Source: Octopus vulgaris | Taxonomy: Eukaryota | Reading direction: 5' to 3' | Length of the DNA: 64,000 bases | Assembly (NCBI GenBank): GCA_951406725.2 | Contig: OX597831.1 | Coordinates: 32,178,001 to 32,242,000 of the forward strand | In this document: positions 1 to 64,000 of the stretch, in pieces | Layout: every line of letters begins with the position of its first letter | How positions within the stretch are numbered: the first letter of the stretch is position 1 | The notes under the pieces: generated by a model | What the model saw: only the letters and a program-made list of their open reading frames with translations | Database searches by the model: none | What the model was told of the DNA's origin: nothing | Position numbers and translations under genes: made by a program

Positions 1-419
1 TCTTGTTTTCATAAGTTCTGAATTAAAAATCTTCCACCAAACTGTAGTCACAATTTATGTTCCTAACACTAGCTTAATGATAACTAAGTTATTTTACTAA
101 ATTCTTTGTTATGTTTAAAGTAATTGAAAGAAACACTGAGCATCTCAACAGAAATATGATAACAAAAGGGTTAAAGTCACCATGATATTTTTAACCCTTT
201 TGATACCAATTTGTCTGAAACTGCCTCTGGCTCTGTAGTACAAATGTCTTGTTTTCAAAAGTTTCGAATTAAAATCTTCCACCAAACCTGAGTCACAATT
301 TATGTTCCTAACACTAGCTTAATGATAACTAAGTTATTTTACTAAATTCTTTGTTATATTTAAAGTAATTGAAAGAAACACTGAGCATCTCAACAGAAAT
401 ACAGTAACGAAAGGGTTAA
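1..419. mobile_element. Two adjacent copies of a piggyBac-like MITE (partial 1-170, full 195-415)
   Basis: TTAA-CCCTTT...AAAGGG-TTAA ends; the two copies are near-identical direct repeats about 20 bp apart. Confidence 0.75.
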
Positions 420-1290
420 TATCATGAGCATGGAGGGTTGAAAAGCAGAGGTTTTTAGGTGGTGTCTATCTTCTCCACACTGGTCCAGTGATCTGACACT
501 ACAAAGTACCATGCAGCAGGACTGAACCTGAAACTTCATTGTTGCAAGGCGGGGTTCTTAACCATACACCCATGCCTGTATGCTTCCGTGTGTGTGTGTA
601 TGTGTGTGTGAGGGTGTATATATAGGTATGCATGTATATAAAATTTGATGTTTGGTGGTGTCATCACATTTGATATAAATCAATAGAAATAAGAGGAAGC
701 TGTATGCTGTTACAGTCAACTTCCAATCATCTTCCCTGCTTCCCCCATCATGCCGTATCCAACAGATAACTCATGGAATTTTTGACAGTCACATCTAATG
801 CCTAGAAATATGTTCAAATATATTCACACACACACACACACACAAAGAGCAGTCAATTAAATTCCAAGCGTCTGTATAATATGTGTTTTCAGGGTAGTAA
901 CAGTGAAGATATTTTATCAATGTTACAACAGCAACACCAATATTGAACACAATAACAACAACAACAACAACAAAGTCAGTCATGACACAGCTAATGATGA
1001 CACTAATTGCATCAAAATAGTGCTTGTCCCCTGGCAAATGTATACCTCTTCTCTCTCTCTCTCTCTCTCTCTGGGTATATCACACGCAAACAAATATCTC
1101 TCACTTTATTACACACACATACACATAATATATATGTGCATACATAATATCAATAATACAATATATACACATAAATAATACATATAATGTATTTATAAAT
1201 AATATATGTAAATATATATATACATATAGGTTTGGTGATGCAAACGGGAGGAGGGAAGGACTCAAAACATGAGTGTGTGTATATATATGC

Positions 1291-1670
1291 TTTTATTTGT
1301 TTCAGTCATTTGACTGCAGCCATGCTGGAGCACTGCCTTTAGTTGAACAAATTGACCCTAGGACTTACTCTTTGTAAGCCTAGTACGTATTCTATCTGTC
1401 ACTTTAGCCGAACCGCTAAGTTATAGGGACATTAAACACACCAATATCAGTTGTCAAGTGATGGTGGGGGTACAAACACAGAAACACAAACATACACACA
1501 CACATATATGACAGGCTTCTTTCAGTTTCCGTCTACCAAATCCACTCACAAGGCTTTGGTCGGCCCAAGGCTTTAGCAGAAGACACTTACCCGAGGTGCC
1601 ATGCAGTGGGACTGAACCCAGAACCATCTGGTTGGTAAACAAACTACTTACCACACAGCCACTCCTGCAC

Positions 1671-1671
<1 letters not shown>
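1291..1671 (-). mobile_element. tRNA-derived SINE family A (CORE-like gtggcaccttgggcaagt segment, internal TA/TG microsatellite)
   Basis: Reverse complement of the copies at 33775-34206, 41301-41682 and 47993-48430; A-box/B-box-like head (tggctgtgtggt...gggttcagtccc). Confidence 0.8.
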
Positions 1672-1764
<93 letters not shown>

Positions 1765-1850
1765 CCCCCCTTCGGTCATGAATGACCATGGGATTGCACC
1801 TAGAAAGTTACCCTCCTAGTCACATATATATATATATATATTATATATAT

Positions 1851-1988
1851 TATTAATTTTTAGCAGAAGCAACAGAGTGACTCAAGGGTTGAGAGTTTCA
1901 TGCATTAACACTTATCAAAGTTTGATAAGTGCGAACATACAAAACTTTCGACTCATGAGTCACTGTTGCTTCTGCTAAATATTAATAA
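1851..1988. repeat. Fold-back inverted repeat between (TA)n tracts, with degenerate hammerhead-like arms
   Basis: ttattaatttttagcagaagcaacagagtgactca... pairs with ...tgagtcactgttgcttctgctaaatattaataa; centre cacttatcaaa-g-tttgataagtg. Confidence 0.75.
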
Positions 1989-2008
1989 TAAATGTCTGTG
2001 TGTGTATG

Positions 2009-2072
<64 letters not shown>

Positions 2073-2646
2073 AAGAGAGACATAGCTATGAACAGCCTTA
2101 GTTATGTGTGTGTGTGTCTGTCTAAATCTCAATATATAGATGTGTGTGTGTACCTATCTATTCTCGCTTCCTCACACTTTCTTCCAATCCTCTCTGCCAT
2201 CTTTCCAATTTCTAATATCTAACACACACACATTTCTGTCTGTCTCTGCTTGTCACACATTCTCCCCGTTGCCTAGGGCAACAATCTCTCTGAGACTTAC
2301 TATACAGCGCCACCTCTATAAAAACATGTTTCCACATGTTTGTTCCATATACATTTACAGCTAAATTCAATTTAACAAACCCAGCAGTAAAGAAGTTAAT
2401 GTGATGAAGAGTTACATGTCCATCATAGGTTGCCGATCCTAATGATTTTTATCAGCCATCATGGCTGGCTTTCTACTGTGACAATTAACGCAACAGCAAG
2501 GGGGAGGGGAAAAAAAAAACTATAAGTAAATAAATAAATTAATAAATTAGTAAATAAATATGAAATTATTAAAAAAAAACAAAAAACAACTGTTTGAAAT
2601 CTATATTAGTCTAGGTTACATAACTGTATATATGAATATACATTTT

Positions 2647-2910
<264 letters not shown>

Positions 2911-3029
2911 CAGCTCACTTTGGTTATTGTTCTTTTGGACTAAGGCTGACCTGGGGGATAAAACAAACTGGTTTTTCCACAACTATTTTGAGGGGAGGGG
3001 GTAGCCGATTACATCAATCCCAGTGCTCA

Positions 3030-3292
3030 ACAGAACAGCCAACTCATGAAATTAGGGTGCGAGTGGCTGAGCACTCCACAGACATGAGTACCCTTAATGT
3101 AGTTCTGAGGGAGTTTCAGCATGAAACAGAATGTGGCAAGGCTGGCCCCTTTGAAGTGCAGGAACAATTCATTTTCGCCAGCTGAGTGGACTGGAGCAAC
3201 GTGAAATAGTGACACAGTGTGCCACCTGGAATCAAACTTGCTATCTTATAATCATGAACCGAATACCCAAATAACTAAGCTACATGCCTTCA
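3030..3292 (-). mobile_element. tRNA-derived SINE family C
   Basis: Reverse complement of the copies at 26275-26570, 38754-39610 and 21015-21735 (gctccagtccactcagctggc...gggccagcctt...gtggagtgctcagccact). Confidence 0.7.
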
Positions 3293-3300
3293 ACACATAG

Positions 3301-3361
<61 letters not shown>

Positions 3362-3989
3362 TATGTACAACTACTTAGAAACCTAAAACAATTAGCAAAA
3401 ACCTGGCTCATACAACCAAGTCCCACTCGATATTCCAATTGACAGCCAGAGTTTGTTTTAGTTCTTTCACATGGATAAACATTTATGTACAGTTAATATT
3501 ACTCTGTGTGTTAGTGTGTGTGTGTGTGTTAATATATCACTGTCATCATTATTGTTTTGATGTCTCCTTTTCCATGTCAGTGTGAGTTGATTAGAATTTA
3601 TCGGGAGAAGACTATCTGCCGCTGGATGCCCTTCCTGCCACCAACCTTTACTTGTTTCCCCTGTAAGGTAATATTTCCTGATGGCCAGACAGCTTTTAAA
3701 ACAGAAGACTGGAAATGAATGACACTGCTTGTATGACAGTGACACTCATTTACAACTATCATGTGATGTCAAGACAAGGAGACAAATGTATATGCAGTCA
3801 CACGCACACACACACGCACACACACAAGATGGGTTACTTTCAGTTTCTGTCTGTGTGTCAAATACACTTTGGTCAGACTACGACTACAACAGAAGACATT
3901 TATTTGCCCAAGATGCCATTCGATGGGACTGAACCCAAAACCATGTTGTTGAGAAGCAAACTTCATAATCTCACGTCCATACTATATAT

Positions 3990-4427
3990 TCTTTTATTTG
4001 TTTCAGTCATTTGACAATGGACATGCTGGAGCACCACCTTTAACTGAACAAATCAACCCCAGGACTTATTCTTTGCAAGCTTAGTACTTATCCTATCAGT
4101 CTCTTTTGCCGAACCTTTAAGTTACGGGGATGTGAACACACCAACATAGGTTCCCAAGCGATGGTGGGGGGGACAAACACAGACACACAAATATATATAT
4201 ATATATATATATATATCTCCCTCTCTCTCTTTCGGAGAGGCACTGAGCAGCTATACGCACACATACACACATGGCAGTAACTTCCACCTACCGAATTGTA
4301 TCACAAAGCTCCGGTCGGCTCGGGGCTATAGTGGAAGACACCTACCCAAAGTGCCACGCAGTGGGACTGAACCCGAAACCATGTAGCTAGGAAGCAAGCT
4401 CCCTAACCATGCAGCCATGCCCGCACC
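3990..4427 (-). mobile_element. SINE family A copy
   Basis: Same head and tail as the other family A copies, with internal TA/CT microsatellite. Confidence 0.8.
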
Positions 4428-4428
4428 T

Positions 4429-4487
<59 letters not shown>

Positions 4488-5211
4488 TGTATGTATGTAT
4501 GTATGTATGTATGTATGTATGTATGTATGTATGTATGTATGTATGTATGTATTTGTATTATTATCGTATTGATTGATTTATATAATATTTTTTAATGCTT
4601 TTGATGTTCTAATTTGTAAAATGAATAAATAATCCAACATTATAATATCCATAAGTTGATGAACAAACCAAATTTGTTTCTCCATTTTCTTATTTGTATT
4701 ATAAATTTAAGGTAAAAGTATTTCTTTACCTTCACCCGTTTAATACAATAAACGACTTAATTGCATTGCAATTAAAACATTTATGTATTAAGAATTTGGG
4801 TACTTTACCAACAGTATATTGGATAAATGATACACCCATAACCCCTATCTTACTTTGTATATATATATATGTATATCATCATCATTGTTTAATGTCCGTT
4901 TTCCATGCTGGCATGGGTTGGACGGTTTGACTGGAGACTGGCAAGCCAGGAGGCTGCACCAGGCTCCAATCAACCACATTTGGGTGCTGCTTTTTATGTG
5001 CCACCAGCACAGGAGTCAGTTGGGGGTGGGGATGGGTGGTGGCATCGACCCTGTTTGGATGGTGCTTGTTACGTGCCACCAGCACAGGGAGCCAGTCAGA
5101 GATAAATTTATTATATTTATAGAGGGGAGACTGTTAGAAGCCACCGTAAGGATGCTTGAGGGCCACATGAGGCTCCGGGACCCTTGGTTAAGACTATGTA
5201 AGACAGCATAC

Positions 5212-5325
5212 CTTAAACTCAAGCTCTTCTTTAACAAACTTGGAGCGGAAGTCAGCCAGAGCTCTTTGTAAGAAGCCATGGGGCTGAAGTAGGAACACCA
5301 CTTGGATATGTGTCGGGAAAAATGC
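5212..5325 (-). CDS. MCF2L: Coding exon of DBS/MCF2L-like Rho GEF, SEC14 domain; gene continues beyond position 1
   Basis: ccttattttccag|GCATTTTTC...TTTAAG|gtatgc, 114 nt, phase 0-0. Translates AFFPTHIQVVFLLQPHGFLQRALADFRSKFVKEELEFK, compare DBS ASFPANLQLVLVLRPTGFFQRTLSDIAFKFNRDDFKMK. Closer to DBS than to Trio/Kalirin by eye. Confidence 0.92.
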
Positions 5326-5896
5326 CTGGAAAATAAGGAAACATAAAAGACATTTGGTGAGAAGATCAAAAAAATGAAGAAGGCATAAATGTCAGAAAAA
5401 TGTCAGAAAAATTAGGAAATATAAGAGTTTGGAAGAGAAACCATAAAAGTTATGCAATAAAGAATGCATTTTATAGTTATTTTTACTTTTGGTAAATGAT
5501 GTCTATGTGTGTGTGTGCTTGTATGTATGTGTGAATGTGTGTGTGTGTGTGTGAAAGTACATATGTGTGTGAGTGCATGTATATTTGGTATATATTGTGT
5601 ATTTGTGTTTGTATATGTGTGAGGGCATATTTAGTATATATTTGTGTGTGTGTGAGGGCATATATATATATATATATTTGGTGAATTGTGTGTGTGTATG
5701 TGTGAGGGCATTTTTGATATAATTGTGTATATGTGTGTGTTTGTTCATCTATACATGTTCATGCATGTGTGTGTGTGTGAATGTTCAAATGTGTGTGTCT
5801 GTATGTGTTTGTTCATCTGTGGAAATATGTGTGCATGCATGTAGATATGCATGAGTTTATTTCAGCATACATTAAGTGTGCCATTGTGTGTGTGTG

Positions 5897-5930
<34 letters not shown>

Positions 5931-5938
<8 letters not shown>

Positions 5939-6111
5939 TCAAAATAAAAACATGATGCAAAGGATTTAGGTACATATGTTTCAGGCCTTTATTAGACGGT
6001 TTTATAACAATATAGACACACATTATGCATTGTTATAAAACCGTCTAATAAAGGCCTGAAACATATGTACCGCTAAATCCTTTGCATCATGTTTTTATTT
6101 TGATTAATATA
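5931..6111. repeat. Near-perfect 81-bp inverted repeat (hairpin) next to a (TA)n tract
   Basis: 5931-6011 is the reverse complement of 6029-6111 apart from a 2-nt indel; 17-nt loop. Confidence 0.92.
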
Positions 6112-7374
6112 CTCTATCACCTACACCACTAAATGGTATATACAGGTGCTTACAATTATCAAGTATTCACCCTGAATTTATATATATATATATATATACA
6201 TATAGTAACATACAATAAGATATTATGATAATATATATTAAATACATTGTAATACAGATGGTCATAGCAATTAAACCCTAAAAGGTAAAATTAATAAACC
6301 AGGGTGCAAAATAGCATCTACAATTGCTAGAAATGAGAGCCAAAATTTAACTTGAACAGCCACACACACACATTTATATATATATATATATATATATATG
6401 CATTTGTGTGTGTATGTGTATGTTTATTTCAGCATGCAGCACAACTGTGCACATATGCATGTGTGCATTGCATTTACATATTTTTTGCTTTATATTATTA
6501 CATTGAAGTTGGAATGTTCTAGATGTCTAAAAAGAAGAACATAAAGCCACGCTTCTTAAAAGCCACCTAAAGTTTACAAATCGAAAAACAGAGAGGAAAT
6601 ATTTCTTTGCTTGTCAAAGAATATTTAAACTGATTTCTTCTGGGAGAAAATAAATAAAGGAAAAAAAACACACCAAACAAATAAAAATATATTAAAAAAT
6701 AAAATAAAATCTACACAAGTTTTTTTTTGTTTCTTTATATTTTTATTATATTTTCAATGGTTGAGTAAATTCTGCTGTAGAGTAAGTGTTATGTGTGTGT
6801 GTGTATATACACTTGTACACACACACATATATACACATATGCTTCTACAAACAGATGTATACTAATACACACACATATACATAAACACATGCACATATAC
6901 ATACATGCACAAAAGTAAAGTATATGTATATATATATATTTACATATAGAAACACATTTATTTGAATATATATATTTATATACACCCATACACACACATA
7001 TAGAAATGCGTATGTGTGTGTGCTTGCTGATTGAATGGTTTACATAGTATGTTGTGACAGCAGACATACATGCACCACACACACACACATACTTTCACTT
7101 CCCACTGCATATATGTGTGTGTGTGTGTTGAAGGTGGTGTATAATTGATGTCAATATGTTGTGAAAGCAGCCATGTTTATATCAACACAGCGGTTGTGGC
7201 TTAAAGCAAATTCTGACTGAAAATGTTTTCTAAATACAACACTAGCCCGTTCTCATATAATGTGTATATAAAATATTGTGTTATATATGTGTGTATGTGT
7301 GTGTGTGTGTGTGTATATATATATACTGAATATATACTGTTATATTTTGTGTATATACAATACTGTGTGCATGG

Positions 7375-7380
<6 letters not shown>

Positions 7381-7423
<43 letters not shown>

Positions 7424-7645
7424 CATACATACATACATACATACATACATACATACACTCACATACATACATAGGATACATACATACATACATACACTAC
7501 ATACATACATACATACATACATACATACATACATACATACATACATACATACATACATACATACATACATACATACATACATACATACATACATACATAC
7601 ATACATAAACGACGATGATGATGATGATGATGATACATACATACA
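7381..7645. repeat. (TA)n-(TACA)n-(GAT)n compound microsatellite
   Basis: Direct inspection. Confidence 0.95.
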
Positions 7646-7808
7646 CAAGGAGCCTGAACAGCCCTTCAGCTGATCAGTTCCTGTCAAACCGTCCAACTCA
7701 TCCCAGCATGGAAAATGGATGTTAAATGATATATATATATAATCTATTGAGTTAGAAAATAGAGAGGTCTAATCGATACAAATTAATTTATTAATTAATT
7801 AACATATT

Positions 7809-7910
7809 CACCTACAATTGTTTCATTTCACAAACAAAATTAAAACTACAAAACATATAAATATATAATTTTGCATTTTTAAATACCTTGTATGGGAAAT
7901 CATTAGGGTG
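7809..7910 (-). ncRNA. Type I hammerhead-ribozyme-like motif with G5>A core change and long AT-rich loop II
   Basis: Minus strand CACC-CTAATGA-TTTC...GAAA-T-GAAAC-AATT-GTA-GGTG: stem I CACC/GGTG, palindromic stem III ACAATTGT. Confidence 0.5.
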
Positions 7911-8244
7911 TACAAAGGACAATACAAGGATTACATTAAGATACATTTGGAATAGCCAGAATATATATAGTACATATAATATTTGTAAACAAACCAGAAG
8001 GCTTTGTAAGTTATGGAGGTAGAGTAACTATGGAAGTCTATTAGTACAATAATAACTATATGATAATATATCATAATAATAATAATATATATACTCCAAT
8101 TCATAAAATTTGGCTGAAATTGATGGGTGAGCATTTGGCCCAATCAAATGTACAAGGAGCCGTGTAGGCATTGATTTGTGGGTTTGATTCTGGCTGGGGT
8201 TGGCTCATCATTTTTCAGTCAATTGTTTATATACAAATGTCACT

Positions 8245-8880
8245 TTAAATTGGGGGCTAATTCATTACATCAACTCCAATGTCTAACAGGTATCTATTTC
8301 CTTGACACCAAAAGTATGAACGGCAAAGTTGACCTTGGCAAAATTTGAACTCAGAACACAAAGGCCAATGAAATAGCACTAAGTATTTTAGTCTGGCATG
8401 GCTAACAATTCTGCCAACTCGCAGCCTTAACATTAACAGCAACAACAACAATAATGGTTTCAGGTTCTAGCACAAGGCCAGTAATTTCAGGAGAGGGGTA
8501 AGTCTATTACATTGACGCCAGGGCTCAACTGGTTCTTGTTTTATCGACCTCGAAAGGATGAAAGGCAAAGTCAACCCCAGGTGAATTTAAACTCAGAACA
8601 TAGCAACAGATGAGATGCCACTAAGCCTTTCTCCCAGCATGCTAACAATTCTGCCAGCTAACCGCCTTAATAATAATAATAATAATAATTTCAAATTTTT
8701 GCCACAAGGGCAGCATGGAGGGTGTGGTGGGGGTTAAGTCAATTACATCGACCCCAGTGCGTAACTTGTACTTATTTAACCCCACTCCCCGAAAGGATGA
8801 AAGGCAAAGTCGACCCTGACAGCAATTGAACTCAGACTGTGATGACAGACTGGCTAATGATTCTGTCAGTTCACTGTCTT
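8245..8880 (-). mobile_element. Three tandem copies of SINE family B (Nin-domain-like) separated by (TAA)/(CAA) tracts
   Basis: Repeated gaaaggatgaaaggcaaagtcgacc...aatttgaactcagaac...ctgccagct..cgccttaa, the reverse complement of the copies at 36514-36952. Confidence 0.75.
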
Positions 8881-8988
8881 GATGATGATGATGATGATAA
8901 TGATAATAATGACAACAGTAGACATATCACTAGACATGTCAGGATAAATCAATTGTTAAGACATCATTATTATTATTAGTGACGAGAT

Positions 8989-9070
<82 letters not shown>

Positions 9071-10226
9071 AATGGGTTAAGAAAGGAAGAAAGAGAGAAA
9101 AAAACAAACCAAAAACCCCAAACAATTTTGTAAGTGGGGAGGAGAAAAGGTTTGAGTAAAGACAAAAAGCCAAAAGAAAAAAAAATCAATGAAAATGATG
9201 TAATGGCTGTAATTTCTAAATTCCATGGGACACCATAACAAGTTGTGTGAATCGATTGAATTTTGACCAATCAATTTAGTTTGAAATTGATCAATCACCT
9301 TCCAGACATCAACATAAGACATCACACACACATACACACACACAATTTGATTGTAACATCTTGGAAACAGAACCTCCTTGTTATTTTAAGTTATATATAT
9401 GTACTTATTAGACAGGCAAACTATAGTGTATGTGTGTATATATATATATATACATATATATATATACATACATACATACATACATACTATAATTTGCCTG
9501 TCTAACTGTCAATGTATTTCCTCACCTATCTAAATAGATCAGACCTTGCATGCATGTATGTGTGTGTGCATGCACATATATCACACACACACACATACAC
9601 AAATACAGTCACACAAACATATTGATTTGTGTATCCTTATATATAACTATGAATCTATCAATGTACATAACTAAGTGAACTGATTGACCAATTGATTGAT
9701 TGACAGTCTGCCTGTCCACATGGTTAGCCAACCACCCTGCTACCCAACCATCCACCATACCATTCGAAATCTTACCTCTACTTATATGTACACCTACCTA
9801 CCCACCTACCTGCCAATGCAGTAGACTATGTTTTGAAGGAGAGTTGGCTGCCATCTAGCATGTCTAGACCAGAAAGAGGCTCCCCACTTGATTGAACATT
9901 ACTGATGGTGATAGGGGCAGATGCAATGAAGTTGTGGTGTTGGGGGTAATGTCTCTAATGGTAATGCGCATGCACGCACGTACACACACACACACATCAG
10001 AGAGATCTTCTGGAAGAGGACAAAATCCTTCATGTTACAAATAACTTTACAAATAACAAAACCCAGCTCTCCTCTCCAAAGACTTGTACTTCCAAAGCAT
10101 TTAATGGATGGTAGGCACAGTTCCTCTTGGATAAGACACAAACCTATTGCAGGTCAGGCCTTTCATACAGAATCAGCAGGGCTAGTAGTGCTTTTGGTAG
10201 GCTTGATAGGCATCTGTGGAAACAAC

Positions 10227-10257
<31 letters not shown>

Positions 10258-10429
10258 TGTGTACAGTGCTCAGGTGCACTACAACTTGTAGGTGGGGACA
10301 TGCACTCTTGCAGCACATCACTACATCCACCATTTGTCAGTATTTCCTTGGTTCACCCAGAGCGACCCTCTCAGCAGTGTCCCAGTCAATCTCCATCTCC
10401 GCAAGATACTTCCTTATCTGCAGTGATCA

Positions 10430-10925
10430 TTCATTTCATTCATTGTTTGACCGTGGTCGAGACAATGGAATTTACTATGTTATGCCAGACTTCACGGTCC
10501 ATCATAGCATTACGGAGGTCCTGTTGCTGGATGTCTGTATCCCTGGAGATTACATCAGGGTAGGAGAGTGTACGCCCTCTGGTATCGCAAGCAGAGGGCT
10601 TCCAGAGGAGAAGAGTAGTAATTACCTCGTTTTCAGCTCTACAACAATGTCCAGCAAACTGGACTCTTCTACCTTTCACAAGAGATGATACAGGTGGTAA
10701 TTTCCCATATATTTGTACTTTGGTTGGGTGATGCTTCCATAAGAGATTTTGAGCTCTCATAAGGAGGCGAGTGTAATTTCCATCCAACAGCCTCTCAAGC
10801 TTCCAGGTCCAGGTTTCTGAGCCATATAGTAGAATTGGTTCAACTGTGGCTTTGAAGATTTTATGTTTGAAATCTCTACTTAGATTTGATGACCAGATCT
10901 TACGCATATCATTACAGGCTGACCA
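10430..10925 (-). mobile_element. RTE-clade LINE 3' fragment (RT C-terminus)
   Basis: ORF 10440-10955 contains KIFKATVEPILLYGSETW, RRVQFAGHCCR and MMDREVW, typical RTE C-terminal motifs; short (AATG)-type tail. Confidence 0.85.
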
Positions 10926-12245
10926 GTGATCATGATGCAAGTGGTCAACCAGCATGAGCCATCGCCCCAGCTGGATCCTCAGAGAAGAGAGGAAAATATG
11001 AAGGACCCAACAACTTGAATCGATGCTTTTAAATTACAGAACTAGCAGGAAGCATCCCAGTTTCTGAGTATCCAACCAATGGTACCCCATAATCCTGTGA
11101 AGTACCCTGGTACCAAAGGAGTTCTTAAGGGCCTCAGACACTGTAAATCTCACAACTATAGATCAGGACAGGGAAGATCAGAGACCTAAAACCCAAACCT
11201 TTGTCCTCGTGATCAAATTTTGGCAGTGCCAAATGCCTTTGTCCAGTGAATCCACGACTGCACCAGCCATGTCCAAGACTTTTTAAGACTTTGGATTTAC
11301 AGCTAATGGGTCACATTGCTGAGACGAGTGAATCAGGGAATTGCTTTATCACTGCAATGGAAGATTTAAACGCTGAATTGTAATTCAAAGACAATGGTTT
11401 GCAGTGAAGAATTATAGAACCATGTTCTGCTACATAATTTATCTTTATTTCTTACTTGTCTCAGTCACTGACCCCTGGTGGTTATTTTTATGCTTGGTAC
11501 TTATCCTATGAGGTTATTTCACCAAACCACCAAGTTATATGGATGTAAACAAACCAACACAAGTTGTCAAGCAGAGTGATGGACAAGCATAAACACATGC
11601 ATGATGGACTTCGACACAGTTTCTACCTACCACATTCATTCACAAAGCATTTGTTAGCCTGGTGTTACAGAAGAAGATACTTGTCCAAGGTGCTATGCTG
11701 TGGGACTGAACCTGAAACCACATGGTTGCAAAACAAACATTTTAAACCTCACAGCCATGCTGTTGGGTGTTGTCCACAGCACATATCCCTAGACAACCAT
11801 GGAACAAGACGAATGCCTGTATTTTACCCTACTGTGTAGCACCTTGAGCAAGTTTTTCTACTATAGTCCTGGGTTGACTAATGCCTTGTGTGTATGTGTG
11901 CATGTGCGCACATGTGTGTGTGTGCATGTGTGTGCATGCATGTGTTTGTCCACTCAGCACTGCTTGACAACCAGTATTGGCTTGTTTATGGCCCTATAAC
12001 TTAGTGGTTTGGCAAAAGAGATCAAGAGAGTAAGTATTAAACTTAAAGAAAATAAGTATAAGGGTCAACTTGCTCAGTTAAACCCTTCAAGGCGGTGCCC
12101 CCACCTAGAAACAAATGTAAAAGGATTCAATGAAGAAATGATGCCATTGGTTACCAACTGTGTCTGTCTGTTTGTCTTGACTATATCTATAACAGTATAA
12201 CATTTTGATGTGTATATGTGGACTGTGTGTGTGTGCTGGTGTTAA

Positions 12246-12293
<48 letters not shown>

Positions 12294-13049
12294 CACACAT
12301 GTGAGAGTGTGTGTATGAGTGCATGGGAGTAAAAGAGTGTGTGCAAGTGAGGGTACATGCGTATGTATGAGTGTGCATGTGTATGAGTGTGAGTGTGTGC
12401 TTGTGTGTGTGGGTGAGTGAGTGCACATGTGTGTATGAGTGAGTGCATGTGTGCGCTTGACAGTTCTGGTGAACATTACTTTAAAAATTAATGTTGACAA
12501 AACACGATTCAGATATTTTATTTAACACAACACACACACACAATTAGACAATAATTAATAGGGAAATATATAGCAGGCCCCTTAATGCCCTCCCTCCCAA
12601 ACCGCACACTGTCCTGACACCTTCTGGAAGAGGTGTGCACAGGAAGAAATCCCATGAGATAATTCGTTTTGGTGAAAACACATTTGATTTACGCCTACAG
12701 ACATTTATATAGAAAGGCAAGTCAATGAGGAGCCACTAAGTGGTCAGAAGAATTGCTAGAAATAACAAGAATATGCAACAATGCAAGAAGGGGACACTTT
12801 AGTGCGTATGCATATATATGTAAGAGTATATTTGTGTATGCTGCGACAAATATGCATGTGTGTATGAATGTAATGTGCATATGTGTGCTTGTGCATGTGT
12901 GTGTGTGTACTTGTATGTGTGTACACACACACACAAGATTTTAATGAGACGAGGAGCAGAGGTGCTGCACATAGTAACAGATTAACAATTTTAATGTTAC
13001 ACATAATAACAGCAACAGCAACAACAATAATAATAATAATAATAATTTC

Positions 13050-13289
13050 TATTATAGGCACAAGACCTGAAATTTTTGGGGAGGAGATAAGGTGATCACA
13101 TCAACCTCAGTGCGTAACTGGTACTTATTTCATCAACCCTGAAAGGATGAAAAGCAAAGTTGACCTCGGTGGAATTTGAACTCAGAATGTAAAGATAGAT
13201 GATATGCTGTTAAGCATTTTGCCTGGTGTGCTAATGATTCTGCAAGCTCAAAGCCTTATTATTTATTATCATTATTATTGATAATGATG

Positions 13290-13336
<47 letters not shown>

Positions 13337-13545
13337 CCTTTCAACTTAAGGTACAAGGCCTGAAATTTTGGGGGAGAGGACTAGTTGATTACATCGACCC
13401 CAGTGTTTCACTGGTACTTAGTTTATCAACCCTGAAAGGCTGAAGGGCAAAGTCGACCTCAGCAGAATTTGAACTCAGAATGTAGTGACAAGTTCAAATT
13501 CTGCTGAGGTCGACTTTGTCTTTCATCCTTTTGGGGTCAATAAAT
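13050..13545 (-). mobile_element. SINE family B copies (two on minus, one short inverted fragment) with (TAA)n tracts
   Basis: Shared aaaggatgaaaggcaaagtcgacctc motif; 13490-13545 is in the opposite orientation. Confidence 0.75.
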
Positions 13546-13571
13546 TACAATAATAATAATAATAATAATAA

Positions 13572-13982
13572 CCAAAAACTGAGCAAATATAAAGATCTTG
13601 AAATAGAAATCAGCAAAATGTTGAACCTGAAGACTAAAACAATACCTGTTGTCATAGGTGCCCTAGGAATGATAGCGAAAGGGGCTGATTGCTACCTAAC
13701 TCAGATACCAGGAAACCCCAAAATGGCAGAAATTCAAAAGATAGTGCTCATGGGAACTGCTCATATCCTATGCAAAATACTTTCTATGTAATCTCAGGGT
13801 TTAAAACAAACATAACTTTTTTTTTTTTTTTAGACATTCACTAGTACAACACCAAAAATAAAACCAAACATATGGCACACTAGGCATAACAACAACATGA
13901 ACTTCCAACCTATTGTCTCCTGAGGTCTCTGGGTGAGACTTGGAGCCAACTTGTACAAATAAAAAGCAAAAGTCAAACATAG
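13572..13982 (+). mobile_element. 5'-truncated R4/Dong-clade non-LTR element (restriction-like endonuclease C-terminus plus 3' UTR) in a (TAA)n tract
   Basis: KLSKYKDLEIEISKM...IPVVIGALG...QKIVLMGTAHILCKILSM* matches the R4/Dong C-terminal pattern; (TAA)n on both flanks. Confidence 0.8.
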
Positions 13983-14024
13983 AATAATAATAATAATAAT
14001 GTGATATTGGTGAGAAACACTTAC

Positions 14025-14115
14025 CGACAGCTTTAATAATATACTTTTCACTGTACCCCAGCCATCATTGCGTTTATCTAAAATGATTACGAACCCTTTT
14101 TCTACTTCATACAAC
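14025..14115 (-). CDS. MCF2L: Coding exon of DBS/MCF2L-like Rho GEF, SEC14 domain
   Basis: gtttctttcag|GTTGTATGAA...CTGTCG|gtaagt, 91 nt, phase 2-0. Translates LYEVEKGFVIILDKRNDGWGTVKSILLKLS, compare DBS LQDAGIGFILVIDRRRDKWTSVKASVLRIA. Confidence 0.92.
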
Positions 14116-14301
14116 CTGAAAGAAACAACGAATGGCATATAGAGATATAGAAACATGTAGACATACAGACAGACCCCAATGTCACAAAAAGGGGCTCTTT
14201 GTTTCTTTCATGCTGTTATTACATACTCATGAGGCTGTATATACTAATGCAAAAATACATACACAAACAAATGTGAGTATATATATACACATACATACAT
14301 A

Positions 14302-14699
14302 CAGGGTGTTCAAAAAAGTCTCTCCGCAGTGAATTTTTTCAGTGAACAGATTATTTTGAAGGGACTTTGGCCACTAAGATCACCTGTTTTAACATTCCCA
14401 GACTTATTTTTTTCTGGGGAGCAAGTAAAGGATCAGTGTACAACCATTAATGAGTTAAAAGATGCAATCATAACCTTTACACAGTCCATACTGCATCGGA
14501 GTCTCCAAGATGTATTTCAAAACATGTGTAGAAGAGTCAACTTATGCATTGAAAATGAAGGACGACACTTTCAACACCTCTTATAAAGTTTTTTAAAGTC
14601 TTGTAAAGTCTAATATATTCTTTTGTAGTCTTATATCATCTTATAAATATTTATTTTGCAATAAAATACTTACTGCGGAGAGACTTTTTGAACACCCTG
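14302..14699 (+). mobile_element. Internally deleted Tc1/mariner element, rosa/DD41D-like
   Basis: TIRs CAGGGTGTTCAAAAAAGTCTCTCCGCAGT / ACTGCGGAGAGACTTTTTGAACACCCTG, TA on the left. Remnant WPLRSPVLTFPDLFF...RRVNLCIENEGRHFQHLL*. Family call is tentative because the full DDD spacing is missing. Confidence 0.8.
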
Positions 14700-14714
14700 T
14701 CTGTGTGTGTGTTA

Positions 14715-14775
<61 letters not shown>

Positions 14776-14827
14776 TAGAGAGATAGATACTCTAAGATGC
14801 ACATATTTATGCGTGTGTGTATATATA

Positions 14828-14896
<69 letters not shown>

Positions 14897-14904
14897 CATC
14901 ACCA

Positions 14905-15715
14905 CCACCATCATCATCTTTAATGTCCACTTTTCATGCCAGCATGGGTTAGACGGTTTGACTGGAACTGGTAAGCTGGAGAGCTGCACCAAGTTCCAGT
15001 CTGATTTGGCATGGCTTCTATGGCTACAAGAACTGGTAAGTAAAGTGAGATCGCAGCCATAGCCAATGCCAGTGTTGCATAACCAGCCCATTTAAAAGTA
15101 CCCTTGAATCGTCAGGTGATATGAAGTGTTTGAGAAGACCTGTTGAGTCAAGTGAAATTAAAATCGTAGTAGTTGCCAGTGTCACCTGACTGGCACCTGT
15201 GCTGGTGGCACATAATAAGCACCTTTCAAACGTGGGTTGATGTTAGTGCCGCCTGACTAGTCCACCCCCATGCCAGTGGCATGTAGAAAGCCCCATGCGA
15301 ATGTGGCTCCTAACTGGCTCCCATACCAGAGGCATGTAAAAAGCATCATCTGGACGTGGTCGATGCTAGTGCTCCCTGACTGGCTCACCCCCATGCCGGT
15401 GGCATGTAAAAAGCACCATCCGAATGTGGTTGATGCCAGTGCTACCTGACTGGCTCACCTCCATGCCGGTGGCATATAAAAAGCACCATCCAAATGTGGT
15501 TGATGCCAGTGCCACGTGAATGGCTCCCATGCTGGTGGCATGTAAAAAGCACCCACTACACTCTCAGAGTGATTGGTGTTAGGAAGGGCACCAAACTGCA
15601 GAAACACTGCCAGATCAGATTGGAGCCTGGTGCAGCCTCCTGGCCTGTCAGTCCTCAGTCAAACCGTCCAACCCATGCCAGCATGGAAGGTGGATGCTTA
15701 AACAATGATGATGAG
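14905..15715. mobile_element. RTE LINE 3' UTR pieces in opposite orientations, with internal ~70-bp tandem array (15174-15553)
   Basis: Same 3' end (ggaagggcatccagctgtagaaac...aacccatgccagcatggaaa...gatgatgat) as the RTE copy at 59095-59730. Confidence 0.75.
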
Positions 15716-15733
15716 ATATATATATATATATGT

Positions 15734-15801
<68 letters not shown>

Positions 15802-16800
15802 GCATATATACAAATGCCTGTATAGGTATTTATTAAAATTGAAACTACCAATTCTCAGGACTCTGACTTCCAAGGTTCTGCTCTTGAAACAAAATTTGAG
15901 GAATGAAACATATGACAAAAACATATGACAAAAACAAAGAGAAAGCATTTGATTGGATAAATGTGGACGAATAATATTGAATAAAAATAAATCTGATTTG
16001 ATGCATTTAGACAAAAATGGAAATCACCAAACTGAAATAACAAATAATAAATAAAACTAGATACAATGGTATAATTGCATCATTAATTGTGGCTATCCCA
16101 GGTCAGAGAGAAAACATTAAATACTACAGAATATCATGAAATTAACAAATGTAAGGAATTAGAGAAAAAAAAAGAAGAGAATAATGGAGAATTATATAGT
16201 GAGGAGAAATAAGAATAATAAAGTTCTAAAACAAGACTAGAACTCACTCTCCGTTCATAATGTCATGGAAAAACAATTGCATGGGGTGGTGGTGAGGAGA
16301 TGGGGGGGAGAGTGAGTGAGTGAGTGAGAAAGGTTGGAGTGAGCCCCAAACTCTGTGGTGAAATAAACTTTAGCCATAGGCTGTGTCTATAAACTCCTCC
16401 CTTACCCGCCAAAAAAGAAATAAAAATAAAAATAGTGTGGTTGTGTGGTAAGGAGTTTGCTTCCCAACCACATGGCTCCAGGTTCAGTCCCACTGTGTGG
16501 CACTGTGACACTGTGACACTTTGGGTAAATGTTTTCTATTATAGCATCAAGCTGATCAAAGCCTTGGTATCGTAAACATATATATATACATACACACATG
16601 CCATGTAAAAGCACCCAGTACACTCTGTAAAGTGGTTGGTGCTAGGAAGGGTATCCAGCCATAAAAACCATGCCAAAACACATTCAGAAGTACAGCATGG
16701 GCTCCCACCTGGCCAGCTCCTGTCAAACCATCCAACCCATGCCAGCATAGAAGAAGGATGCTAAACGATGATGATGATTTTTCATGTATATATATATATA

Positions 16801-17125
16801 TCATCATCATCATCGTTTAACGTCAGCTTTCCATGCTAGCATGGGTTGGACGATTTTGACTGAGGGCTGGCGAACCAGATGGCTGCACCAGACTCCAATC
16901 TTGATCTGGTAGAGATTCTACAGCTGGATGCCCTTTCTAAAGCCAACCACTCCGAGAGTGTAGTGAGTGCATTTTACGTGCCACCGGCACCGGGCCAGTC
17001 AGGCGGTACTGGCAATGACCTCGCTCGAATCTTTTTACACATGCCACTGGCACAGGTGCCAGTAAGGCGATGTTGATAATGATCACGCTCGAATGGTGCC
17101 CTTTTACGTGCCACCGGCACAGAAA
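16801..17125 (-). mobile_element. RTE 3' end copy nested inside a family A SINE (16435-17330)
   Basis: catcatcgtttaacgtc...ccatgctagcatgggttggacg tail; SINE A head at 16435-16570, tail at 17140-17330. Confidence 0.7.
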
Positions 17126-19524
17126 CCAGTTTATTTATGTGTGGTTTTGTGTTTGTGTCTGCCCTCCCCCACCTGACAAGCATAACTTAGTGGTTCATCA
17201 AAAAAGATTGATAGAATAAGTAGCAGGCTTTAAAAGCAAATTAAGTACTGCTATTGTTTTGTTCAACTAAAATTCAAGGCGTTGCCCCAGCATGACCGCA
17301 GTCTAATGACTGAAATAGTAAAAGATAAAAGATAGGGAGTTTTAAGTCATTTTAGGGGCTTAGTTCTTAGTGGAATGAACTCCTTAGAGTTGACTTCTTG
17401 ACACGCTCTGGAAGTGTGTCCCCTAATGCCTGAAGACATTAGGGGATATTACATGTTCACCAGAACAATCTCTTGACAAGTCAGTGTGAGATGGTGTGAG
17501 AAAAGAGAGAGAGAGAGCAAAAATCCCATTAATTTCCAAGAATTAATTAGGCAAGTGAACGAATATGAATGGCACCAGTTTCTCGAGTGTTCCGTCACGA
17601 CTACAACAGTTTCCTCTGGAAAATAGGCAGATCTATTAATAAGTCTGTGATAAACAGCAGAGAAACGTGCAATGCCAAAGAAAACATTCGACACAGTGTG
17701 AAGCCATGAAGTTTTCTCTTGTATTGTTGCCATCATTCACAGAATCCAGACAGAACTTCCTGTTCTGTCTTCAACCTCTCCTCTCACCTCCACTCACCAC
17801 TTCCTCTTAATCAGTTTGGTCGACACTAAAATATTACTTCACCCCCCTCACCCCCTTTAATAAGCCTATGCATGTCACCTTCGTGACATTTATCCATAAT
17901 ATTTATAAACTTCCATTTGTCGATTCTTCTCCATCATTCAAGTCCATATTCCATGTGCTTGTCTCCTCTCTCTCTCCACCACCGTTTATTGATCCTGTAT
18001 TTTGTACCTAAACATGGATTAACTGCAGCTGGACGAGTCAGTCAGCCACCTGCAAACCTGAGATCCAATCATAGCCACAGCATTGACATACCTGAGTAAC
18101 AAGTTATTACCTGTGTGGCACCTTGGGCAAGTGTCTTCTACTATTGCCTTAGGCCGACTAAAGACTTGCAAGTGGATTTGGTTGACAGAAACTGAAAGAA
18201 GCCCATTCATCATCGTTTAACGTCTGTTTTCCGCGCTAGCACAGGTTGGACGGTTCGACCGGGGTCTGGGAAGCCAGGGGCTGCTCCAGGCTCCAGTCTG
18301 ATCTGGCAGAGTTTCTACGGCTGGATGCCCTTCCTAACGCCAACCACTCCACGAGTGTAGTGGGTGCTTTCTACGTGCCCATTATATGTATGTATGTATA
18401 TATATATATATGTATGTATGTATATTTGTGTGTCTGTTTGTCTCCCCATCATTGCTTGACAACCAATGTTGGTGTGTTTACATCCCCCTAACTTAGTGGT
18501 TTGGCAAAAGAGACATATAGAATAAGTACTACGTTTACAAAGAATAAGTCTTGGGGTGAATTTGTTTGACTAGAAGATGATGCTCCAGCATGGCTGAAAC
18601 AAGTAAAAAAGAAGTCAGTATTGTTTCAAGGATTGGTTACCCACTTCCCAACAGTCCCCAGTGAATGGCATGCCTGGCTCTCATAGGGTTACTTGTTTAT
18701 GGCTGAGGAGCTAGAACACTGTGAAATGAAGTGTTATGCTCAAGACCACAATGCCCTACCCAGTCTTAGAATTGAAACCATGGCATTGCAATCGAGAGTG
18801 TAATCCCCAAGCCAGTAGGCCATGGCCCCTTCTTTAAGTTCATCCAGGTAGCCAATTGGCAGGGATGGAGGACAGAATGCTTTTGTAGTATTTGTCCTGA
18901 CCCTCTGTGCACTGAGTTCAAACACAACTAACTTCAACTTTGCTTTCCATCCTTTTGGGGTTTGACAAGCAAGGGTGTTGCAACAGAGGAACTGCGAGAG
19001 GGTTCGGTGCCTTGTGGTGTCTATTGAGGATCTTTGCATTCTAACAGTAACACCTTAATGATGCTGGTGCCAAGTTGTGCAGGGCCCAAGTCGGCAGCCT
19101 TTCTCTCGGGTAAACATCAGTGGCATGGAGAGAGATTTGAGCAACTGCTAGAAATAGCCAAATCTACCACTACTGACATAAAGAAACGAAGGACATACTG
19201 GATATGGTAGACCCAATTATACAGAGACAGGATGGTCATGGCTTATCTTTTACTTGTTTCAGTCATTAGACTGTGGCCATGCTGGGGCACTGCCTTGAAG
19301 AATTTTAGTCAAACAAATCAACCCAGTAGTTATTTTTTTGAAAACCTGGTACTTATTCTATCAGTCTCTTTTGCCGAACCACTAAGTTACAGTGATGCAA
19401 ACATACTAACACCAGTTGTCGAGCAGTGGTGGTGGACAAACACAGACACAAAGATACACACACATAGATCGTCATCATCATAGATACACACACACACATA
19501 CACACACATATATATGCACATAGT

Positions 19525-19756
19525 TGAGCACATAAGTGCAAATCAAGGTAGAAAAAAATAGCACTCAAATACCAAAGGTAGAGTAATATATTTTTTATTA
19601 AAACTTCAAAATTATCACAGAACTGTTACTCAGAGTTTCATGTTCCCATTTGTCGAGCAGTTGTGATGAAAACTATTTTCATCACAATTGTCTGATGACC
19701 GGGAACGTGAAACTCTGAGTATCAGCTTTATGATAAATTTGTACTTTTAATAAAAA
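19525..19756. mobile_element. Penelope-like remnant forming a fold-back with two opposed hammerhead motifs (19621-19662 minus, 19686-19726 plus), inside the microsatellite of a SINE A copy
   Basis: Plus: ttgt-CTGATGA-ccg GGAA cgt-GAAAC-tctga-GTA-tcag. Arms 19592-19672 / 19676-19756. Same family as 50450-50590. Confidence 0.65.
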
Positions 19757-19799
<43 letters not shown>

Positions 19800-19943
19800 T
19801 ACATACAATGGGCATCTTTCAGTTTCCATCCACCAAATCCAGTTACAAGGCTTTGATTGACCTGAGGCTATAGTAGAAAGCACATGTCCAAGATGCCATG
19901 CAGTGGGACTGAACCTGGAGCCAAGTGGTTGGGAAACAAATTT

Positions 19944-20557
19944 ATTTACATTTGACGGATATTTGTCCTCATCTTGTTTGTTGTTGACACAACATTTCGG
20001 CTGATATACCCTCCAGCCTTCATCAAGTGTCTTGGGGAAAATTTAAACCTGGGTTCTCATTCCTAAGGTATTTTTCAGAATCTTGAGGTTAGTAGCCCAT
20101 GCTCTTAACCACTACGCCATATGCCCGTGGGCAATTATGGAGTGAATTTTAGGGCTTATAAATCTAATATTTTCCTATCCTTCCTTAATACTGGTTCCCA
20201 TATGCTACTCATATCTGCACTCGGTCTGCTTAGAAGGTTGTTGTTTGCTAGGATGTGTACTGCTTCTTAAGGAAGGATAAGAAACTACTAGATTTATGAG
20301 CCCTAAAATTCACTCCATAATTGCCCATGGGCATATAGCACAGTGGTTAAGAGTGCGGGCTTCTAACCCCAAGATTCTGAGTTTGATTCCAAGCAGTGAG
20401 GAGGAGGAGGAGGAGAAGACATCGAAAAATACCTTAGGAATGAGAACCCAGGTTCGAAATTTCCCCAAGACACCTGATGAAGGCTGGAGGGTATATCAGC
20501 CAAAACGTTGTGTTAACAAACAAGATGAGGGCAAATATCCGTCGAATGTAAATAATG
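19944..20557. mobile_element. Penelope-like element remnant in inverted arrangement: GIY-YIG-like ORF tail, tRNA-like cassette, hammerhead motif
   Basis: Minus 20156-20266 translates EAVHILANNNLLSRPSADMSSIWEPVLRKDRKILDL*. Arms 19944-20188 and 20267-20557 are inverted copies. Hammerhead motifs at 19986-20031 (-) and 20469-20514 (+). Confidence 0.7.
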
Positions 20558-21249
20558 TTTATTATATGCTTGAATATTTACAGCTTATCCAGAATAAATG
20601 CATAACTTGTGTGCTATTTGCCAAGGAAATAGGAAATTGTAAAGACATTTCAAAGTGTGGACTAATCATAGAGGGGTCAGGACAAAGGAGGAGATAGGCA
20701 CAAAAAAATGGTAAAATTTTATAAATGATTGATTGATGGAAATAGTTGACACACTTTGCATCACCATCTTCATATTTTGGCAAAGTATTCTTTGGTTTTT
20801 CTCCTCAAAGAGGTCCCAACAACTGTTAAAAACTTAAGGAATTAACAAAATTCGGTAATGCTAAGAATTTGAATCTAACATTTTCAAAATATTTACAGAA
20901 CCATTTGTTTTATTTTTCTGCTTTATTTTACCATTTTTTTGCTCTTTTTGGCCATATGAAGTAGTAAGTAATAATAATAACAATGTGTAGGTCTTATGTA
21001 TATATAAGTAGTGGACATGCGGCCAAGTGGTTAGGGTATTTGGCTTATGATCATAAGGCTGTGAGTTCGATATCCAGTAGTGAACTGTATCTTTATTTCA
21101 CATTGTTCCAATTCATTCAGCAGGTAAAACTGAGTCATACCTGTAATTCAAAGGGGCCAGCCTTCTCACACTGAATCTCTCCAAGAACTGTGTTATGGGG
21201 ATGCATGTTTGTGGAATACTCAGCCACTTGCACATTAAATTCACAAGCA

Positions 21250-21669
21250 AGATCTTTTCAGTTTGAACGGCAGTTTTTTCTAGTGGTGTCATGAAATTGT
21301 CACCCATAATTATGACCCTAGTATCGATCTATTGCATTTCAATCTGTTTTAGGGTTAGGGTTAGGGGTGGGGGGAAGGGTGTCTTTTTTTCTTCACAAAT
21401 GTAAATAAACCCAATCTGTTTCTTAAACGAGGGACATATTCATATGGCACAGAATGTTTTTTTTTTACCTCAATAGACATCATTGATTGGTTGAAATTGC
21501 AGAAATTGAAGAAAAAAAGCAACAAATATCTTACAAACTGTAGAATTTTCTCAATAAAGCCAAGAGAAAAAGATGTTTTATAAACACATTCTACCAGTAT
21601 ACGAAGTTTAAAAGTGTTTAGTTACGTGGAAATTATTTTTAAAAACTGCCGTTCAAACCGAAAAGATCC
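21250..21669. mobile_element. MITE with 8-bp TSD (Merlin- or hAT-like) inserted in a family C SINE; contains (TTAGGG)3
   Basis: TIRs gatcttttcagtttgaacggcagttttt / aaaaactgccgttcaaaccgaaaagatc; flanking duplication cacaagca / cacaagct. Confidence 0.8.
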
Positions 21670-22544
21670 CACAAGCTGGTTATTCCATTGATTGGATCAA
21701 AATGAACCCTCGCCACCATAACCAACGGAGTGTCAGTTATATGTTTTTATATACAAACCATAGAGAGAGGCCTCTACATGGTGGTTTGACCTGGAAGGAA
21801 TAGTAGTTAAATCTCCCTCAAATAGTAATAATATTTAGTAGGTTCCATGCTTCAGCAACTGTGAGCATGCAAAAAAAAAAAGAAAGAAATATTTCTGAAA
21901 ATCATAGGCACTGCACCGTTTTTGATTTTATAAGCATGACATGTAAAAGCAAGAATCAAAAATGAAATACTTTCAAATACGTTGAAAGTATTTGTTCCAG
22001 GTTCCAGCCTAGATTAATCCTAAAAATAATCTCGTTTATATCTGCTGTCACATGCTATGTATGGATGAGGAGAGAAAAAAAAAACAAAATATATTTAGGG
22101 AATGGGTGGATGGGTGGGGAGAAAATGATTTTTTTTTTTTTGTTTCGTTGATTTTTAAAATTTAGTTTATTGATCTTTAATAAATGAAGTCAAATTAACT
22201 TAGCTGGGTTCCAACGTAGATTTAATGTAATGGTCAGAATGAGAGAATAGAGGAATGATTAAAGAAACACAAAAGTAGAAAAGAATGAGTGATTAAGTGA
22301 ATGAATCAAAGACAAAAGGCAGAGTGAGATACGAGAGAGAGGGGGAGGAAAGAGAAAGAGGGAGAAGGGAGAGAGAACCATACTAGCATGGAAGGAAATC
22401 ATTAAATGATGATGATAGAAACTAGATTGACAGAATAATAGAAGGGAAGAGAAAGAGAGAAAGAAAGAATAAAAAAAGTTCAAAAATGCTGTGAGAAACA
22501 AAAGCCTTTCAGATGCCTAATAAATGGGAGAAAGAGGGGGAGAA

Positions 22545-22607
22545 AAAAAAGAAGAAGAGGAAGAGAATAACGAAGAAGACAACAATGACGACAAAGATGA
22601 AAATGAA

Positions 22608-22639
<32 letters not shown>

Positions 22640-22712
22640 AGAAGAAGAAGAAGAAGAAGAAGAAGAAGAAGAAGAAGAAGAAGAAGAAGAAGAAGATAGA
22701 AAAGAAAAAGAA
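22545..22712. repeat. (GAA)n/(GAG)n polypurine tract
   Basis: Direct inspection. Confidence 0.95.
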
Positions 22713-23669
22713 GTAAGTAGTTTGTTACTGGTTATTGAAAGACTTGACGAAATATTAATAGAATCCGTCAACTCGTACCAATTTTCATCTCAGATAAAGA
22801 GATGATGTGGAATAGTTTCACAGCTTCTTACTGACAGAAGAAAGTGGAAAAAGATAAGAATATTTTACAAGAATTTAAAAAAAAAAAAAGAAACCCCTCA
22901 AAAGCAATACTAAAAATACTAAACAAAAAAAAACATTAAGCAAAAACATATCTTCTGTTACAGAGACAACAGAGAATGTTGGAATTTGGTAAATTATAAA
23001 GTGGCGGCGGATATGATTACAATATAATTTCATATTAAAATTGAAGTATAAAATGTTCTTGGGCTAAATATATAACAAGAAAAATAAAAAAAGGAAGAAA
23101 GAGAAGAAAAAAACAACAAATTCTGCTTTTTTTTTTTTAGTTTTAATATATTTTTTAACTTTGAAGCTAGAAAATTCAAAATGTCTGAGGAATGGAATAG
23201 AATGGCATTGGGAAAAAAATACCTTCAACTTCTGAAAGGTTAAATAAACTCTACAAGAGATATTTAATAACAAAGAAAATTCTTCATTCAACATCACATC
23301 TATTATAGTACATTACACATACATATAGTACATAAAACATATATGCACACACACACACACACACACAGATATAAAAGCACATGACCTAGTGGTTGGGGTG
23401 TTGCATTCATGATCACTAGATCGAAGGTTCGATTTGAAGACTGTGTTGTGTTCTTGAGCAAAAAACTTTATTTCACATTGCCCCAGTCCACTCAGCTGTA
23501 AATAGGTGACCATCCTGTGATGGACAGGCCTTCCGGTCAGGGTGAACATAGTGGTGTGCTCACCTATCCAGTGGCGTGGCATCATTCAAAAGCTACAAGT
23601 TTGGTCAGTCACATGATCACATAATTATATACATATATTGTAACATAGTGTGTGTGTGTGTGTATATGT

Positions 23670-23972
23670 GGAGGCGCAATGGCCCAGTGGTTAGGGCAGT
23701 GGACTCATGGTCAGAGGATCACGGTTTCGATTCCCAGTCCGGGCGTTGTGAGTGTTTCTTGAGTGAAAACACCTAAAGCTCCATGAGGCGCTGGCAGGGG
23801 GGTGGGGGTGGCGATCCCTGCTTTACTCTTTTGCCACAACTTTCTCTCAATCTTTCTTCTGTTGGCCTGCTTGCTTAGCCAGTGGGGTGGCATCATTTGA
23901 AGGCTAAAACAATGCAAAGCGCATTGTGACTGGCAATGTGTAGCAACATCTGATAGCCTGGTCGGTCATGGT
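23670..23972 (+). mobile_element. tRNA-derived SINE, family D
   Basis: ggaggcgcaatggcccagtggttagggcagtggact...ggtttcgattcccag head with A/B boxes; related minus copy at 45300-45555. Confidence 0.65.
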
Positions 23973-23973
23973 A

Positions 23974-24049
<76 letters not shown>

Positions 24050-24405
24050 ATATATGCATAGTTAATTTGAGGAGGTTATATCCTCATTAGGGATTAAATA
24101 ACCCAAGGTATTCCAAATGCTTAGAAATTCTGATCAACTAGGTGATAAGACTGAAACATATATGTAGGTTCCTTTATTTATTTAATTTTTTTTTTTTTTG
24201 AGCTTTACAATTTGTAATCAATTTATTTCTACTGCTATATATTGTCACTGCTGTTGTTATCATTACCATGTTAGTTTTTGTTTTATTTTGCAGCCATGGA
24301 TTGAACACAGCATGTTTTCACTCGCTGCAGTCCTTTGTCATCTCATGAGATCAACTCTCAAAATTTCTTTCCATGCTTTCCTTTTCCTCAGGTTTCTTCT
24401 ATATA

Positions 24406-24962
24406 CGAGGGTCAGTCAAAAAGTAATCCCATTTTGTTTAGGACAGGTATAATTACCAACACAGGAACATGCGTCATACATCAAAATGAAGCTGGTCCTC
24501 TGTGGATCACATCCCCTACTTCTCAACATAGTCACCGTTTCTCTCAATAGCAATGTTCCACCTTTGAATGAGAGCATGTATCCCTACCCTGTAAAATTCT
24601 GTTGACTGTTCTTTGAGCCACTTCTTCACTACCTCCACACTCACCAGATTTAGCACCTTCAGACTATCATCTCTTCGGTGCCATGAAAGAGGGTTTGAGA
24701 GGCAAACATTATTCCAGTGACGAGGAAATGAAAACTGTAGTGAAGAAGTGGCTCAAAGAACAGTCAACGGAATTTTATGGGACAGGTACACATGCTCTCA
24801 TTCAAAGGTGGAACATTTCTATTGAGAGAAACGGTGACTACGTTGAGGAGTAGGGATGTGATCCACAGAGGACCAGCTTCATTTTGATGTATGAGTCATG
24901 TTCCAGTGTTGGTAATTATACCTGTCCTAAACAAAATGGCATTACTTTTTGACTCACCCTCA
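24406..24962. mobile_element. Mariner-derived fold-back element made of two opposed right ends
   Basis: TA-CGAGGG...CCCTCA-TA. Arms of ~225 bp (24406-24631 / 24738-24962). Plus 24632-24853 encodes PPHSPDLAPSDYHLFGAMKEGLRGKHY...RWNISIERNGDYVEE*. Confidence 0.9.
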
Positions 24963-26274
24963 TATCTATACCCTACACACTCACACACACACACAATTCT
25001 ATTTTCCCACAGCAGTACCTATATCCAATTGTTGGATCCTCAGTTTCTGATGGCCAAAATGGATGTAAGCCAATGAAGGTAATTACATAACTGCTGTCCC
25101 TTTATCTTACTTTCTTATCCCTCAGCACAATACCCCACTCAATTGAAGGTTCTTATCATGAGGGTACTTGGTGACCTCACCAGTGCTGGTGCCACAAGAA
25201 AGCACTCATTGCACACTGTGAAATGGTTGGCATTAGGTAGGACACCAAGCTGTAGAAACCATGCCAAAGCAGATTATGTTGCCTGGTGCGGTTCTCAGAT
25301 TTACCAACTGTCCAACCCATGCCAGCATGGAAAATGGATGTTAGACCATGATGATCTCATGCACACACACACACACATACACGTCCAGTTAGTTGTTAAA
25401 ATAGATGTACTATGTGATTAGACAAATAACGAAGCTGTTATTGAAACAGTCCAACAAGCTCTAAATACACACTAAGTACTTCTACAGTTGAGTCAGGAAC
25501 ATTGCGTGCAGAAAACTTTTATAATCCTGGAAGTGTTGAGTTCAAACCTAAGAGGAAACAACAAGGAAATTAATTTGGCTTCATGGCTGTGCAAGAAAAA
25601 TAGTCCAGTGGATGTTTCAGAGAATTGAATTAGCTGTTCATCAGTCAAGAGTTTGGATTCACCTTGGGTATTTCACTGTGTTTTGGGACAAAACATTGGA
25701 TTCTCTATTACCTCAATTCTTCTGTCAGGAATAAATACCAAATCTTGTAGAAATCTTTGTTTGCTGTGTAACAGACAGGCATTCAATCAAGACAAAATTT
25801 ATCTCACATGCACCTTATACCAAAAAGCTGGAGCTAAGCAGTGGCCCCTTAAAATCCCTTTTAGGAGGTTTTTTTTTTTTAAAGGGGTTTGTATTTACAC
25901 ATACATTTCAGCTTAAAAGCAGGTCAAGCAAGGTTTCAACATTCACATGCATTTCCTGGCGCTAACTATTTTCATTCATTAAGAAGCTTTACCAAAAAAA
26001 TGCAAAAATTTGCAAACTTAAGAGGAACAATTCCAAACTAAAGCAATGAAAATTTTCAGAAACCAAAAAATTCATATTTAATTCTAAGGGAATAATAAGT
26101 TTAATTATTTTAAAAAAAAAAAGAATTTTATAATAAATAATTGAATAAATAAAATAGCCATCCAGCTATCATAATGTATATACACTGTTGATGGGACATA
26201 TGCTGCAGTATTTTGTCCTGTGGTAACATCTGTTATGGATGTGCTGTGTTTAAAACACAATAAATATTAGTGAG

Positions 26275-26570
26275 AAGGTACATGGCTCAGTGGTTAAGGG
26301 ATTCAGCTCATAATCGTAAGGGCAAGAGTTCAATTTCCGGTGGCACGTTGCATCCTTCAGTAAGACACTTTATTTCATGTTCCTCCAGCTGGCTAAAATG
26401 AGTTGTACATGTAAATCAAAGGATCAGCCTTGTTACATTCTGTGTCACACAGAATTTCCCTGAGAACTACGTTAAGGGTACGTGTGTCTGTGGAGTGCTC
26501 AGCCACTTGCACATCAATTTCACAAGCTGGCTATTCTGCTGAGCAAATCAACTGGAACACTCATTGTAAA
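26275..26570 (+). mobile_element. SINE family C copy
   Basis: tggctcagtggttaag...gagttcaatttcc head and shared body. Confidence 0.7.
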
Positions 26571-27305
26571 CTGGTACAAGATGATATTAATGGTGTTTCT
26601 AACACACCATAACAGATGTTATCTCAGGACAAAAGCCATAGTAAATGGCCTATCAGTGGTGTATATACATTGAGTATTTTACATAGATGGCTGTTTTAAT
26701 TTAATACTGCCTCAGATGCATATACCAACTAGACAAAAAACAAATTTTGATATTTTCATCTGAATTTAAAAAGAAACTAAATCCTAACAACAACAACAAC
26801 AAAAATTAAACAAATCAAGAGATTTCAGCCATTAAAAAAATTGTTTTTAAACAAATACTATTCTAGTTTATCTAATAATATTATTTAGATAAATTCAAAT
26901 ATTTTCTAATAATATAGAGGAAAAATCAAAATTTTGCTCTGTTATTAAAACAGAAACTAAAACAAATGTTAAATTAGTTTGAAGAACACAAGAGAAATTG
27001 CTCAGCTTTGCCAGAACATTCTAAATGAATCCACAGGGACTGCAACTTACCTCAATTTCCTGCAGAAGTCAGAGAAAAACCCCAACGAAGAAAACAAAAA
27101 GAAAAAAAAAAAAAACAAAGGAAGAATTTGAAAATGTTTGCCAAAAAAATTGGTGTAAACAGATGGTCAAACAGACATATGTATATACAAATACAAAGAT
27201 AAAGGAGAGGGTGTCTGAATATATACACACATTCATGCATACTTACATATACATACATACACACAAGCACACACAAACATATGCACACATGTTAATATTT
27301 GTGTT

Positions 27306-27363
<58 letters not shown>

Positions 27364-27677
27364 AGCTCACCATGTTCTGTCAATAATGACGGCAATTGTA
27401 GTATTTTATATATAAATAAGGTACATAATAATAACACTTTGACATACTTCCCTTGTCAACGCACACACATATACTCACACAGAGTTGAAACGCTGATTTT
27501 TCTTCACCCCTTCCTTCTTTATTCATCTATCATCCCTTCCTTTCCCTCATTGCCATTACTTTCTTTCACTCCCTCTCAGTTAGGGCTATTACTCTCACTA
27601 CTTCTCCTTCACTGAATTACTATTTTCTCTCCTCTGCATCTGGCGTGATTCTGGACAAATATATATATATATTGAGT

Positions 27678-27720
<43 letters not shown>

Positions 27721-28221
27721 AATATATAAAAACACAATGCTCATTATTATATTAGGATATATATATATATACACACACTCATACATTTTTACATGTAATT
27801 ATATATGTAAACACATACACATATATATATATGTACACGCACACACATGTAAATATGTGTTGTGCACGCACACACATTTATTTATATATATATATATCTT
27901 AATTGCCTGTGTTTATATTGTCATTTAACTTTACTATTAAAGCTCATACCATCATTTCGTATAGATAAGTGGGTGGATGCTGATCCAAACTAATTTGGCC
28001 ATCATCCATGACAAGACAAAGAATCTTCATACACTATCACCAAATCTATTTGGAATAACATTAAGCCAGATGTCATCTCGAAATGACGGCATAAGATTAA
28101 TGTTATAATTACAACATAGATACCCATATACCAAACTCTACATGCTAGCTTGTAAATATGTTTGATCTATTTGCATAATCTTTGAATACCATGTCTGTAT
28201 GTATGTACACACACACATACA

Positions 28222-28262
<41 letters not shown>

Positions 28263-29974
28263 GTATGTATGCATGTATGTATAAATATATATGTATTACA
28301 CACACACAAAGAGTGTCCAGAAAGTCCCGCTCAATTTAGCTAAAATTTGATGAATCAATCAGTAAAATATAAAGTGAGTTAAAATTATTCAATTCAATTT
28401 TGATTAGGCATAAAGATTTACAGCCAACCATTATTCATGAGTAAGTATGCCTTAGTGGTATGTACCATGCTTTCACTCATTGTTTGAGGCACCTGTGTGA
28501 TTGCAAGCAGGCTCCCCCACCCTTGACTCAGCAAAACATTGACAAAGTGACAACTGGAGAGAAAGAAAGAGATAGAGAGCAGAGAAGGGGGGATGTACCA
28601 GTGTTCAGCTTGTATCCATTTGCAGCTGAGCAGACTGGAAGAAAGAGCATTGCTCAAGGACACAGCGGGCCAATGAGTCTAGGAATTGAATCTACAACTT
28701 TATAATCATGAGTTGAACATCCCTAACCATGAGGCCATATGCCTTCACTGACCAGGCATTATAATACTAAGTGGTTTCAAATTTTGGCACAAGGCCAGCA
28801 ATTTCAGGGGAGGGGCTAAGTCAATTACTTTGATCCCAGTGTGTAACTGGTACTTATTTTATCGACCCTGAAAGGCAGAGTCGACCCTGGTGGCATTTGA
28901 ACCCAGAACGTAAATATGGATGAAACGCTGCTAAGCATTTTGCCAGCTTGCTGCCTTCATTGTAATATTCATATTAATACAATCATGATGACCATTTTAA
29001 TGTCCACATTTCCATGGGTCAGATTGAATTTGATGTTTCAGGTCTTTCTATGCCCTTCCTATCACCAACTCCCACCCATTCGGTAGCGAGGTAAGATTTC
29101 CTCATGGTCAAACATGATTCCATGTAAGATTGCAAATGAAGAATACCGCTTGTATGACAGTGACACTCGTTTACAACTCTCATATACTGTCAAGACAAAG
29201 GGACACAAATACACACATTTACAACAGGCTTCTTCCAGTTTCCATCTACCATATGCACTCACAATGCTTTGGTATTCCTGGGACTATAGTACTTGCCCAG
29301 GGTGCCATGTGATGGAACTGAACTCAAAACCATATGAGTGGGCAGTGATCTTGTAAAAAACCAAAAATAATAATGTTCTAAATTTAATGAGTTATAATTT
29401 AGTTGATGAATTAATTAAACTATTCCAATTTCTTTTCTGGTAACGATTTCCTATTTATTTAAAAGTATAATTAGTCCAAATTAAAATGATTGAATAATTA
29501 CTACTGATCGGTCACAAATTTTTACTAAAACTGAGCAAAACTTCCTGGATAACTTGTATGTATGTATGTATGCATGCATGCAAGCATATATGTGTGTTTA
29601 TCATCATGTATGTACTTTGGTATGTATGTATATTGAGTATATAAAAGATCAAAGTTTTATTGTTTTTAGTTTAAAATATCAGAAACTGAAATTTTAGATG
29701 TTTTGTAAAACCTTAATTAGTTGAAGAAAAGCAATCATATAGAAGAGAAATTTTAAAATGTGAAGATTGAAATTTCAACAGTAAATTATATAAACACATG
29801 AAAAAAAGCATTTGGAAATTAGAATTTGAACAGATAAAACAAATTTCAAAAATTTCTTAATTTGTGGAAACATCTAAATTAAATCAAATTGAAATTTCAA
29901 ATGAGAAAAGTTCTGAAGAATGACCAATTGGATCTGATGGTAGATATTAAAAAGAATGTCTTCCAGACCAGATA

Positions 29975-30345
29975 TTTGGGGTGCATTCTAAAGATATGGT
30001 GGCAAAATTACACAAAGAGTGATGTGGTGGTTGAAAGAGCAGGGATGGAGAGGATGAGTAGACAATAATGGAAAAGGAAGTGGAAGTATACTGGCCACAT
30101 ATCCTAAGGAAAGATCTCAATGGCAACTGTATGACAGCCATGGCATGAGTCTTTGAAGAGGAGGAAGCATGAAAGACTCAAGAACATCTGGAGAAGAACT
30201 GTCAAAAAAAAGAGAGAGGCAGGCTGGTGGATGAAGAACAGGGAGCCAGGTACAAAACACAGCCATTGATAGGACAACATGGAGAGAGAGAGAGAGAGAG
30301 AGTGGAAGCCTTATGTGTCACCTGCACAAAGTGAAAAGGTAGATA
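29975..30345 (+). mobile_element. Degraded RTE LINE 3' fragment
   Basis: Broken frames read FQTRYLGCILKIWW, KRKWKYTGH, ILRKD, IWRRTV, VEALC. Confidence 0.6.
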
Positions 30346-30968
30346 GATTATTGAAGAACTGATTTTTTTTAGTAATATGAAAAAAGATAAAAGACCTAAG
30401 AAAATAGTACCAAAAAACAATCAAAAATATTCATCAAATAATTTTAAAAAAAGGAAGAATTTTCGAAGAAAACAGGCAAGAGAACTGTAAAAGATTTAGA
30501 AAGAAGAGGTAACTGTTTATAGTCACTCTGATTGCTATTTCAAAATTTTTCCTTTCTGTTTTACAGCTAATACCATTTCTTATTTCCCATCCATCTTCTC
30601 TGCCCATTATTGCTAGTCCTCTGGCCCCTCCTCTGTAGGGTCCTATCAGATGCAAATGTCATTACACTTTCCTGCTCATTCTTGGTCTATGCCTAGGTTT
30701 CCCACTGGTTGGTTCAACTTGAAGGATTTCCCTAGCAAATTCTTTCCTGTGACATTCTAATCATGTCTGCAGTACCAGAGCTGTGGCATCATGGAATACA
30801 GCAGAATTAGATATTCTAAAAAATCTACTGATTTCATCATTTCACTATTTTCCTTTTACTCTTCAGCATCTTAGGTTGTCGAAACCCTAAGTAAGTCCTC
30901 CTTCAGTCGACCAATACTCAAACATATTCTAGTGATGACCTTACTAGTTTTCATCTAGCCATAATATA

Positions 30969-32209
30969 CAGGGGTTGGACAAAATAATGGAAACACCTTG
31001 TATCATCATTTTGAAATATCTATAAAAACCGTCAAAAGCTTGTTTATTTTTATGTTTTTTGATTTATTATTAGTGTTGCTTAATATGTTTTGCTAAAATT
31101 GCTGTTTCTTTTCAGATATCATCAGAAAAATGTAATTAAAATTCATTAAAATGATAGATCTATTGGACTTTCAAAGAGGTCAAATTGTTGGTACTCGTAT
31201 GACAGGTGCTAGCATAACAAAAACAGCCAAAATGCTTGGTGTATCAAGAAGTACTGTCTCAGAAGTAATGACAGCCTTTGAGAAAGAGGGAAAAACCTCC
31301 TTGTCAAAACAAAACTCCAGAAGAAAACCAAAACTTTCAGATAGGGGCTGTTGGACTCTTACATGAATTGTTAGAAAGGATCACAAAAGCACAGCTCCCA
31401 AAATTACTGCAGAGCTTAATGACCACCCCGAAAACCCAGTTTCCACAAAAACTGTTTGCCAGGAGCTACACAAAGCCAGATTTCATGAGAGGGCTGCAAT
31501 CAGAAAACCACTACTTTCAACAAATGTTGCAAAGCGTTCAGCCTAGAGCAGTGGAAGAATGTTATTTTCTTGGATGAGTCATCCATTATCATATTTCCAA
31601 CAGCCGACTGAGTATATGTATGGAGACAACCAAAAGAAGCATTTGACTCAGACTGCCTTCTTCCAACTGTTAAACATGGAGGAGGATCTGTGATGATTGG
31701 GAGAGAGTGGGCTATATCTTGGAAATCCACCGGCCCAATGGTTTCCCTTCATGGCAGAATTAATAGTCAAGACTATTAAAGCATTTTTATCTGATCAAAT
31801 TCATCCTATGGTTACGGAACTGTTTCCAAAGGGAAACTCAAACTTTCAGGATGATAATGCACCAATTCACACAGCTAAAATTGTTACTGAATGGTATGAG
31901 GAACATTCTAGTGAAGTTGAACATCTTATCTGGCCACCACAGTCCCCAGATCTCAATATTATTGAACATTTATGGTGCATTTAGAAAAACAAGTAAGAAG
32001 TCGATATCCTCCACCATCATCACTACAAGAACTGGAAACTGTTTTAGCTGAAGAATGGACAAAAATTCCTTTGGAAACAATTCAAACTGTGTACAATTTC
32101 ATACCTCGTAGAATTCAAGCTGTAATTACTGCCAAAGGCAGTCCTATCCCATATTAAAATAAATTTGTTTGAAATTTCAAGGTGTTTCCATTATATTTTC
32201 CAACCCCTG
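30969..32209 (+). mobile_element. Full-length defective Tc1-like transposon, DD36E spacing (Incomer-like)
   Basis: TA TSD; TIRs CAGGGGTTGGACAAAATAATGGAAACACCTTG / CAAGGTGTTTCCATTATATTTTCCAACCCCTG; 1241 bp. Confidence 0.93.
31151..32157 (+). pseudogene. Tc1-like transposase pseudogene with stops and frameshifts
   Basis: HTH DFQRGQIVG...GVSRSTVS; DES; TVKHGGGSVMI; QDDNAPIH followed after 36 residues by the E of SPDLNIIEHLW. Confidence 0.92.
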
Positions 32210-33196
32210 TATCTAGGATGACATCAACTAAATGTCCTTCCATTTTTTAAGGCAGCAGGGTGATGTTTGAAGGAGATTTGGCTGCAATTTCTAGCATGCC
32301 TCTGACCACATAAAGGCACTCTTGTTAATTTGTTGCTGTTTAACCCGTTTGATGCTGATCCAGCAGATTTATGATTAAAGATACCCAGTGGTATTAGCAT
32401 CCAGTCTTTTTCTCTTTCCAGACATCATGCACCTAGCATTCTTATCGACTTTTATTACGGTTGTGGTTTATCCCCAGGTGTTAATCTGGTTTCCTTCAAA
32501 TTTCATCCTACCTTCTTACAAATGGGCCAATATACATGACTCAGTCCTCAATACATTATACCAGAAAACAAGATGGGATGGTCATGGCTGGACTGCCAGC
32601 TGAACCATGAACCTTTAGTGCCATTATTATCATCCACCTCTACCTCCTCCTCCTCACCACTGCCACTGCTGCCACCACCACCACCACCACCACCAACTTT
32701 ATTATTATTATTATGATCATCAACAGAATGGCTATTTATTCTTCATATTCTACATATGCTCCTGTTCCTTTTTATATCTATCCAAAATGACCAATGATTT
32801 AATCTCCAATCAAAGAATATTTACAAATATGTAAATAAAACAAGGCCAAGTTAAAAGAGAAAAAAAAAAACTATACAATCAACCATTTTCTTTGTTGCTG
32901 TTTTATATTATTTTATTTTTTTTATTATATTTGCTTTCTGTTTCTGGCTGGTGATTCTGTTTGGAAAAAAAAGCCATCAAATGATAAACACATCTCTCCA
33001 CCGAATACGACATCGATCATCATTGCATCATTTTGCTGAGTCAACAGTAGGAAAAAATACAAAACACAAGACACACAATTTCATTTCGATTATGTTTTTC
33101 TTAATAGACATCTGGTTTTGCTTTGATTTTTCAACGTGTTTGTGCATTGTTTTTTTAAGAGCCAGAGATTGAAACACAATATAACAGCAGTAACTA

Positions 33197-33725
33197 GCCA
33201 TCTATCCATCCATCCATCCATCCATTCCTTCTGCCCACTATTCCTGGGAAGTTTGTGAGGGTAGAGTCCATTTCTTCTGCCCACTATTCCTGGGAAGTTT
33301 GTTGGGGTAGAGTCCATTTCTTCTGCCCACTATTCTTGGGAAGTTTGTTGGGGTAGAGTCCATTTCTTCTGCCCACTATTCCTGGGAAGTTTGTTGGGAT
33401 AGAGTCCATTTCTTCTGCCCACTATTCCTGGGAAGTTTGTTGGAGTAGAGTCCATTTCTTCTGCCCACTATTCCTGGGAAGTTTGTTGGGGTAGAGTCCA
33501 TTTCTTCTGCCCACTATTCCTGGGAAGTTTGTTGGGGTAGAGTCCTCAGGCCCCTATCAGAAGCAACCATCTTTGCCCTTTCTGGCTGGATTCCTAAGCA
33601 TGAGCAAACGGGACTAGGGATGTTATCTCACCATCTCACTCTTGGTCCTACCCTTAGGTGTTCTGTCAGTTGTCTCAGTTAAGAATCACTCTGGTGTTCT
33701 TTCCTGCAACATTCCAGCAAGAAGA
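33197..33725 (-). mobile_element. Degraded Rex3/Expander-like RTE 3' end with (GGAT)n tail, hosting the minisatellite
   Basis: Minus remnants RTPKGRT, LGIQPE, MVASDRG followed by a (GGAT)n tail; similar decayed piece at 30590-30790. Confidence 0.5.
33225..33545. repeat. Minisatellite, 7 copies of a 46-bp unit
   Basis: Unit ttcttctgcccactattcctgggaagtttgttggggtagagtccat with few substitutions; no spacers. Confidence 0.95.
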
Positions 33726-33774
33726 CAAAATCTGATCCAGCTACATTGTACCCTGGTTTGAGGATATAAACTAG

Positions 33775-33943
33775 ACTTAGGAGTGGCTGTGTGGTAAGTA
33801 GCTTGCTTACCAACCACACGGTTCCGGGTTCAGTCCCATTGCGTGGCACCTTTGGGCAAGTGTCTTCTACTATAGCCTCGGGCCGACCAAAGCCTTGTGA
33901 GTGGATTTGGTAGATGGAAACTGAAAGAAGCCCGTCTTATATA

Positions 33944-33998
<55 letters not shown>

Positions 33999-34206
33999 AC
34001 ATGTTTATGTGTCTGTGTTTGTCCCTCCAACATCACTTGACAACCGATGCTGGTGTTTTTACATCCTCGTAGCCTAGCGGTTCAGCAAAAGAGACCGGTA
34101 GAATAAGTACTGGGCTTACAAAGAATAAGTCCTGGGGTCAATTTGCTCGACTAAAGGCGGTGCTCCAACATGGCCGCAGTCAAATGACTGAAACAAGTAA
34201 AAGAGT
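33775..34206 (+). mobile_element. SINE family A, near full length
   Basis: ggagtggctgtgtggtaagtagcttgc...ccgcagtcaaatgactgaaacaagtaaaagagt. Confidence 0.85.
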
Positions 34207-35622
34207 AGGGGTTAGGGACCCTGAGAAAGGGTCCAATAACAACAACATTAGTTTTTAAATTCAAAATTCCAGCAGTGAGACCCAAACTGAGGGGTTGGGT
34301 CCTCTATGTTGTCACTTAGACTATTAGAAATAGCAGCCAAATATCTTTAATCACAGACAGGAGGGAAGGACAAAAAAAGTAATGAAATGAAGCAATCATT
34401 ACCATGTAGAGGTTTACTCATTAGTTTGGTGGTACTGTGGGGTTTGGCTATTTGTAAAATATGATTCATTAAGGCTCCAAGGTTTACAATTACAAAAAGG
34501 GGGAACGACAATGTGTGACATTCATACCGTGTTCAAAGATAGCAGCAATGTAAATGAGGTGGGGGGTAGGGTGACAACCAGGAATTGAAACTGAGTCGTG
34601 TACCAAATTCACAAAAAGCTAACTTTGATTGCCTTCATTCAAAGAATTGGTCCATCAAAGACTGACGTGGGCCCGAGTCTAAACAACAACAACAACAGCA
34701 GCAGCAGCAGCAACAACAACAAACCGAATTCTTCAACTAATGAGTCACGAAATAATGTAAAACTTCATGAGTAAAACTGCTTAAAGAAATAAACAAAATC
34801 TGAGATAAAATAATATAAAGCAATAAAATTTGTCTGCTAACAGATTGTTCTGGAAATCAGATAAGATGGAATTTTAAAATTATGGCCAAAATGATTGAAG
34901 AATCATTTGCAAAGATGTTGCCATAGAAATATGTTGTGGAATTCTAACTCCTTGATCCATCTAAATCCTCACTGTAAAAATTGCTTCAATAAAACTATGA
35001 TTGAATGAATAATAAAACATCAACGTCCAGAATGCTGGCCAACAGCAGTAGTAGCAGTGGCAGCGGCAGCAGCAGCAGCAGAACTGAGGAAGAATCAATG
35101 ACGTCAGGTAACCAGCAAGAATATGGCACACAGGTCTGTGGGATACTCAACCACTCGGACATTAATTCAGAAGTACGTAACTAAGTTGATTAAGCACCTA
35201 AAACCTCACCATTGAATGACAAAGATTCACTTTACAAAGGCAGAGTTTTAAGAAGTAAAGGTCTCTTAAAACTATATTTTCATCTTAGATGAAGGACCAT
35301 TCTATATTAAGACTGCCGTCTGCGTTTCATACTAAAATTATATACACCATTAAAAGGCATGATGCTGCAGAACTGTCTGAGATAAATTATGTGCATACAC
35401 TTAGTATGTTTATCTCAGAGAATTCTATTGCAGCATGCCTTCTAACAGTGTATGTATTTAGTAATTTAATGTGATAATCAAATGTGGATTTTAAATTAAC
35501 TCTTTATACAATTAAAGCAGCATTTTTCTAAATTAAGGGTTTTAAGAAATAATACTACTTAAATGAAAGCTAAACTTTCATTTTACACACATACACAAAT
35601 CTCACCTGATTTAGAGATTTAA

Positions 35623-35840
35623 CCTTTTAGTATTCAATCCGGCCAAATCTAACTCAAAATACTTGTTTTATGCTCAAACCAGCCATATCTGGCCTCTCAC
35701 ACCTACCCGACAGTGTCATTGTAAAAAATAAACAACCATAACATTGAAATCTGAAAGTTACGAGATAATGCCAGATTAATTCGAAACAATGTGATTAAAT
35801 AAGGATTTGATTTGACAGAATAATCTGAATGCTTAAAGGG
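35623..35840. mobile_element. piggyBac-like MITE family 2 (related copies at ~39875-40043, 41877-42040, 52993-53168)
   Basis: TTAA-CCTTTTAGTATTCA...TGAATGCTTAAAGGG-TTAA; shared body ggcctctcacacctacc...gtcatt.taaaa. Confidence 0.7.
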
Positions 35841-35942
35841 TTAAGGAGTGATAATCCGTTAAAACTAATTTTTGCATTTTTGACAAAAAAAATAATGGTA
35901 AATATTTATAAGAAATTGGTGAGCAGAAGAAATATTACTTAC

Positions 35943-36057
35943 GCCGGAATGGTACAGAGGTAAATCATCACCTTCTTATATTGTTCATCTGTGATTTCTG
36001 GTATCCCAGGGACATCGGGAAATGTGAGAATCGGTGCTCCGTTGCGAGCCTTGCCAC
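35943..36057 (-). CDS. MCF2L: Coding exon of DBS/MCF2L-like Rho GEF, SEC14 domain
   Basis: tctttttccccactag|GTGGCAAG...ATTCCGGC|gtaagt, 115 nt, phase 1-2. Translates GGKARNGAPILTFPDVPGIPEITDEQYKKVMIYLCTIPA, compare DBS GGRGQDGSPVITFPDYPAFSEIPDKEFQNVMTYLTSIPS. Absent from the ORF track. Confidence 0.93.
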
Positions 36058-36169
36058 CTAGTGGGGAAAAAGAGCGAATGAGTCAAAGAAAGGGGGAGAT
36101 AAATGATACAACTCAAGGCAGATAAACAAGTAAAGGAAAAACAAATTTAGTGTAACAAAAAAATTAATA

Positions 36170-37100
36170 ATTGAGGAATGGTTAAGGAATGGTAGAATTG
36201 TTAGCACATGCCAGACAAAATGGTTAGTGGCATTTCATTCTTCTTTATGTTCCGATTCCAAATTCCACTGAGGTGGACCTTGCCTTTCATTCTTTTGAGT
36301 ACCAGTGGAACCCAGGGGTCAATGTAATCGACTGGTCAACTTCCTTTGAAACTTCAGGCCTTGTGCCTACAGTAGAAAGGATTTTGGGGTCAACAAAATA
36401 TGTACCAGTTAAGCACTGGGGTTGATATGACCAACTATCTCCACCCACTCCAACGATTTCAAGGACTATTATTATTATTATTATTACTATTATTATATTT
36501 TTAAAATTTTTATTAAGGTGGTGAGCAGGCAGAATCCTTAGCAAATTGCTTAGTAGTATTTTGTCTGTCGCTACGTTCTGAGTTCAAATTCCACCGGGGG
36601 TTGACTTTGCCTTTCATCCTTTCAGGGTCGATAAAATAAGTACCAGTTTTGCACTGGGGTCAATGTAATAGACTTAATCCCTTCCCCCAAATTTGAGGCC
36701 TTGCGCTTCCAGTAGAAAGGATTATTATTATTATTATTATTATTATTACTAAGGTGGCAAGCTGGCAGAATCATTAGCATGCCAGGCAAAATGCTTAGCA
36801 GTATTTCGTTTGCCGTTACATTCTGAGTTCAAATTCCACCAAGGTCGACTTTGCCTTTCATCCTTTCGGGGTCGATTAAATAAGTACCAGTTATGTACTG
36901 GGGTTAATGTAATTGACTTAATCTCCTCCCCCAAGCTGCCCTTGTGGCAAAATTATTATTATTATTATTATTATTATTATCATTACTATTATTAAGGTGG
37001 CGAGCTGGCAGAATTGTTAGCACGCTGGGCAAAATGCTTAGTGCCATTTCATCTGTCTTCACATTCTGAGTTCAAATTCCACAGAGATTGACTTTGTTTT
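36170..37100 (+). mobile_element. Head-to-tail array of four SINE family B copies separated by (ATT)n
   Basis: aaggtggcgagctggcagaatc...gagttcaaattcc...gactttgcctttcatcctttcggggtcgat...taagtaccag repeated; the central block resembles the Nin domain. Confidence 0.8.
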
Positions 37101-37103
37101 TCA

Positions 37104-37426
37104 TATTTAAGAGATGAAGAATTATGTACATTATTTACATTATTTACAATTGACGGATATTTGTCCTCATTAGGAAGGGCATCCAGCTGTAGAAACACTG
37201 CCAGATCAGACTGGAGCCTGGTGCAGCCTCCTGGCTTCCCAGACCTCAGTTGAACCGTCCAACCCATGCCAGCATGGAAAACAGACGTTAAATGATGATG
37301 ATGATCTTGTTTGCTATTAACACAAAGTTTTGGCAGATATACCTTCCAGCTTTCATCAGGAGTCTTGGGGAAATTTCAAAGCTGGGTTCTGATCCCTAAG
37401 TTATTTTTCGATATTATTATTATCAC

Positions 37427-37473
<47 letters not shown>

Positions 37474-37550
37474 TCACTGCCTGGAATCAAACTCGGAATC
37501 TTGGGGTTAGTAGCCTGCGCTCTTAACCACTATGCCATATGCCTGTGCAA
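37104..37550 (-). mobile_element. Copy of the tRNA-like + hammerhead Penelope-like family, interrupted by an RTE 3' end (37170-37304)
   Basis: Homologous to 19944-20130; degenerate hammerhead at 37319-37365; (AAT)n spacer; tRNA-like head at 37470-37545. Confidence 0.65.
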
Positions 37551-38176
37551 ATAATGTAAATTTTGTCTTTAATCTTTCCAGGATTGATCAAATAAGTATC
37601 AGTTGCATACTGGGGTCTATGTACTCAACTAGTCCCCTTCCTCAAATTTTAGGCCTTGTGCCTTTAGTAGAAAAGATTATCATTATTATTCCTGGTTCTG
37701 CTGAGTCACCCCCTCACCTACCATCCTGACTATAATCGGTTCATAGACATAAATCCTGCCATAATTCTTTACTTCATCATTAATTAACATTGGTTACATT
37801 CCTGTCTAAAAGGAAACTGTTTTCTTTGTCTTTTTTTGAAACTTTTTACATAAATTGTTGCTAAATTATAAGTTTCCACAACCTACATCAAAACAGCCAC
37901 ATATAAACATGTGCTGTTTCATGTGTATATATAAGTATATATCTGTGTGTATGTGTATCTATGCATGGGTCTGTGTGTGTGTGTGTGTGTGCTTGTATAC
38001 ATGTATAATGTATGTCTATATTTCTAAATGTGCATGAATATGTACATAACTAAATGTGTATAAATTCATGTGTGTATATGTTTGTGGGGACATATATAAC
38101 TACAGATAGAGCGACAAATAGCTAGATCTGCTAACACATACAAATACATGTGTATATTTATGCTATCATATATGCA

Positions 38177-38226
<50 letters not shown>

Positions 38227-38229
38227 CAT

Positions 38230-38284
<55 letters not shown>

Positions 38285-39005
38285 TAGATAAATCTGAAAT
38301 CTTTCATCTTAAACTCAACTTTCCCACAATTATTAATTTTTTTTTCACTTCTAAATAACAAACAATGATATTCTACAGAATTTCTGTCCATCTCGTTTGT
38401 ATCTTACCTACTAATTTCTTCACAATTACAATTTCACTGGAATCAAAACAAAAAAAAAATGTCTTCAAATATATTTTCAATAAATACCCATTCTGCATGT
38501 TGTTTCTTCATTGTAATAGTTTTAAAATGTTTTATTAAAACTTTTTTTTTTTTAATTTCTGTTTTGGAAAATACGAAAAAAAAAAAATGTAAAAGCAATG
38601 ATGTGGCCAGGATTTTATATTTGTAAAAATCTCGTTTGTTTTGGTCGACTGATGCACAACAATTTGTTAAAATTATAGACTGAGCTGCTGCAGTTGTTGC
38701 TACGATTGTGGTCGGTGATTCAGTCCTTGTCGCCATTCTCGTCATCATTGGTGAAGGCACATGGTTCAGTGGTTAGGGTACTTGGCTCACAATCTTAAGG
38801 TCATGAGTTCAATTCCTGGCAGCACCTTGTATCCTTGAGCAAGGCACTTTATTTCGCATTGCTCCAGTCCACTCAGTTGGCGAAAATGAGTTGTACCTGT
38901 AATTCAATGGGCCAGCCTTTTCGCATTCTGTGTCACACTGAATTTCTCTGATAACTACGTTAACTGTACATGTGTCTGTGGAGTACTCAACCACTTGGAC
39001 ATTAA

Positions 39006-39566
39006 ACCCACAGCCCGCCCCATAACGTCGGTTGATGTAAATTTATGTGCGCTGTGTACTCACTTTGAATCAGATGACGAAAATACACGCAGCCCTAGCT
39101 GCAGCAGTTTGTACCTGTTTGTGTACCGGTTGACACAACTATACACTATCATTAATGGAATCGACAACAGAGGCCACCATGCAAATTTCAAGGAATCTGA
39201 CAGGTTTGTTAGACTCTTCATGTAAATATTTCCAACTCAGTTCAAGACTTCATCACCATAATAGTATAAAAGCAACAGCTTTGGCTGTTACACCACCATT
39301 TCCACTATGACTTCCTATCAAATTCCTACATGTTCAGCAAATTCTTCTGGTCTTTCACAGAATTTGCTGTCGAATCCAGTCATGCCAGTTTCATTGAATA
39401 TATGGCCCTCGCAGTGATGACAGTTTACATAAATAAACAGCGCAAGCTTTAAAGTGGTTGATGTAAATATAGACCGAAACGGTGCCATGCACTAATTGTT
39501 AATCTTGGCTGAGATGATTACCGTTGGAGCAATTTAGTTGCTTGATAAAAATCCATTGTCATGGGG
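39006..39566. mobile_element. Unclassified ~560-bp insertion at TTAA within a family C SINE (piggyBac-like)
   Basis: SINE sequence cacttggacaTTAA resumes as TTAAttttgtgagcaggct; the TIRs are poor. Confidence 0.45.
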
Positions 39567-41197
39567 TTAATTTTGTGAGCAGGCTATTCTATTCATCTGA
39601 TCAAAGGGATATAAAAAAACAATAACAAACCAAAAATTGGTCAATGGTCACAAAAAAATAAAACAAAACACCACCACCACCAAGGACAGTGGTGGCAACA
39701 GCAGCAGGTGATGACCACAAAAGCTGTTGTTACTCCCCACCCCCACCGTCTTCCTTACTCTAATTAGAGAAACTCCAAGACAGGATAGACTTCCCAACAA
39801 CACGTCACAATGAGGGAAACCTATATGTGGTTAATTAAAGTGCTAGAAATAACAGCTTCCTCTAAACAGGTCATATCTGACCCAAATACTCTACGTGTTT
39901 TATTATCAAACTGGCCAGATTCAGCCTCTCACACATGTCCTACAATGTCATTCTAAAACCAATCACATCATCAAAATCTCAAAGCTACGAGATAATGAAT
40001 GAAAAAGCATTATATTTCACGAAGCAATCTGAATGCTAAAGGGCTAAAGAATGAAGGACACATCAGATGATGTAGCCCTTGATGGACTGTGTCTTGATAA
40101 AATACAGGATGGTCATGGTAGGAATGTTTAAGGATTGTAGGCCTGTCCAATGAGGGATCACCTCAGCCTACACAACAATGACATATGTTACACCCTAGCA
40201 TACCTGTTATGCAATTAGGACTGACCCGGGGCTAAACAGTACCATCTACGACAACCACTGCCACAACACTCAACACCACCGCCTCCACTACAGCTAACTT
40301 CCTCACCCCCACTTGCCACAACCACTACCACCCAATACCACTCCACACCTGTTATGCAATCAAAACTGACCTAGCTACCTTTAGATTGGTATTGTGCCAG
40401 TTTGGAGCAGAGCCCAAACAGAGAGGTCAGCTGGTCAGACAGACAGACAGACACCCAGGCAGCCAGACATCTGGCCAACAAACCAACCAGCCAGCCAGCC
40501 AGACAACAAACCTGTCTAAGTATCTCTCAGCCAGCAAGGATAAGCATTCAAAACACAGTTGTTGTTGTTGGTGGTGGTGGTGGTGATAGTGATCATGGAA
40601 GCAATGAGGGTGGAGGCAATGGTGGTGGGTGATGATGGTGTAGGTGATGATGATAATGAAGAGGAGGAGGTGGATAACAATAGCACAGATGCCGGTGATG
40701 ATGAGGAGGATGAGGGTAATGACCACCAATATGATGATGACAATGATGATGATGAGGAAGGTAATGAGAATGATGATGATGATGATGATGTTGACGACTA
40801 TCAAAACTAGATTTTCTAATTTCTTCAATTGAAAAAAAATCAAATTTTGTTTAATTTTTCTTTCCTTTCCCTTATATTTTATATTTAAAAAAACAAACAA
40901 ACAAAAAAACTTAATTGTTGTTTTTGTTAAAGATTAATGATTACTGATATTAGTATTAACGATTAGTAGATCTATAAAGTAATTTTACTGTAAAACTCCG
41001 TCCTTGATGACAAATCAATTAGCTATAATTATTAGCTTTGTTTTTGTTTTCACACCATACATATTAAAACAATAATTACATACACAAACACGATGTAATG
41101 AGAGATTAAATTAATTAAAATAAAAAGGATAATCCTTTCATAAAGTTTAGATGTTTATAGAGTTAATGATTTAATCTAGTTGCTGGATAATTTAAAT

Positions 41198-41808
41198 CAG
41201 TGGTTCAAAACCAAGGTTCATAGATCCCTTGGGGTCTGTATGACCTTTTGGGGTTCACTCTTACAATACATAAAATATTTAAACAATTTTTTATACAATA
41301 GGCATAGGAGTGGCTGTGTGGTAAGTAGCTTGCTTATCAATCACATGGCTCCGGGTTCAGTCCCACTGCGTGGCACCTTGGGCAAGTGTCTTCTACTATA
41401 GCCTCAGGCTGACCAAAGCCTTGTGAGTGGATTTGGTAGACGGAAACTAAAAGGAACCTGTCGAATGTGTGTGTGTGTATACGTGTATACGTTTGTGTGT
41501 CTCCAACATCGTTTGACACCCGATGCTGGTGTGTTTACATCCCCGTAACTTAGCAGTTGGGCAAAAGAGACCGATAGAATAAGTACTAGGCTTACAAAGA
41601 ATAAGTCCTGGGGTCGATTTGCTCGACTAAAGGTGTTGCTCCAGCATGGCCACAGTCAAATGACTGAAACAAGTAAAAGAGTAATTCCTAATAATATTTA
41701 ATCATAAAAATATAATAGGATTTTTTAAAGCATTGAATAGCTATTAGGATTTGGTGGAATAAAATAGGAAACAAAGGGGTCCAGAGGTAAAAAAATGGTC
41801 GAGAACTA
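41198..41808. mobile_element. Degenerate hAT-like MITE interrupted by a SINE A copy (41301-41682)
   Basis: Ends cagtggttcaaaacc and ggtcgagaac resemble cagtggttctcaacc-type TIRs; several ggggtc motifs. Confidence 0.5.
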
Positions 41809-44334
41809 AATGAATGAGAGGCGAACCTCCCTCCTGGATAGGCTGCTAGGGCATTCAAAGGTAATTTCTATTTTAACCCTGTAGCATTCAGATTACTCTG
41901 TCAAATGTAATATTTATTTAATCATTTGAATTCATCATCCATTAGCTCATAGCTTTCAGATTTCAATGTTGTGATTGTATATTTTTACAATGACATTGTA
42001 GGGTAGGTGTAAGAAGCTGGATCTGGTCAGTTTGAACAGAAAACAGAATGGTCAGTTTAAAGAATGTAGGTGTTGGTATGGCTGTGAGATTATAAAGTTT
42101 ACTTTTTAACCCCATCAACTCAGGGCAAGTGTCTTCTGTTTTAGCTTCAGGCTGACCAAACATAAACACCATCACCATCATCATCATTTAACATCCCCTT
42201 TGCTATGTTTGCATGAGTCAGATGGAATTTGTTGAAACATTTTTCTACGGTCGAATGCCTTTCCTGTCACCGACCCTCATCTGTTTCCAAGCAAGGGAAT
42301 AATATTTTCTTAGGACCAGACATTTTTGTCACAGAAGACTGGAAATGCACAACAGTGCTTGTACAATGATGATGATACTTATTGACAACCATCACAATGT
42401 CAAAACAAAGGTACACACACACACACAAGTATGTGTGCATTCATTATTTATCATCATCCCTTTGGCCTGATATATAAAGACATACACTATTTATACTTAC
42501 ATACATACATCATCATTTAATGTCCATTCTCCATGCTGGCATGGGTTGGACGGTTTGACAGGAGCTGGCAAGGCTGGAGGGCTGCACCAGGCTCCAGTCA
42601 TCTGTTTTGGCATGATTTCTATAGCTGGATGCCCTTCCAAATGCCAACCACTTTACAGAATGTACTGGGCGCTATTCACATGGCACCTGCACAGGTACTT
42701 TTTACATGGAACATGTACACACACACACACATACACACACAGTGATATTTTGAAACCATTAGGCAGTCCAGACATCACTTATGTGGACACTCTATCCAGG
42801 ATTTGGAGTATTTTATTATATATGACTCGAGTTGAAAATTCCAGTACAGCTTCCTAGCATAACACAAAATAGCACATATACATAAATTTACATTATATAT
42901 ATATATATATATATAACCAAGGGAAAGGCAAAGGGGCCAATACTGCTTGGCACCAGTGACGTCACAACTCATTTCTGCAGCTGAGTGAATTGGAGTATTG
43001 TGAAATAAAGAGTCTTGCCCAAGAGTACATCACATAATAACCCAGTCTGAGGAATCAAACTTGCTACATCATGATCATGAGCCTGAAGCTCTAACCACTG
43101 AACTATATGCCTTCACATACACACACACATATATATATATATATATAAATACATGCATGTGTGTGTGTGTGTGTGCTTCCTCTTGGCAACTAGTACTGGT
43201 TTATTTACATCCCTGTAACTTAGCAGTACAGCACAAGAGACCAACAGAATAAGTACCAGACTTTAAACAAAATAAGTGCTGAGATTTGATTTGTTTGACT
43301 AAAACACTTCAAGATGGCGCCCCAGCATGGCCACAGTCTAATGACTGAAACACACAAAAGAGAAAGGATAACAAGAAGCAAACACGTTTCTGCAAACGTT
43401 CCAATAGCAGAGATTGGCTGTGAGTCTGGATGGGCACATTACGAGCATCTTGTTCCATTTGGCACTGACCCATGATTATTAGAGCATGGCTTCTCTGTAT
43501 ACAGCTTAACGAATCAAACATGTTAATTATGTATCATACATTATCACTACTTTATATTTCTTCTTTTGTGCTGCTGCTGAACTGAACTGAAGTGTGTCGA
43601 TGATGACGACAGCCTTGACCGCTGTACAATAATAATGGACTTGGTTGACCGTCATGTAATGATGAACTTGACCATCATGTGATAATGGAGGTGTGGACTT
43701 ACGATAATTAGGATTTCATGTGATCACAGGATTGGCCTCACATCATAATGGATATGGTTGTTTCATTATAATGGACTTAGCCATTGCATCACATAATGGA
43801 CTTGACTATCATCATCATCACCATCATTTAGCATACATCTTCTATGTTGGAATGGGATGAATGGTTTGACAGGATCTGATGATTCCATGAACTGCACTAT
43901 GCTCCAATGTTTTTGGTAAGGTTTCTATTGTCTGATGCCCTTCCTAATGCCAGCCACTTTACAGACTGTACTGGGCACTTTTTTTTACATGGCACCAGCA
44001 CTATAATAGACCTGATCATCACATGATAATAGGGTTAACTCCACCTGATAATGGAACTAGCTACTGTACAAGAATAAAATGTCCACCTCAGTTATATTGT
44101 CAACAGGGATCTGGCTGGACAGTGGTTTAGCTTGTGGACACTGGATGGCATTTAGTAGTGGTAAGAAGTTATAGATTTGCATACAAATACGACATATTAA
44201 GATCCAGGCGGTCAGAACTTTAAATAACACTCTTACTGTCTACAGTGTTCAGGGCAATTCATCAGAAAAAGTAACCAGAAGTGCATGAACAAGACATGGG
44301 ATATGCACAAGGATTGAACAATGAAGGAATTGTT

Positions 44335-44775
44335 TAAAAAAGGGTGGGGGCATTAGGTGTATTGTTGGCAAATTACAAGAAGTATGGAAGTTTTTAAGGA
44401 TGCAGTGTCCTGACAGCTAACAACTGATGTGGGTAGTTTATTCCATGCTCAGCAATTCTGAGCATGAAAAAATGTTTTCCAAATCATGGGTGCTGTGTTT
44501 ATTGATTCTGTAAGCATGTACATGAGTGTTAGACATATGGAATTCGAAAAAGTGCCCATGGTTGTTGTTGGAAAGATGGTGGATAATCTTGTGAGTGTCT
44601 GCCAAGTCACTTGCCAGACGTTGAGACTTTAATGTGTTCATGCCCAGGGAAACAAGACATTCAGAGTATGATAGAGGCCTGACGCTGGTTATTTGTTTGG
44701 CTGCACATTTCTGAATGGTTTCCAGGAGATTGATCTGCTGAGCAAAACAGGGGTTCTAGACTGGTGATGCAAACT
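44335..44775 (-). mobile_element. Degraded CR1-clade LINE 3' fragment
   Basis: MNTLKSQRLASDLADTHKIIHHL..., homologous to 60791-61350. Confidence 0.75.
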
Positions 44776-46444
44776 ACCAAATCACCATTGTTATGAAGAC
44801 AATGTTGTAGCTTCCAGGTAGTGGCTTGACCTGCAAGAAATAGCAGCTAAATCTGCCTCATATTTCACTACACTGTCTTAAAAAACAGGACTGACCCAAG
44901 TAAGGCCTCTAATGCCTTTGATCAGAAATCTGCTAAATCAGGGTTGACCTAGGGCTAAACAACAAACATCTTGTTATATGAAAGTAATATTGGAATGGAT
45001 TAGTTACTAGGCCACTGAATCATAAATTTATATTTTTGTTTTCAAGAGTACAGCTGAGTACTGGGTACTCTGGGGCTGGGAGCAAAAGGCTTTATTATAG
45101 TATTGGCCTTAATAAACTTCACAAAACTGATAATATTGATTTTGAAGACAAGAACAAGGATTTGTGTAAGAGTGGGGGGGATTTAGTCAAATTGACCTCA
45201 ATATATAACAGGTATTATATTGTATTGACCCTGAAAGGTGGTGGATTAGAGCATTGGACAAAATGAATGGTATTGACCAGACTATTGGATATTGTTATAC
45301 ATCGCTGGTCACAGTACGCTTTTGCATTGTTTAAGCTTTCAAATGATGTCATCCTGCTGGCTAGGTGAGCAAGCTAATATTCTCCTTAATTGGAAGGCTA
45401 TCCTGTTACAGAGTATACCCATTTGTGGCTGAGTGGACTGGGGTAATGCGAAATGAAGTGTTTTGCTTGAGAGCACAACATGCCACCCAGTCCTGGAATC
45501 GAATTCATGACCTAGCGACCATGAGTGCAATACCCGAACCACTAGGCCACACACTGAAATATTGGACAAAATAACTTGCACCATTTGTTTTGGTTTTCTA
45601 TATTCTGAGTTCAAATCCTGCCAAGGTTGACTTCATCTTTCATCCCTTCAGGGGGTTGATGAAATAAAGAACCGCTCAAGTATCGGGGGTCAATGTTACC
45701 AATTAAGCACCTCCCCTCAAAACTGCTGGCTTTGTGCTTATTTTTATGACCCTAGGAGAGTAAAAGTTAAAGTGGACCTTGGCAGGATTTGAACTCAGAA
45801 TATAAAGAATCGTAACTACACACCGCTGCATTGTATTGATTATATATCAATGGGTTGTAAGAAAAGAATTGAAATTACTGTCAGACAGATCTAAAATTGT
45901 ATTTCTAAAATAAAATATTTTGACATAATCTAAATTGTATTTTGTTAATTGGAATTATAGTGTAATTGGTGGTGATGATGATGATGTAGACGATGTTTGG
46001 TGATGATGATGACGATGATGATTGGGTTGATCAACAAATATTTTTAAAAATCAATGATTGAGAGAGAAAGAATGTGTGTGTGATATATATATATATATAC
46101 ATATGTAGTTATATATATATATATATGTATATGTGTATATAGAAAAAGAGGGGGAGAGCTATCCCTCCCTCCCTCCCCTCCATTCTGCTACCAATTCCAA
46201 ACTTAGTGTTGGTAGCCGTTTCCGGATTGTCACAGTGAAAGTGAACTGCTGACCAATGACAAAAATGAGTCATCAGGATAGTTGGAGTCTCTTTGCTAAA
46301 CACAGTCCATACTACAGCCTACACAACTACCACACTGTCCACAGCATGACTGCATTATGTAAACCACCACCACTATAATGTGTGTACTGCCACCACAACT
46401 GCCACATTGTGTATGCTACAACTACAACCATCCTAATACTATTC

Positions 46445-46660
46445 TATATTTTAGAGATTTTACAATGGACGGAGAGGTGTCCCTGCCTTGTTTACTGTTA
46501 CCACAACGTTTTGACTGATGTACTCTCCAGCCTTCATCAGGTGTTCTCATGGAATTTCGAACCCAACCCTTTATTTGACTAATGGGGTACACTGTTCTCA
46601 TTCCTAAGGTATGTTGCTGACGTGGACATATATCTGTCCATTGTAAATAATGTACAACCA
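46445..46660 (-). mobile_element. Diverged copy of the hammerhead-bearing Penelope-like family
   Basis: Minus 46501-46545: aacac-CTGATGA-a-GGCTG...CAGTC-AAAA-CGTT-GTG; shares ttctcattcctaaggta with the 20050 region. Confidence 0.6.
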
Positions 46661-47039
46661 CCATACTATGCATCACTATGTATACCAGCATCACCAGCAC
46701 CACTACCACTACCACTACAGCCTACTGTACACTCCTACAGGACAAACCCCACCACAACCTTTGCAAGCCAGCAAGTGGACAATCTACATGCTTGTTCCAC
46801 CTGCTAGAAATGTCAACCAAAATCTCATTCGAATCACATCCTTTTGTCTTCAGGTCGAATCACATATGACCTCCTTCATTTTTGGAAGAAGAAGAAAATA
46901 AAAAAAAAACAGGCATAGGTGTGTGGTTAAGAAACTCATTTTGCAATTATGTAGTTTTTAGGTTCAATTCCACTGTGCAGTACCTTAGGTGGGGGTCTTC
47001 TTCAAAAGCTGAAGACTGACCAATGCCTGATGAGTGAAT

Positions 47040-47273
47040 CTATTTCTTTACTACCCACAAGGGGCTAAACACAGAGGAGACAAACAAGGACCGACAGACG
47101 AATTAAGTTGATTATATCGACCCCAGTGCGTAACTGGTACTTAATTTATTGACCCCGGAAGGATGAAAGGTAAAGTCGACCTCGGCGGAATTTAAACTCA
47201 GAACGTAACGGCAGACGAAATACGGCTACGCATTTCGACCGGCGAGCTAACGTTTTTGCCAGCTCGCCGCCTT
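47040..47273 (-). mobile_element. SINE family B with alternative 3' tail (also 62400-62625, plus), nested in a SINE A copy
   Basis: Same head and Nin-like core, but tail tgtccttgtttgtc...tgtttagccccttgtgggtagtaaagaaata. Confidence 0.8.
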
Positions 47274-47486
47274 TCACATCAGTTCACATGGATAGCCGCG
47301 CTCTTCATTGACGAGTGATCCCCCGTCCAGTGAGTGAATCTGGTAGATGGAAACTGTGTGGAAGACTGTTATATAGCTGTGTGTGTCTTTCTATTTGTAC
47401 CTCCACCACTACTTGACAACTGGTATTGGTTTGTTTGCATCCATATAAATTAGCAGTTCAGCAAAAGAGACTGATAGAATAAAGAA

Positions 47487-48169
47487 TTCTTTTGCTTGTT
47501 TCAGTCATTAGACTGTGGCCATGCTGGGGCACTGCCTTGAACAATTTTTAGTTGAACAAATTGAGCCCAGTACTTATTTTTTGGTGGTACTTATTCTATC
47601 GATCTCTTTCACCAAACTGCTAAGTTACAGGGATGTAAACATATCAACAACATTTGTCATGCAGTGAAGGGGTACAAACACACGAGGGCTTCTTTCAGTT
47701 TCCGTCTGCCAAATCTACTTGCAAGACTTTGGTCAAGCCGAGGTTATAGGAGAAGGCACTTGCCCAACGTGCCACATGGTAGAACTGAATCTGGAAGCAT
47801 GTGGTTGGAAAGCAAATTTCTTACCAAAAATCCATCTCTGCAGGACTTTTGTTTTAGAAGAAAAAAAAAAAAAAGAAAAGAAAAGAGAGATACTGGGTTC
47901 AATATATTTGACTGAAACATTCCAAGGCAAAGCTGCTCCAGCATGGCCGTAGTCCAGTGGGTGAAACCAGTAAAAGAAAATAAACAAAGATAGGCATAGG
48001 ACTGGCTGTGTGGTAAGTAGCTTGCTAACCAACCACATGGTTCCGGGTTCAGTCCCACTGCGTGGCATCTTGGGTAAGTGTCTTCTGCTATAGCCTCGGG
48101 CGCCGACCAAAGCCTTGTGAGTGGATTTGGTAGACGGAAACTGAAAGAAGCCCGTCGTATATATGTATA

Positions 48170-48225
<56 letters not shown>

Positions 48226-48430
48226 TGTGTGTCTGTGTTTGTCCCCCTAGCATTGCTTGACAACCGATGATGGTGTGTTTATGTCCCCGTCACTTAGTGG
48301 TTCGGCAAAAGAGACCGACAGAATTAGTACTGGGCTTACAAAGAATAAGTCCCGGGGTCGATTTGCTCGACTAAAGGCGGGTGCTCCAGCATGGCCGCAG
48401 TCAAATGACTGAAACGAGTAAAAGAGTAAA
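47487..48430. mobile_element. Two SINE family A copies in inverted orientation (47487-47840 minus, 47993-48430 plus)
   Basis: Both match the family A consensus; the plus copy ends ~40 bp from the splice donor at 48470. Confidence 0.8.
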
Positions 48431-48470
48431 GATAAGGAAGAAGGAGGTAAGTGTAGAAAGAGAAGATTAC

Positions 48471-48560
48471 CTGTGATGAAGGCATATTTCGACTGTAGAA
48501 CCTCTGCAACGTCCAATACAGTAAAAGAACAATCTAGATCCATTTCACCCATTACATAGC
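48471..48560 (-). CDS. MCF2L: Coding exon (first one visible) of DBS/MCF2L-like Rho GEF, start of SEC14/CRAL-TRIO domain
   Basis: Minus strand tttttgcag|GCTATGTAATGGGT...TTCATCACAG|gtaatc, 90 nt, phase 1-1. Translates (G)YVMGEMDLDCSFTVLDVAEVLQSKYAFITG, which resembles DBS AADIQDQLKKRFAYLSG (recalled) and joins the next exon in frame. Confidence 0.88.
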
Positions 48561-48961
48561 CTGCAAAAACAAACAGAAAAAAAAAAATCTATCAGTAAAT
48601 TGATATACATATAGAATATTTGGGTTGAATATGGCTGCTTTAAATGCTGGGGAAGGGGGGGTTTAAAAAAACAGGACACCTCCTGTGGTTCTTGACATAC
48701 TAATATCTATATACAAATCAATCAATAAATAAATAAATAAATAAATAAAAAGATGAGATGGTCATGAATGGAATGCCTTTGCTCATAAATCTGCTTTGGT
48801 AAGGTTGACCTGGGGTTAAAGATAAACTATCTGTTGCTCAGTGTAAATCACGGGCACATGGGACAGGGAAGTCCTAGAATGGCTTAGATTACACATCTGT
48901 TTGATCAGGGCTGCCCAGGGGCTACACATCAAACGACAACAACAATAGCAACAATAACAGC

Positions 48962-48999
<38 letters not shown>

Positions 49000-49398
49000 C
49001 AACAATACAATACAACAATCACAACTTGTACATAAACACATGGGAACAAGAATGATTGATTGAACTCCATCCATCAGTGCAGTTTAAAGAATAGAAGGGC
49101 AGTGTGTTTATAAATTATATATACACCCATATATATAATGCATGTTAACATACATACATAATGCATAAATATACACACATGTATGCACACACACACACAC
49201 ATATATGTGCAGGAGAAAATATAATGTGTTGTAAAATGTATTGATACACCATTATCAGTTTCTGCCGACGTCAGATAACTCGCTTCATTAATTTCAGCTA
49301 TTGATAATGTCCTCTCTGTCTTACTAACAAAACACCAAAACTAAAAGACTCCATACCGAGACACACACATACAAACATATACACATGCCTACATATAG

Positions 49399-49429
<31 letters not shown>

Positions 49430-49506
49430 GACACAATTTGATTTATTCCTTCCTTTTCTTCTATTGTATATGAACTGATTTGATTACATCTCTACACTGA
49501 AAGCCT

Positions 49507-49541
49507 CATATATATATGTATGTATATATTATATATGTATG

Positions 49542-49574
<33 letters not shown>

Positions 49575-49663
49575 GTATGTATATATATATGTATGTATGT
49601 ATATATATATATGTATGTATGTATATATATATGTATATATATATATATATATGTATGTATATA

Positions 49664-49708
<45 letters not shown>

Positions 49709-49750
49709 ATATATATGTATATATATATATATGTATGTATATATATATGT

Positions 49751-49805
<55 letters not shown>

Positions 49806-49811
49806 TGTATG

Positions 49812-49842
<31 letters not shown>

Positions 49843-49844
49843 AT

Positions 49845-49878
<34 letters not shown>

Positions 49879-50085
49879 ATGTATGTATATATGTATATAT
49901 ATATGTATGTATATATATATGTATGTATATATATATATGTATGTATATATATATGTATGTATGTATATATGTATGTATGTATATATGTATGTATATATAT
50001 ATGTATGTATATATATATGTATGTATATATATGTATTATATATATATATATATGTATATATGTGTGTGTATATATATATATGTAT

Positions 50086-50116
<31 letters not shown>

Positions 50117-50182
50117 GTATGTATGTATGTATGTATATGTATGTATATATATATATATGTATGTATGTATGTATATGTTTTT

Positions 50183-50217
<35 letters not shown>

Positions 50218-50242
50218 GTATATATATATATATGTATGTATG

Positions 50243-50317
<75 letters not shown>
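49507..50317. repeat. ~810-bp (TA)n/(TATG)n tract
   Basis: Direct inspection; further (TA)n at 50590-50866. Confidence 0.95.
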
Positions 50318-50546
50318 CTGAACACTTGGTGAAATTGATTAATTAATTAATTTTACCCTCAATTGTTGATATATATATATGTATATATATATACATATAT
50401 ATATATTATATATATATATACATATATATATATACATATATATACGGATAAACACATAAATGTGAAACAAGGTGGAAAAAGAGTACTCAAATACCAGTGG
50501 TAGAGTAATATGCTTTATTTTAAGCAGCAGAAAAAATCAACAAAAT

Positions 50547-50584
50547 CTGTTACTCTGAGTTTCTCGTTGCCGTTCATCAGACAG
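50547..50584 (-). ncRNA. Minimal type I hammerhead motif with intact core
   Basis: Minus strand CTGT-CTGATGA-a-CG GCAA CG-a-GAAAC-T cag A-GTA-ACAG: stem I CTGT/ACAG, GNRA-capped stem II, GUA cleavage triplet. Confidence 0.65.
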
Positions 50585-50592
50585 TTTTTATG

Positions 50593-50754
<162 letters not shown>

Positions 50755-50867
50755 CATATATATATACATATATATATACATATATATATACATATATATA
50801 CATATATATATATATATATGTATATATATACATATATATATGTATATATATATATATATATATATGT

Positions 50868-51568
50868 ATGAGAGAAAATTGTGATGTCACAGGAGAGAAA
50901 TATGTTCGAATGGATGATGGGGCACTTGCTTTTAGTGATTCTGAAAAGAAAGAGGCTTGGAGAAGCCACTATGAAAGACTGCTGAATGTGGAGAAAGAAT
51001 GGGAGGAGAAGAGCCTGCCAAACGTTGACCCAGTACAAAGACCAGCTATCCGTATAGATAGCTCCCTAGTAGTTAAGGCAATTAAGGGTATGAAGCCAGG
51101 AAAAGCCCCCCGGCCCATCAGGAATGACTGCTGAGATGCTTAAAACATCTGGTGGTGTGGGCTACAGCCTAGTCACCCACATTGTAAACCAGGTAGTTCA
51201 TGATGGAGTCATACCCAATGACTGGCGTAGCAGCACCATAGTCAACTGCTACAAGGGTAAAGGTGATGCTCTAGATAGAAATAACTACAGGGGTATCAAA
51301 CTGTTGGATCAGGTGATGAAGGTCACGGAGAGGGTCATAGCCCATCTCATCAGGGAGAGAGTCTGCTTAGATGAGATGCAGTTCGGTTTTGTGCCGGGTA
51401 GAAGCACCACTGATGCCATATTCATGGTTCGACAACTGCAGGAGAAAAACCTAGCCAAAGATAAACCCCTATATTTAGCTTTTGTGGACTTGGAGAAAGC
51501 TTTTGACAGGGTCCCCCAATCCCTTATCTGGTGGGCGATGTGGAAACTGGAGATTGACGAATGGTTAA
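50868..51568 (+). mobile_element. RTE-clade LINE reverse transcriptase fragment, frameshift near 51110, truncated by a SINE piece
   Basis: GKAP, NYRGIKLL, QFGFVPGRSTTDAIF and LYLAFVDLEKAFDRVP motifs. Confidence 0.92.
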
Positions 51569-54355
51569 GACAAGGACACATACACACATGCAACAGACTT
51601 TTTTCAGTTTCCATCAACCAAATCCACTCACAATGCTTTGATTTGGCCCAGGGTTACAATAAAAGCTACCTTCCCAAGGTGCCAGGCCATGAGACTGAAC
51701 CCAAAACTACATGGTCAGGAAGCAACCATATACTTCCAGGTAGAATTGGTAGAGTATCAACCATTTATCTTCTGGTATTTAATCTGATCCCTTAATTTGT
51801 GTTTTCTCATTGCGAGGTCAATAAAAAAAAACTATAAAACATGTGATGATAACAACCAGTAAACTCTTGAGGGCAATGATCCAGAATGGTTGCAGCCCAA
51901 TGATCAAGGTCAGTGAAAGAACAAAGGAATGGCTAGTTGATGTTCTGGACAGAAATTCATAGAAATTGCTGAGTCATTACAAGAAGAATAAAAGACAAAA
52001 ACAAAAAAAATATTCTTTCTCTTATTTTGAAATGTGTAATTTAAAAAAATTAAACCGAATATGAAGATTTTATTTTACAACGAAGCATTTGCAGAAGAAG
52101 GAAATATGAAATCTGTACAAGAACAATTTGGCATTTGGAAAGTTGATTGTATTCTTGAAAATAATCATGTCAAAACCCATTAAAGGTTCTCTCAAAGAAT
52201 ATAAAAAGAAAGAAGTGGAGAAAAAGAGAAATTCAATAAATAAACAAATTCTTCAAAAAACAACCCAAATTTTTATCTTTTGCCAAACACAAAAGAATTT
52301 ATTTTACATTTTTGGAAAAGGTCCCCCTCCCGCCACATTTTTAGCAGAATATTTTATTGTGAGGCAAGAATTTTAAAACCAAACCTTTCATGTGTAAAAC
52401 ACACTCCGCCACCCTCATCTCTCCAAGAGATTGTTTGTTTTTGTTTATTTTTATTACCATCTTTTAATTTGTTTGTATTTTTATTTTGTTTTGCTTCCTT
52501 TTGCATGTTTTTTGCAAATAAAACTTCGCTCCATGGAAAGCTGAACATTTGGAGAAGACGGTCAGGATAGAGAAGCAGGTGGGGGACACTGTGTGCCAAT
52601 GTTGCTTTACGGTGGGCACGAGCAAGAGCGGCACGATTGACGAAAAGAGTAAAGAGACTTGCTCTTGTTACACAGCTCTAAACAGGTGGCAAGAAAATGG
52701 AAAACAGCACTTTTGCCTTTGAGGCATCAGAGCAGCCCAGGGAATTATAAGGAGCACTGGGAATTGCTCAAGGTGATCACCTTCTTGTTTATATGTTATA
52801 ACTAGTTTCTATTAGGGCTAAATCCCTTAACTGTATTTCAACTTTATCCTTGTATTGTCCATTTTATCTCAAACCCTTGAGGCTAATAAAAAAATTTATT
52901 ATTATTATTATTGAGGGAAATGCTTTCTAGTGAATTTGTCAAAAGGTCAGTCAAAGTGGCAAAAATGATTAGGTAGAATGAATCTACTCTAACTCTTTAG
53001 CATTTAAACTGACCATATCCAACCCAAATATTCCACTTGTTTTATGCTCAAACTGGTCAGATCCAGCTTCTCAAACCTAGCCAATAATACCATTCTTAAA
53101 ACAATTATATTATCAATTTCTCAAAGCTACAAGATAAAGCATAATTATTTCAAAGTAAAGTGAAAGGGTTAAACATGTGCCTGTAGATCGAAAATAATTA
53201 GATAAGGGCTTGTGCCCTTCTGTGGTTATCACAGTGATCCTGGATCTGTGGGATTTCTTGATTGGCCCCAGCTGGAGTTTCTCTTGCACCAGGAGGACTG
53301 CATCAGTTATGTGTTCATATGCTTTGTATACTATCTATATCTATACTTTTTATCTCGTTTTCCCCCTCCTCTCCTTTTCTTCTCCCCATCTTTTACGTAA
53401 CCCACCACCACCACCACCACCACCCACATTCACATTCACATAAACTCTCTCTGCTGCAGTCAAGTTTGCCTTTCATCCTTTCTAGCTGAGCACGAGGAAT
53501 AGGCGGAGTCAATGTAATCGATTAGCCCCACCCACCCCCACTTCCACCACCCACAAAAATTTCAGACCTTGTGCTTTGATGGAGAGATAGAAAGTATTAT
53601 TATTATTGTTGTTGTTGTTATTAAAGGCAGCGAGCTGGCAGAATCGTTAGCACGCCAGGAGAACTTGTTAGTAGTATTTCATCTGTTGCTGTGTTCTGAG
53701 TTCAAATTCCACCAAGGTTGACTTTGCCTTTCATCCTTTCAAGGTCAATGAAATAAATACCAGTTGTGCATGGGGGGTGGGGTTCGATGTAATCAACTAC
53801 CCCCTCCTTCACCAAATTTCAGGCATTGTGCATATAGTAGAAAAATATGATCATTATTGTTATTAATAATATTGTTATTATTAAGGGTGGTTTTGATTGA
53901 TTGATTCTAGTTTCAGCTCATGAGCTGTGGCCATGCTGGGGCAGTTGACAAAAACATCAGAGCATTGGAAAAAATGCTTTGCATGTGTTTCTGAGTTCAA
54001 ATCTTGCAGGAGTCAATAAAATATAGTGCCAGTCAAGTACTCTATAAATATAATCAACTTGCCCCTTCAAAATTGCTGGCTTTGTGTCTAAATCAGACCC
54101 CCACCCCCTGCCATTATTATTAATTTATATACTCTATTTCTCTAAGTGCATGTGTTTGTATGTGAGTACGTATATTCGTATGTGTTTGTAAAAAGAAAGG
54201 AGAATGACAGGAACGAAGATAATTATTGAGCAAAACATCTTAATAATGATCAATAAACCTTCCACCCTCGCCATTCTCTCAACAAATTTAAAAGAAAAGC
54301 AGAAAAAAAGAAACAGAAATGTTTCCATTTGAAATTCATTTTTGTGTTTTCATAT

Positions 54356-54627
54356 TAATATATATATACATATATACATATATATATACATATATATACA
54401 TATATATATACATATATATATATACATATATATATATACATATATATATATACACATATATATATATACATATATATACACACATATATATATATACATA
54501 TATATACACATATACATATATATACATATATATACACATATATATATATACATATATATACATATATATATATACATATATATACATATATATACATATA
54601 TATACATATATATATACATATATATAC

Positions 54628-54658
<31 letters not shown>

Positions 54659-54769
54659 CATATATATATACATATATATACATATATATATACATATATA
54701 TACATATATATACATATATATATACATATATATACATATATATATACATATATATATACATATATATAC

Positions 54770-54802
<33 letters not shown>

Positions 54803-54825
54803 CATATATATATACATATATATAC

Positions 54826-54877
<52 letters not shown>
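54356..54877. repeat. (TATATACA)-type microsatellite tract
   Basis: Direct inspection. Confidence 0.95.
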
Positions 54878-54883
<6 letters not shown>

Positions 54884-55612
54884 TTATTTGCTCGTTACTG
54901 TAATTTGCTTGTTTATGTGTTTATCTTATTTATTCATTCCAGTCCACATGCCATATTCTCTTCAACTAACTTCAGTTTTGCACGGCCTTGCACACTAACA
55001 CAGAATGACAAAGACAACTGCAGCAACAACACCAACACCAACAATAACAACGTTTATTTTTAATTTACCACCTTTTCCACCTCTATCGCTACCACCACCA
55101 CCACCACCAACCCAAAAATAAGAAAACGAGGCAAGAGACAGAATAATAGACAGATAGGCAGGAAGCTAGGCAGGCAGATACATAGATGAAGAGGTAGGTA
55201 GATAGACAGAAAGATAGCTAGCTAGGTAGGTAGGTAGATGGATAGAAAGATAGACAGGTAGATAGAAAGGTAGGCAAGGAGACAGATAGGTAAATGTAGA
55301 GAGGGTGAGAGAAAAATACATACATGGAGTAATACACACACACACACACACGTGTATACAAGACAAGGAGAGAAAGATGATGATGATTAAAATGATGATG
55401 ATGATGATGCTTGTGATGGCAAGATGATAATATTAATGTTTGTAGTGATGCTGGTGATGATAGTAGTTACATTGACAGAGGTGATGGTAATGATGACAGT
55501 GGCGATGGAGATGGTGATGATGGAAGTGAGATGGTGGTGGTGGTGGTAAAGATAGATAGCTTCAGACCGGAGAATGACCAAAGGAAAGTCAGCTTATGTA
55601 TTTTATATTGTA

Positions 55613-55980
55613 CTAGCAGTATCGCCCAGCGTTGCTCGGGTTTGTAAGGGAAATAACTATATAAGCATTTTTAGAGATGTAAAGTATAATAGCCATCTCA
55701 ATATGGCTAACCACAAAGGGGGGGTGTTACTGTAGCTTTTACGTTCTGAGATTTAATAATAAATGCCAAAAATGCATTAAAAATGGGAAAAATTGATGGT
55801 AAATTTTTTTTTAAATCATAGAATCATTGTAGATGCGCGCTAATACCCAGAAGGGCTCGATATGAATCACGACTATAAGATACCCGGTTTTGGTTAAACT
55901 GCACCGCAAAATGTGGGAGTAGTTAGGAATCTAAATCGTAGGAGACAGACAGCACACAACCTTACTTTTGTATATAAAGA
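55613..55980 (-). mobile_element. Non-autonomous Helitron
   Basis: Minus strand a|TCTTTATATACAAAAG...CCCGAGCAACGCTGGGCGATACTGCTAG|t: 5' TC, 3' GC-rich hairpin, CTAG end, A-T insertion site, no TSD. Confidence 0.85.
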
Positions 55981-55994
55981 TATTCCTCTTGACT

Positions 55995-56545
55995 CTAATT
56001 CTGGTGTTACAGTTAATATACTTGTGTCACAACCCAGATACTTGTGTCACACACATAGACACATTAATGTTATAGTCCAGACACTGACGTCAGAGTTCAG
56101 ATAATTGTTTCACAACTCATACACTAATGCCAAGACTGTTACATTAGTGTCACAGTTCTTGTCACTGTCCAGATACTGATGTCACAGTTGTTACATTAGT
56201 GCCAGTCTATTATATTCGATACAAGTTATGTCACACTTCATGTCTGTGTCACAATCCAAATATTCATGTCACAATCTAGATACTGGAGTCACAGTCTGTA
56301 ACTGTGTCATGAGCAAGATATACTAGTGACACAGCTAAAATATTCATGTCACAATCCAGAAATGGTGTCACAGCCGAAGTATTCATGTCACAATCTTGAT
56401 ACTAGTGCTACAGTCTAAATATATGATATTCAAGAACTGGTGTCATGGTTCAAACACTCTTATTACAATCCAGATAGTGATGTCACAGTCCAGTGCCAGA
56501 TTCCAAATATTCATGTCACATTTAATATACCAAAGTCACAATCCA
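55995..56545. repeat. Degenerate ~20-bp tandem repeat (at.tt.atgtcaca.tc.ag)
   Basis: tgtcaca recurs at roughly 20-bp period with alternating atattca/atactg variants. Confidence 0.7.
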
Positions 56546-56884
56546 TCATAAATGCAACAGAAATGTATTACTGTGCCAGATCCACAGAACACTCCTTAAA
56601 ACGGTTGGCATTAGGAAGGGCATCAAGCTGTAGGAACCATACCAAAGCAGAGACTGGCATTTGGCGCAGTCTTCTGGCTCACCAACCTCTGTCAAACTGT
56701 CCAACCCAAATGGACAGTAAATGATGATGATGATGAAATCATGTAGTAAGAAGTTGGTCTCCCAGCCAGATGGTTCTTGGTTCAGTCCCACTGCATGGTA
56801 CTTTGCACAAGTGTCTTCTACTATAGCCTTGGGTCAATTAAAGCCTTGTGAGTGAATTTGGTAGACAGAATATGTGTATTTGTA

Positions 56885-56931
<47 letters not shown>

Positions 56932-58639
56932 TGTGTGTGTGTCTTTGTCGCTTACCACTGCATAGAAACCAGTGTTGGTGTGTTTACATCCCTGTAACTT
57001 AGCAGTTTAGCAAAAGAGACCAATAAAATAAGTACCAGGCTTAAAGAAAAAAAAGTACTGGAGTCGATTCATTTGACTAAAGAAAGTTCTTCAAGATAGT
57101 GCTCCAGCATGGCCACAACCTAATTACTGAAACAAGTAAAAGATAAAAGATGTGTGGAAGATTTTTGACAAGGATGAGGTTGGAAAATGAAATCCAACAA
57201 GAAGTGGTAAATGGTAAATGTGTGTTGTTATGAAAGATGGAATTAATGTAACAGGAAAGTTATTAGAGACGGAATCGGTAGAGAAGGGTTGACATTATGG
57301 CATTGATTTTTGCAAGAATTTACAGAAAGTAGTATTTTTCAAGCAATCTGGAATTAGTAATTTTACAAAATAAATTTACTAAAAGAATCTGGTGTCTATT
57401 TCTAAAGACACTGCCCCCCCCCCCCCACACACTCCCAGTTCCAACTTGTGGAACTGTCAAATGTATTTCTTGGAGAAATCAGACAAGATGGAAAGAATGA
57501 AAGGGAAAAAGACAGAAAGATGGAGCAAAGGAAGAATGACAGAAAGAAAGAGAAAAAGATAGAAAGAAGAATTAAATCATAAATGAGAAATTGTGTGTGT
57601 GTGTGTGTATACATGCATTATGTGAGACTGTGTGGGTGTGGTTTTATGTATGTGTATGTATTATGTGAGTGTGTGTTACAATCTCTGTTGTGTTTAATAG
57701 CAGTCTCCCAGAGTGCAACAGGTCCTTGGTTCAAGTCCTGCGTGAGGGCCTGGTTTATTTTATAAATGCAGTCATTGCTGGGGGGGTGGGAAAGGGGTAT
57801 GGTTAAGAAATTCATTTTGGCAGCAATCAATTCATCATCATCATCATCTTAGCCACAACCATCCCCATCATTATAATTATCACTTTCATCACCTTTGTCA
57901 CCACCACCACCACCACCACCACCATCATTACCATCACAATCATGCCACTCCTGTCATTATCATTATCACCATCGTTACCATTATCGTCATCACCATTATC
58001 ACCATCGAGAAAAACAAAAACCTTTCTGAATTTTCAACAGACAGTAAAAACAAAAAAAAAACAAAAAACAAAATGGTGACTTGAAATTCTTCTTGACACA
58101 AACAACAACAACAACAAAACAAAGAATAAGTAATCGCTGCATTTGTATGGCACATTGCTATAACAACATTTCTTATCTTCTGCTGCACAGCTTCAACACA
58201 AACCTTACAGTGTGTGTGTGCGTGTGTGTGTGTGTGTGTGTGTGCGCACGAACATACATATGAAATATAAATATAGAATATATATTGGTTTGGTATTACA
58301 AACAGGAAACTAAAACTCAAACATGAGTACATCTAACTTCAGCTGATTAATTAATACACACACACACATGAATGTAAATGTGTGTGTGTGTGTGTGTGTG
58401 TAAAGTTCAAAATTCTGCAAAGAACATGAGACAGACAGGTGAGGGAACAAAAAGCAGTGTATTAGTGTGTATATAATACATGCATGTATGTACGTATATA
58501 TATACACATGCATATATATATATATATATATAAATACATAATACACACACACATGCATACATATACATACACACACATGCATGCATACATACATACATAT
58601 ATATGTATATATATATACACATACACACACACACATGCA

Positions 58640-59036
58640 TACATCATCATCACTGTTTAACGTCCATTTTCCATGCTGGCATGGGTTGGACGGTTTGACT
58701 TGGCTCTGGAAAGCCAGGAGGCTGCACCAGGCTCCAGTCTGATCTGGCAGTGTTTCTACAGCTGGATGCCTTTCCTAACGCCAACCACTCCGTGAGTGTA
58801 GTGGGTGCTTTTTACATGCCACTGGCACAGGTATCACAACTACAATTGCCATTTGATTTATATTTTGATGTTGATATATATATATATCTATCATCATCAT
58901 CATCATCATTAGGCATTTGGAAGGGCAACCAGCTGTAGAAACTCTGCCAGATCATATTGGAGTCTAGTTCGCCAGACCTCAGTCAAATCGTCCAACCCAT
59001 GCTAGCATGGAAAGCGGACGTTAAATGATGATGATG

Positions 59037-59077
<41 letters not shown>

Positions 59078-59730
59078 TACACATATCTCATCATCATCAT
59101 CATTTAACGTCTGCTTTCCATGCTGGCATGGGTTGGACAGTTTGACGTGGGACTGGCAAGCCAGGAGGCCACACCAGGCTCCAATCTGATCTGGCACTGT
59201 TTCTACAGTGAGATGCCCTTTCTAACACCAACCACTCTGATAGTGTAGTGGGTGCTTTTTACATGCCACTGGCATGAGAGCTAGTCGGGGCAGGGGCACT
59301 GGCATCAGCCACAACTACAATTTCCATTTGATTGTGATTTGATTTGATTTTGATTTCCTTGACTCAATAGATCTCCTCAAGCATGGCATGTCACCCTAAG
59401 ATTCAAAGGTACTTTTTAAATGGGATGGTTATGCAACACTGGTATAGGCTATGGCTGGGATCTCACTTTACTTGCCAGGTCTTCTCAATCAAAGCATATA
59501 TCCAGATGTCTTGGTCTCTTGTCATTGCCTCAGTGAGGCCCAACGTTCGAAGGTCATGCTTCACCACCTCATCCCATGTCTTCCTGGGTCTCTCTCTTCC
59601 ATGGGTTCCTTCCACTGTTAGGGAGTGACACTTCACACAACTCTCCTCATCCATATGCAGTACATGACCATACCAGCACAGTCGTCTCTTGCACACCACA
59701 TTTGATTCTTATGTTGACCATTTCTCTCGT
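58640..59730. mobile_element. Cluster of RTE 3' ends: minus 58640-58830, plus 58905-59037, minus 59095-59730 with RT C-terminus
   Basis: RRLCWYGHVLHMDEE...RPRKTWDEVVKHDLRTLGL followed by the 3' UTR and (GAT)n tail. Confidence 0.85.
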
Positions 59731-59954
59731 ATATGTGTATATATATATATATACATACACACACACACACACACATGCATGAGTGTGTATATATGCATGC
59801 ACACACATACATATACATACACATATATACACTTTATTTTATATATGCGTGTTTATGTGTGTATGAGAGATGTCATACATACTCAGTTATAAAGTTTGTC
59901 CTTTTAATTGCTGTGTGTATGATATATTGATACAGTTATTGGTGCTTTTCTGCA

Positions 59955-59995
<41 letters not shown>

Positions 59996-60499
59996 TTGTC
60001 TGCTCCAATTCTGTAAACAAACTTCTTGGGCTTCCCCTTAATTCTATTGTACAACCATTTCGTAAGATAACCTTTCCCACAACCCAACAAGAAAGTACAA
60101 CAGATCTTCTGCATATATACATCACAACAGTTCTTTTCCTCTCCTGTTTTTGATCTTTTTTTTTTTTTTTTTTTGCTGTTGTCTTTTTACCATTTTAAAT
60201 CCATTTTCCAAGCTGAATTTATTTCTAGTTAACTTTTTAATGCTTCCTCCATTAAATATGTTAATACTAACAAAACTATCTGTCTGTCTGTCTGTCTTAC
60301 TATAGTACAAATGGTAATGCATGCTCATGAGACAGTGTGTATATAGGTGTGTGCATTTAATATATATGGTCAAGTGTCTTCTGCTATAGTCTAGGGCTGA
60401 CCAAAGCCTTGTGAGTGGATTGGGTAAAGTGCAACTGAAAGAGGTCTGTTGTGTATATGTGTGTGTATATATATATATGTGTGTATGTGTGTATATAAT

Positions 60500-60790
60500 T
60501 AGTGTACATTTAAACACAAAATGAGGTGACCCATAACAGGCTGCCTTGCATGATAGAAGGAGCAGTCAAAACGTCCAAAACCACTGATGAGAACTTCGCC
60601 TAGCAAATTATTTTATTTGCTAATTAAAGTTCGAAACCTAGTTCTGGCTGTAAAAAACATGGTAAAAGTTTTTGCTTTTCATTCCCTTCGAAATTGCTCT
60701 TAAATGTGGTTTTGGACGTTTTGACTGCACCTTCTATCAGGTAAGGCGGCCTGTTAAGGGTCACCTATTTTTGTGTTTAAATGTACACTA
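60500..60790. mobile_element. Fold-back / MITE-like element with ~85-bp inverted arms enclosing a hammerhead motif
   Basis: tagtgtacatttaaacacaaaa...cagtcaaaacgtccaaaaccac pairs with gtggttttggacgttttgactg...ttttgtgtttaaatgtacacta. Confidence 0.85.
60581..60647 (+). ncRNA. Type I hammerhead ribozyme motif with extended stem II
   Basis: CCA-CTGATGA-GAACTT-cgcc-TAGCAAAT-tatttt-ATTTGCTA-atta-AAGTTC-GAAA-CCTAGT-TC-TGG. Confidence 0.75.
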
Positions 60791-61352
60791 TCTTGCCCAG
60801 GATATTAATCGTTTAGAAGCCGTTCAGCGACGTGCAACCAAGAGAATACCCTCCATCAGGCATTTACCATATTCTGAATGCCTTACTTGCCTGGGCATGG
60901 ATACATTGAAACTCCGACATCTTGCAGCTGACTTGGTAGACACACATAAAATTATTAACCATCTTACAAACAATAACTCTGAGCACCTTTTCAAACTCCA
61001 TCTGTCTAACACCCATGGACATGTTTACAAAGTCAGAAAACAGCACAGCTCCCATGACTTTCGGAAACATTTTTTCACGCTAAGAGTTGCTGAAGTAGGG
61101 AACAAACTGCTGGCATCAATTGTTAGTTGTCGGAGCACTGCATCCTTCAAAACTTCCATGCTTCCCGAGAATCACCAACACTACACCTGATTTTCTCCCC
61201 TCCATACACACGCAAGCATGTATCTGACTCATACACTGTTCACTTTCCAGACATTTGTACATTACTGCATATTCTTTATACGCACTTTTGACAAGTTGTG
61301 GCGCACCTGAGCATCATATACAATAATTTTATTATTATTATTATTATTATTA
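60791..61352 (+). mobile_element. 5'-truncated CR1-clade LINE with 3' UTR and (ATT)n tail
   Basis: DINRLEAVQRRATKRIP...LGMDTLKLRHLAADL...GHVYKV...HFFTLRV; tail gcgcacctgagca...attattatt. Confidence 0.88.
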
Positions 61353-61462
61353 TTTATATGGAAAATATGTTGTCTATTGACTCTTTATACATGCTAGCCC
61401 ACTGGTAGAAAAATTTCTAAAATTTTGCTACCCTATATTATTTTAAGTATATATCATCATAT

Positions 61463-61524
<62 letters not shown>

Positions 61525-61537
61525 GATGATATGTATT

Positions 61538-61631
61538 AAATATTATTAATTTTGAAAACGGAAAGATGTAATGGATGAATAAATTCATTTGTATCCATTA
61601 GATCGCTACGTTTTCAAACTTAATAATATTT
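61538..61631. repeat. Imperfect AT-rich inverted repeat beside (TA)n
   Basis: aaatattattaattttgaaaacg...gtaatggat pairs with atccattag...cgttttcaaacttaataatattt. Confidence 0.65.
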
Positions 61632-62264
61632 GAAATTTTACGATATTTTATATAATACATTCATTGAAGAAATATCTTTTCCAAATACAATATATTAAAC
61701 CAGTGTATCTTGGACAAAAAAAAAATATCCCTAAAAGAGGTCTAAATATCCGCATTGTGACTTGCCAGGGCCACGGATTGGCTCCCGTGCAGGCTAGACA
61801 GACAGACACACACACAGGCAGAAAGTGAGGGTGATTGCTTGCTATGTCTGTTGCATGTATGCCACTTTATAGCAGTGGCACTTCACTGTCTACTGATGAG
61901 TTAAGTTAAATATTAGGTGGGGTGGTGGGGAGAAAGAGATATGAAAGGGGAGAGAGAGAGAGAGAGAAAGAGAAAGACAAGGAAAGAAATAGGGACAAGA
62001 AGAGAGGGGTAGAGAAATGTAGAGGGGGAGAAAAAGAGAGAGAAAAGGAGAAAAAAATATTGCGAAAAACTACCAACGTATAAAATAAATAAATCATGAA
62101 TAAACATCAAAGCAAGACATTTGATTGGCAAAGCTGGATAATTATCATCATCATCATCGGTAACAGCTTGAGGTATTTTTATGTCGTCTTTGGAACAGTT
62201 TATGGAACAGACTGAATATAGGTGGTGTATAAGGGGAGGAAATAGAAAAATGTTGGTGAGCGTG

Positions 62265-62318
<54 letters not shown>

Positions 62319-63372
62319 TACACACATTATACAGTAGAATCCTTTCTACTGTAGGTACAAAACCTGAAATTTTGAAGGGAGGGGGACAGTTAACTATATC
62401 AACCGCAGAAACGTTAACGCGGGGGGTGAAACGATTAGCGGTATTTCGTCTGTCGTTACGTTCTGAGTTCAAATTACGCTGAGGTCGACTTTGCCTTTCA
62501 TCCTTTCGGGGTCGATAAATAAAGTACCAGTTGCGTACTGGGGTCGATGTAATCGACTTAATCCCTTTGTCTGTCCTTGTTTGTCCCCTCTATGTTTAGC
62601 CCCTTGTGGGTAGTAAAGAAATATATATCAACCACAGTATTCAAGTGATACTTAGTTGTCAACCCCATAAGGACAAGTGGCAAAGTTGATCTCGGAAGAA
62701 TTTGAACTTAGTACGCCAGACAAAATGCTTGACAGCATTTCATCTGTCTTCACATTCTAACGACTCTACCATTGGTTTTATTGGCCAAAAGCAATCAAAA
62801 CATTGGAGACCTAATACAAAAATAATGGCTATTTTGTAACTGGATGGTAAAGATATCCCTAACAGCAGCAGCAGATCGAAAAATGAAATATGGTTAAACA
62901 TTCTTTGTCTGTTATTGCCAAAATGGTAAATTCTTAGAGAATCACTGCCCAAATTAGATTTCCAAGAACATGGCCATGTGTGACACTAAAACTCAAAGTT
63001 AAAGTTGTGTTTAATAGGCTGGAGAAATCGGCAACTTCACAGTTGAACAATTTGTGGATGATATGTTTTTATACTTTGAAATGGTCCAGGGAAGTGGTAC
63101 AGCACTGATGCTGTGACTGTTGTTTGGTGATTGGGTATTGTTGCAAAACGGAATTTCAAGTGTCTGGAGAGAAATGGACCCCTTCAAGATTGAAACTGCT
63201 CACATTTGAAATGAAGCAGTGCATACATAGTTTGGAAAATTCTGGTTGTTTGATATACAAGTGTGTGTTCATGCATGGCTGTGTATATAGCTATATATAA
63301 TCATGTGTATATGGATGTTTATAATCTAAGGATTATAGAGACACATGTTTAACCTTGATATATATATATATA

Positions 63373-63575
63373 GTTAATCTAAACAAGAAAGCACAAAAAA
63401 ACACAACGCGAGGACGTGGAACAAATATAGTATTATTGGACGCTCAGGAAAGAAGGAAAGAAGGAGGGTTTAATGTTTTGAGCGGAGTTCTTCGTCGGAA
63501 ACATAGAAGAAGGAAAGATCCAGAGAAGGGAAGACAGAGGAAAAAAAAAAAAAAAATCGCCAACGGTACACAGAC
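63373..63575 (-). mobile_element. Penelope-like remnant with degenerate hammerhead (63468-63502); a second, inverted copy starts at ~63950
   Basis: Minus strand GTTT-CCGACGA-a-GAAC tcc GCTC-AAAA-CATT-AAAC; adjacent to (TA)n. Confidence 0.5.
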
Positions 63576-64000
63576 ACACACAACCATATCCTATGTGCAT
63601 AGAAACTTTGATATATACATATATAATAATGTACATGCATATACACACACACAAACACACTCACTTACACCTATATGAAGTAGGAACCTGGTGATTGCAT
63701 AGGAAACTTCTTAAACACAAAGTCATGCATCCATACGTATCTACATCTATCTTTTTACCTTTCACTCATTGCAATCATTGGACTGCGGCCATGCTGGGGC
63801 ATCTTTCTGAAGGATTTAGACAAACAAATTGATCCCAGTACTAATTCAATTAAACTCTTTTGCCAAACAGCTAAGTTACAGGGACATAAACAAACCAACA
63901 CCAACTGCCAAGTATTGGTGGGTCACAAACACACACGTATTTCAATATGTGACCGCGTGTGTATCGTTGGTGATTTTCGTTCTCTGTCTTCCACTCTTTG

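Follow-up and report, generated by a model that had tools for sequence, protein, structure and literature searches.

Penelope-like elements (PLEs) with hammerheads, inverted pseudo-LTRs (pLTRs) and tails are already known (PMC4209133, PMC11167929); the comparisons made here draw on the accessible portions of the papers cited. PAc of Anolis shares with the octopus family described below a single ORF encoding RT plus, at its C-terminus, a GIY-YIG domain without a CX2-5CxxC finger in the linker (PMC11167929, PMC8557442), as well as tandem-derived pLTRs, inverted copies, a hammerhead that cuts inside the ORF start, 3' ends in two zones separated by about 40 nt and, by our reading, an uncut RNA template (PMC11167929). 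For PAc, internal initiation by RT at two sites on uncut RNA has been demonstrated (PMC11167929). Promoters have been mapped in very few PLEs, and coding retrotransposons are held to need Pol II. Penelope of D. virilis has a promoter inside the pLTR, as the octopus family probably does, and both show partial tandem and inverted repeats; the D. virilis promoter is TATA-less and LINE-like (Inr/DPE) and accompanied by a 75-bp intron, whereas the octopus family has A and B boxes and needs no intron (PMC2377424). The Schistosoma repeats Sm-alpha and Sj-alpha resemble the octopus cassette in having a Pol III-type promoter followed by a type I hammerhead; they are non-coding, have no known autonomous parent and release monomers by cleavage (review PMC6765202). 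Metazoan non-LTR retrozymes are likewise derived from PLE pLTRs (PMC7229834; bioRxiv 10.64898/2026.07.22.740005), and one octopus locus, L107, is a tandem hammerhead array of this kind.

The window locus and its parent family

In the 64,000-nt stretch of Octopus vulgaris DNA that was analysed (the window), positions 19942-20558 consist of two arms on opposite strands, which meet at 20267/20268. The two form an inverted pair, each arm being a 5'-truncated 3' end, or pseudo-LTR, of a Penelope/Poseidon-type element. Our main reading, to which we give a probability of about three in four, is that the pair comes from an autonomous PLE in which a tRNA-like head is the likely internal Pol III promoter and whose uncut transcripts are likely copied by its own RT. 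The left arm (minus, 20268 to 19942) is truncated at 20268 and holds the last 36 codons, a partial head, the hammerhead and the tail, and the right arm (plus, 20267 to 20558) holds the last codons, a full head, (GAG)n, the hammerhead and the tail. The features of this and the other family copies in the window are as follows.

20156..20268, minus: last 36 codons and stop of the PLE ORF (GIY-YIG C-terminus), 94% to the family majority sequence
20075..20126, minus: tRNA-like head of the left arm, of which the first 52 nt remain; B box and spacer lost
19986..20031, minus: minimal type I hammerhead of the left arm, with C3>U and a disrupted ACGU palindrome
19942..19985, minus: left-arm tail, ending in the first family 3'-end cluster
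20267..20328, plus: last ORF codons, stop and 29-nt linker of the right arm, which starts 61 nt before the head
20329..20398, plus: tRNA-derived head; A box 20336-20346 and B box 20379-20390, both substituted; cloverleaf decayed
20398..20419, plus: microsatellite spacer, (GAG)n in the right arm, (AAT)n/(AAC)n in the family
20440..20442, plus: where the family ORF has its first in-frame ATG, as tandem pLTR-ORF copies show; the hammerhead cut follows 69 nt later
20469..20514, plus: minimal type I hammerhead of the right arm, with its cut predicted after 20509 and G12>A at 20502
20515..20558, plus: right-arm tail, with which the ORF of the next unit begins; its end lies in the first family 3'-end cluster
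37103..37547, minus: second family copy, starting at the head (about -2); hammerhead G12>A
46459..46654, both strands: third, older and decayed fragment pair; hammerhead and tail on minus, tail on plus

All the parts that the initial annotation had read from the letters of the window were found in place, with a few corrections of detail. The 36-codon minus-strand tail is present and its stop ends at 20156, and the complete plus-arm head with A and B boxes lies at 20329-20398. A tRNA-like block does begin on the minus strand, 30 nt after the stop (G+1 at 20126), but it lacks the B box and the spacer; of the two spacers named, (AAT)n, together with (AAC)n, is familial and (GAG)n is peculiar to the plus-arm copy. 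The composite hammerhead ending in GTGTC did not hold, as stem I of the family ends in GTGTT in 70 of 76 copies.

The right-arm hammerhead has a stem I of 5 bp, an extra A after CUGAUGA, a stem II of 5-6 bp and the ACGU palindrome, and G12>A at 20502 makes it likely inactive; no copy in the window keeps an intact core, G12>A being present in the plus arm and the 37 kb copy and C3>U in the minus arm. In the plus arm the B box reads GTTTGA where 28 of 60 sampled copies have GTTCGA, a change of the CpG type. ARAGORN and Rfam called the head no tRNA and the hammerhead no family member, and folding the head of the window copy and the plus-arm hammerhead as single strands gave results no better than shuffles did. 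Both arms begin inside the ORF, so the window copy was derived from a longer RNA. We concluded that the window locus is a dead copy. Its features are not due to chance, since in the genome (2.8 Gb in 227 contigs) family 20-mers have thousands of exact matches and reversed control patterns have none.

A fixed palindromic (MITE-like) element was rejected as a candidate: the apparently fixed junction was an artefact of the query, and other copies are linear, with inversion points that vary. The copy at 37103-37547 is split at 37171-37303 by an unrelated, very abundant repeat of about 135 nt with a (CAT)n end, which lies in the tail of the copy and recurs in the window at 58642-58778, 18207-18337, 59090-59225 and elsewhere. 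Other repeats in the window are three adjoining copies of a further SINE-like repeat (36552-36700, 36750-36920 and 36995-37100) with (ATT)n runs between them, and a tandem array of 46-nt units at 33175-33591, 95-96% alike in the middle.

The parent element was recognised from longer copies. The left-arm peptide (EAVHIL...KILDL) also closes an open frame of 569 aa at locus L052, which matches RVT_1 with an E value of 2.7e-06, just under the Pfam cut-off, and contains a GIY-YIG motif. Homologues of the ORF number 2914 at E<=1e-20, the closest (P0001-P0025) at 55-69%; a Pfam search with the 35-aa tail alone gave no match, and a PDB sequence search gave no solved relative. The suggested likeness of the peptide to a PLE GIY-YIG C-terminus was thus borne out, both by the 5' extension that had been proposed as a check and by the homologues, so that the adverse outcome foreseen, a peptide without PLE hits, did not occur. 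A majority sequence of 110 fragments, with a median copy divergence of 6.0%, has a single open frame of 826 aa, or 838 aa with a 12-aa piece whose missing 36 nt were recovered separately from 22 copies; the sequence is approximate, and a second scaffold yielded a frameshifted version. The RT-EN linker lacks the CX2-5CxxC finger that separates Neptune/Nematis from Penelope/Poseidon (PMC8557442), which points to the Penelope/Poseidon clade. Judged from its predicted protein, the family is an autonomous Penelope/Poseidon-type element with RT and GIY-YIG in about 838 aa. A distant-protein search for a second PLE family in the octopus genome, wanted as a control, returned 30 loci, all of the family described here.

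Tandem copies run in the order head, (AAT)n, ATG, hammerhead, tail and ORF; the cassette is therefore the pseudo-LTR of the element. Tandem-derived pLTRs, inverted copies, variable 5' truncation and an optional tail were all found, and the PLE identity and architecture of the family are plain from its copies. The hammerhead lies in frame inside the N-terminus of the ORF, and the frame is open through the ribozyme, where it matches homologue P0003 at 54% over 99 aa, a likeness to which RNA structure may contribute. The predicted N-termini of P0003, P0071, P0029 and P0119 read through a hammerhead-like stretch, and an in-frame ribozyme may be common in the homologues' clade. No intron is needed, because the unspliced N-terminal frame is open. 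A 47-nt GT..AG intron after the second ATG in the tail was considered and rejected, since the unspliced frame is open and matches homologues better; its joint was absent among the RNA-read joints listed, outside which 87 further joints stand.

The tRNA-like head

The order of head, spacer and hammerhead had been proposed as a family trait, and two samples support this. At 30 loci picked on the ORF middle, the head directly follows the ORF end in all 17 copies that reach the stop, whereas a block missing from most copies had been named as the outcome that would tell against the proposal; among the remaining 13 loci, one ends inside the last codons and 12 are without a sense-strand ORF end. Among 60 head matches unselected on flanks, the family hammerhead is present in 48 and no other body attached to the head is evident. 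Since the same head belongs to the coding element, the pseudo-LTR unit is the autonomous element's own end repeat and not a separate SINE; nor do the units make up a separate non-autonomous family that borrows the 3' tail of a partner. Calibrated totals for the genome are about 9,000 heads and 20,000 hammerheads. These samples also bear on the idea that a SINE or tRNA pseudogene was inserted once into a dead PLE fragment at the window locus. The head and microsatellite do resemble the head and tail of a SINE, but a one-off insertion is refuted by the head in every stop-reaching copy and by the lack of any other evident body behind it, and we give it next to no chance.

A pair of A and B boxes was found in 37 of 60 family copies and in none of 27 control RT-GIY-YIG loci, some of which have short flanks; the search was run with a positive control. 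Of 73 nt of the family head, 48 are shared with tRNA-Arg(TCG) of the genome and 46 with tRNA-Ala(TGC), at the same z, in a comparison that covered 27 distinct tRNAs of six isotypes only; both are candidates for the tRNA of origin. A tRNA-related head with A and B boxes, as in a tRNA-derived SINE, is thus present, and ARAGORN and Rfam call no tRNA in it. No target-site duplication was evident by eye in nine inspected copies. Elsewhere in the window, at 21015-21200, there is a different tRNA-like head with A- and B-box-like motifs, which probably belongs to another SINE family.

Copy ends and the hammerhead

The 5' ends were read on contig C1, at the first 60 loci that match the initial 20 nt of the head exactly, with flanks unselected. 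The interval -7..+2 of the head contains the starts of 47 copies. The other 13 begin upstream, at -46 or beyond, three of them as duplicates of a single insertion, and no start lies at -8..-45; 24 of 30 head-selected loci agree with a start at the head. Exact 20-mer counts in the genome are 741 at -121, 896 at -27, 4260 at +2, 5148 at +30, 8740 at +162 and 11919 at +206, and the copy loss is 4.8-5.4% per nt across the head versus 0.2-1.4% elsewhere, calibrated or not. In a sample of 60 anchored on the tail, which overlaps the head-match sample, 15 copies start at the head by script (one of these has about 25 upstream bases on inspection). The head interior accounts for 11 starts, the spacer for 19, the middle or hammerhead for 13 and the cut for one, and only one of the 60 carries the ORF end. 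Several insertions occur two or three times with the same flanks (L246-L248, on C1 at about 7.93, 8.95 and 9.05 Mb; L009/L019; L265/L269) and are segmental or assembly duplicates.

The count of SINE-like copies beginning at the head, which had been suggested as a check, therefore shows them to be the majority of head-bearing copies, and this favours a Pol III promoter. The pile-up fits a Pol III start, and its simplest reading would be an RNA 5' end near -6. The distance from there to the A box, 13 nt, is the one expected of a Pol III start. As a source of these ends, RNase P cleavage at +1 is disfavoured, because most of them fall at -7..-1 and the acceptor stem is decayed.

The same pile-up might arise if the head were a passenger, an old capture of a tRNA or SINE, with Pol II making the RNA from an upstream start and RT halting or folding back at a palindrome. 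A small palindrome does span the head start, with an imperfect stem extending to about -17; a fold-back joint at it was found in 15 of the 47 head-start copies, so structure contributes to the pile-up but can account for no more than these 15, and 36 of the 47 have an inverted copy upstream. The LINE-like internal promoter of D. virilis Penelope (PMC2377424) is a further point for such a view. However, 32 of the 47 are without a fold-back joint and 11 without any inverted copy, 15 begin at -1..+2, which is too short to self-prime, and there is no end at -8..-45 although the stem reaches into this interval. A hairpin is moreover expected to stall RT at its 3' foot, which also argues against a passenger. 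The A and B boxes have also been kept while the cloverleaf decayed. We consider a passenger head improbable.

Another possibility is that the hammerhead cuts the Pol III transcript and that a short linear or circular RNA, as in a retrozyme, is the mobilised unit. The majority sequence contains an intact minimal type I hammerhead, with the extra nucleotide between 9 and 10.1, the G10.1-C11.1 pair and the palindromic 15.2-16.2 of that motif (PMC4209133), which the window copies do not retain; seven of 76 copies are fully intact, and the sole common non-CpG core variant, at position 7 (T in 48 of 76, A in 22 of 76), is at a tolerated position. The copy loss across the cut, 0.7-1.4% per nt, is slightly above the neighbouring 0.4%, and L107 consists of a head-start copy followed by seven tandem spacer-hammerhead-tail units of 188-197 nt. 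The 3' ends tell against it. Of 90 loci, 76 were aligned to a hammerhead-tail reference and the 14 unaligned were left out; 18 copies end at +49..54 from the cut, 12 at +58..68, a zone that is a 9-nt repeat of the +49..54 site, and 31 at +88..100. None of the 76 ends at the predicted cut, copies extending 16-110 nt past it, and the sole tail-anchored copy that starts there looks like an internal deletion of a head-start copy. Genomic ends thus avoid the cleavage site and do not bound a unit by it; a short self-processed RNA is not the usual template, contrary to the original proposal that what is mobilised is an RNA that processes itself at GUU, or a circle. The end clusters match instead the two RT initiation sites of PAc, in which uncut RNA is the dominant substrate (PMC11167929). 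We therefore regard a retrozyme-like unit, as first proposed, as very unlikely.

Some further observations concern the ribozyme and the tail. When two hammerhead cores were cofolded, the dimer was not the minimum-energy fold. The T/A split at position 7 marks two or more source lineages. The family tail (equivalent to 20525-20558 and beyond) is closed by a stem of 9 bp, the two 3'-end zones lying in its loop and just past it. L107 (G000:C30:17291121-17294191, minus, from about 1500 oriented), with tail-to-(AAT)n joints and two kinds of junction, is the only one of 30 head-selected loci with tandem hammerhead units, the window locus being an inverted pair; it is a retrozyme-like side product that could release circles. 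Many inversion and tandem junctions lie in the (AAT)n spacer, and several copies adjoin (TTA)n runs. As PAc cuts ATT, the (AAT)n spacer may by analogy be a homing target.

The unit runs head, (AAT)n, ATG, hammerhead, tail, RT, GIY-YIG, stop and again head, so that every 3' end carries a head. Under the preferred reading, that of an internal Pol III promoter and uncut templates, we infer that Pol III uses the head: it would start about 6 nt before it, and the T-run-free sequence would allow passage through the hammerhead and tail. By analogy with PAc, RT would then prime internally, in two zones that lie about 50-65 and 90-100 nt beyond the cut, and copy back to the RNA 5' end, giving SINE-like copies of roughly 300 nt that could themselves serve as templates; priming on both strands, or template switching, would give inverted pairs. 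The hammerhead would not define the mobile unit. As it cuts inside the ORF, it would be likely to limit or re-route translation. In tandem copies the same promoter might also make the 2.7-kb coding RNA, for which we see about even odds.

Extent of Pol III transcription and relation to known systems

On the majority sense strand there are 30 runs of A>=4 and not a single run of T>=4. Synonymous shuffles expect 2.9 such T runs (P 0.024-0.028), and two Markov nulls give P values of 0.06 and 0.16; runs of G>=4 are absent as well. The 27 control ORFs, taken from 80 metagenome loci as those with an open frame of at least 400 aa, contain 4-42 runs of T>=4, and a Poisson model gives P values of 0.016 with the lowest control rate and 2e-4 with the mean rate of nine controls of similar T content. 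The comparison sets a family majority sequence against single control copies, and single family copies have 0.4 runs of T>=4 per kb. The absence of T runs speaks, modestly, for Pol III being able to read the entire unit.

The autonomous PLE may have replaced its Pol II promoter with a tRNA gene that it captured, so that the whole unit of about 2.7 kb, in which Pol III stop signals and introns are absent, would be made by Pol III and the element would be at once its own LINE and its own SINE. We hold this tentatively, at somewhat less than even odds, and look no more favourably on the conservative branch of the best explanation, which shares the steps through SINE-like copying and in which Pol III makes the short SINE-like RNAs only, the coding RNA coming from another, Pol II promoter or from read-through. 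At 30 loci picked on the ORF start, two copies begin at the head and four upstream of it, so that a full-length head-initiated RNA is weakly supported; four of the six head-reaching pLTR-ORF copies thus speak for the conservative branch, as do the modest P values for the T runs, 0.02-0.16, and the advantage of a capped RNA in translation. On the other side stand the lack of any T>=4 run in 2.7 kb when all 27 controls have them, and a frame that needs no intron, unlike that of D. virilis Penelope. An upper limit of about 1.3 kb for such elements has been ascribed to the processivity of Pol III, which on this argument rules out autonomous ones (PMC10886601). An uncapped Pol III RNA must somehow be translated; self-cleavage is reported to permit cap-independent translation in some cases (PMC13725137), and this is a possible route for the element.

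Expression was looked at in three RNA-seq runs, about 6% of each being read. Coverage of the element is equal on both strands and its depth follows the genomic copy number; the RNA 5' ends at the head and 3' ends at GUU that had been suggested as a check did not appear, no pile-up of RNA starts or ends being seen on the element in these portions of the runs. This pattern fits passive read-through and weighs neither for nor against Pol III RNA.

An autonomous PLE with a tRNA head was not found in the literature searched or in the accessible portion of the octopus repeat paper (PMC13282606); Repbase, Dfam, subscription papers and the TE library of PMC13282606 may hold the family. A look-up of terms found no word tRNA in the PAc paper (PMC11167929), and a search of the accessible text of bioRxiv 10.64898/2026.07.22.740005 found neither tRNA nor Pol III. 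What sets the octopus family apart from PAc is that its pLTR contains a tRNA-derived head with A and B boxes, that 5' ends pile up sharply there and that T runs are absent. Unlike that of Sm-alpha, its cassette serves a coding element as end repeat and its copies are not cut at the ribozyme, and in contrast to the non-LTR retrozymes most of its copies are solo or inverted and start at the tRNA head. If coding RNA is also a Pol III product, the translation of uncapped RNA and the purpose of PLE hammerheads become testable questions. R2 RNA, for its part, is not regarded as a normal Pol II mRNA. R2 and L1Tc are likewise coding retrotransposons with a 5' self-cleaving ribozyme, but theirs are HDV-like ribozymes upstream of the ORF, with different endonucleases and no tRNA head (PMC6765202). 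The TRIMp3 elements (Helenus, Ajax and Cassandra) also have a small-RNA-derived Pol III promoter in the terminal repeat; they are non-autonomous LTR elements, whose autonomous partners, their author argues, must use Pol II, whereas the octopus promoter candidate sits in the autonomous element itself (PMC10886601). A tRNA-derived promoter in the end repeat of an autonomous PLE would provide a direct route to tens of thousands of SINE-like hammerhead copies, and, if the whole unit is indeed read by Pol III, arrays like L107 would show repeats of the Sm-alpha type and retrozymes arising from Penelope ends. The tRNA-headed family would in this way link PLEs, Sm-alpha and the retrozymes.
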